Below the pieces are notes generated by a model. It was not told the DNA's origin. It saw only the letters and a list, made by a program, of their open reading frames with translations, and searched no databases. From Clostridia bacterium (GTDB taxonomy: Bacteria; Bacillota; Clostridia; UBA1212; UBA1255), in assembly GCA_017560225.1 (NCBI GenBank), contig JAFYOJ010000094.1:1-27107 (forward strand): 27,107 nucleotides of DNA, given 5' to 3'. Every line of letters begins with the position of its first letter. Position 1 is the first letter of the stretch. The position numbers were made by a program, and so were the translations under genes. Positions 1-27,107 of the stretch are shown here, in pieces.

Positions 1-225
1 ATATTGGATACTGTTGTTAAGGATAACTTGAAACATTTTAATAGTTTTGAAACACCAATTCCCAATATAGAGGAATTGCGCAAAAATTATCAGTATGATG
101 AATACTGCAATATTTTCAAACCAATTCTTGAAAAGTTTCACGAGGTAACAAGAGAAATGATTGACCACTTTGTTTGGTTTACATTTAAAGAAGCGGCAGT
201 TGGAGATAAAGAAACAGCGGAGTGA
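1..225 (+). CDS. 3' end of an unidentified protein; the ORF is open to the window edge, so the start lies upstream
   Basis: The frame is open from position 1 and stops at 223-225. It is AT-rich like the neighbouring island. I recognise no motif. Confidence 0.35.
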   Translation: MLDTVVKDNLKHFNSFETPIPNIEELRKNYQYDEYCNIFKPILEKFHEVTREMIDHFVWFTFKEAAVGDKETAE

Positions 226-261
226 AATCACTCTGCTGCTTTCTTATATCTCTTGACCACA

Positions 262-3200
262 CTATGTATCATCAAAACAAACAGAATAATCTTCGCCGTA
301 ATGTACATTTATTTTTTTCTTAATTACTTCAATCTCATCACTTAATTCAACAATTTGTTTTTGATATGACGTGTTTTTTTGTTTGAGAAGTTGTTGATTG
401 TTGTGCAGATTTTGTTTTATAGTCTCCATCTCTTTGCGGATTTTTTCTACGACTTTATCGAATCTTTTTAATTTCCCGATTATGCGTTTTGCGTTGCCGC
501 TTGCAGAATCACTCAAAAGAACCACGTAACGATTGGTGTCCTTTTCTAAATACAGATATGGCTTTTGAGAATCTTGCGGAGCCGGCAGCGCGATGGTAAA
601 GTCGAATATCGAAACGGGAATTGACAGCATCTCATTACCGAAGATTACATCCGGTGTGAAAAGATCCTTTATGCTTCGCATCGCTTGGAGAAACTGTTCG
701 TTGGTTTTCTTCATCAGATCATCGCGGTGTTTCTCTGCTACTCCCAAGTGTGTTTGGTATTGTTCCGTTTTTGACCGGAGCTGATTGCATTCTTCTATGA
801 GGCGCTTGCGGGTTTCTTCTGCTTGTGTTTCCAATATTTTAAATGTTTTCAGCTCGTTTTCTTTTTGAGCAAGCTGCTTCATAAGCGGTTGAGACAACGC
901 CAAAGCTTTCACTTCTGCATACGTCAGAACGTCACTATCTAAATCTGAAGCAGTTCGTTGGTATGTGCTACCGGACAAGAATTGAGAGATAAAGCGCTGT
1001 TTTGTTTCCAACACCTGCCAAGAATACGAATCAAAACTACCTTCGGTAATATAGCGGTAAATTTGCACCGTTTCGTTCTCATTTCCGCGGCGAATAATAC
1101 GGCCTTCTCGCTGCACCATATCAGCCGGTCGCCAAGGCACATCCAAATGGTGAATGGCTTTCAGTTTTCTTTGTACGTTGGCGCCGATGCCCAATTTAAA
1201 CGTAGACCCAATCAAAATACGCATTTCGCCGGCATTAAATTTACGAAACAACTCAACCTTTCGGCTCTCAGTTTGGTAACTATGAATGAAAGCAATTTCT
1301 TTTTCTGGGATACCCTTTTCAATAAGTCGTCTTTTTAGTTCCGCATATACGTTAAACTGTTCCGCTTTTGGCGTTGAATAATCACAAAATATCAATTGTG
1401 TTGTATCCGGCTGTTGGTTATATAGCGCCGTCACGTTGTCGACACATCGATATACTTTTGAATACGCATCATAGTTCTGTGTTCTGCCAACCAACGACAA
1501 ATCTAACGCAGCTTTTCTGCCATCGGTGCTTACTTTGAGCATGTTGTCATATTTCCGGTCTATCATACCGCTGCGGATATTTTCGGTTCTTTTAACAAGC
1601 TCTTTCATATAGCTGGAAAGAGCAGGATTTTTCTTAATAGTAACATCGGTATAACCTTGCAATTTAGGAAGATCGTTTGCCGAATTGTTGGCGTAAAATA
1701 CCGCGATTTGTGAAAACATAGCTGATAATTCGGGCAGGTTAAAAAACTTTGAAAAGCGTTTGACAAATCTATATTTTGAAGCATCTACGTCAATTTCACA
1801 GAGTTGCTCCGGCAAAGCAAATGTTTTTACCCAATTGTCAAAAACATCGAGTCTGTTTCTTTGCAGTTCATCGTATTGCAAATACACTTGCATTGCATAA
1901 GTATCTGATAGAGAGTTACACAGCGGTGTGCCTGTTGCAAATACAACGCCTCTTCCGTTTTGCTGTACCACCCGCACCTTATGTAATAAATCTTGGCATT
2001 TGCCGGAACCGGTTGTGTTAATACCTCGTAGATTACGCAAATGCGTTTTGATTGGCAGGTTTTTATAATTATGTGCTTCATCTAGAAAGAGAGAGTCAAT
2101 TTCCAGTTCGTCGAACGTAATCTCTTGCGCTTGCTGTGGTGTCATGATCTCCAGAAACTCTCGCGTTCTTTTTTCCAGGCGCTTTTTTTCTGCTTCAAGC
2201 GCTGCGTGATTATGGCCACAAATATAGTACTCTTGAGGTGTTTTTAGTTCAAGAAGCGCTGTTTCAATTTGTTTTAGCTTTGCATGCATATTCTGCCATA
2301 TACTGTCTGCAGATAAGGGAATCATTTCAAAACAACTGTATGCCATAATAATGCCGTCATAGTCTGCGCTTTGTATTTGTTGCAATACCTTTTGACGCAT
2401 TTGCCGCTTGAACGATTTTGGTTCGATTGCCAAAATCGTTGCTTTGGGATAGAGATCTTCAAAGATTTTTTCCCATTGTCCCACAATATGGTTTGGAACT
2501 ACAAATAAATTTTTACGAGAGATCCCTTCTTGGCGTAGTTTCATTGCCGCTGCGATCATAATATATGTTTTTCCTGCGCCTACGTCGAATGCAAGTAAAG
2601 TGTTTTTGTTTTTAAGAATGCGTTGAACGGCATCTTTTTGATAAGGATATAACGTATATCCTTTTGCCATATCCGGAAAGGTCAACCGGCTTCCATCGCT
2701 AACGATTGGTTTGTATGCAGCAAACATTTTATTATATGCTTCTTCGACCAACCAACGGCGATCCTCATCTTCCCAAATCCATCGTTTAAATTCCTGCTGG
2801 ATGCATTTTTGCTTTTCCAATGCAGCAAGCGTGTCTGCCTCGTTATAAACTGAGCCGTCGTCAAAAAGTTTAATTTCTCGCAAATTGAGGGTTGCTTCGA
2901 TGATGTAAAGCGCATTATATCGCTTTAATCCGTATTTTCCCTCGGCAAAACGGTTTCCTTCTCCCCAATACTTTTTATTTCGGATATACCAACTTCCTGT
3001 AATTGATTCATATTCAACATAGGAATACGTTCTGTCTGCACATAATATATGACGCACAAATTCATCGATAATTTCTGTACTTACCCATGGCACGCCCAGC
3101 GAGACCTCTATATCCGTGTAAGGAATGGCATGTGGAGTTCGGTTTGGAATCGGAGTTTTAAAGGAAAGCTCCTTTTGCTCTTTCACCGCAGTTGCCCTTT

Positions 3201-3867
3201 TATATAAACGAATCCATTGGTCCAAAGTAAATTCGGAAAGATTGCGTTCGGAAAGCATATCTACAATTTCTGCAGCAGGAAAATCTTGGATTGCCTTTTC
3301 TTCTTCTGCGGAATATTCTGTATAATCTTTTGCACCAAAGACGGAATAATCGCGATGTAGCAACTCATTTGCGATTTGTTTTCCAAGCAGATTGCTGTCC
3401 ATACTATTTGCAATGTGATCGGCGATATATCCTTTCTCTTTTTGTGCGTATGCCGGCATTCTGTTTTTCACTAGTAGGTTTTTGAGTTCCAACTTCCACA
3501 AAATGGATAGTTGCGCTCTGCGAGAAACGGCATTGTTGGTTGTGGCTTTACGAACAAGCGCCACGTCATTCTCTGTGACACATAAAATTCCCCAACAGTC
3601 CGGAATCTTCTCGGCGGCAGAATGAATGTGTCGCTCGCCGACAACCAAATAATTCTCATCGAAAAACGTAGTGTAAGCTTTTACTTGCGCCTGTAAACGG
3701 GCATAATTATCCAAATCGCTTTTTATTTCATAACCGATCAATCGGTCTGTTACCGCCATCACGTCGCAAATAGAGCTTCCTATATTTTTTTCTTGATAGA
3801 TGCGCACTTCGCCTGTGGTAGCTTTGATATATGAAATTAGAATATCCTTGATTTTCTTTGCATTCAT
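262..3867 (-). CDS. Large fusion protein (~1200 aa) with an N-terminal PD-(D/E)xK-like nuclease motif, a SNF2/DEAH-family SF2 helicase and a C-terminal coiled-coil region
   Basis: The N-terminus reads ...ICDVMAVTDRLIGYEIKSD..., a D-x(n)-E-x-K pattern. The Q-motif is LYPYQKDAV and Walker A is DVGAGKTY. Motif II is LFLDEAHNYKN (DEAH), motif III is ATGTPLCNSL (SNF2-like TGTP) and motif VI is QREGRIIRRG. The last ~300 aa are Lys/Glu/Gln-rich heptad-like repeats. The start was moved to the second ATG at 3867, where the revcomp of cctcc at 3874-3878 gives GGAGG-6nt-ATG. Confidence 0.8.
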   Translation of the reverse strand: MNAKKIKDILISYIKATTGEVRIYQEKNIGSSICDVMAVTDRLIGYEIKSDLDNYARLQAQVKAYTTFFDENYLVVGERHIHSAAEKIPDCWGILCVTENDVALVRKATTNNAVSRRAQLSILWKLELKNLLVKNRMPAYAQKEKGYIADHIANSMDSNLLGKQIANELLHRDYSVFGAKDYTEYSAEEEKAIQDFPAAEIVDMLSERNLSEFTLDQWIRLYKRATAVKEQKELSFKTPIPNRTPHAIPYTDIEVSLGVPWVSTEIIDEFVRHILCADRTYSYVEYESITGSWYIRNKKYWGEGNRFAEGKYGLKRYNALYIIEATLNLREIKLFDDGSVYNEADTLAALEKQKCIQQEFKRWIWEDEDRRWLVEEAYNKMFAAYKPIVSDGSRLTFPDMAKGYTLYPYQKDAVQRILKNKNTLLAFDVGAGKTYIMIAAAMKLRQEGISRKNLFVVPNHIVGQWEKIFEDLYPKATILAIEPKSFKRQMRQKVLQQIQSADYDGIIMAYSCFEMIPLSADSIWQNMHAKLKQIETALLELKTPQEYYICGHNHAALEAEKKRLEKRTREFLEIMTPQQAQEITFDELEIDSLFLDEAHNYKNLPIKTHLRNLRGINTTGSGKCQDLLHKVRVVQQNGRGVVFATGTPLCNSLSDTYAMQVYLQYDELQRNRLDVFDNWVKTFALPEQLCEIDVDASKYRFVKRFSKFFNLPELSAMFSQIAVFYANNSANDLPKLQGYTDVTIKKNPALSSYMKELVKRTENIRSGMIDRKYDNMLKVSTDGRKAALDLSLVGRTQNYDAYSKVYRCVDNVTALYNQQPDTTQLIFCDYSTPKAEQFNVYAELKRRLIEKGIPEKEIAFIHSYQTESRKVELFRKFNAGEMRILIGSTFKLGIGANVQRKLKAIHHLDVPWRPADMVQREGRIIRRGNENETVQIYRYITEGSFDSYSWQVLETKQRFISQFLSGSTYQRTASDLDSDVLTYAEVKALALSQPLMKQLAQKENELKTFKILETQAEETRKRLIEECNQLRSKTEQYQTHLGVAEKHRDDLMKKTNEQFLQAMRSIKDLFTPDVIFGNEMLSIPVSIFDFTIALPAPQDSQKPYLYLEKDTNRYVVLLSDSASGNAKRIIGKLKRFDKVVEKIRKEMETIKQNLHNNQQLLKQKNTSYQKQIVELSDEIEVIKKKINVHYGEDYSVCFDDT

Positions 3868-4109
3868 AGGCATCCTCCGTTCTGGTCTGATCAGAATTAT
3901 AAAATAATCAGAGCACCAAAAAAGGGACGCAAAAAGTAGCGAGGTAAATTTTCCTTGCTTTTACTATATATCGGTCAAAATACGCTGTTCGCGTCTGTAA
4001 ACAAAGTGGACTTATACCCTTTGATTTACTTTTTCAGATTGCTATGCTACAATAAAAAAACGGTGATTTTGTGAAAAACAAGAAATAAGTCATAACAATT
4101 ATTCTTTCT

Positions 4110-4412
4110 GTGTTGATCACCTTGGCGGTTGCTTTTGGTGTACTTTTTGGCATAAAAATATATCAAGACACACTTGTAGAATCAGGTTATAACGAATCAC
4201 AAAACGCTGCTAAAGACGTAACGATGATTCAATTGATTGCTGCTCCTGAAAAATATGACGGCCAACTTGTGCGGGTAATCGGAGTCGGCAATCTTGCGTT
4301 TGAGAGCAATTGTATTTCACTCAGCAAAGAAGATTTAAAATATGGTGTTGGCCATTCCATTTGGATCAAACTGGGTGAAAAATCAATTTCTTACGAAGAA
4401 GCACAAAAATGA
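4110..4412 (+). CDS. Small hypothetical protein with an N-terminal membrane anchor (GTG start)
   Basis: The N-terminus LITLAVAFGVLFGI is hydrophobic and followed by a soluble region. The ORF is AT-rich, has no clear RBS and overlaps a second ORF in another frame (4342..4596), so the gene may be frameshifted. Confidence 0.3.
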   Translation: MLITLAVAFGVLFGIKIYQDTLVESGYNESQNAAKDVTMIQLIAAPEKYDGQLVRVIGVGNLAFESNCISLSKEDLKYGVGHSIWIKLGEKSISYEEAQK

Positions 4413-4602
4413 TAATGTTTTGTTCTCAAAAAACAATGCTACCCATAAACCAACTGTTGAGCAAGTCAATACATATATTTTAGGTTTGAAAGTTCAAACA
4501 GGTACGGGTAAGTCAAACGATGCCAATGTTGTCTGTGTCGGATGGACAAATAATTTACTGCCGAGATTTATTTTCACAAGCAAAGTGCTGCGATAGTTTC
4601 TC

Positions 4603-4855
4603 TCAAAACGGCTCATACCGAACCACTTCTTCCATAGGCCGGAATTGTTCGTGCAGGGGAAGGGATTTGGCGTCTTCTGCAGGATAACCCATGACCAGCA
4701 GTGCAGTAGGCTCAATAAAATCGGAAAGGTTGAATTTCTCCCGTAGGTGCCACGTGCCCAGCTTTCAAAATGCGGTCAATTACCTCTTGGGGTAAATGCT
4801 CCGGCGTAAAATTTCTTACCGAATAACGTTCTTGAATCAATTGTTCGAAATCCAT
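4603..4855 (-). pseudogene. Nitroreductase-family gene remnant with an internal deletion and a frameshift
   Basis: My minus-strand translation gives MDFEQLIQERYSVRNFTPEHLPQEVIDRILKAGHVAPTGEIQPFRFY and then a stop. This matches the nitroreductase N-terminal consensus (R-S-x-R-x-F ... AP-x-x-N-x-QPW/F). A +1 frame continues ALLVMGYPAEDAKSLPLHEQFRPMEEVVRYEPF and a stop, which matches a typical nitroreductase C-terminus. The middle ~90-100 aa of a normal ~170-aa enzyme are missing. Confidence 0.55.
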
Positions 4856-4873
4856 AGTATCCAAACTTCCTTT

Positions 4874-5755
4874 TTATTGTAGCACAATCCCCTCTTGCAT
4901 ACACCGATCTTTGATGGCTTGCAGGACTCTTTTCTTATCCAAAGACCAGCGGGGGGCAATCAACAAATCCCGGGGCGCGTCGCCGGTTAAACGGTGGAGC
5001 ACCGTGCCTTCCGGCAAGGCTAAGATACAGCGGCAAAGAATATCTAAATAGGCTTCTTCCGATAACGTCTCCGGGGAGAGGTCGGCTAAATCCGTACCTT
5101 TCAGCACGTGCAAAAGTTGTAATTTCACCCCGTGAGTGCCGGCGGCACCTACGTATCGGGCGGTTTCCACCATCATTTCCGGCGTTTCACCGGGAAGACC
5201 TAAGATAATATGCGTGATAATATGCACCCCAATTTTCTTCAAATCTGCCATAGCTTGATCGTACACGGAGAGGGGATAGCCTCTTCGAATAAAGCGGGCA
5301 GTATCTTCGTGGATGGTTTGCAAACCCAGTTCAATCATCACCGGCTTGATTTGGTTCAATTCGTCTATAAGGGCAATGGTTTCCGGGGGCAGGCAGTCCG
5401 GCCGTGTGGCAATGGAGAGGCCCACTATGGAAGGATCTTCCAGTACCGGCTGGAAAATGGCGCGCAAACGGTCCACGCTTGCGTAGGTGTTGGTGAAACT
5501 TTGGAAGTAAGCAATGTAGGCATTTCCCCGCATTTTACCCGCCACCCGTTCTTTCGCACGGGCAAGTTGAAGAGAAACGTCGCCACAGGGTTTTTCCGCG
5601 AAATCTCCGCTGCCGCCTGCCGAACAGAAGATACAACCGCGATTGCCCACCGTGCCGTCCCGATTGGGGCAGGTGAAACCACCGTCTAAGGCTAATTTGT
5701 AGACCTTCTGACCGAATTTTTCCTGGAAAAATGAGTTTGCGGTTTGATAATACAT
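4874..5755 (-). CDS. TIGR01212-family radical SAM protein
   Basis: It contains LDGGFTCPNRDGTVGNRGCIFCS near the N-terminus, the diagnostic CxxxxxxxxxCxxC-type cluster of this family. The start was set at MYYQTANSFF, where AAGGAG lies 9 nt upstream. Confidence 0.85.
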   Translation of the reverse strand: MYYQTANSFFQEKFGQKVYKLALDGGFTCPNRDGTVGNRGCIFCSAGGSGDFAEKPCGDVSLQLARAKERVAGKMRGNAYIAYFQSFTNTYASVDRLRAIFQPVLEDPSIVGLSIATRPDCLPPETIALIDELNQIKPVMIELGLQTIHEDTARFIRRGYPLSVYDQAMADLKKIGVHIITHIILGLPGETPEMMVETARYVGAAGTHGVKLQLLHVLKGTDLADLSPETLSEEAYLDILCRCILALPEGTVLHRLTGDAPRDLLIAPRWSLDKKRVLQAIKDRCMQEGIVLQ

Positions 5756-5845
5756 ACTTTTGTGCTCCTTCTTCTTGATTATACGACGGAATGCTTGACC
5801 GAGCAAGGTTTTTCTGCTATTTTAAAGGCGATTGGAGGCGTTTTT

Positions 5846-6517
5846 GTGCAGTATCAGAACGTTGTGGCAGGTAAATTTATTCGACGGCCCAACCGTTTCA
5901 TCGCCCACGTGGAAGTGGACGGACAGGAAACGGTGGTACACGTGAAGAATACGGGGCGATGTCGGGAGCTTTTGGTGCCCGGGGCGACGGTGTTCTTGGA
6001 GAAGTCTGCTTCGCCGGCGCGTAAAACGGCTTACGATTTGATTGCGGTGATGAAAGGGGATCTTTGTATCAATATGGATTCTCAGGTGCCCAATCAAGTG
6101 GCGGCGGAGTGGCTTCGGAAGCAATTGCCGGAGGCGTTGATTCGCCGGGAAGTAACCTGGGGCAATTCTCGGTTTGATTTATATATTGAAGTGGAAGGCC
6201 GGAAGATTTTTATGGAGGTGAAGGGTGTGACGCTGGAACAAGAGGGGCTTGCGTTGTTTCCCGATGCGCCTACAATCAGAGGCGTGAAACATTTGAAGGA
6301 ACTGGCCGCCTGCATTCAAGAAGGGTACGAAGCTTGTGTATTGTTTGTGATTCAAATGAAAGGGATTCGGGCTTTTCGCCCCCACGATAAGATGCATGGG
6401 GATTTCGGAGAGGCTTTGCGGGCGGCACAAAAGGCCGGCGTCCGAGTCCTTGCCTATGATTGTGTGGTAACGCCGGATTCTATTGAAATAGACAGGCCGG
6501 TGACAGTTGAATTGTAA
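5846..6517 (+). CDS. sfsA: Sugar fermentation stimulation protein SfsA
   Basis: It reads GKFIRRPNRFIAHVEVDGQETVVHVKNTGRCRELLVPGATVFL, typical of the SfsA N-terminus. The start was set at GTG 5846, preceded by GGAGG at 5834-5838. Confidence 0.8.
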   Translation: MQYQNVVAGKFIRRPNRFIAHVEVDGQETVVHVKNTGRCRELLVPGATVFLEKSASPARKTAYDLIAVMKGDLCINMDSQVPNQVAAEWLRKQLPEALIRREVTWGNSRFDLYIEVEGRKIFMEVKGVTLEQEGLALFPDAPTIRGVKHLKELAACIQEGYEACVLFVIQMKGIRAFRPHDKMHGDFGEALRAAQKAGVRVLAYDCVVTPDSIEIDRPVTVEL

Positions 6518-6568
6518 AAAATCGGGCGTATATGAAAAATCTTCACATACGCCCAAAATTATAATTTC

Positions 6569-8206
6569 TTATAAGCAACGCTTAATCTTCTCGTTCACGG
6601 CTTCGCGAAGACGCAACAAATATTGACTGTCCGACGGATAATTGAAGAAATCAATCTCGCCTTCGGCGTCGATCATCTTCACCACTTCTTCTTTGCCGAT
6701 ATAACTTTCCAGTAATTTCAATGCGCGACGGTCCTGAATGGCTTCTAAGAACACCTTGATGCGTAAAGAAGGCCAAGCGCCCTTGGGGCCCGGGTATACG
6801 CTGAAGGAATCGCCTGCAGGGAAAGCACCGTCTGTATCGTTGACTAAATAAGGATTGATGGGGTGGGTGGACAACTTGCCATAGTAGAAGTTGTAGCCCC
6901 ATTGCAAGAAGCCCTTCATATCAAACTTATACAATTGAAGGCCCATCACTCTGTTTCTGTAAGAAGGAAGCGCCATAAAGCGATTGCTTAAATTCAGGCA
7001 ACCTTGGCCGCAACAATAGTACGTCCACATACAGTCTACGTTGTTATCTAAGAACGACTTGATTTCGGAGGTTACTACTACCGGTGTTTCAATAAAGCCT
7101 TTCTTAAACATTTCATAACTGGAAATAGCATCCATTTGCTTAAACTCACCCAGTAAAGGCTTCACAAAATGGAACAACTCGCCGTAATGCTCGATATGTT
7201 TCGCATGAGGCTCGTCGGAAATATGGAAATACACTTTGCTTGCATCCCAGTTCTTCCGCAAATAATCTGTAAGGGCAGGCAGGAATTGCGCCAGGAATTC
7301 TTTATATTCATCGGACAAAGCATCTGTTTCCCAACCAAATTTCTTCTCGCCGTTTACAATAATCTTCGGCGCATGCTCAGCGCCCCACTGTGTAAACAAG
7401 TGGGCAATTTCCAAATATTCCATCCCGTTCTTCTTGCAAAGCTCTAACCAACGGGCAAGGAGGGTAAAGTCGAAGGCATATTTTCCATCCGCATACGAAA
7501 TTCCCACCAACTGCATGGTCGGACGCTCGTGCCCCACTCTTGTATCCAAAGCCGGCGTGATGACCGGTGTCAGAATCATATTGAGCCCGTGGGCGGTAGC
7601 CATTTGCATAAAGTTATCCATCAGTGCCCAATGTTCTTCCGACAGCATCGGCACGTTATAATAAGTTGCCAGACAGTCGCAATGGAACCATTGCGTGAAA
7701 GGAATATCCGATTTCGGGAGCACCGCAGGAATGACGTCCAAAGTAAAAATGCTCTCGCCTTGAATTTCGTTATTATCTTTGTTTCTAAAACGAATAGTAA
7801 TGGTGTGCTCGCCTGGCTTGGTTTCAGTGGTGGTCTTTACGCTTACCCAAACACTGCTGAAATTCCGAGAAGAAACCATTATGTAATCTGTGTACGGCTC
7901 CAAAACATCCGGAAACAAACCCGGTACATCGGAGATATAGTTGTTGTCGATTTCATTCCAGTATCGAGGCAGCAAAACCGGCACTTGACGGGTGAGGAAC
8001 AATGAAACGGCGTCTCCTAAATCGGATTCCACTTCCAAAGCAAATTCCTGCCCATAGGTAAGGGGGAATGCTTTATAGGCAATCTGGTAAGAGAAAACTT
8101 CATTCAAAAGCACGCTGCCCTTTGTGTACTGGGGCGCAGATAACGTCATTTCGGGACGAACTTTCTCTAAAGAAGAAATTGTGCGAATATCTAATGTATT
8201 TGCCAT
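6569..8206 (-). CDS. DUF4091-like putative glycoside hydrolase
   Basis: A 545-aa protein with an N-terminal LDIRTISSLEKVRPE and an internal FHISDEPHAKHIEHY. It resembles the DUF4091 family as I remember it. The start was set at MANTLDIR with AGGAGG upstream; the longer upstream ORF overlaps the next gene. Confidence 0.5.
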   Translation of the reverse strand: MANTLDIRTISSLEKVRPEMTLSAPQYTKGSVLLNEVFSYQIAYKAFPLTYGQEFALEVESDLGDAVSLFLTRQVPVLLPRYWNEIDNNYISDVPGLFPDVLEPYTDYIMVSSRNFSSVWVSVKTTTETKPGEHTITIRFRNKDNNEIQGESIFTLDVIPAVLPKSDIPFTQWFHCDCLATYYNVPMLSEEHWALMDNFMQMATAHGLNMILTPVITPALDTRVGHERPTMQLVGISYADGKYAFDFTLLARWLELCKKNGMEYLEIAHLFTQWGAEHAPKIIVNGEKKFGWETDALSDEYKEFLAQFLPALTDYLRKNWDASKVYFHISDEPHAKHIEHYGELFHFVKPLLGEFKQMDAISSYEMFKKGFIETPVVVTSEIKSFLDNNVDCMWTYYCCGQGCLNLSNRFMALPSYRNRVMGLQLYKFDMKGFLQWGYNFYYGKLSTHPINPYLVNDTDGAFPAGDSFSVYPGPKGAWPSLRIKVFLEAIQDRRALKLLESYIGKEEVVKMIDAEGEIDFFNYPSDSQYLLRLREAVNEKIKRCL

Positions 8207-8219
8207 GGTAGAATACCTC

Positions 8220-8903
8220 CTATATTGTAATTTCCAAGCCATCGCAGGCTACGTCGATGTCGTATTGCGCCATGGCTTGTACTAAAGTCTTGTGATCGGT
8301 GTGCAGCGTGCGTGCCAAATGCGAAATAGCAAATTTCTTTACGTAGGGTGCCAAGGTTCGCTGCATTTCCAGCACCATATTTAAGTTGTTATGTTCGAAA
8401 ATTCGATAATCGCCGGGCACGTCTCCGATGGTGGCATCCAGTATCGCATAGTCTACACCGTTCTTTTGAATGGCAGCCACTTCTTCGTAAAGCAACCATG
8501 CACCGTCTAAACCGTAGAACAGGCGTTTGCCCTGGGCATCCTCAATGATATAGTGCAAGATGCCTTGACAGGTGCCGTGATTGCCTTGGAGTGCCGTTAC
8601 GGTGTAGTTCCCCAGTTTCTTGGTCTCGCCGGGAAGGAAGGTGACAAATTCTGCGCCCTGTTCCTGCAAATATGCCACAGTAGCCGGGTTATAATGATCG
8701 CCATGATCGTGGGTATTTAAAATGTAACGCACTTTGCCGGCATCTTTCCCATGGGTCTTGAGACTTTCCGGTACTTGCGGACCGGGATCAATCAGCAACA
8801 CGTCATCAATGATCGCTGAAGACAGACGTCGGAATTCCGTATAGTCTGCCGGTTTTTCAATCGGCCAATCGGCCGCACCTGTACCTAAGAAGAACAATTT
8901 CAT
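8220..8903 (-). CDS. MBL-fold metallo-hydrolase
   Basis: It carries the HxHxDH motif (NTHDHGDHYNP) and further His/Asp positions. It is co-oriented and tightly spaced with the downstream hydrolase gene. Confidence 0.8.
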   Translation of the reverse strand: MKLFFLGTGAADWPIEKPADYTEFRRLSSAIIDDVLLIDPGPQVPESLKTHGKDAGKVRYILNTHDHGDHYNPATVAYLQEQGAEFVTFLPGETKKLGNYTVTALQGNHGTCQGILHYIIEDAQGKRLFYGLDGAWLLYEEVAAIQKNGVDYAILDATIGDVPGDYRIFEHNNLNMVLEMQRTLAPYVKKFAISHLARTLHTDHKTLVQAMAQYDIDVACDGLEITI

Positions 8904-9064
8904 CCTTGTTCCACCTTTCTGTTTTGTTAGAACTTATGGGGGTAGTATAGCATATATTTTACCGGTACACAATTACGAAAAAAACAGAAAAATATGTTGT
9001 TTTGGACACCGGTTTAAGGTACAATATCCTTTGGCCTTGTGCCATTAAGGGAGGTTCCGGATTG

Positions 9065-10435
9065 ATGTCTGAAAGAGAAAGTTTAGGTTCCCGTTTGGGA
9101 TTTTTGTTATTGTCTGCCGGCTGTGCCATCGGTATTGGAAACGTGTGGAAGTTTCCGTATATTACCGGCCAATATGGCGGCGGTATGTTTGTGCTGATTT
9201 ATCTTTTCTTCTTGATTGCCTTGGGCGTTCCGCTGATGACGGTGGAATTCTCTGTGGGTCGTGCCAGCAAGAAGAGTATTATGCGTTCTTATCAGGTTTT
9301 GGAGAAGCCCGGTCAGAAGTGGCATTATCACGGTGTGGCGGCGCTCATCGGCAATATTCTTTTGATGATGTTCTATACGGTGGTTGCCGGCTGGATGTTG
9401 CATTATTTTTATTTGACTTTGACAGGTCGTCTGGCAGGCGTGGATCAGACAGCGGTGAGCCAGACTTTTGCCACGCTTACGAACAGTCCTTGGACCATGG
9501 CTTTCTGGACTGCCATTGTAGTAATCTTGGGTTTTGCGGTTTGCGCCATTGGCCTTAAGAATGGGGTAGAGCGCATTACGAAAGTGATGATGCTGGCCTT
9601 GTTTGCTTTGATTATGATCTTGGCGGTGAATAGTATTCTGCTTCCCGGTGCCGGAGAGGGACTTCGGTTCTATTTAGTGCCGGATTTGGGTAAAATGGCG
9701 GAAGTGGGTATTGGTACTATTTTAGTGGCGGCTATGAACCAGGCGTTTTTTACATTGAGTATCGGTGTTGGCTCCATGGCAATCTTCGGCAGCTATATTG
9801 GTCGCGACCGCGCCCTTCCCGGAGAGTCTGTGCGGGTGGCGCTGTTGGACACGTTTGTGGCCATTGTGTCCGGATTGATTATTTTCCCTGCTTGCTCCGC
9901 CTACGGCGTGGCAGCCGATAGCGGCCCCAGTTTGATTTTTGAAACGCTGCCTAATATCTTCGCCCACATGCAAGGGGGCAGAATTTGGGGAAGTTTGTTC
10001 TTCTTGTTTATGGCTTTTGCGGCTATGTCTACGGTCATTGCGGTGTTTGAGAATATCAATTCTTGTGTGATTGACGTGACCGGTTGGTCTCGCAAGAAAG
10101 CTTCCTTGATCAATGGCGCGGGGATGTTGATTTTGTCCATGCCTTGCGTGCTGGGTTTTAATGTGCTTGCGGGATTCAAACCCTTTGGCGCAGGTTCTAA
10201 TTTGATGGATTTGGAAGATTTTTTGGTGTCGAATATTATTTTACCCTTGGGCGCCCTGGTGTACCTCTTGTTCTGCGTGAGCAAGAAGGGATGGGGCTGG
10301 AAAAATTTCCAAGCGGAAGCCAACACGGGAAAAGGCCTCAAGTTAGGAAACTGGATGCGTCCGTATATGACCTATGTACTGCCCGTGGTAATCTTGATTG
10401 TGTTTGTTGTGGGTTTGGTGGATAAGTTTTTCTAA
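9065..10435 (+). CDS. Sodium-dependent transporter of the NSS/SNF family
   Basis: It reads GFLLLSAGCAIGIGNVWKFPYITGQYGGGMFVLIYL, the hallmark of Na+:neurotransmitter symporter-family proteins. There are multiple TM segments. The start was set at MSERESL. Confidence 0.85.
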   Translation: MSERESLGSRLGFLLLSAGCAIGIGNVWKFPYITGQYGGGMFVLIYLFFLIALGVPLMTVEFSVGRASKKSIMRSYQVLEKPGQKWHYHGVAALIGNILLMMFYTVVAGWMLHYFYLTLTGRLAGVDQTAVSQTFATLTNSPWTMAFWTAIVVILGFAVCAIGLKNGVERITKVMMLALFALIMILAVNSILLPGAGEGLRFYLVPDLGKMAEVGIGTILVAAMNQAFFTLSIGVGSMAIFGSYIGRDRALPGESVRVALLDTFVAIVSGLIIFPACSAYGVAADSGPSLIFETLPNIFAHMQGGRIWGSLFFLFMAFAAMSTVIAVFENINSCVIDVTGWSRKKASLINGAGMLILSMPCVLGFNVLAGFKPFGAGSNLMDLEDFLVSNIILPLGALVYLLFCVSKKGWGWKNFQAEANTGKGLKLGNWMRPYMTYVLPVVILIVFVVGLVDKFF

Positions 10436-10523
10436 TGGCAGTGCTATTTCCTGGGAAATAATTGGCAAACTTCCCTCGTTGTGATTCAATGGAGAAAAAT
10501 TGATTTCAAGGGGGAGCGATGCC

Positions 10524-11303
10524 ATGTTATACGAGAAGATGCTTTTGGAGAAGCAGCGGTTAGAGAAGGATATCCGGTATATGGAGCGGAAGCTGAAGAC
10601 GCTACCGGAGGGGCGATTGATTTGTACGGGGACGAAAGCGAAACCGCAGTTCTACTATGCAATCGGCTCGAAGCGGAAATATCTTTCGATGAAGGAAACC
10701 GCGTTCATTACGCAGTTGGCGGAGAAGAAATATTATCAAGCGAAGCTTCAAGATTGTAAACGGCAGTTAAAGGGTGTGATTGCCTATTTGAAGACACATA
10801 ATCCGGCGCTGGATACCGCGACGAAACTTTTGACTGCTACTACTAAGTGTAGTGAGTTGTTAGCACCGATTTTTCGTCCAACCAACGAGCTTTTAGCGCA
10901 GTGGATGACTGCATCGTATGTCCAAAATAACAAGTATCCCAATCAATTGAGGCACGAAACAGTTCACGGGATCAAAGTGCGTTCTAAATCGGAGTCGCTT
11001 ATTACTTTGCAATTAGTGACCCACAAAATTCCGTTTCATTATGAAGAGGAATTGGAGCTGGGCGACATTCGTTTGTACCCGGATTTCACCTTGCGTCATC
11101 CAAAGACCGGCGAATTGTATTACTGGGAGCATTTTGGTTGCTTGGAGGATGTGTCCTACCAAAAGACAGTCTGTCAAAAGTTACAATTATATATGCGTGA
11201 GGGGATTTATCCCGACACTAATCTAATTATTACGTGGGAAACTCGAGAAAAGCCATTAACAATCCGTGATATTCAAGATACAATTCAAAAATACTTTATG
11301 TAA
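10524..11303 (+). CDS. Hypothetical protein with an N-terminal coiled coil and a possible C-terminal TnsA/PD-(D/E)xK-like nuclease fold
   Basis: GGGGGAG lies 7 nt before ATG 10524. The C-terminal region has SKSE ... LYPDFTL ... YYWEHFG, reminiscent of the E ... Y-x-PDF ... E-x-K order of TnsA-like nucleases, with the last motif degenerate. Confidence 0.55.
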   Translation: MLYEKMLLEKQRLEKDIRYMERKLKTLPEGRLICTGTKAKPQFYYAIGSKRKYLSMKETAFITQLAEKKYYQAKLQDCKRQLKGVIAYLKTHNPALDTATKLLTATTKCSELLAPIFRPTNELLAQWMTASYVQNNKYPNQLRHETVHGIKVRSKSESLITLQLVTHKIPFHYEEELELGDIRLYPDFTLRHPKTGELYYWEHFGCLEDVSYQKTVCQKLQLYMREGIYPDTNLIITWETREKPLTIRDIQDTIQKYFM

Positions 11304-11481
11304 AGCCATGCACAGTCATTCTGAAATTCAAATTTTGAAGTTTAGAGTGACTGTTTTCGTAAAAAACGACATTCTGTTTTTGTTTTTTAAGGTTTTGGAA
11401 TGATTTTGACGGGATTTCGGGGCGAAAAGTCATTCTGTTTTACAATTTTCATAAAAAAGAATGACTTCGCTCTCCAAGATT

Positions 11482-12135
11482 CTACTTCTTCCAAACAAAA
11501 TTATAATTAATCGACTCGCCGCCGTCCACCAAGATGTTCTGGCCGGTGCAAAATGTGTTGGTCACCGTGAGAAAATACGCCCATTCCGCGATTTCTTCCG
11601 GCGTTGCCCAACGGCGAAGGGGCGTTTCGTTCATAATCTCTGTCCATAGTGTTTCGTCGTTCATCACGCACGCATTTAAAGGCGTCAGTACGCCGCCGGG
11701 ATCTAAACTGTTGCAAGTTGCATTGTAGGGTGCTACGCGCATGGCCACATTCTTCGTGTAAGCCAAGATGCCCCCTTTGCTGGCGCAATATTCCGGAAAC
11801 TCGGCACCGGTGTGGGCACTGGCAGAGCCAATGTTCAAAATAGACCGAATCTTGGGTTGTACGCCGTATCGCTCCGTGATATGGATTAAAGCCTTTAAGT
11901 TAATGTCGATATCCTGCTCATTCTGGGTGCCGGCATTGTTGATGAGAATTTCAACATCCTCAACCTCAGGCAAACGATCGTGATCCCGCACGTCGCAAGT
12001 AAAATGGGTATAATTTCCATGGGTGATAGAGGCAGCTTGCCGGTCGAGGCCGATGACGGTGTGGTCCGCTTGCAGAAAGCGCTCCGCAATCGCCTTGCCG
12101 ATGCCTTGTGTTGTACCTGTAATGAAGATTTTCAT
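11482..12135 (-). CDS. SDR-family short-chain oxidoreductase
   Basis: It has an N-terminal Rossmann TGTTQGIGKAIA, then NNAG and a YCASK (YxxxK) catalytic motif. It overlaps the upstream transporter gene by 4 nt, so they are probably co-transcribed. Confidence 0.8.
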   Translation of the reverse strand: MKIFITGTTQGIGKAIAERFLQADHTVIGLDRQAASITHGNYTHFTCDVRDHDRLPEVEDVEILINNAGTQNEQDIDINLKALIHITERYGVQPKIRSILNIGSASAHTGAEFPEYCASKGGILAYTKNVAMRVAPYNATCNSLDPGGVLTPLNACVMNDETLWTEIMNETPLRRWATPEEIAEWAYFLTVTNTFCTGQNILVDGGESINYNFVWKK

Positions 12136-12867
12136 AGTTGCCCTCCGTTCGTGTAGGTAAAATACGCTTGTCCAATATTATTTTTCCGCCAGTTTGCCAC
12201 AATGCGATAGCCGATGGGGGAGAAGATCATTTCCATAATCAATTCTGCCACCGCTCCGGTCAGGGCGCAGACAGTACATTGAAGCCACGTCCAGTGAAAG
12301 CCATTCCAATAAATAGGTGCAAAAACCACAAAGACAATCACGGAGAAAATCAGATTATCCATAAACTGACCAATAAATGTGGAAATATAGGTGCGGGTCA
12401 TATACGCCATTTTGCCGTGGGGGTGTTTGTGAAACATTTTACCCACGCCCCAATTCAAAAAATTGTGGATGACCGCAGAGGCCAGGAATGCCGCGGTACT
12501 GCCCACTAAGATAAACCAGGTCCCGCCCAGTAAGTTGTCCAGGGTCGTGTAGTCGTTGGCATTGGAGGGGATGATGCTGGCGATGTAAAATATGCCACAA
12601 GTGAGCAAATTTATAACGGAGGCCAGCACAGCCACCTGGTTGGAAGCTTTTGGCCCGAAATGCTTGGTGATAATGTCCATGCACATGAAAGAAAGCCAAG
12701 AAATGAGAATGCCGCCGTCCAGGGCAATCCACGGGGTTTGCACCAAGGTTTTGTTGGCCAGCAAATTCATACAAATGACGCTAACCACAAACAGGGACAC
12801 TACCGTTGCAGGGATACAGCGGAATAAGATTTTTATTTCAGCCCATTCGTGTTTGATTTTTTGCTGC
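12132..12867 (-). CDS. Queuosine-precursor transporter of the YhhQ/DUF165 (COG1738-like) family
   Basis: It is multi-TM. MDIITKHFGPKAS and STFIGQFMDNLIFSVIVF match conserved YhhQ blocks as I recall them. The start was set at MQQKIKHEW, with GGAGG 5 nt upstream. Confidence 0.7.
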
Positions 12868-12992
12868 ATATAATCCTCCAAAAGAAAAGTGACTCTGCCG
12901 TGGGCAAAGTCACCAGAACAATCCTATTATGTAGTATGGAAGTCCTGGTTTTGTTTAACGACAGGATGGTACCAACGAACTGTCGTGGGGTT
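12868..12992 (-). promoter_or_regulatory. Candidate preQ1-I-type riboswitch leader: aptamer hairpin, A-rich pseudoknot tail, antiterminator and terminator
   Basis: Leader RNA hairpin ACGACAG-UUCGUUGGUACCAUC-CUGUCGU followed by UUAAACAAAACCAGG. This closely resembles the preQ1-I 3' tail UUAACAAAACAAGG. The loop UGGU can pair with the tail ACCA to form a pseudoknot. An alternative hairpin ACCAGGAC...GUUCUGGU overlaps the terminator. Confidence 0.5.
12880..12913 (-). terminator. Intrinsic terminator (attenuator) inside the transporter leader, directly before the RBS
   Basis: The RNA is GUGACUUUGCC-CAC-GGCAGAGUCAC, an 11-bp stem with one G-U pair, followed by UUUUCUUUU and then GGAGG-ATG. Confidence 0.55.
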
Positions 12993-13021
12993 ATTATATA
13001 GGATGTTGCATAGAATTACAA
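12993..13021 (-). promoter_or_regulatory. Sigma-70-like promoter for the riboswitch-transporter-SDR unit
   Basis: On the minus strand it is TTGTAA-17nt-TATAAT. Confidence 0.45.
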
Positions 13022-13417
13022 GCATAATCTTACAAGCCAGTTGATTAGGAAGCCGGCAACAATAAGGACCAAGAGGGTGTTGTTGAGCCATTTTACCTTA
13101 AAAAGTTTGCCGTCGAAGAAATAATAGGCCAGTAAAATAGGGACGGACCAGAACATAGGGTGCATAGAAAATGCGCCTTTGATATCGAGGTGTAGGAGCG
13201 CCAGGTAGGCGCGCGTCATTCCGCAGCCGGGGCATTGGATGCCCCAAAGCCACACATATAGACATTTTCCCAACAAAACGTACCAAAGGATTAATACTAC
13301 TGCGAAAAGTGCGCAGAAAAACAATTTTCCCTTCCAGTTCTTAATCTTTACCACGTTGTATACATTAAGCTGGAATACCGCTTGCAAAAGTGTACTTGGT
13401 TGCTTCGAATTCCTCAT
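13016..13417 (-). CDS. DUF2752 domain-containing membrane protein; the true start is probably downstream of the listed ATG
   Basis: CPGCGMTRA is the signature of DUF2752. The listed N-terminus overlaps the upstream TM2 gene by ~50 nt. Confidence 0.6.
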   Translation of the reverse strand: MRNSKQPSTLLQAVFQLNVYNVVKIKNWKGKLFFCALFAVVLILWYVLLGKCLYVWLWGIQCPGCGMTRAYLALLHLDIKGAFSMHPMFWSVPILLAYYFFDGKLFKVKWLNNTLLVLIVAGFLINWLVRLCL

Positions 13418-13607
13418 CGGTCATCTTGAGTACTTTGATACCCAGGAAGATGCCGTAGATTAGGTTAACGACGAACATAATATCACAGGTGATGATGCCC
13501 AAAATAATACGCCAAACACCCGTCTTGATTCGTCCTTGCATAAAACAGGGAACGCCGTATGCGTTGAAAATGATACACATAATGCCGAACAAAATTCTGT
13601 TATTCAT
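13365..13607 (-). CDS. TM2 domain-containing small membrane protein
   Basis: Two hydrophobic helices with G/N-rich patterns (ILFGIMCIIFNAYGVPCFMQGRIKTGVWRIILGIITCDIMFV) resemble TM2-domain proteins. The pairing with DUF2752 is common. Confidence 0.55.
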   Translation of the reverse strand: MNNRILFGIMCIIFNAYGVPCFMQGRIKTGVWRIILGIITCDIMFVVNLIYGIFLGIKVLKMTDEEFEATKYTFASGIPA

Positions 13608-13744
13608 ACAAATAACCTCCTATGTTTTTCTGCATACAAATTGTAGCACACTTCCCGCCAAAGTCAACGGAAAAAAGTGATGTACCAATTCCGGTACACG
13701 CCTTTGTTTATAATACAAATCAAATATGGAGAGGAGTTGATAAT

Positions 13745-15937
13745 ATGAAAAGAGCGGAATTGCATATTCATACAAATTTTAGTGATGATCTTTCTGCAAT
13801 ACAAGTTCGGGAGGTTTTGGACAATGCGGAGCGTCTGGGGCTTTCTGCGGTGGCATTTACGGACTTGAATAGTGTTCATAATTTTCTGGAAATTCAAAAA
13901 TTTGCCTACTGGAAAAATATTCAAGTTATTTATGGTGCGGAAATTGTATGCAGAAGAAAAAAACATGCACCGCGCATGAAAGTAACGCTTCTGGTTCGAA
14001 ACCAAAACGGTGTCGAAGCGTTATACAAAATTATTTCGGCCTTGGAAGCGTGCAGGGGCGGAAAAGTACTGGATTGGTCTGTGCTTGCCCAATATCGTGA
14101 GAATTTGCTGGTGGGATCTTGCGGATTTGACGGGGAACTTTATACTGCGCTGGCAAAGGATGCTTCTCCGGAACAGTTAGAAGAAATGATTGCTTGCTAT
14201 GATTATTTGGAGATTACTCCCGACACAGCACCGGAAAAACAAAGGTTGAACCGAGCTCTTGTAGAATTCGGCAAGCGCAAAGGTATTCCGGTTGTAGCCG
14301 TATCCAATGCCCATTATCTAACGCCGGGCGATAGAATTTGCCGCGATGCACTTCTTCTTGCGGGCAAAGTGGGCTCTCCGGAATGTGGGGAAGGCTATCT
14401 TCGTAATGAAGCGGAGATGGTGGCGGCTTTTTCGTATTTGGGAGAAGAAGACGCTCTCAGGGTTGTTTTTGAAAATCCTCAACGAATTGTAGCGATGATT
14501 GAATCTGTGCAGCCTTTATGCACCGGGGATCCTGCTGTTCGATTAGAGGGTGCGTTGGAACAAATTTCGCGGCGTTGTCGAGAGAAAGCGGCTGCAATCT
14601 ACGGAAATCCTCTTCCGCCGCTGGTTTCAGAGCGGCTTGAAAGAGAACTTTCCATGATTCAATGTGATGAAATGGCTACGTATTATTTGCTTAGCAGCAT
14701 CATTGCAGAGAAACTCAACGCTTCCGGTCATATTGTAGGTTGCCGCGGTACGGCGGGATCTGTTCTGGTGGCCTATTTGCTGGGTTTTACCGGCGTGAAT
14801 CCATTGGAGCCACATTATTATTGCTCGGACTGCCATTATTTTGAGACAAGCGACATTGCCCGGTGCGGCATTGATCTACCGCGCAAGCAGTGTCCTGTCT
14901 GTCAAACCGTACTGAAAACAGCGGGTCATCATATTCCGGAAGAAAGTTTTCTGTACATCGATGGGAGTAAAATACCGGATGTTGATCTTGTGTCTTGTCC
15001 GGATGCTAGAACATTGGCTTTTCACTTTTTACAACAAACCTGGGGGGGAGATCATTTTGCAATTGCCGGTTGGATCAACACCTACCAGGAAAAATTGGCA
15101 GCACACTACGTGCGAAAATATGAAGCACAGAAAAATTGCACACTTTCCCCGGAAGTACGTGCACGGACTACCGCACAGATTGCCAGTATGAAGAAAAAAA
15201 TGGTAAGAAAAATCGGCGGTGTATTACTGGCCCCTAAGGATCGGGCGTTTGAAGCATTCACTCCTCTTGAACGAAACGACGAGGATTGTCCTGTTACGCA
15301 TTTTCGTTATATCCATTTAGAACCGCCTCTTCTGTGCATAGATTTGCTTACAAGCGGTGGATGCTTACTACTGGAAAATTTGTGTCATGCTACGGGTATT
15401 GATTGGGAAGAAATTGATTTGCAGGATCCAAAGGTTATGGCACTCTTCACCAATGCCGATACGGAAGGGATTCCGGGTTTTGAAACGGTCTTTGTACGTG
15501 GTATATTGGAAAAAACACACCCTACAACTTTTGCGGAGTTGGTGAAAGTGTCGGGTCTGAGTCACGGTTGGCAAGTTTGGGCAGGTGCCGGAGAGAAGTT
15601 AATACCGGCAGGTATTCCGTTTTCTGCGATCCCCGGTGTTCGAGAAGATATTATGCAGGATTTGTGCCGGATCGGCATAAGTCGTAAGGAGGCATTCTTG
15701 CATTCTGAAAGAATCCGAAAAGGAAAAGGTTGGTGTCCGGAGCAAGATCGAGCCTTGTTGAAAGAAAAGGTTTCCGTTCTGGGAGATTGGTATTTCGATC
15801 ATTGTGACCAGATTGTTTATATGTTCCCCAAAGCCAGTGCTGTTACGCATACGTTGTTGGCAGTTCGGTGTGCGTGGTTTAAGTGCTATTATCCGGAAGT
15901 ATTCCGGCAGGAATGTGCAAAACTTATATGCAAATAG
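13745..15937 (+). CDS. PHP-domain protein resembling the N-terminal PHP/zinc-finger region of PolC-type DNA polymerase III, with no polymerase core
   Basis: MKRAELHIHTNFSDD is a PHP His motif. GHIVGCRGTAGSVLVAYLLGFTGVNPLEPHYYCSDCHY...CPVCQ parallels the PolC PHP region with its inserted zinc finger. GGAGAGGAG precedes ATG 13745. At ~730 aa it is far too short for a polymerase. Confidence 0.7.
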   Translation: MKRAELHIHTNFSDDLSAIQVREVLDNAERLGLSAVAFTDLNSVHNFLEIQKFAYWKNIQVIYGAEIVCRRKKHAPRMKVTLLVRNQNGVEALYKIISALEACRGGKVLDWSVLAQYRENLLVGSCGFDGELYTALAKDASPEQLEEMIACYDYLEITPDTAPEKQRLNRALVEFGKRKGIPVVAVSNAHYLTPGDRICRDALLLAGKVGSPECGEGYLRNEAEMVAAFSYLGEEDALRVVFENPQRIVAMIESVQPLCTGDPAVRLEGALEQISRRCREKAAAIYGNPLPPLVSERLERELSMIQCDEMATYYLLSSIIAEKLNASGHIVGCRGTAGSVLVAYLLGFTGVNPLEPHYYCSDCHYFETSDIARCGIDLPRKQCPVCQTVLKTAGHHIPEESFLYIDGSKIPDVDLVSCPDARTLAFHFLQQTWGGDHFAIAGWINTYQEKLAAHYVRKYEAQKNCTLSPEVRARTTAQIASMKKKMVRKIGGVLLAPKDRAFEAFTPLERNDEDCPVTHFRYIHLEPPLLCIDLLTSGGCLLLENLCHATGIDWEEIDLQDPKVMALFTNADTEGIPGFETVFVRGILEKTHPTTFAELVKVSGLSHGWQVWAGAGEKLIPAGIPFSAIPGVREDIMQDLCRIGISRKEAFLHSERIRKGKGWCPEQDRALLKEKVSVLGDWYFDHCDQIVYMFPKASAVTHTLLAVRCAWFKCYYPEVFRQECAKLICK

Positions 15938-16793
15938 TTTCCCCGGGCTTTACGCTATAGAGAGTGCCGTCTACATCCAGCCAAACGGTCAATAAGGTAG
16001 GATTGTAAATCATCCGGCCGTTTGCGCTGTATTGCAGGCGCTTGTAGGCTTCTACGTAATTATAAATTTCTATATTAGTGGCATACCAAATCTGGTCGTT
16101 TCCGGAAAGTTTGCGACAAATTTCTTCCATGCGATCCCAGTTGTTGTCATTGTCAAATTCATAACTGTGGCCCCAAATATACAAAAGTCTGGGGGTGCGA
16201 ATGGCGTGGTACGCTTTTGTGGAAAGATCTAATTCCAGAAATTGATCGATCCATGCCATCAAGTCCCCGTGATTGTGGTGGGCGGTGGGCATCCAAGCGT
16301 GGAAGTCGTTGGGGAGGGTAAAAGAGTTGGTATAGTACCCCAATGTTCTCGCGTAGGCAATGTCTAATTCTATTAAGTAGTTCTTAATCTGCTCATAGGA
16401 ACCGAAGTTGCCCATTTGGTTGATGCCGGTGTCGGGATAGGCCATACCGCGAATGATCTGACCGCATTTTTCCTCCAACTCCAGACGACATTCCAGTACG
16501 TCCCGGATTCCTTCGATGGTGCGGGTGTTGCCGTTTGCCCGGTGGTTGGCACCGTGGACTGCGATCTCGTGGCCTTTGGAGAGGAAAATGTCTTGGATTT
16601 CTTGGGCGGTGAAAATTTCGCCCCGCATAGAATCTGAGTTGAAGTTAAAAGTCCCTTTCATCCCATATTTATCAAACAGGGCGGCCAAACGCTTGTCTTG
16701 GATAATGCCGTCGTCGTAACTAAAGGTTACAGCCTTGGCTTTGCCATTGGGATATCGCATAAAAACAGATCGCATAGAATCACTCTCTTTCAT
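15924..16793 (-). CDS. Polysaccharide deacetylase family protein (NodB homology domain)
   Basis: It has conserved His/Asp positions of NodB-type deacetylases, such as IAVHGANH. Its start overlaps the stop of the upstream gene (TAATG), so it is translationally coupled. Confidence 0.75.
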   Translation of the reverse strand: MKESDSMRSVFMRYPNGKAKAVTFSYDDGIIQDKRLAALFDKYGMKGTFNFNSDSMRGEIFTAQEIQDIFLSKGHEIAVHGANHRANGNTRTIEGIRDVLECRLELEEKCGQIIRGMAYPDTGINQMGNFGSYEQIKNYLIELDIAYARTLGYYTNSFTLPNDFHAWMPTAHHNHGDLMAWIDQFLELDLSTKAYHAIRTPRLLYIWGHSYEFDNDNNWDRMEEICRKLSGNDQIWYATNIEIYNYVEAYKRLQYSANGRMIYNPTLLTVWLDVDGTLYSVKPGETICI

Positions 16794-17599
16794 TACAAAA
16801 TATCTTTTTTGAACGCACCGTCTAACAAGCCATAGACGTGCTTAAACCCAATTTCTTTCAGATAGGCTTTAGCATCCTCAAACCCAAAGTCCAGCGTTTC
16901 TATGGTATGACTGTCAGAAGCCAGCACCAGACCTGCCTCGGCTTTTTTGAGGATATACAGTAAATCTTCACTGGGATAGGGGGCGGTGCGCAGGTTTCTG
17001 GCAATAGCACCGGTATTGACCTCAAAAAGGCAACCGCTTTTGGCTGCTTCTTCTGTGTATTTTACAGCAATTTGCTTGTATTGTCCATTGTTTAAGAAGC
17101 GTGGCGTATCGATTTCGTCAAATTTTGTAATTAAATCAAAATGACCGATGATATCCGGCTTGCGCGTGTGTATATAAGCGCAGAACGACTGATAATACGT
17201 TTCCGCCAGTCGCGGGATGTCATCGTTGAAGGCTTCTAAGCATTTTTTGAAATAATCATAGTTGGAATCGATGGGAAAATACTGTCCGTTGACAAGAAAA
17301 TAATGGGACGATCCAATAATATAATCAAAGTTGCTGCGCGTGAGCGGGGAAAATGCGTCTTCTTCTACACCGGCATAAATTTGGATATCTTTTTGATATT
17401 TTACCTGCAGCCGCCGAATTTCCCGAAGGTACCCCTCCGTGTCTTGCATACAGTATCGCAAGTCAAAGGGGGTGTATCCGTGACCGGAAAAGCCAATGGC
17501 GTCGAACCCTTTGTTGATGGCGTGGATGACAATTTCTTCCGGGGTGTTCTTTCCATCACAGAAGGTGGTGTGGGTATGAAAGTTTGCAATCATGGACAC
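16793..17599 (-). CDS. HisJ-family histidinol-phosphatase-like PHP-domain protein
   Basis: The N-terminus is ANFHTHTTFCDGKNTPEE and further PHP His/Asp motifs follow. The size is ~268 aa. Confidence 0.8.
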   Translation of the reverse strand: MSMIANFHTHTTFCDGKNTPEEIVIHAINKGFDAIGFSGHGYTPFDLRYCMQDTEGYLREIRRLQVKYQKDIQIYAGVEEDAFSPLTRSNFDYIIGSSHYFLVNGQYFPIDSNYDYFKKCLEAFNDDIPRLAETYYQSFCAYIHTRKPDIIGHFDLITKFDEIDTPRFLNNGQYKQIAVKYTEEAAKSGCLFEVNTGAIARNLRTAPYPSEDLLYILKKAEAGLVLASDSHTIETLDFGFEDAKAYLKEIGFKHVYGLLDGAFKKDIL

Positions 17600-18219
17600 G
17601 CCTTCTTCCTGTCTTTAGCACGACGAATGATCGTGATGACCAAATCGATGCCCAAGGTCTTAATGAGCAATCCGATGGTGGAACTCAGTAAGATGGTAAG
17701 CCCGGCAAAACCGCCGCCGATTAGGACGATCAGAATGTCAGTAAGCAAAAGTGCTTTGCCAATATTCATTTTAGAGTATTTGCGGACAATTAAAGCGACG
17801 ATGTCTGTGCCGCCGGAACTGGAATCTACGTAGAACAAAATTCCGCTGGCAATCGCAATGATAACAGCCCCGATAATTGCCGACAGATATTCGTTGGGAA
17901 TCAGAGGGCTTTGGTATGTAAAAAGTTTCTCGAACAGCCCCACAAAAACAGTGGTCAAGATAGAGCCCACCAATGTTTTGACGGCCATGTCTTTGCCTAA
18001 GAGGATAAAGGCCAGAAAAATCAGCAGGAAATTAATTGCGACTAAAATGGTGCCGGGGGAGAAGGGGAGGATGGATTCCAGAATAACGGAAATGCCACTG
18101 GTGCCGCCAAGCAAAAGGCTGCCCGGGAAAATAAACAAAACCGTGCTGAGGGCATATAGAATGCTGCCGAAGCAGATGCACAGACTGGTTGTTATAAGGT
18201 TCTTATACTGATTTATCAT
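17590..18219 (-). CDS. YitT-family membrane protein (DUF161 repeats); it appears to lack the usual C-terminal DUF2179 part
   Basis: Two repeats of the hydrophobic GGTSGISVIL / SSGGTDIVALI type are present. It ends at 209 aa and overlaps the next gene by 10 nt. Confidence 0.65.
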   Translation of the reverse strand: MINQYKNLITTSLCICFGSILYALSTVLFIFPGSLLLGGTSGISVILESILPFSPGTILVAINFLLIFLAFILLGKDMAVKTLVGSILTTVFVGLFEKLFTYQSPLIPNEYLSAIIGAVIIAIASGILFYVDSSSGGTDIVALIVRKYSKMNIGKALLLTDILIVLIGGGFAGLTILLSSTIGLLIKTLGIDLVITIIRRAKDRKKACP

Positions 18220-18585
18220 ATTATCACCATCGTTTCATTATATTTCCACAATGTGTAAAAAGCAAGAGTATGATATAATTTAATAAAATCATGCACCCAA
18301 ATTCAAAAACGTTACACTATATGAATGAAAGGAGGCGAGGGTATGCACTTTATTCTGCGATGATCAAAGTGCCGCCGAGAGCGATTGGAATGTAAACTTG
18401 AATTTTCGCCGGATTTCATACCGGATTTTCTGAGGTTTAGGGGAAATTCGGTATATTTTTGCGGTAAAATGACGGTTTGTATACTATTTGGCTTGGAAAA
18501 AGTATATTTTGCCCGAGAAATTGCGATTTATATACTTTAGGTGGTTCTGCTTACTACAACTTTCCGAGAACCATTTAGATGCCAA

Positions 18586-18789
18586 TTAGAATTCGTCAAC
18601 ACTTTCTCTGATAGCGGCAAGTTTGTCTTTGACTTCCGTCATAAGAGGTTTAAATAAATACTGGTTTGAATCTAATCCGATGTTTTGCCAAATGCCATCT
18701 TTTTTTGCCTGTGCTTCAATGAGTTCGCATTGGCTGCAGTACCAATCAAAAACTTCTTTTGCTTTAATATTTGCTTCTTCTTTTGTCAT
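18586..18789 (-). CDS. Small hypothetical protein (67 aa)
   Basis: It is a clean ORF flanked by two related hairpin elements. No motif is recognised. Confidence 0.35.
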   Translation of the reverse strand: MTKEEANIKAKEVFDWYCSQCELIEAQAKKDGIWQNIGLDSNQYLFKPLMTEVKDKLAAIRESVDEF

Positions 18790-19043
18790 TCAAACATCCC
18801 CCTTGATTTATTGTAGCATAAAACTTAAGAATATATCAATTATTCATTCTTCATTTTCGTTTTATACGGGAGGCGGCTGCGCCGAACCACCCCTGTTTCT
18901 GCTTATTACAATTTTCTAAGAAACACAAAAGCACCACCGATGGCGTACCTGCGATAGAGCAGGTACGCCATTGGTGTTTGTATTGGTTTGGATGCAAGAA
19001 TGAATTGTAGTAAAATCAAAATGTAATTTTGGAGGATACTGCA

Positions 19044-19427
19044 ATGAAAAAGAACTTTGAATCCCTTTATGAAACCCTTGGAGGAAGCTACCGCGAGGAA
19101 AACGGACACTTTATTCCCGATATTACACTTCCTGAGCAAACCGACTATCAAATCGGTAAGTATGGACGGATGTACCTTAATTACATCAAGAACCATCGTC
19201 GCGGAAGATACACCACCCTGCTGACCGAAGGTAAATTGAATACTTGGCTTCACGAAATCGACTTTGAAGCAAACGAAATGCTTGAAACCATCATCCACCG
19301 CCTTGCTTCCGAAAGAGGCATCGACGAGAACTTGAAAGCTCGCGATATGCTTCGTTGGGTTACAGAAATGAACAATATTAAAGCAAGCGCGGAGGAAATT
19401 GTGTTGCAGGAGGTGATCTACGTATGA
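19044..19427 (+). CDS. TnpV-like protein (Tn4451-type small transposon-associated protein)
   Basis: The pattern LPEQ ... GKYGR ... YLK ... LL..GKL ... EID ... KA.D.L.WV..MNNI ... EIV matches TnpV-like proteins as I recall them. GGAGG lies 8 nt before ATG 19044. Confidence 0.55.
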   Translation: MKKNFESLYETLGGSYREENGHFIPDITLPEQTDYQIGKYGRMYLNYIKNHRRGRYTTLLTEGKLNTWLHEIDFEANEMLETIIHRLASERGIDENLKARDMLRWVTEMNNIKASAEEIVLQEVIYV

Positions 19428-19705
19428 GATCAATTCTGCAGGAACTTTGGCACGGAAACATCTGCCCACAAACCGATAGTCGCAACAATTCTCCCGAAAT
19501 GAAGCAATTGATGGAATATATGGCGCGGCATCACGATGATCTACTCAAAACAATGACCGACGAACAAAAAGAGATCTTTGAAAAGTTCGACGATTGTTGG
19601 AGCGAGTATGCAAGCTATGCCGAAGAAGCTATCTTTACGTATGCTTTCAAATTAGGCGCACAACTGATGCTTGAAACACAGTTGCAACTCAATAAAGAGG
19701 GGTAA
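19424..19705 (+). CDS. Conserved hypothetical protein commonly found next to TnpV in Clostridia mobile elements
   Basis: It overlaps the TnpV-like stop (ATGA). The N-terminus MRSILQELWHGNI and the QKEIFEKF block look familiar from mobile-element accessory regions. Confidence 0.5.
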   Translation: MRSILQELWHGNICPQTDSRNNSPEMKQLMEYMARHHDDLLKTMTDEQKEIFEKFDDCWSEYASYAEEAIFTYAFKLGAQLMLETQLQLNKEG

Positions 19706-19710
19706 CTGCA

Positions 19711-20064
19711 ATGCAAAAATCAACTTTTCTTATATCAGTTGGGCATCGCATTGCGAAAGCTCGCGCGGAGAAAGGATATAGTCAAGCAATGCTTGCCGAA
19801 AAAGCCAATATTTCAGTCAGCCATTTGAGTAATATTGAGCGCGGACGCAAAAGTCTAAGTGCAGAAGTCTTACTTAAAATTTCTGAAGCTTTACAAGTAT
19901 CGGCAGATGGCATATTGTTCACCGATATTCCTCAAGTACATAAAGAAGTTGAAAGTCAAATAAACGGCAACCTCAATAATTGTACTGTAAGAGAGAAAGA
20001 ATTTATACTCAAGCTCATCAAGGATATAGGTGCATTTATTACTGAGATCAAGACGGAAATTTAA
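19711..20064 (+). CDS. XRE-family helix-turn-helix transcriptional regulator
   Basis: GYSQAMLAEKANISVSHLSNIERGRKSLSAEVLLKISEAL is a canonical HTH_XRE. Confidence 0.8.
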   Translation: MQKSTFLISVGHRIAKARAEKGYSQAMLAEKANISVSHLSNIERGRKSLSAEVLLKISEALQVSADGILFTDIPQVHKEVESQINGNLNNCTVREKEFILKLIKDIGAFITEIKTEI

Positions 20065-20252
20065 CAACTCAAAGGAGATACGAGTCGTTTTTTGATTCGT
20101 ATCTCTGTTTTTTATAATTCACATAGTCCATAGGCTATATCATAGTCTGTGGATTATTTTCATTTTAACTGATATTTGATACAATAATACCAACCATAAA
20201 TATATTCATCTTATCGTGATAAAATAATTAGGTAGAAGGAGGATGATAGAAT

Positions 20253-21092
20253 ATGAGAAAAATAACAACCGAAACAATAAAATCATTCAATGACTATCTG
20301 ATTAATGAGGAAAAGGCGGCGGCAACCGTCAACAAATATTTGCACGACGTTGGTGATTTTCAAATATGGCTTGGTGAGCAGGAGTTGTGTAAAACGGCGG
20401 TTCTTGCGTATAAATCATACCTTTGCGAGCATTATGCCCCTGCAAGTGTCAATGCCGCGCTCTCATCGCTCAATAGCTTTTTCAATTTTATGGAGTGGTA
20501 TGATTTGAGAGTAAAGAATCTGAAAATTCAAAAACAGATATTTGCTTCAATCGATAAGGAATTGACCAAGGCTGAGTATGACCGTCTTTTACAAGCTGCA
20601 AAGCAAAAGAAAAACGAGCGCTTGTATCTCTTAATGCAGACGATATGCTCCACGGGAATCCGTGTGTCCGAAGTGCGCTACGTTACTGTCGAGGCAGTGG
20701 TGCGCGGTATTGCCGAGATCAACTGCAAGGGCAAGCGCAGACAAGTATTTTTACCGAAGCAGCTTTGTCAGATATTAAAGCAGTATATTAAGGAGCAAAA
20801 AATAAAAAGCGGAGCCGTGTTTGTAACGAAGAACGGCAATCCGCTTGATAGATCGAATATTTGGAGTGATATGAAAAAGCTATGTAAGGCGGCGAATGTG
20901 TCGGAGAAGAAAGTCTTTCCCCACAATCTCCGTCACCTTTTCGCGCGCACTTATTACAGCTTACAAAAGGATATCGTGCGCTTGGCTGACATCCTCGGTC
21001 ATAGCAGCGTGAATACAACGAGAATTTATACAATGGAAACGGGCGAGATACACCGAAGACAGATTCAGAAATTGGGACTTCTACGGTGTTAA
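20253..21092 (+). CDS. Small tyrosine recombinase (XerC/D-like, 279 aa), candidate DNA invertase for the adjacent switch
   Basis: It has an N-terminal SAM-like core-binding domain. Catalytic signatures are GIRVSEV (Arg I), HNLRHLF (H-x-x-R) and GHSSVNTTRIYT (Tyr nucleophile). It has no phage-integrase arm-binding extension and ends 18 nt before the inverted repeat. Confidence 0.85.
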   Translation: MRKITTETIKSFNDYLINEEKAAATVNKYLHDVGDFQIWLGEQELCKTAVLAYKSYLCEHYAPASVNAALSSLNSFFNFMEWYDLRVKNLKIQKQIFASIDKELTKAEYDRLLQAAKQKKNERLYLLMQTICSTGIRVSEVRYVTVEAVVRGIAEINCKGKRRQVFLPKQLCQILKQYIKEQKIKSGAVFVTKNGNPLDRSNIWSDMKKLCKAANVSEKKVFPHNLRHLFARTYYSLQKDIVRLADILGHSSVNTTRIYTMETGEIHRRQIQKLGLLRC

Positions 21093-21110
21093 CTACCGAT
21101 AAAAAGAAAC

Positions 21111-21137
21111 CTACCACATAATTCTCGTTATGTAGTA
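21111..21137. repeat. Left arm of a perfect 27-bp inverted repeat (CTACCACATAATTCTCGTTATGTAGTA)
   Basis: It is the exact reverse complement of 21332..21358, checked base by base. Confidence 0.9.
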
Positions 21138-21279
21138 ATATAAAGTAAAAAAATATAAGCGCAATACAATCGTATTACGCCCAACAAGACCAATGAAAAA
21201 ATCTAATTTTCATTGGTCTAATTTCCATGCCTATTTTGTAAATTTTTATCTAAAAATCTCATATTGTTGCCTTTTTGGA

Positions 21280-21308
21280 TTGACAAAAGGCTTTGAAAGT
21301 GATATAAT
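21280..21308 (+). promoter_or_regulatory. Consensus sigma-70 promoter with an extended -10 element inside the invertible segment, currently directed into the SPFH operon
   Basis: It is TTGACA-17nt-TATAAT, preceded by TG (TGATATAAT). Confidence 0.65.
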
Positions 21309-21331
21309 ATTTTATGTATAAATATTTCATC

Positions 21332-21358
21332 TACTACATAACGAGAATTATGTGGTAG
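21332..21358. repeat. Right arm of a perfect 27-bp inverted repeat (TACTACATAACGAGAATTATGTGGTAG)
   Basis: It is the exact reverse complement of 21111..21137. It lies in the 5' UTR, 21 nt before the operon RBS. Confidence 0.9.
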
Positions 21359-21379
21359 AAATAAAAAAGGAGTCGCGCT

Positions 21380-22678
21380 ATGGCAATTGTAGAAGTAATA
21401 CAATACAACGGCAATCCTGATGTCTTCGCTTGGAAATATCCCAATAACGAGCTCGGCACCTGGACACAGTTAATTGTAAACGAATCACAAGAAGCAATCT
21501 TAGTTAAAGGCGGACAGGTATGCGATATATTCCAAGCCGGCCGCCACACGCTGAGTACCAATAATATTCCGATACTTAGCAAACTCGTTAATATTCCTTT
21601 CGGTGGACGTTCACCGTTTACTGCGGAAGTTTGGTATATTAACAAGGTCTTTTCTTTGGACGTAAAGTGGGGTACCTCCACTCCAATTCAACTTCAAGAC
21701 CCCAAGTATAAGGTTTTTGTACCTGTCAGAGCTTTTGGACAATTTGGTATCCAAATTGAGGATTCTAAGAAATTCTTACTGAAGCTTGTAGGCACATTGC
21801 CCACATTTGACAAGGCAACTCTTCTTAAATTCTTTAGAGGCGTCTATTTAACAAAAGCTAAGGATGCAATTTCGTCTTACTTGGTACATAAAAACATCAG
21901 CATCTTAGAAATCAACGCATATCTTGACGAAATATCAACATTCCTTCAAGAAAAGATGGCACCGACGTTCTCGGATTATGGAATCAAGCTTGTATCCTTT
22001 TTCGTTAATGACATCAATGTCCCCGAGGATGACAAAGCAGTTGTTCAGCTCAAAAATGCCCTTGCCAAGAGAGCTGAAATGGATATTGTTGGTTACAGTT
22101 ATCAGCAAGAGCGTTCTTTCGATACATTGGAGGGCGCTGCCAACAATCCGAATTCTATGTCTGGTGGCTTGATGGGTGCTGGCATCGGTCTTGGAATGGG
22201 CGTAGGTATGGGAGGAGCTATTGGTAATCAGTTTGGTGGAATCGCGCAATCGATCAATACCAACGATACCAAAGAATGTCCTAATTGCAAAGGCAGAATT
22301 GGCACAAACGAAAGATTTTGCCATCTCTGCGGTTGCGATACTTCCGCTCCCAAAAAGGAATCTAAGAAAGAATCTGCAATCAAATGCTCAAATTGTGGAG
22401 CCGCTATGACCGAAAACACAAAATTCTGTCCTGAGTGCGGAAATCGTTACAATCCATGTAGCAATTGTAAAGCAGATATTCCCGACGGTGCAAAAGTATG
22501 TCCGGAGTGTGGAACGAAGGTTCCTGTGCCGTGTCCGAAGTGCGGTCACTTATTAACGGGAAATAGCAAGTTCTGCCCCGAATGTGGTCATTCTCTCATT
22601 AGAAAATGCTCGGGTTGTGGAAAAGAAATAGAGGGCTCTACTAAGTTCTGCCCCGAGTGCGGAACACCTGTTAATTAA
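21380..22678 (+). CDS. SPFH/band-7-domain protein (COG4260/YdjI-like) with a Gly/Met-rich linker and ~5 tandem C-terminal zinc-ribbon repeats
   Basis: The N-terminal region is IVNESQEAILVKGGQ ... TAEVWYINK, as in YdjI-like SPFH proteins. The linker is GGLMGAGIGLGMGVGMGGAIGNQFGG. Repeated CPNC/CSNC/CSNC/CPKC/CSGC ... KFCPECG units follow. AAGGAG lies 7 nt before ATG. Confidence 0.8.
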   Translation: MAIVEVIQYNGNPDVFAWKYPNNELGTWTQLIVNESQEAILVKGGQVCDIFQAGRHTLSTNNIPILSKLVNIPFGGRSPFTAEVWYINKVFSLDVKWGTSTPIQLQDPKYKVFVPVRAFGQFGIQIEDSKKFLLKLVGTLPTFDKATLLKFFRGVYLTKAKDAISSYLVHKNISILEINAYLDEISTFLQEKMAPTFSDYGIKLVSFFVNDINVPEDDKAVVQLKNALAKRAEMDIVGYSYQQERSFDTLEGAANNPNSMSGGLMGAGIGLGMGVGMGGAIGNQFGGIAQSINTNDTKECPNCKGRIGTNERFCHLCGCDTSAPKKESKKESAIKCSNCGAAMTENTKFCPECGNRYNPCSNCKADIPDGAKVCPECGTKVPVPCPKCGHLLTGNSKFCPECGHSLIRKCSGCGKEIEGSTKFCPECGTPVN

Positions 22679-22691
22679 GGAGGGCTAATCT

Positions 22692-23363
22692 ATGAAAAAC
22701 GCAAAACTTACTACGCTTATTTGCGGATTGATCTCCATAGCAGCAACTGTAATATTCTATTTGCTCACCTTTGACAACATCTTTACTATTCCAATGAGAT
22801 GGGTGTCACTGATGCTTTTGCTTGTTGCAGAAGTGATTGGAACATTGAAAGCAATATTTGTTAATAAAAACATTATTACACAAGCAAGTATTTTTACAAG
22901 TGTTGCCCACCTTGTAGCGGTATTGGTCATATCAATTGTTTTCGTTAATTTCTTCCCCCTCGCAATTAGAACATATATCCTCTTAAATATCTTGTTGTTA
23001 TGTGCGATGGCAGCGGCTGATTTGTTCGTATCTCATTTTGGAAAAAACATTTCTGCAAGCAACAAAAAATTGGCACAAAGCCAGTCTGTCATGGATGCGT
23101 GCTATGCCAAAGCTCAGGGACTTGTAGTTGTATACGGACAAAGTGAGTACAAAAAAGATTTGATTGAGATTTCTGAACTTATTAAGTATTCGGATAATAG
23201 CGAGCTTACAGACGATGAGCCTGCTATCATGGGAAAACTCGGAGAGTTAGAATCTCAACTAAAGGAAAACGGCGAGAACATTTCCGCTTTGATTTCCGAA
23301 ATCAAAAATTTAATTAACTTGCGCACCATAAAAATGAAAAGCATAAAGAGAGGCGGCTATTAA
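22692..23363 (+). CDS. Membrane protein (4 predicted TM segments) with a C-terminal coiled-coil tail
   Basis: Hydrophobic segments in the first ~120 aa are followed by a charged helical region. AAGGAGG lies before ATG. It is tightly spaced in the operon. Confidence 0.6.
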   Translation: MKNAKLTTLICGLISIAATVIFYLLTFDNIFTIPMRWVSLMLLLVAEVIGTLKAIFVNKNIITQASIFTSVAHLVAVLVISIVFVNFFPLAIRTYILLNILLLCAMAAADLFVSHFGKNISASNKKLAQSQSVMDACYAKAQGLVVVYGQSEYKKDLIEISELIKYSDNSELTDDEPAIMGKLGELESQLKENGENISALISEIKNLINLRTIKMKSIKRGGY

Positions 23364-23386
23364 GCCGCAAATGGAGGTTAGATAGA

Positions 23387-24031
23387 ATGAGTAATAAAAA
23401 TAACAACTTGGGCTGTTTATATTCTTGGCCCGTAATTATCATCGCACTGATTTGCTTTTGGCCTGTAGGTTTGTTTTTGATCATCAAAAGAGCTTCTGTT
23501 GACAAAAAGACAGCAATGGCTTCAGGTAAGCTCATTAAAGGTCTCGGCATTGCCTCTTGTTGTATGGCTGCCCTTGGTTTCTTAGTGTGCCTAAGTGACG
23601 GATTTGATGGCACTGATGTAGGAATGATTATTTTCTTTGCTGCTGCGGGTGCCGCTCTTCTTTACTTGGCAAACAAAATTAAAAAGGATGCGGATAGTGT
23701 AAAACTGTACCTTAACATCATTGTAAACGGTGGCGAAAGACAACTTGACTCTGTTGCTGCGGCAACTGGCAAGCAGTATGACGTTGTCAAAAAGGATGTT
23801 CAAAAGATGATTGATAAGGGCTTCTTAAAGAACGCCTATATCAATGAAAACACAAGAGAGGTTGTACTTCCTTCCGCAGCTCCTGCCAACGTGAATGTGG
23901 CTCAGCCCACAGGTGGAACAGCTCCTGCGGCGGCACAGACGAGAGTTATTGCTTGCCCTTGTTGCGGAGCTAACAATACCATATCCGGCGATATTGGTGA
24001 GTGCGAGTATTGTGGAACACCTTTGAAGTAA
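23387..24031 (+). CDS. Membrane protein with a C-terminal zinc ribbon
   Basis: Three hydrophobic segments and then a soluble region ending CPCCGANNTISGDIGECEYCG. GGAGG lies 9 nt before ATG. Confidence 0.6.
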   Translation: MSNKNNNLGCLYSWPVIIIALICFWPVGLFLIIKRASVDKKTAMASGKLIKGLGIASCCMAALGFLVCLSDGFDGTDVGMIIFFAAAGAALLYLANKIKKDADSVKLYLNIIVNGGERQLDSVAAATGKQYDVVKKDVQKMIDKGFLKNAYINENTREVVLPSAAPANVNVAQPTGGTAPAAAQTRVIACPCCGANNTISGDIGECEYCGTPLK

Positions 24032-24046
24032 TTACAAAATTTAATT

Positions 24047-24685
24047 ATGGAAAAAAGATGTTCTAATTGTAACGGATCACTTAAATTATCCGCCGATAAA
24101 ACCAAGTGGATATGTGACTTTTGTGAGTCTGAATTTTGGATTGAAGAAGGTACCAAACCAAATTTTGTTGCTGAGCAAAGCGCTTCGGCTACTTACTACA
24201 TTGGTACGGTAAAAGTATCAAAGGAATCAATTCAAAAAATAGATACTTATATGGCAACAAACCAAAAGCTTAATGCCATAAAATTTGTACGAGAAATAAG
24301 TGGTTTGGGACTTGCCGATGCAAAAACATGGGTTGAAAGTTATAAAAACTATAATCTCGAAGAGCCGCAAAAGTTTGAACCCGCAACGTTTTCTACACAA
24401 CAAACTGCCAACAAATCCGGTTGTTATGTTGCGACTTGCGTCTACGGTTCCTATGATTGTCCACAGGTTTGGACGCTTCGTCGTTATCGCGACGATACTC
24501 TCGGTTCCACTTGGTACGGTAGACTGTTTATTCGTACATACTATGCGATCAGCCCTACTCTCGTAAAGTGGTTTGGCAAAACGAATTGGTTCAAGAAACT
24601 TTGGAAGGGTAAACTTGATCGTATGGTTGCAAAGCTCCAATCTAATGGTGTAGAAGATACTCCCTACGAAGATAAGAACTGGTAA
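24047..24685 (+). CDS. Protein with an N-terminal zinc ribbon, a ribosomal L7/L12 C-terminal-domain-like motif and a Cys-rich C-terminal module
   Basis: CSNCNG ... CDFCES is the zinc ribbon. KLNAIKFVREISGLGLADAKTWVES parallels the L7/L12 block K-V-A-V-I-K-A-V-R-x-x-T-G-L-G-L-K-E-A-K-D-L-V-E-S. The C-terminus is CYVATCVYGSYDCPQVWTLRRYRD ... YYAISP. Confidence 0.6.
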   Translation: MEKRCSNCNGSLKLSADKTKWICDFCESEFWIEEGTKPNFVAEQSASATYYIGTVKVSKESIQKIDTYMATNQKLNAIKFVREISGLGLADAKTWVESYKNYNLEEPQKFEPATFSTQQTANKSGCYVATCVYGSYDCPQVWTLRRYRDDTLGSTWYGRLFIRTYYAISPTLVKWFGKTNWFKKLWKGKLDRMVAKLQSNGVEDTPYEDKNW

Positions 24686-24698
24686 TAGAGATAAAAAC

Positions 24699-24738
24699 AA
24701 AAGCCAAGTGGTATAAAATCATACCATTTGGCTTTTTG
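24699..24738 (+). terminator. Rho-independent terminator after the four-gene operon
   Basis: It is GCCAAGTGGTAT-AAAATC-ATACCATTTGGC (12-bp stem with one G-U pair) followed by TTTTT. Confidence 0.65.
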
Positions 24739-24815
24739 AATTTACAGTCAAATTCAAAAGTTTTATATCACAATGATATTCCGAATATATTGAAACAAAT
24801 ATTTTCACTAACCTC

Positions 24816-24844
24816 TTGACAACGGAAAAATTATGTGATATAAT
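24816..24844 (+). promoter_or_regulatory. Sigma-70 promoter with an extended -10 element for the LexA-like module
   Basis: It is TTGACA-17nt-TATAAT, preceded by TG (TGATATAAT). Confidence 0.55.
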
Positions 24845-24857
24845 AACTCTACATACT

Positions 24858-24872
24858 GAAACATTATGTTTC
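24858..24872. promoter_or_regulatory. Palindromic candidate operator GAAACATTATGTTTC between the promoter and the RBS
   Basis: It has perfect 7-bp arms with a 1-nt spacer. It is related to the Firmicute LexA (Cheo) box core GAAC-N4-GTTC but with GAAAC/GTTTC arms. Confidence 0.4.
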
Positions 24873-24883
24873 TCGGAGGCGTT

Positions 24884-25498
24884 ATGCGAAGACAAGATGA
24901 ATCGAAAAAGAGTGTGATACTTGATTTTATCGACGAGTATTACAATGAATATAACGAGATCCCTGCCGTGAGAACTATTGCGGAGGGCACGGGAATTGCT
25001 TTGGCAACCGTGCATCGCTATCTGCTCTCGCTCAAAGAAAGCGGCGAGCTTGAATACAACGGTCGCAAGTCGATCTCTACCAAGCGTATCGATTTGGAAT
25101 CGCGTCACACTTCTGCTCCCGTTCTCGGTTACGTCCGTTGCGGCGAAGGAGAAGAAGAAACAGAGGAAGTCATCGAGTATATCCGACTCCCCGAAAGTTT
25201 AGTCGGTACGGGCGAGTTTTTCGTGCTGATCGCCAAGGGTGATTCGATGATCGACGCCGGAGTGAATGAAGGTGACTACGTTGTTATCCGCAAGCAAAAC
25301 ACCGCAAACGACGGAGATTACGTTGTGGCTCTCTATGAAGGGCTGAACAATCTCAAGGAGCTTGTTGTCGATAACGGAAGATATATTCTTCGTTCTTGTA
25401 ACGAAGATAAGGACACCTATCCCGACATTTATCCGAGAGATCTGAAGATACAAGGAGTTGCGGTCTGCGTAATGCACCGCTTGAAGAGAAGGAGGTAG
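24884..25498 (+). CDS. LexA-like transcriptional repressor with an S24 peptidase domain
   Basis: The N-terminus is a winged helix (IPAVRTIAEGTGIALATVHRYL). The C-terminal S24 signature is AKGDSMIDAGVNEGDYVVIRKQ (Ser-Lys dyad context). The start was set at the second ATG, with GGAGG 4 nt upstream. Confidence 0.75.
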   Translation: MRRQDESKKSVILDFIDEYYNEYNEIPAVRTIAEGTGIALATVHRYLLSLKESGELEYNGRKSISTKRIDLESRHTSAPVLGYVRCGEGEEETEEVIEYIRLPESLVGTGEFFVLIAKGDSMIDAGVNEGDYVVIRKQNTANDGDYVVALYEGLNNLKELVVDNGRYILRSCNEDKDTYPDIYPRDLKIQGVAVCVMHRLKRRR

Positions 25499-25501
25499 TC
25501 G

Positions 25502-26047
25502 ATGCCCCAAAAGAAATACGATCTCCGAAATCAATATGAAAGCCCTGTGCATCGTTATAACAAAGAAAACGAACGCATAGCTCACCTTGAAGCTGTTCTC
25601 TGCGCACACCAAAAGCAAGCAGAGATGCCAAAGAAAGTTAAACTTCCTACGTTTGATTGCCCCGCTTGTCATGCGAAGAACATTATGTTTGCCGGCGACG
25701 CGGTGACAAAGAACGAAACAATATTGTCTTTGCTTGAAGAAAACGGAGTTGCAGACTACGTTATCATTTGCCCCAAATGTAAGCAATACATTGGTGTCCG
25801 TCGCCACGTCGGAACACAAGTTATTCGCCGTTGCTTCCGCACCATCGGCGGAACTCCGTTTGAGTATGTGTACGTGTTTAATCATAGAATTACCAGAACA
25901 TATCAAGACGGTGAAATCCCTATGGGGACTCGAATCTTTTACGGTGAGATCAATAATGAAATCGGTGAAGCACAGGAAGAACATCCGACCGTGCAAAGCA
26001 TTTGGCTGCCGAACCAACAATATTCGAAAGTAAACAGCACTCAATAA
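25502..26047 (+). CDS. Hypothetical zinc-ribbon protein co-transcribed with the LexA-like repressor
   Basis: The Cys pairs are CPACHAKN ... CPKCKQY. GGAGG lies before ATG, and there is a 3-nt gap after the repressor stop. Confidence 0.5.
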   Translation: MPQKKYDLRNQYESPVHRYNKENERIAHLEAVLCAHQKQAEMPKKVKLPTFDCPACHAKNIMFAGDAVTKNETILSLLEENGVADYVIICPKCKQYIGVRRHVGTQVIRRCFRTIGGTPFEYVYVFNHRITRTYQDGEIPMGTRIFYGEINNEIGEAQEEHPTVQSIWLPNQQYSKVNSTQ

Positions 26048-26425
26048 TACATATCGCTTTTCAAAATTCACAATTAAATAAAACATATTTTTAGTGATCC
26101 ATCCTCCCATCAGAGAATATGGGAACTTAAGGGTAGGTATCAGTTACATATCATCACACGCATAATCAGAATGCAAATTCTATTATGTTTTGTTGTGGCG
26201 GTTGTAAGTGATACCTGCCCTTTTTTGCGCTTTCAATGTCGAAATTTATCGAAGGAAAGGAGAACGAAAATGAAATTTACTTCAAAATAATACGGACTTG
26301 TAGTCCGTCTACTTTTCTTGACAAGCACTGCATTTGTGGACACAAAATGCGAAGGTGGGGAGAACCCCAGACCCCCGAACCAAAAAAATTATAATAAAAA
26401 TTTATAGCAAAGGAGTAAAAGCAAA

Positions 26426-26797
26426 ATGAAACAGACAGAGGAAAAAGTGAAAGGCGGGCGCAAGCGCACCCACCTCGTCAAAGTGTATTTGAATGATGCC
26501 GAGTATGAAAAGCTGTGTAAGGACGCGGAGATGTTCAAGCGAGATAAGAGCAAATATCTGCGGCTACTTATCGATTGGATCGAACCGGTTGCACCGCCGT
26601 CGGTGGAAGTCAAGGAGTTTACGCGAGAGCTTCGTCGCTTGGGCGTGAGTATGAATCAGATCGCGGCGCGAGCGAACTCGCTCGGCTTTGTGGATGACCT
26701 TGAATACCGCCGCTACGCCGACGAGGTAATGAAGGTGCTTGGCGCGATCCAACAAGAATACGCCAAGAAAGGAGTGAAGCTGATTGGCAACAACTAA
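26426..26797 (+). CDS. mobC: MobC-family mobilization (relaxosome accessory) protein
   Basis: It has an N-terminal ribbon-helix-helix-like KRTHLVKVYLNDAEYEKL, and LRRLGVSMNQIAARANSLG matches the MobC GxNLNQIAxxxN block. AAAGGAG lies before ATG. Confidence 0.7.
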   Translation: MKQTEEKVKGGRKRTHLVKVYLNDAEYEKLCKDAEMFKRDKSKYLRLLIDWIEPVAPPSVEVKEFTRELRRLGVSMNQIAARANSLGFVDDLEYRRYADEVMKVLGAIQQEYAKKGVKLIGNN

Positions 26798-27107
26798 GAT
26801 TTGGGACGTAAGCGCACACGTCAGTAAGCTCCTCGCCTACGTTGCCAACAAGAACAAAACCACAATGGAGGTGGAGCGCGGAACCGATAACGAAGAAATG
26901 CGACTTGCTGCCGAAATGCTTGGATTACCGTCCAATCACTTTGCAACCGAGGAAAAGAAGTTTGTCACGGGTATCAACTGCACACCCGAGAACGCCAACG
27001 AGGTTATGCTGACGCTCTTGGAAGGTACGTCGCCGTCCGAGATACAATGTTACCACGCATACCAATCCTTTAAGCCCGGTGAGGTAACACCTGACGTCGC
27101 ACACGCC
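26784..27107 (+). CDS. Relaxase/mobilization nuclease (MobA/VirD2-like), 5' partial; it runs off the window
   Basis: The N-terminus LATTKIWDVSAHVSKLLAYVANKNKT matches the characteristic start of MOB relaxases (xxTKIxxxKxxLxxxIxYxxNxxKT). The TTG start overlaps the mobC stop. Confidence 0.6.
   Translation, partial: MATTKIWDVSAHVSKLLAYVANKNKTTMEVERGTDNEEMRLAAEMLGLPSNHFATEEKKFVTGINCTPENANEVMLTLLEGTSPSEIQCYHAYQSFKPGEVTPDVAHA

Follow-up and report, generated by a model that had tools for sequence, protein, structure and literature searches.

Invertible promoters have been studied in detail in Bacteroides and E. coli, while those of gut Clostridia are known mostly from entries in read-mapping catalogues. 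In the fimS switch of E. coli, inverted repeats enclose an invertible segment of about 200-300 bp, in which the promoter of the downstream operon is located; the tyrosine recombinase gene is situated immediately upstream, and the outcome is biased to OFF. The invertible promoters of Bacteroides, that is those served by Tsr-type invertases and the PhaseFinder invertons, the latter reportedly described by Jiang et al. in 2019, control surface, capsule and restriction-modification genes of gut bacteria and often have a tyrosine recombinase nearby; the global Bacteroides invertase Mpi is a serine recombinase. In the Firmicute C. difficile, the tyrosine recombinase RecV inverts short promoter- or regulator-bearing segments in 5' leaders (cwpV, flgB, cmrRST), and this one enzyme acts in trans on several distant sites with inverted repeats of about 21 bp. 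The dif, lox and FRT sites, recognised by the simple tyrosine recombinases Xer, Cre and Flp without arm-binding domains, consist of two half-sites of about 10-11 bp in inverted arrangement that flank an asymmetric centre of 6-8 bp, which must match between partners and sets directionality; differing centres render the sites heterospecific, as is the case for lox variants.

In its searchable text, a survey of a defined gut community from 2025 describes inverton group 139, in which 32 of 33 invertons are from Clostridia (17 strains). Its members are closely associated with invertase group 35, a group of tyrosine recombinases, with a recombinase beside nearly every inverton, and show read-level shifts of orientation in culture; in an example from Clostridium sp. 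D5 the repeats measure about 26 nt and the core about 206 nt (PMC11892184).

The window analysed in this work is a stretch of 27,107 nucleotides (27 kb) of DNA from an uncultured Clostridia bacterium of the gut. An initial annotation had proposed that it contains an invertible promoter switch, and this proposal is supported by the existence of both orientations, by inversion end-points that coincide with the repeats, by the anatomy of the sites, by the covariation of their centres and by a natural exchange of markers. With a probability of roughly 85%, we take the 194-bp core and the adjacent Xer-like recombinase to be a self-contained phase-variation cassette that controls an SPFH operon.

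The locus shares all of the above-mentioned features with fimS, from the size of the segment to the bias towards OFF. It differs from fimS in the Xer-like nature of the enzyme (31 bits with a FimB/E-type model that has a cut-off of 221), in the presence of one recombinase instead of two, in core sites of 26-27 bp with a 10-6-10 design as opposed to 9-bp repeats with flanking half-sites, and in a predicted terminator inside the core that would insulate the OFF state. Accessory sites for IHF or Lrp were not identified at the window switch. The cargo classes of the Bacteroides promoters overlap with those of the present family, whereas phylum, inverted-repeat motifs, recombinase clade and promoter type (-7/-33 there, sigma-70 consensus here) are different. 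In contrast to the RecV switches, each switch of the present family has its own adjacent recombinase. The initial annotation had equated the layout with those of fimB/fimE-fimS, Bacteroides and RecV switches alike; the correspondence to fimS and Bacteroides promoters holds with regard to function, whereas the analogy with RecV is loose and the enzyme is not FimB/E-like. With Xer/dif, Cre/lox and Flp/FRT the locus has the simple recombinase and the site design in common; unlike Xer/dif it does not serve chromosome-dimer resolution, its two inverted sites lie 194 bp apart so that inversion would result, and the Xer equivalog cut-offs are all missed. Inverton group 139 agrees in class, in geometry and in the adjacent tyrosine recombinase, a likeness drawn from geometry and taxon; the searchable text on this group is without site anatomy, spacer covariation, a terminator or SPFH cargo (PMC11892184). 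None of the named hCom2 strains is present among the homologues found here.

Architecture of the switch

The recombinase gene, the repeats and the elements enclosed by them are arranged in the window as follows:

20253-21092, plus strand: Xer-like tyrosine recombinase of 279 aa, presumed invertase (Pfam Phage_integrase, 1.8e-30, and Phage_int_SAM_1)
21111-21137, no strand: left repeat, proximal core recombination site CTACCACATAATTCTCGTTATGTAGTA, exact reverse complement of 21332-21358; outer half-site TACCACATAA at 21112-21121, asymmetric centre TTCTCG at 21122-21127, inner half-site TTATGTAGTA at 21128-21137
21138-21331, no strand: invertible core of 194 nt, reverse-complemented at 194 of 194 positions in the contigs L004 and L010 with collinear flanks
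21146-21219, minus strand: predicted tandem-hairpin intrinsic terminator facing away from the promoter (terminator scan and RNA fold); hairpins at 21187-21219 and 21156-21183, U-run at about 21146-21155
21280-21308, plus strand: predicted sigma-70-type promoter with extended -10 (TTGACA, 17-nt spacer, TGnTATAAT; 12/12 consensus positions); TTGACA at 21280-21285, TG at 21300-21301, TATAAT at 21303-21308
21332-21358, no strand: right repeat, distal core recombination site, within the predicted 5'UTR of the cargo operon; inner half TACTACATAA at 21332-21341, centre CGAGAA at 21342-21347, outer half TTATGTGGTA at 21348-21357

The perfect 27-bp inverted repeats around a 194-bp core that had been reported for this window were reproduced in position and in match (27 of 27 reverse-complementary positions). 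Just two copies of the repeat are present in the 27-kb window, even when up to three mismatches are allowed, and none of 100 shuffles gave a match. A direct duplication flanking the repeats was not found, the left flank ending in AAAAAGAAAC and the right flank starting with AAATAAAAAA, and this agrees with the initial annotation, in which none was clear either. Each 27-bp arm is in itself an internal palindrome made up of 10-bp half-sites and a 6-bp asymmetric centre (10-6-10), and the right repeat forms a 12-bp hairpin in the RNA of the predicted 5'UTR. These are core sites of the dif type without arm sites, a resemblance that concerns the mechanism only.

The stop codon of the recombinase gene is located 18 nt upstream of the left repeat. 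The encoded protein consists of an N-terminal SAM-like core-binding domain and a catalytic domain and has no arm-binding domain, just as originally described. In an alignment with XerD (1a0p), its residues R137, K159/161, H224, R227, H250 and Y259 coincide with the catalytic residues, so that the set is intact. The best NCBIfam matches are XerA and XerD, both under cut-off; the Xer equivalog models yield 137 bits for XerA (cut-off 220), 132 for XerD (330) and 120 for XerC (335), and with the FimB/FimE-type models NF007370 and NF007371 it scores 30.9 bits (cut-off 221) and 20.1 bits (cut-off 222), respectively. Going by these scores, the closest relatives of the recombinase are XerA and XerD, yet it appears to be neither a true member of the Xer family nor a FimB/E protein. 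Its adjacency to the sites and its co-conservation with them point to this enzyme as the probable catalyst of inversion.

The promoter that had been noted between the repeats, TTGACA-17-TATAAT with an upstream TG, was confirmed at its place as a 12/12 match. Promoter sites of this quality occur twice in the window, where 0.025 would be expected by chance, and the expectation for the core is about 1.8e-4. The best promoter on the other strand of the core scores about 9.5 compared to 13.5 for the cargo-facing site. Since the -10 element ends 23 nt before the right repeat, the latter lies within the 5'UTR, again as initially proposed. At the opposite end of the core, the minus-strand RNA of the predicted terminator folds with -31.1 kcal/mol (z = -7.7), and none of 200 shuffles folded as well. 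Following inversion, this element would come to lie on the plus strand between recombinase gene and cargo and would insulate the cargo, resulting in a tight OFF state. Consensus match and folding thermodynamics lead us to expect that promoter and terminator function as predicted. An Rfam search of the core returned chance-level matches alone (E about 0.7).

The promoter faces a cluster of four genes:

21380-22678, plus strand: cargo gene 1, soluble SPFH protein of YdjI/SamI-like architecture (Pfam Band_7_1, 2.7e-48)
22692-23363, plus strand: cargo gene 2, protein with four TM segments (hydropathy)
23387-24031, plus strand: cargo gene 3, protein with three TM segments and a C-terminal zinc ribbon (hydropathy, translation)
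24047-24685, plus strand: cargo gene 4, zinc-ribbon/CFI-box-CTERM protein (NCBIfam CFI_box_CTERM, 4.1e-20)
24699-24736, plus strand: terminator-like hairpin closing the four-gene operon (RNA fold, -21.5 kcal/mol, z = -6.5)

In the SPFH protein, a low-complexity linker rich in Gly is combined with multiple zinc ribbons at the C-terminus, and there is no TM segment. Genes 2 to 4 are close-packed and co-conserved with the SPFH gene. The consensus terminator scan missed the closing hairpin because its A/U tracts are base-paired as part of the stem. The stretch from the distal site to the ATG at 21380 contains a ribosome-binding site alone (AAGGAG, 21367-21372), so that the cargo would depend on the promoter of the switch; by its layout, the four-gene operon appears to be devoid of a promoter of its own. 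The assignment of the sequenced orientation as ON for the SPFH operon therefore stands, as judged by sequence from the cargo-facing 12/12 promoter and a cargo equipped with a ribosome-binding site only.

YdjI of B. subtilis is characterised, in the part of its description that is searchable, as an SPFH protein with a region of low complexity and with a C-terminal zinc finger that is co-encoded with YdjG and YdjH (PMC8581546). The window operon resembles this PspA-YdjGHI (SamGHI) system in its soluble Band_7_1 SPFH protein with low-complexity region and C-terminal zinc-finger motifs (PMC8581546). Two membrane proteins are co-encoded with it, as are YdjG and YdjH with YdjI, a parallel that is based on position. 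On the other hand, a PspA gene is absent from the cargo operon, the zinc ribbons are multiple, a zinc-ribbon/CFI-box protein is additionally encoded, and expression would be set by DNA inversion instead of by sigma-W. A search of the operon proteins with PADLOC gave no match to a defence system above chance level (E at least 0.002).

A family of recombinase-switch cassettes

Homologues of the recombinase with 56-98% identity were surveyed at 80 metagenomic loci, 66 of which comprise at least 500 nt of downstream sequence. At 62 of these 66 loci, the recombinase gene is followed by an inverted pair of sites that encloses a strong promoter. The site pairs start 6-75 nt past the stop codon and enclose 193-307 nt. 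A scan for the core site in genome contigs yielded two MAG loci, which provided context but were too small a number for statistics, and a megablast of positions 20200-22700 against phage and plasmid collections gave no match. Contigs end within 350 nt of the recombinase gene downstream in 12 and upstream in 16 of the 80 cases, that is without specific enrichment at the switch.

In 65 sites, no variation is seen at the half-site positions ACATAA and TTATGT, while the centre is variable. The 6-nt centres of partner sites are exact complements in all 62 related loci; 23 distinct centres occur, none of which is palindromic. Such covariation would be expected where strand exchange takes place, since this region must match in both partners and must be asymmetric for inversion to result. 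Variants of the outer half-site follow the recombinase clades, with CCACATAA in the clades at 64-98% identity and CAACATAA in the clade at 57%.

The interior is conserved in design as well. The strong promoter always resides at the same end of the core, its -10 element ends 27-50 nt from the site, and the mean score is 12.2 on the best strand compared to 9.4 on the other. Among 55 distinct cores, 26 from several clades satisfy strict terminator criteria with a hairpin at the promoter-distal position on the anti-promoter strand, as opposed to three on the promoter strand.

Where cassettes differ in cargo, their similarity extends as far as the outer edge of the distal site and is lost immediately beyond it. 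The ATG of the cargo follows 21-50 nt past the distal site, with the ribosome-binding site alone in between. The cargo comprises BspA-type LRR surface proteins, a Wzz capsule protein, a type III restriction-modification methylase, a dockerin/fn3 protein, TetR regulators, a GRAM/bPH protein and proteins of unknown function; by annotation, these include classes typical of phase-variable genes. SPFH is the first cargo gene in 11 of the 62 surveyed loci, distributed over four recombinase clades. Within the clade of at least 94% identity, TnpV, DUF6809, HTH and recombinase genes move as a unit, whatever the cargo or the upstream neighbours. The comparison of these loci portrays the recombinase-plus-switch unit as a widespread portable cassette in gut Clostridia.

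The mobile-element context invoked in the initial annotation is supported in part, namely by the co-travelling of this four-gene unit with varied cargo and neighbours. A NikA-like gene is located downstream in the window and a Mob_Pre relaxase is encoded in L115, a contig of a sister locus described below; a tRNA that could mark an att-type boundary was not detected in a scan of the window. As the only recombinase visible there, the enzyme might in addition be responsible for mobility of the surrounding TnpV/NikA element.

In this survey, which was based on the recombinase and thus unbiased, the promoter points toward the recombinase gene at 54 loci and toward the cargo at eight. The OFF form is also the commoner one among the close relatives of the window, which would thus represent a minority ON state. 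In cassettes of the window type there is nothing between the stop codon of the recombinase gene and the proximal site, and the flipped promoter would consequently transcribe antisense through the recombinase gene. We speculate that such antisense transcription damps switching out of the OFF state.

In pig-gut Clostridia, an SPFH gene that belongs to the same 90% cluster as that of the window is found together with the same operon between spoIIIAH and rplU-rpmA, with no recombinase nearby. At these loci (L095-L104) a 12/12 promoter with TG is retained, as is one solitary core site in the 5'UTR, and the TCGCAA centre and the orientation of this solo site equal those of the distal site of the L042 cassette. 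We read the pig-gut operon as a probable locked-ON descendant of a switch cassette.

Occurrence of both orientations

Ten metagenomic contigs (L001-L010) encode exactly the SPFH protein of the window and were treated as the same locus. Three of them have the orientation of the window (L003, L005, L009), six are inverted (L001, L002, L004, L006, L007, L010), and one ends inside the inverted core (L008). L009 has the orientation of the window and is 100% identical to it over 3,954 nt. In L004, identity to the window extends over 200 nt on the left side and 300 nt on the right side of a core that is reverse-complemented at each of its 194 positions. Minus-strand BLAST HSPs span 21111-21358 exactly, from repeat end to repeat end. 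The switch is 99-100% conserved where the flanking genes are 90-96% identical. L001 and L005 are 99.7% identical over 2.3 kb and have opposite orientations; altogether, orientation is scattered among near-identical variants.

A sister locus, termed SPFH-B after its paralogous SPFH-B operon, encodes a recombinase of 98% identity and shares the TTCTCG centre. It is represented in three samples, being ON in L115 and OFF in L116 and L114. Between the former and the latter two, the left flank is 100% identical over 1,852 nt, the right flank has 99.7-99.8% identity over 4-5 kb, and the 247-nt switch matches at 100% on the opposite strand. At this locus, the sites are polymorphic in their innermost base, reading GTAGTA/CACTAC as opposed to GTAGTG/TACTAC in the flipped contigs. 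This base travels with the core and the outer half-sites remain attached to the flanks, and the crossover is thereby located to the interior of the sites; the contigs thus appear to document a natural exchange of markers. Two further independent inversions, each within one locus, occur in the clade of recombinases with 57% identity (L059/L069 and L045/L056). The search of related assemblies for the opposite orientation, suggested at the outset as a check, was therefore successful for the window locus (L004, L010), for SPFH-B (L116/L114) and for these two pairs.

The contigs of opposite orientation come from different samples. They were assembled with k values of 141, 119-127 or, in the case of Logan, 31, all of which exceed the 27-nt repeat. 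Each junction is therefore supported by reads, and a mis-join at the repeat cannot explain the inverted forms. As the segment is found in both orientations in nature, we regard it as a genuine on/off switch.

Two candidates were set aside. The pair L060/L077 presents identical cores both ways and has only the recombinase side in common, and it was not counted as a flip at the same locus. L003, in which one promoter is situated between two divergent SPFH operons, was considered as a toggle between paralogues and was demoted to ambiguous, because the sequence on its left is the SPFH-B cargo belonging to a different cassette whose centre is the same, and the shared 248-bp switch is longer than k = 141.

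Proposed mechanism and alternative explanations

According to the model that we favour, the 279-aa recombinase would bind the two half-sites of each 26-27-bp core site and synapse both inverted sites. Strand exchange within the 6-bp centre (TTCTCG/CGAGAA) would then invert the 194-bp core. In the sequenced orientation the core promoter would fire through the distal site into the promoter-less four-gene operon (ON). In the inverted form the promoter would be aimed back at the recombinase gene, and the tandem-hairpin terminator would face rightward and block read-through from the recombinase gene (OFF). The anatomy of the sites, the presence of both orientations at the same locus, the position of the crossover inside the sites and the family-wide design are apparent from the compared sequences.

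The alternative that survives best, though we consider it unlikely, accepts inversion as real but rare. The repeats would then be leftover or att-like sites, the recombinase would mainly serve integration or mobilisation, and orientation would be fixed in each strain. This would be in line with opposite orientations having been seen only in different samples, with a recombinase that is the only one visible in an element carrying TnpV and NikA, and with the existence of the locked derivatives L095-L104, in which a solo site and a promoter persist without recombinase. It is difficult to reconcile, however, with flips between contigs without a single substitution in 1,852 nt of flank and with the scatter of orientation among near-identical variants; moreover, sites in inverted arrangement are unable to mediate excision or integration. 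The match of the centres in 62 of 62 loci despite 23 different centres speaks for ongoing selection for recombination competence, and the published inverton group of Clostridia with the same geometry is reported, in its searchable text, to flip in culture (PMC11892184). Both orientations probably coexist in one clonal population, with flipping of the cassette being frequent and reversible.

Very unlikely, in our view, is the inversion of the switch by a different recombinase acting in trans, as in the case of C. difficile RecV or B. fragilis Mpi, with the adjacent gene as a bystander. Global invertases of this kind are well known, and loci with a solo site and no recombinase do exist. Nevertheless, adjacency is kept in 62 of 66 loci over 56-98% identity and in unrelated genomic contexts, the variants of the outer half-site go along with the recombinase clades, and the catalytic residues are intact, all of which argues for the adjacent enzyme.

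We attach even less credence to the notion that the opposite orientations are artefacts of assembly, be it mis-joins across the repeat or chimeras of cassettes that share a near-identical switch. Chimeric joins within the core are conceivable, given that the 248-bp switch is 99-100% identical between cassettes and longer than k = 141, and L003, in which an SPFH-A switch is preceded on the left by an SPFH-B gene, is a possible case. Mis-joins at the repeat, however, are excluded by assembler k values that are all above 27 nt. Furthermore, both types of junction, promoter end and terminator end, exist on real molecules beside the unique SPFH flank, the inverted form recurs across many samples, several assemblers and three loci, and the markers in the inner half-site are exchanged as a true inversion predicts.

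Hardly tenable at all is the alternative named in the initial annotation, terminal inverted repeats of a MITE-like non-autonomous transposon inserted between the recombinase gene and the SPFH operon, as a segment of about 250 bp with perfect inverted-repeat ends is indeed MITE-shaped, but there is no target-site duplication and only one pair of copies in the window, the element always directly follows a homologous recombinase gene (56-98% identity), the repeats have the anatomy of recombinase core sites with a covarying centre, and the segment is inverted in place between unchanged flanks, which transposition does not yield.

Significance

Clostridia invertons with tyrosine recombinases have already been published, as is evident even from the searchable part of the 2025 survey (PMC11892184), and the switch is thus not of a new kind. 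The novelty claimed initially was overstated in this respect; as to the cargo, a link between invertons or phase variation and SPFH-class proteins was not found in the searchable literature that we consulted. The chief interest lies in the lox-like design rules, the behaviour as a portable cassette and the recurrent SPFH cargo. On/off switching of the YdjI-like SPFH membrane module at the level of the population, as suggested here, would offer a handle on the poorly understood function of these proteins.

Composed of a single small Xer-like recombinase, a pair of lox-like sites, a consensus promoter and a putative insulating terminator, the cassette would constitute a clean, minimal and directly testable model, the design rules of which (half-sites, a free but matched centre, a cargo junction) are revealed by natural variation. 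It may also be of use as a compact genetic toggle for Firmicutes.

A more far-reaching interpretation is put forward tentatively, and we doubt that it holds in full. The cassettes would form a portable, cargo-swapping phase-variation platform of gut Clostridia, in which the outer edge of the distal site is the cargo junction, the centres serve as orthogonality codes for co-resident cassettes and decay leads to locked-ON chromosomal operons. The repeated capture of YdjI-like SPFH modules (11 of 62 loci, four clades) would in this case mean that expression of the membrane scaffold entails a strong trade-off, for example between phage susceptibility and protection against envelope stress, and the module would then be a class of phase-variable function not recognised before. 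With regard to the centres, an identical recombinase protein is present in one sample beside TTCTCG sites (L116) and beside TTCCCA sites (L117). One recombinase with two centres suggests that the enzyme does not read the centre, and differing centres would prevent recombination between cassettes.

Some loci are reduced in other ways than the pig-gut operons. L119 has undergone a plain 3.7-kb deletion, by which the operon and the distal site were lost along with most of the core, and L071, L089 and L090 have retained only the proximal half-site and the centre. As a separate observation made by eye, the gap between stop codon and site contains, in the clade of recombinases with 57% identity, a small GC hairpin followed by a T-run on the minus strand.

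Co-occurring cassettes and carriage on viral contigs

Two contigs from one sample (ERZ28593507), L116 and L117, encode an identical recombinase protein (P0011) and carry switches with different 6-nt centres, TTCTCG versus TTCCCA, and their cargo and upstream genes differ as well. This suggests that multiple orthogonal cassettes exist per community or genome. On L003, one of the metagenomic contigs (L001-L010) that encode the exact SPFH protein of the window, a paralogue of the SPFH-B type (L003:1-366) runs leftward from the left site of the switch of the window-type operon, SPFH-A. If real, this layout would amount to a single promoter toggling between two SPFH operons. L003 is either a genuine inter-cassette recombinant, which would fit with the TTCTCG centre common to both cassettes, or a chimeric assembly, for which the 248-bp switch shared by both cassettes provides a possible route of joining.

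Recombinases of the clade that is 57% identical to the window's enzyme are also encoded on L093 and L094, two IMG/VR contigs of about 50 kb classed as viral, and at least one full site pair is present there (L094:3875/4137). The cassette may therefore also be carried by prophages. In further members of the 57% clade (L045-L092; e.g. L064:4850-4880), a minus-strand GC hairpin followed by a T-run (ATTCGCCGCCGATTTTGGCGGATTTTTT) lies between the recombinase stop codon and the proximal site, a position in which it would be predicted to halt transcripts from the flipped promoter ahead of the recombinase gene. The window's clade is devoid of a GC hairpin with T-run in this interval.

Cassette loss and solo sites

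Compared with L116:1914-5625, contig L119 exhibits a clean 3.7-kb deletion that starts about 18 nt inside the core and has removed the distal site together with the SPFH operon, so that a DUF2971 gene now adjoins the recombinase side. Here, the cargo was lost through ordinary deletion and not through site-specific recombination. A different kind of break is found in L071, L089 and L090, where only the proximal half-site and the centre (AACATAATCGATA) are present about 50 nt past the recombinase stop codon, and the DNA beyond them is unrelated. The breakpoint coincides with the crossover centre, as though recombination between this site and a secondary one had taken place.

In pig-gut Clostridia (L095-L104; e.g. 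L096:9900-10000), the four-gene SPFH operon of the window resides between spoIIIAH and rplU-rpmA, and its SPFH protein falls into the same 90% cluster as that of the window. A recombinase gene is absent at this operon, but a consensus promoter and, in the 5'UTR, one core site (CACCACATAATCGCAATTATGTTGTA) are retained. The operon is apparently a locked-ON remnant of a cassette of the L042 type; its core site has the TCGCAA centre of the distal site in L042.

Cargo operon and downstream region

Three features of the window are considered here:
23387-24031, third operon gene, 3-TM/zinc-ribbon protein
24047-24685, fourth operon gene, N-terminal zinc ribbon, short L7/L12-C-like stretch and CFI-box-CTERM domain (NF041770, 4e-20)
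25199-26110, minus strand, 303-aa ORF with a 300-nt overlap with a LexA-like gene

When the window is compared with L001-L010, identity of the third operon protein is 98-100% in part of the contigs but only 47-70% in others, and the neighbouring proteins are 97-100% identical throughout. The third gene is mosaic or diversifying within an otherwise conserved operon. We know of no description of the domain combination seen in the fourth protein.

Apart from that of the switch, the only TTGACA-17-TATAAT promoter with TG (12/12) in the window is located at 24816-24844, directly upstream of a gene for a LexA-like S24 repressor (24866-25498). Several related contigs likewise have this repressor gene after the cargo operon. 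The overlapping 303-aa ORF matched no family and is probably spurious, because plus-strand genes are called at this position in related contigs.

Follow-up and report, generated by a model that had tools for sequence, protein, structure and literature searches.

Two questions are raised by four co-directional genes, here called A, B, C and D, found at 21380-24685 of a 27,107-nt stretch of DNA from a gut Clostridia bacterium (contig JAFYOJ010000094.1, assembly GCA_017560225.1; the whole stretch is referred to as the window): how their expression is controlled, and what their products may do. The first-pass annotation had described them as an operon located between a switch promoter and a terminator. 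This description was confirmed, with exactly the same ORF coordinates: the genes are bracketed by a perfect sigma-70 promoter and a hairpin terminator, where promoter and terminators, here and below, are consensus calls. The terminator (24699-24741, plus strand) features a hairpin at 24699-24736, with a 16-bp stem containing one mismatch and a 6-nt loop, followed by TTTTT. Good Shine-Dalgarno sequences precede A (AAAGGAG), B (AAGGAGG) and C (GGAGG), while none was found upstream of D, which starts 15 nt past the stop codon of C.

Upstream of A, a 194-nt segment (21138-21331) is flanked by two 27-nt repeats, 100% complementary to each other: the left one, TACCACATAA-TTCTCG-TTATGTAGTA, at 21111-21137, and the right one, TACTACATAA-CGAGAA-TTATGTGGTA, at 21332-21358. 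Each is a complete recombinase core site, composed of two 10-bp half-sites around a 6-bp asymmetric spacer; the two spacers are reverse complements of each other, and the core sites are therefore mutually inverted. We estimate the expected number of perfect 27-nt inverted repeats within 300 nt at about 1e-10 in 6 kb. At one end of the segment lies the sigma-70 promoter predicted to drive A-D (TTGACA-17-TGnTATAAT, 21280-21308, plus strand; 12/12 consensus matches, with a TG extension); at the other end, in opposite orientation, lies a terminator (21156-21183, minus strand), with a 12-bp stem and a T-run on the minus strand.

Phase variation of this promoter had been proposed, and the orientation of the segment was compared among metagenome contigs from different samples, encoding an identical protein A, which gives evidence at the contig level. 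The segment is forward (ON) in the window, in L081, L086 and L090 and in the variant L085, and reverse-complemented (OFF) in L082, L083, L084, L087, L088 and L089: the tally among sampled contigs is about 6 OFF to 4 ON. Mismatches between contigs are 0-2 within the segment and 0 in the 100-nt left flank; in an ungapped check of the right flank, L083 has 0 mismatches, the counts of the others being offset by a 1-nt length difference. Since both orientations occur in natural contigs, phase variation is directly demonstrated, and a flipping promoter segment may be regarded as practically certain. It is extremely improbable that the two orientations are assembly artefacts of the inverted repeats, with no biological inversion. 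All orientation evidence does come from short-read metagenome contigs, some of which (L083, L089, L090, L095, L012, L013, L019) break at the switch, but such breaks are the expected product of mixed orientations; the k-mers used in assembly (k=119-141) are long enough to bridge a 27-nt repeat, and ten independent contigs, obtained from different samples, cross both repeats cleanly. The canonical recombinase-site anatomy, with an adjacent recombinase, is moreover repeated in 28 further loci.

The adjacent gene (20253-21092, plus strand) codes for an Xer-like tyrosine recombinase, the presumed invertase (Phage_integrase E=1.8e-30, with a SAM-like N-domain), scoring under the XerA/C/D cutoffs; canonical catalytic residues are found in the motifs TGIRVSE (134), CKGK (158), HNLRH (224), GHSS (249) and RIYT (257). 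Homologues with 44-78% identity adjoin analogous repeat pairs in 7 genome loci, where the repeats are 200-260 nt apart, and in 28 metagenome loci. The pattern TACYACATAA-N6-TTATGTRGTA occurs in metagenomes as 38 paired sites: 37 of the 38 have reverse-complement spacers, and 28 lie beside a recombinase homologue. In five related loci (L004, L005, L007, L011, L024; recombinase 68-78% identical to that of the window) the best promoter is on the minus strand, as in the OFF state; it points at the recombinase in these loci, in L221 (recombinase 72% identical) and in the OFF contigs. Other cargo of the same switch family includes an EAL phosphodiesterase, sortase pili, a signal peptidase and a peptidoglycan-binding protein, which are envelope or signalling functions.

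The layout suggests how the switch may work. The recombinase would recombine the two core sites, flipping the segment between them. In the ON state, found in the window, the promoter would read across the right repeat, contained in the 5' UTR, into A-B-C-D. In the OFF state it would be directed at the recombinase gene from its 3' end. There the left repeat reads, on the minus strand, as a weak hairpin with a T-rich run behind it, as flagged in the OFF contig L083, and would provide a weak terminator-like signal. The internal terminator, which inversion places on the plus strand immediately before the right repeat and A (L083, 445-472), would block read-through from the recombinase gene.

The domains attributed to the four proteins by the first-pass annotation were all recovered by Pfam and NCBIfam matches and by hydropathy. 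Protein A (21380-22678, plus strand, 432 aa), named "SPFH domain-containing protein" by NCBI (MBR5280202.1), is indeed of the YdjI/COG4260 (SamI) type: it matches Band_7_1 (PF13421, E=2.7e-48) over residues 18-223, features no hydrophobic segment by hydropathy, as expected of a soluble protein, and continues with a low-complexity, Gly/Met-rich linker (about residues 258-290) and exactly five C-terminal CxxC...CxxC zinc ribbons. Protein B (22692-23363, plus strand, 223 aa) contains, by hydropathy, four hydrophobic segments followed by a hydrophilic, helical tail of about 110 residues; it has no Pfam, NCBIfam or PADLOC match and belongs to an unannotated family of 210 representative clusters, all about 215-237 aa long. 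Protein C (23387-24031, plus strand, 214 aa), also from an unannotated family, has three transmembrane helices, a winged-helix-like domain (AF2 secondary structure, pLDDT 58; Foldseek gave weak matches, to MarR/DtxR winged helices) and, at the C-terminus, a CPCC...CEYC ribbon. The positive-inside rule would place the soluble parts of both B and C in the cytoplasm. Protein D (24047-24685, plus strand, 212 aa) is composed of an N-terminal zinc ribbon, an L7/L12-CTD-like stretch at residues 71-100 (PF00542, 30.8 bits, cutoff 25.9; PDB L7/L12 match, E=0.003) and a Cys-containing tail, corresponding to NCBIfam CFI-box-CTERM (71.3 bits, cutoff 40). The NCBI name of D, "ribosomal protein L7/L12", is a mis-naming.

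The four genes are not conserved as one unit. In 80 Clostridia loci, A is present in 80, B in 70, always directly after A (+1), and C in 74, at +2 or +3, with duplications in 18; no other gene recurs near A across these loci. D is confined to two sublineages: outside the clade of the window, L006 alone has it, and L043 keeps a remnant. A-B-C alone is therefore the conserved module, and D an accessory gene. Relatives of A number more than 509 among GTDB species genomes, and its sequence conservation is high (62-96% identity). B-like partners are found also behind divergent SPFH genes, in pNP21 (hhalign probability 95.8%), L224 (97.9%) and Bacteroides (79%). The TM2-TM3 part of C, in contrast with its ribbon, is mosaic and hypervariable: between cassettes with identical A, identity is 35% in the former and 100% in the latter.

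The surroundings look like those of a mobile element, as had been claimed. On the left, all on the plus strand, lie a TnpV-like gene (19029-19427; PF14198 on the identical gene in L081/L082; phrog_24764, E=1.5e-35), a DUF6809 gene (19424-19705; PF20648 on the identical gene in L081) and an XRE-type HTH regulator (19711-20064; HTH_3, E=1e-17), with a terminator hairpin behind it (20074-20106). On the right, on the same strand, are a LexA/CI-like S24 repressor (24866-25498; Peptidase_S24, E=5e-21), whose own perfect promoter (24816-24844) is overlapped by an inverted repeat (24763-24783 / 24823-24843), and a NikA-like mobilisation accessory protein (26426-26797; PF21983, E=4.3e-10). In L082 the TnpV-DUF6809 pair is duplicated around a different cargo gene.

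The cassette is found in other contexts as well. In the phage contig L221, a recombinase-switch-A-B-C cassette, with A 92% identical, lies directly behind tail-fibre genes and a holin, a typical moron site. Another close relative (A 92% identical) is immediately downstream of spoIIIAA-AH (L235-L244), and the same cassette, with an IS30-like gene, recurs in a different context in L240. The whole unit is a portable cassette, carried by a mobilisable element, by a prophage and in an IS-associated form. Its position next to spoIIIAA-AH, together with the effect of SamI loss on B. subtilis differentiation (bioRxiv 10.64898/2026.02.06.704340), might indicate a role in sporulation or division-related membrane remodelling, modulated by the mobile copy; the recurrence in L240 and the lack of any recurrent sporulation gene in the 80 loci make this highly improbable.

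In three loci (L043, L235, L026) the recombinase is absent, while the promoter is kept with one decayed or single core site: as judged by these remains, they are locked-ON derivatives. Such derivatives, and the wide distribution of the module in Clostridia chromosomes without a switch (66 of the 80 A loci lack the core-site footprint), would fit an ordinary housekeeping envelope module, whose mobile carriage is hitch-hiking and for which inversion has little adaptive meaning, the switch mainly serving the element or the recombinase itself. This is nevertheless improbable: the promoter-plus-terminator layout is kept in diverged switches (L004, L005, L007, L011, L024 and the phage switch of L221, where, as in the OFF contig L083, it is tool-called), both orientations are common among the sampled contigs, and recombinases of two unrelated classes precede SPFH modules, tyrosine here and serine in the phage contig L224.

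The explanation favoured here, with moderate confidence, is that of a phase-variable, horizontally mobile sub-membrane scaffold, altering the envelope state in a subpopulation. B and C, through their cytoplasmic domains, would bring A to the cytoplasmic side of the membrane; D, with its zinc ribbon, L12-CTD-like domain and aromatic/basic CFI-box tail, would be an optional peripheral adaptor. The formation of such an A-B-C(-D) assembly seems reasonably probable. As the module would be expressed in only a fraction of cells, the switch may be seen as bet-hedging on the membrane or envelope state, and the most likely benefit, proposed tentatively, would be to protect cells when phage, bacteriocins or host antimicrobials attack the membrane.

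One rival explanation is a dedicated anti-phage, superinfection-exclusion or abortive-infection system. In it, the SPFH-B core would sense or organise some event at the membrane in the course of infection, variable effectors would be delivered by zinc-ribbon adaptors (C, D and their variants), and phase variation would limit cost or autoimmunity. The moron position in L221 is consistent with this, as is L224, where a paralogous SPFH2-B module follows a GH25 lysin and lies behind a 22-nt inverted-repeat pair adjoining the serine recombinase, a candidate switch; downstream are a small protein with an Rx4H motif and a weak, sub-threshold HEPN-family match, and a ZnR-TPR-TIR protein with a weak ThsB-like match (E=0.0012). 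The zinc-ribbon partner varies in a modular way (CFI-box, coiled coil or TIR), C has a mosaic membrane part, and the switch of L085 seems to be located between two alternative SPFH genes. Phage and mobile carriage, variable partners including TIR and the hypervariable membrane part of C are no less compatible with a conflict system than with stress protection. A system dedicated to defence is, however, rather unlikely: no PADLOC model matches A, B, C or D, defence genes do not recur around the 80 loci, and the cassette in the window contains no recognisable toxic effector. Defence genes are expected to be patchily distributed, unlike the highly conserved and widespread A, and in B. subtilis the homologous system serves stress and differentiation.

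The scaffold explanation finds its closest parallel in that system. Like B. subtilis YdjI/SamI as described, A combines an SPFH domain, the lack of a membrane anchor, a low-complexity linker and C-terminal zinc ribbons, five instead of one; as in samGHI, the SPFH gene is accompanied by two integral membrane proteins, one with a zinc ribbon. SamI is recruited by SamG/SamH, and recruitment of A by B and C would parallel it: by analogy, both systems probably follow one logic, in which membrane partners recruit a soluble SPFH protein. The resemblance to pspA-ydjGHI, suggested by the first-pass annotation, thus stands as homology for A, but as thematic analogy for its partners. By domain architecture, B and C do not resemble the rearranged and fused YdjH and YdjG that had been suggested: the defining feature of YdjH is a TPM-phosphatase domain, that of YdjG the combination of two zinc ribbons with a YpeB/NTF2-like domain and a transmembrane segment (PMC11237479), while B (four transmembrane segments and a helical tail) and C (three, a winged-helix-like domain and a ribbon) match neither TPM nor any other Pfam family. 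The absence of a PspA-like gene was borne out, both here and in the 80 loci, in none of which is one linked to A; the analogy with SamGHI rests, accordingly, on A. In this locus, moreover, the A gene comes first, the module is mobile, and control is by DNA inversion instead of sigma-W.

As to the switch, no report of an SPFH-type membrane-scaffold protein under phase variation was found in the literature searched. Prophage morons and C. difficile CwpV, a cell-wall anchored, phase-variable phage-resistance function, offer a comparison: the cassette lies beside phage lysis genes (L221, and the L224 type) and would be turned ON and OFF by site-specific inversion, but A-D, unlike CwpV, are cytoplasmic or membrane-bound and show no similarity to known defence proteins. 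Invertons served by tyrosine recombinases include fimS of E. coli, with FimB-FimE, and the RecV-dependent switches cwpV, flgB and pdcB of C. difficile; common to them and to the present switch are a short promoter segment, inverted repeats, an adjoining tyrosine recombinase and both orientations in populations. Gut-Clostridia invertons with neighbouring tyrosine invertases are catalogued in PMC11892184. C. difficile pdcB/pdcC are under inversion control (bioRxiv 10.1101/2021.10.30.466581), and, similarly, sister switches with the core site of the window control an EAL phosphodiesterase, others pili. Three features set the present switch apart from these invertons: its cargo is a probable intracellular membrane scaffold, and not a surface structure, restriction-modification system, resistance gene or signalling enzyme; a terminator, which would close the OFF state, is part of the segment; and the unit is portable, travelling with a mobilisable element, a prophage or an IS.

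The unit that separates the recombinase gene from A, the SPFH gene opening the four-gene operon A–D (21380–24685), is 248 bp long. It is made of two 27-nt inverted repeats, perfectly complementary to each other (left, 21111–21137; right, 21332–21358), with 194 nt between the two arms. Each repeat is a complete recombinase core site, composed of two 10-bp half-sites with a 6-bp asymmetric spacer between them: the left one reads TACCACATAA-TTCTCG-TTATGTAGTA, and the spacer of the right one is the reverse complement of the left spacer, a site geometry yielding inversion. The recombinase is a 279-aa, Xer-like enzyme of the tyrosine type (Phage_integrase match, E=1.8e-30), where the conserved motifs containing the canonical R, K, HxxR, H and Y residues are all present; its gene ends at 21092, 18 nt from the left repeat. 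Within the segment, a promoter facing A is predicted on the + strand (21280–21308), with 12 of 12 consensus positions and a TG extension, while a terminator is predicted on the - strand (21183..21156), near the end opposite the promoter. The middle of the invertible segment is occupied by a hairpin (21187–21219) with a perfect 13-bp stem, AGACCAATGAAAA / TTTTCATTGGTCT, which is kept in L043, a recombinase-less relative of the cassette; it could act as a bidirectional attenuator or as a binding site for an accessory protein.

The orientation of the switch was compared in ten metagenome contigs, all with an A protein identical to that of the window. In four of them (L081, L085, L086, L090) the 248-bp unit runs as it does in the window, and in six (L082, L083, L084, L087, L088, L089) it is reverse-complemented; the flanks are identical, and the segment features 0–2 mismatches across the ten. 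In L083, which is OFF, the promoter is called on the minus strand, facing the recombinase gene, and the terminator has moved to the + strand, just ahead of the right repeat and A. A number of contigs break off within the switch or at its edge (L083, L089, L090, L095, L012, L013, L019), exactly what mixed orientations within a sample would produce. The phase-variable promoter suggested in the first-pass annotation is therefore borne out by the presence of both orientations among natural contigs encoding the same A. Featuring repeats, promoter, a nearby recombinase and both natural orientations, the switch is an inverton; its orientation probably sets the transcription of A–D.

Analogous repeats, with core ACATAAT..ATTATGT and 200–260 nt apart, are found in eight genome loci (L004–L009, L011, L024). 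An upstream recombinase gene is found in seven of the eight; the contig of L008 begins too near the switch to show one. Global segment identity across these diverged, AT-rich loci is about 0.6 either way, hence uninformative on orientation, and promoter position was used instead: in five loci (L004, L005, L007, L011, L024) the best promoter is on the minus strand, at the same relative position as that of the window, indicating that these assemblies are OFF. A metagenome scan with the pattern TACYACATAA-N6-TTATGTRGTA returned 120 loci (L101–L220). Paired sites 130–330 nt apart are present in 38 of them, with reverse-complementary spacers in all but one (37 out of 38) and an adjoining recombinase homologue, 44–61% identical, in 28. 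Among the cargo of these sister switches, of which L144:1616–1926 and L121:6345–6724 are examples, operons whose last gene encodes an EAL c-di-GMP phosphodiesterase are the most frequent. Others control a sortase-pilus operon, S26 signal peptidases or a PG_binding/SpoIID-like protein, and A–D are present behind none of them. Sister switches and cargo together point to an inverton family that is general in Clostridia and usually carries envelope or signalling functions. A Clostridia inverton group with adjacent tyrosine invertases is described in a 2025 catalogue, the supplements of which contain neither inverted-repeat motif nor SPFH entry (PMC11892184).

Downstream of the switch, four open reading frames, all on the + strand, are found where the first-pass annotation had placed them: A at 21380–22678, B at 22692–23363, C at 23387–24031 and D at 24047–24685, followed by a terminator (24699–24741, + strand) consisting of a 16-bp hairpin and a TTTTT stretch. 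The four-gene operon is thus confirmed, along with the distribution of ribosome-binding sites: AGGAG-type sites precede A, B and C, and D, whose start lies 15 nt past the C stop codon, is without one. An Rfam E-value scan of 19000–25500 detected no RNA family, indicating that no riboswitch or leader is involved.

The domain calls originally made for the four proteins are all upheld by profile and hydropathy evidence. The reading of A as an SPFH protein is confirmed by its match to Band_7_1 (PF13421), well above cutoff (164.8 bits vs 24, E=2.7e-48, residues 18–223). The domain is followed by a Gly/Met-rich linker and exactly five CxxC...CxxC zinc ribbons, the sole part of A matched in the PDB by phmmer; a hydrophobic segment was looked for along the protein and none was found. 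B features four hydrophobic helices, followed by a C-terminal hydrophilic tail of about 110 residues. C features three hydrophobic helices and ends with a CPCC...CEYC ribbon. Its structural model, of low confidence (pLDDT 58), is composed of three N-terminal TM helices, a winged-helix-like unit and the C-terminal ribbon; Foldseek matched it to MarR/DtxR winged helices alone, at a non-significant level (E about 0.6), so that a winged-helix fold is hinted at by the model.

D begins with a ribbon, followed by a match, above the Pfam cutoff, to the first two-thirds of the L7/L12 C-terminal domain (positions 9–38 of 67 in the profile; E=0.003 against L7/L12 in the PDB). Its C-terminus is a CFI-box-CTERM domain (NF041770, 71.3 bits vs cutoff 40), covering residues 126–194 and profile positions 1–69 of 69. 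Aromatic and basic residues are abundant in the CFI-box region (24422–24685, residues 126–212). As many as 6252 proteins match D at E <= 0.001, and the CFI-box domain is up to 94–98% identical among proteins with differing N-termini (LRR, TPR, zinc ribbon; P0168–P0240); no paper on it was found in the literature searched, nor any structural relative. NCBI names A 'SPFH domain-containing protein', B and C 'hypothetical protein' and D 'ribosomal protein L7/L12' (MBR5280205.1). The last name is wrong: the score against the bL12 equivalog TIGR00855 is 28.7 bits, below the cutoff of 84.4, and D carries a zinc ribbon and a CFI-box domain.

Relatives of A number more than 509 in GTDB species genomes. 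All neighbours in the best 80 of these loci were clustered: A being present in 80 out of 80, a member of the B family is found at position +1 in 70, and 74 have one of the C family at +2 or +3, 18 of them in duplicate. No other neighbour recurs in more than ten of the 80 loci; PspA, already read as missing from the operon, is absent there and from the clustered neighbours in the 80 loci. The idea of the four genes as one conserved unit does not hold, since A-B-C recur across the 80 loci and D is restricted to the clade of the window and to L006, L043 having a remnant of it.

B and C match no family in Pfam, NCBIfam, PHROG or PADLOC. The B family is small and homogeneous, comprising 210 representative clusters among 1.84 billion, all about 215–237 aa long. 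B-like proteins are also encoded after divergent Band_7_1 genes in the Butyrivibrio plasmid pNP21 (hhalign 95.8%), in the phage contig L224 (97.9%) and in Bacteroides finegoldii (79%), followed in each case by a differing protein with an N-terminal zinc ribbon. The combination of an SPFH protein, a B-type membrane protein and a zinc-ribbon partner is therefore a recurring theme. The module of pNP21 is of the divergent A-like type called SPFH2 and is accompanied by a serine recombinase; no convincing inverted-repeat pair was found before its SPFH2 gene. In B. finegoldii (NZ_OY725907.1; L092:3357–7546) the triad consists of the SPFH protein, a 251-aa B-like protein and a 192-aa zinc-ribbon protein, with genes for an HTH regulator, a hypothetical protein and a YidD-like protein upstream; the C-terminus of this SPFH protein, w​ithout ribbons, is GYF-like by eye.

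The left half of the window is ordinary chromosome. The cassette itself has TnpV-DUF6809-HTH genes on its left and a LexA-like repressor and a NikA-like mobilisation gene on its right, in agreement with the carriage on a mobile element proposed earlier. Megablast of 20000–25000 against PLSDB plasmids and INPHARED phages gave no match. A recombinase-switch-A-B-C-C2 cassette is present in a phage contig (L221:73–9392, IMGVR_UViG_3300022660_000109), directly after two tail-fibre genes and a holin; identities to the window are 72% for the recombinase, 92% for A, 78% for B and 81% for C. This copy is OFF, with the same promoter-plus-terminator layout as the window and a GC-rich terminator just before the right repeat. 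On the right of the window cassette, an S24 LexA/CI-like repressor gene (24866–25498) is preceded by a perfect TTGACA-17-TATAAT promoter (24816–24844); a 21-nt imperfect inverted repeat (24763–24783 / 24823–24843) overlaps its -10 region, and might serve the mobile element as an operator for autoregulation.

Some relatives have no recombinase. L043 (A 96% identical; 6800–7155) has lost the recombinase and the left repeat, and keeps a promoter facing A and a decayed right repeat. In L235–L244 (A 92% identical), also devoid of recombinase, a fixed consensus promoter is followed by one core site, which lies in the 5' UTR in the locked-ON region L235:6468–6710. Upstream of A in L026, the recombinase and the left repeat are likewise gone; the promoter points at A, and one core site, single or decayed, is left in the 5' UTR. 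All these derivatives are locked ON by the predicted promoter. In L235 and L240 an IS30-like (HTH_38) gene comes after the cassette, which is located after spoIIIAH in one context and elsewhere in another. The possibility that the closest relatives are stable housekeeping genes beside spoIIIA was accordingly discarded: the IS30-linked cassette is found elsewhere as well, and carries a single fossil core site.

In the mechanism favoured here, the 194-bp segment is inverted by the recombinase. Inversion, switch anatomy and the joint conservation of A, B and C are shown by the contigs and loci above, while the effect on transcription, the protein assembly and the benefit are proposed. In the ON state the promoter would transcribe A-B-C-D through the right repeat. 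In the OFF state it would face the 3' end of the recombinase gene, with the left repeat and a T-run as a weak terminator-like signal, and the terminator of the segment would stop read-through from the recombinase gene into A. Once produced, A would form an SPFH scaffold beneath the membrane, bound there by the cytoplasmic domains of B and C. Docking may be the task of the ribbons, and D would act as an optional peripheral-membrane adaptor. The population would be split into cells with and without the A–D membrane state, the most likely benefit being protection against membrane-directed attack.

The main rival explanation, a dedicated anti-phage role, is rated rather unlikely, and is fed by a group of observations pointing to conflict biology. 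One concerns L085 (L085:1–620, ena:ERZ27297554:k141_308290), where switch and A–D are as in the window but the left repeat is flanked by the 5' end of another, divergent SPFH gene; this gene lies on the minus strand, with its ATG 24 nt from the left repeat. It is 52% identical to A and 83% to the SPFH of Butyrivibrio pNP21, and is preceded by a ribosome-binding site of its own; the left repeat is not followed by a T-run. One invertible promoter may thus toggle two alternative SPFH modules, if the assembly is correct: the contig is cut inside the second SPFH gene and could conceivably be chimeric, and a longer left flank, sought via P0319, was not obtained. On the phage contig L224 (L224:2410–11037, IMGVR_UViG_3300031555_010668) a GH25 lysin gene is followed, in this order, by a serine recombinase gene (Resolvase), a different pair of inverted repeats (22 nt each, spaced by 145 nt, with a minus-strand TTGACT-17-TATAAT) and an SPFH2-type Band_7_1+ZnR gene, 80% identical to the L085 SPFH fragment. 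The genes that follow encode a B-family protein, a 153-aa protein with an RNGIAH motif and a weak HEPN-family match, below the Pfam cutoff, and an 821-aa ZnR-TPR-TIR-TM-DUF6273 protein. Judging from the serine recombinase and the candidate repeat pair, a second recombinase class appears to control an SPFH module here.

C is also involved. Among cassettes with identical A (P0317, P0319, P0316), its TM2-loop-TM3 region (residues 39–100, window 23500–23690) is 35–44% identical, compared with 85–90% for the winged-helix part and 82–100% for the ribbon; the mosaic pattern is confined to the predicted membrane and outward-facing part. The L085 arrangement, the TIR/HEPN-like partners in L224 and the mosaic C, along with the shuffled CFI-box, speak for the anti-phage role. 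On the other hand, A–D match no known defence model: in PADLOC-DB v2, A has no match and B, C and D have chance-level ones only (E >= 0.0067), and PADLOC gave nothing useful on the proteins of L224 and pNP21, the TIR protein of L224 having a weak ThsB-like match (E=0.0012). A is, moreover, far more conserved and widespread than expected of a defence gene. A broader and quite doubtful interpretation sees SPFH(Band_7_1)-B, with swappable zinc-ribbon adaptors (C, D/CFI-box, ZnR-TPR-coiled coil, ZnR-TPR-TIR, HEPN-like), as a hitherto unrecognised, horizontally mobile membrane conflict system, for anti-phage defence, superinfection exclusion or abortive infection; its stochastic expression would depend on inversion by independently recruited tyrosine or serine recombinases, including an L085-type toggle. 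The phage-borne, TIR-linked relatives keep this more novel reading alive, and should the phage-associated TIR/HEPN-like variants prove defensive, a new membrane-based immunity module would result.

[quoted passage not shown] To our knowledge, what most bacterial members do is still unclear, and work on the YdjI/SamI branch has been confined essentially to one organism. Both invertons and SPFH modules of the YdjI type have been described before. In the literature searched, no SPFH module is presented as inversion-controlled or as a phage or mobile-element cassette, and nothing links SPFH proteins with invertons or defence. B, C and the CFI-box domain are uncharacterised. The cassette described here is small and self-contained, being composed of a recombinase, a 248-bp switch and three or four genes, and such cassettes travel on mobilisable elements and prophages. 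It provides a natural ON/OFF allele of a poorly understood SPFH module that can be locked ON or OFF, so that the roles of a soluble SPFH scaffold and of two unannotated partner families become directly testable. The phase-variable traits of gut Firmicutes, which comprise surface structures and c-di-GMP enzymes, would come to include a membrane scaffold inside the cell.

Band_7_1 (PF13421; COG4260), the family of A, presumably also includes YdjI itself. In B. subtilis, YdjG/SamG and YdjH/SamH bring YdjI/SamI to the membrane, and YdjI/SamI then recruits PspA (PMC8581546; PMC9239133; bioRxiv 10.64898/2026.02.06.704340). YdjI has no membrane anchor, and features a low-complexity linker and a C-terminal zinc finger (PMC8581546). 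A is like YdjI in its SPFH domain, low-complexity linker and C-terminal ribbon, and in the lack of a membrane anchor, but has five ribbons instead of one. The partners appear different. YdjH is defined by a TPM-phosphatase domain, plus a coiled coil, and YdjG by two zinc ribbons, a YpeB/NTF2-like domain and a transmembrane segment (PMC11237479). No TPM_phosphatase or other Pfam match was found in B, C or their homologues (L033, L079 and others), while C, compared with the published description of YdjG, has its TM helices first, a winged-helix-like domain and one ribbon last; judged from published domain descriptions and Pfam, B and C look unlike YdjH and YdjG. Unlike pspA-ydjGHI, the operon is also without a gene for the ESCRT-III-like PspA. 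The resemblance to ydjGHI pointed out in the first-pass annotation therefore stands for A, which is YdjI-type, and does not seem to extend to B and C, and the operon is probably not a rearranged copy of samGHI. A is accordingly taken to belong to the YdjI-type family, and the operon to be functionally analogous to samGHI; by this analogy, B and C would recruit A to the membrane.
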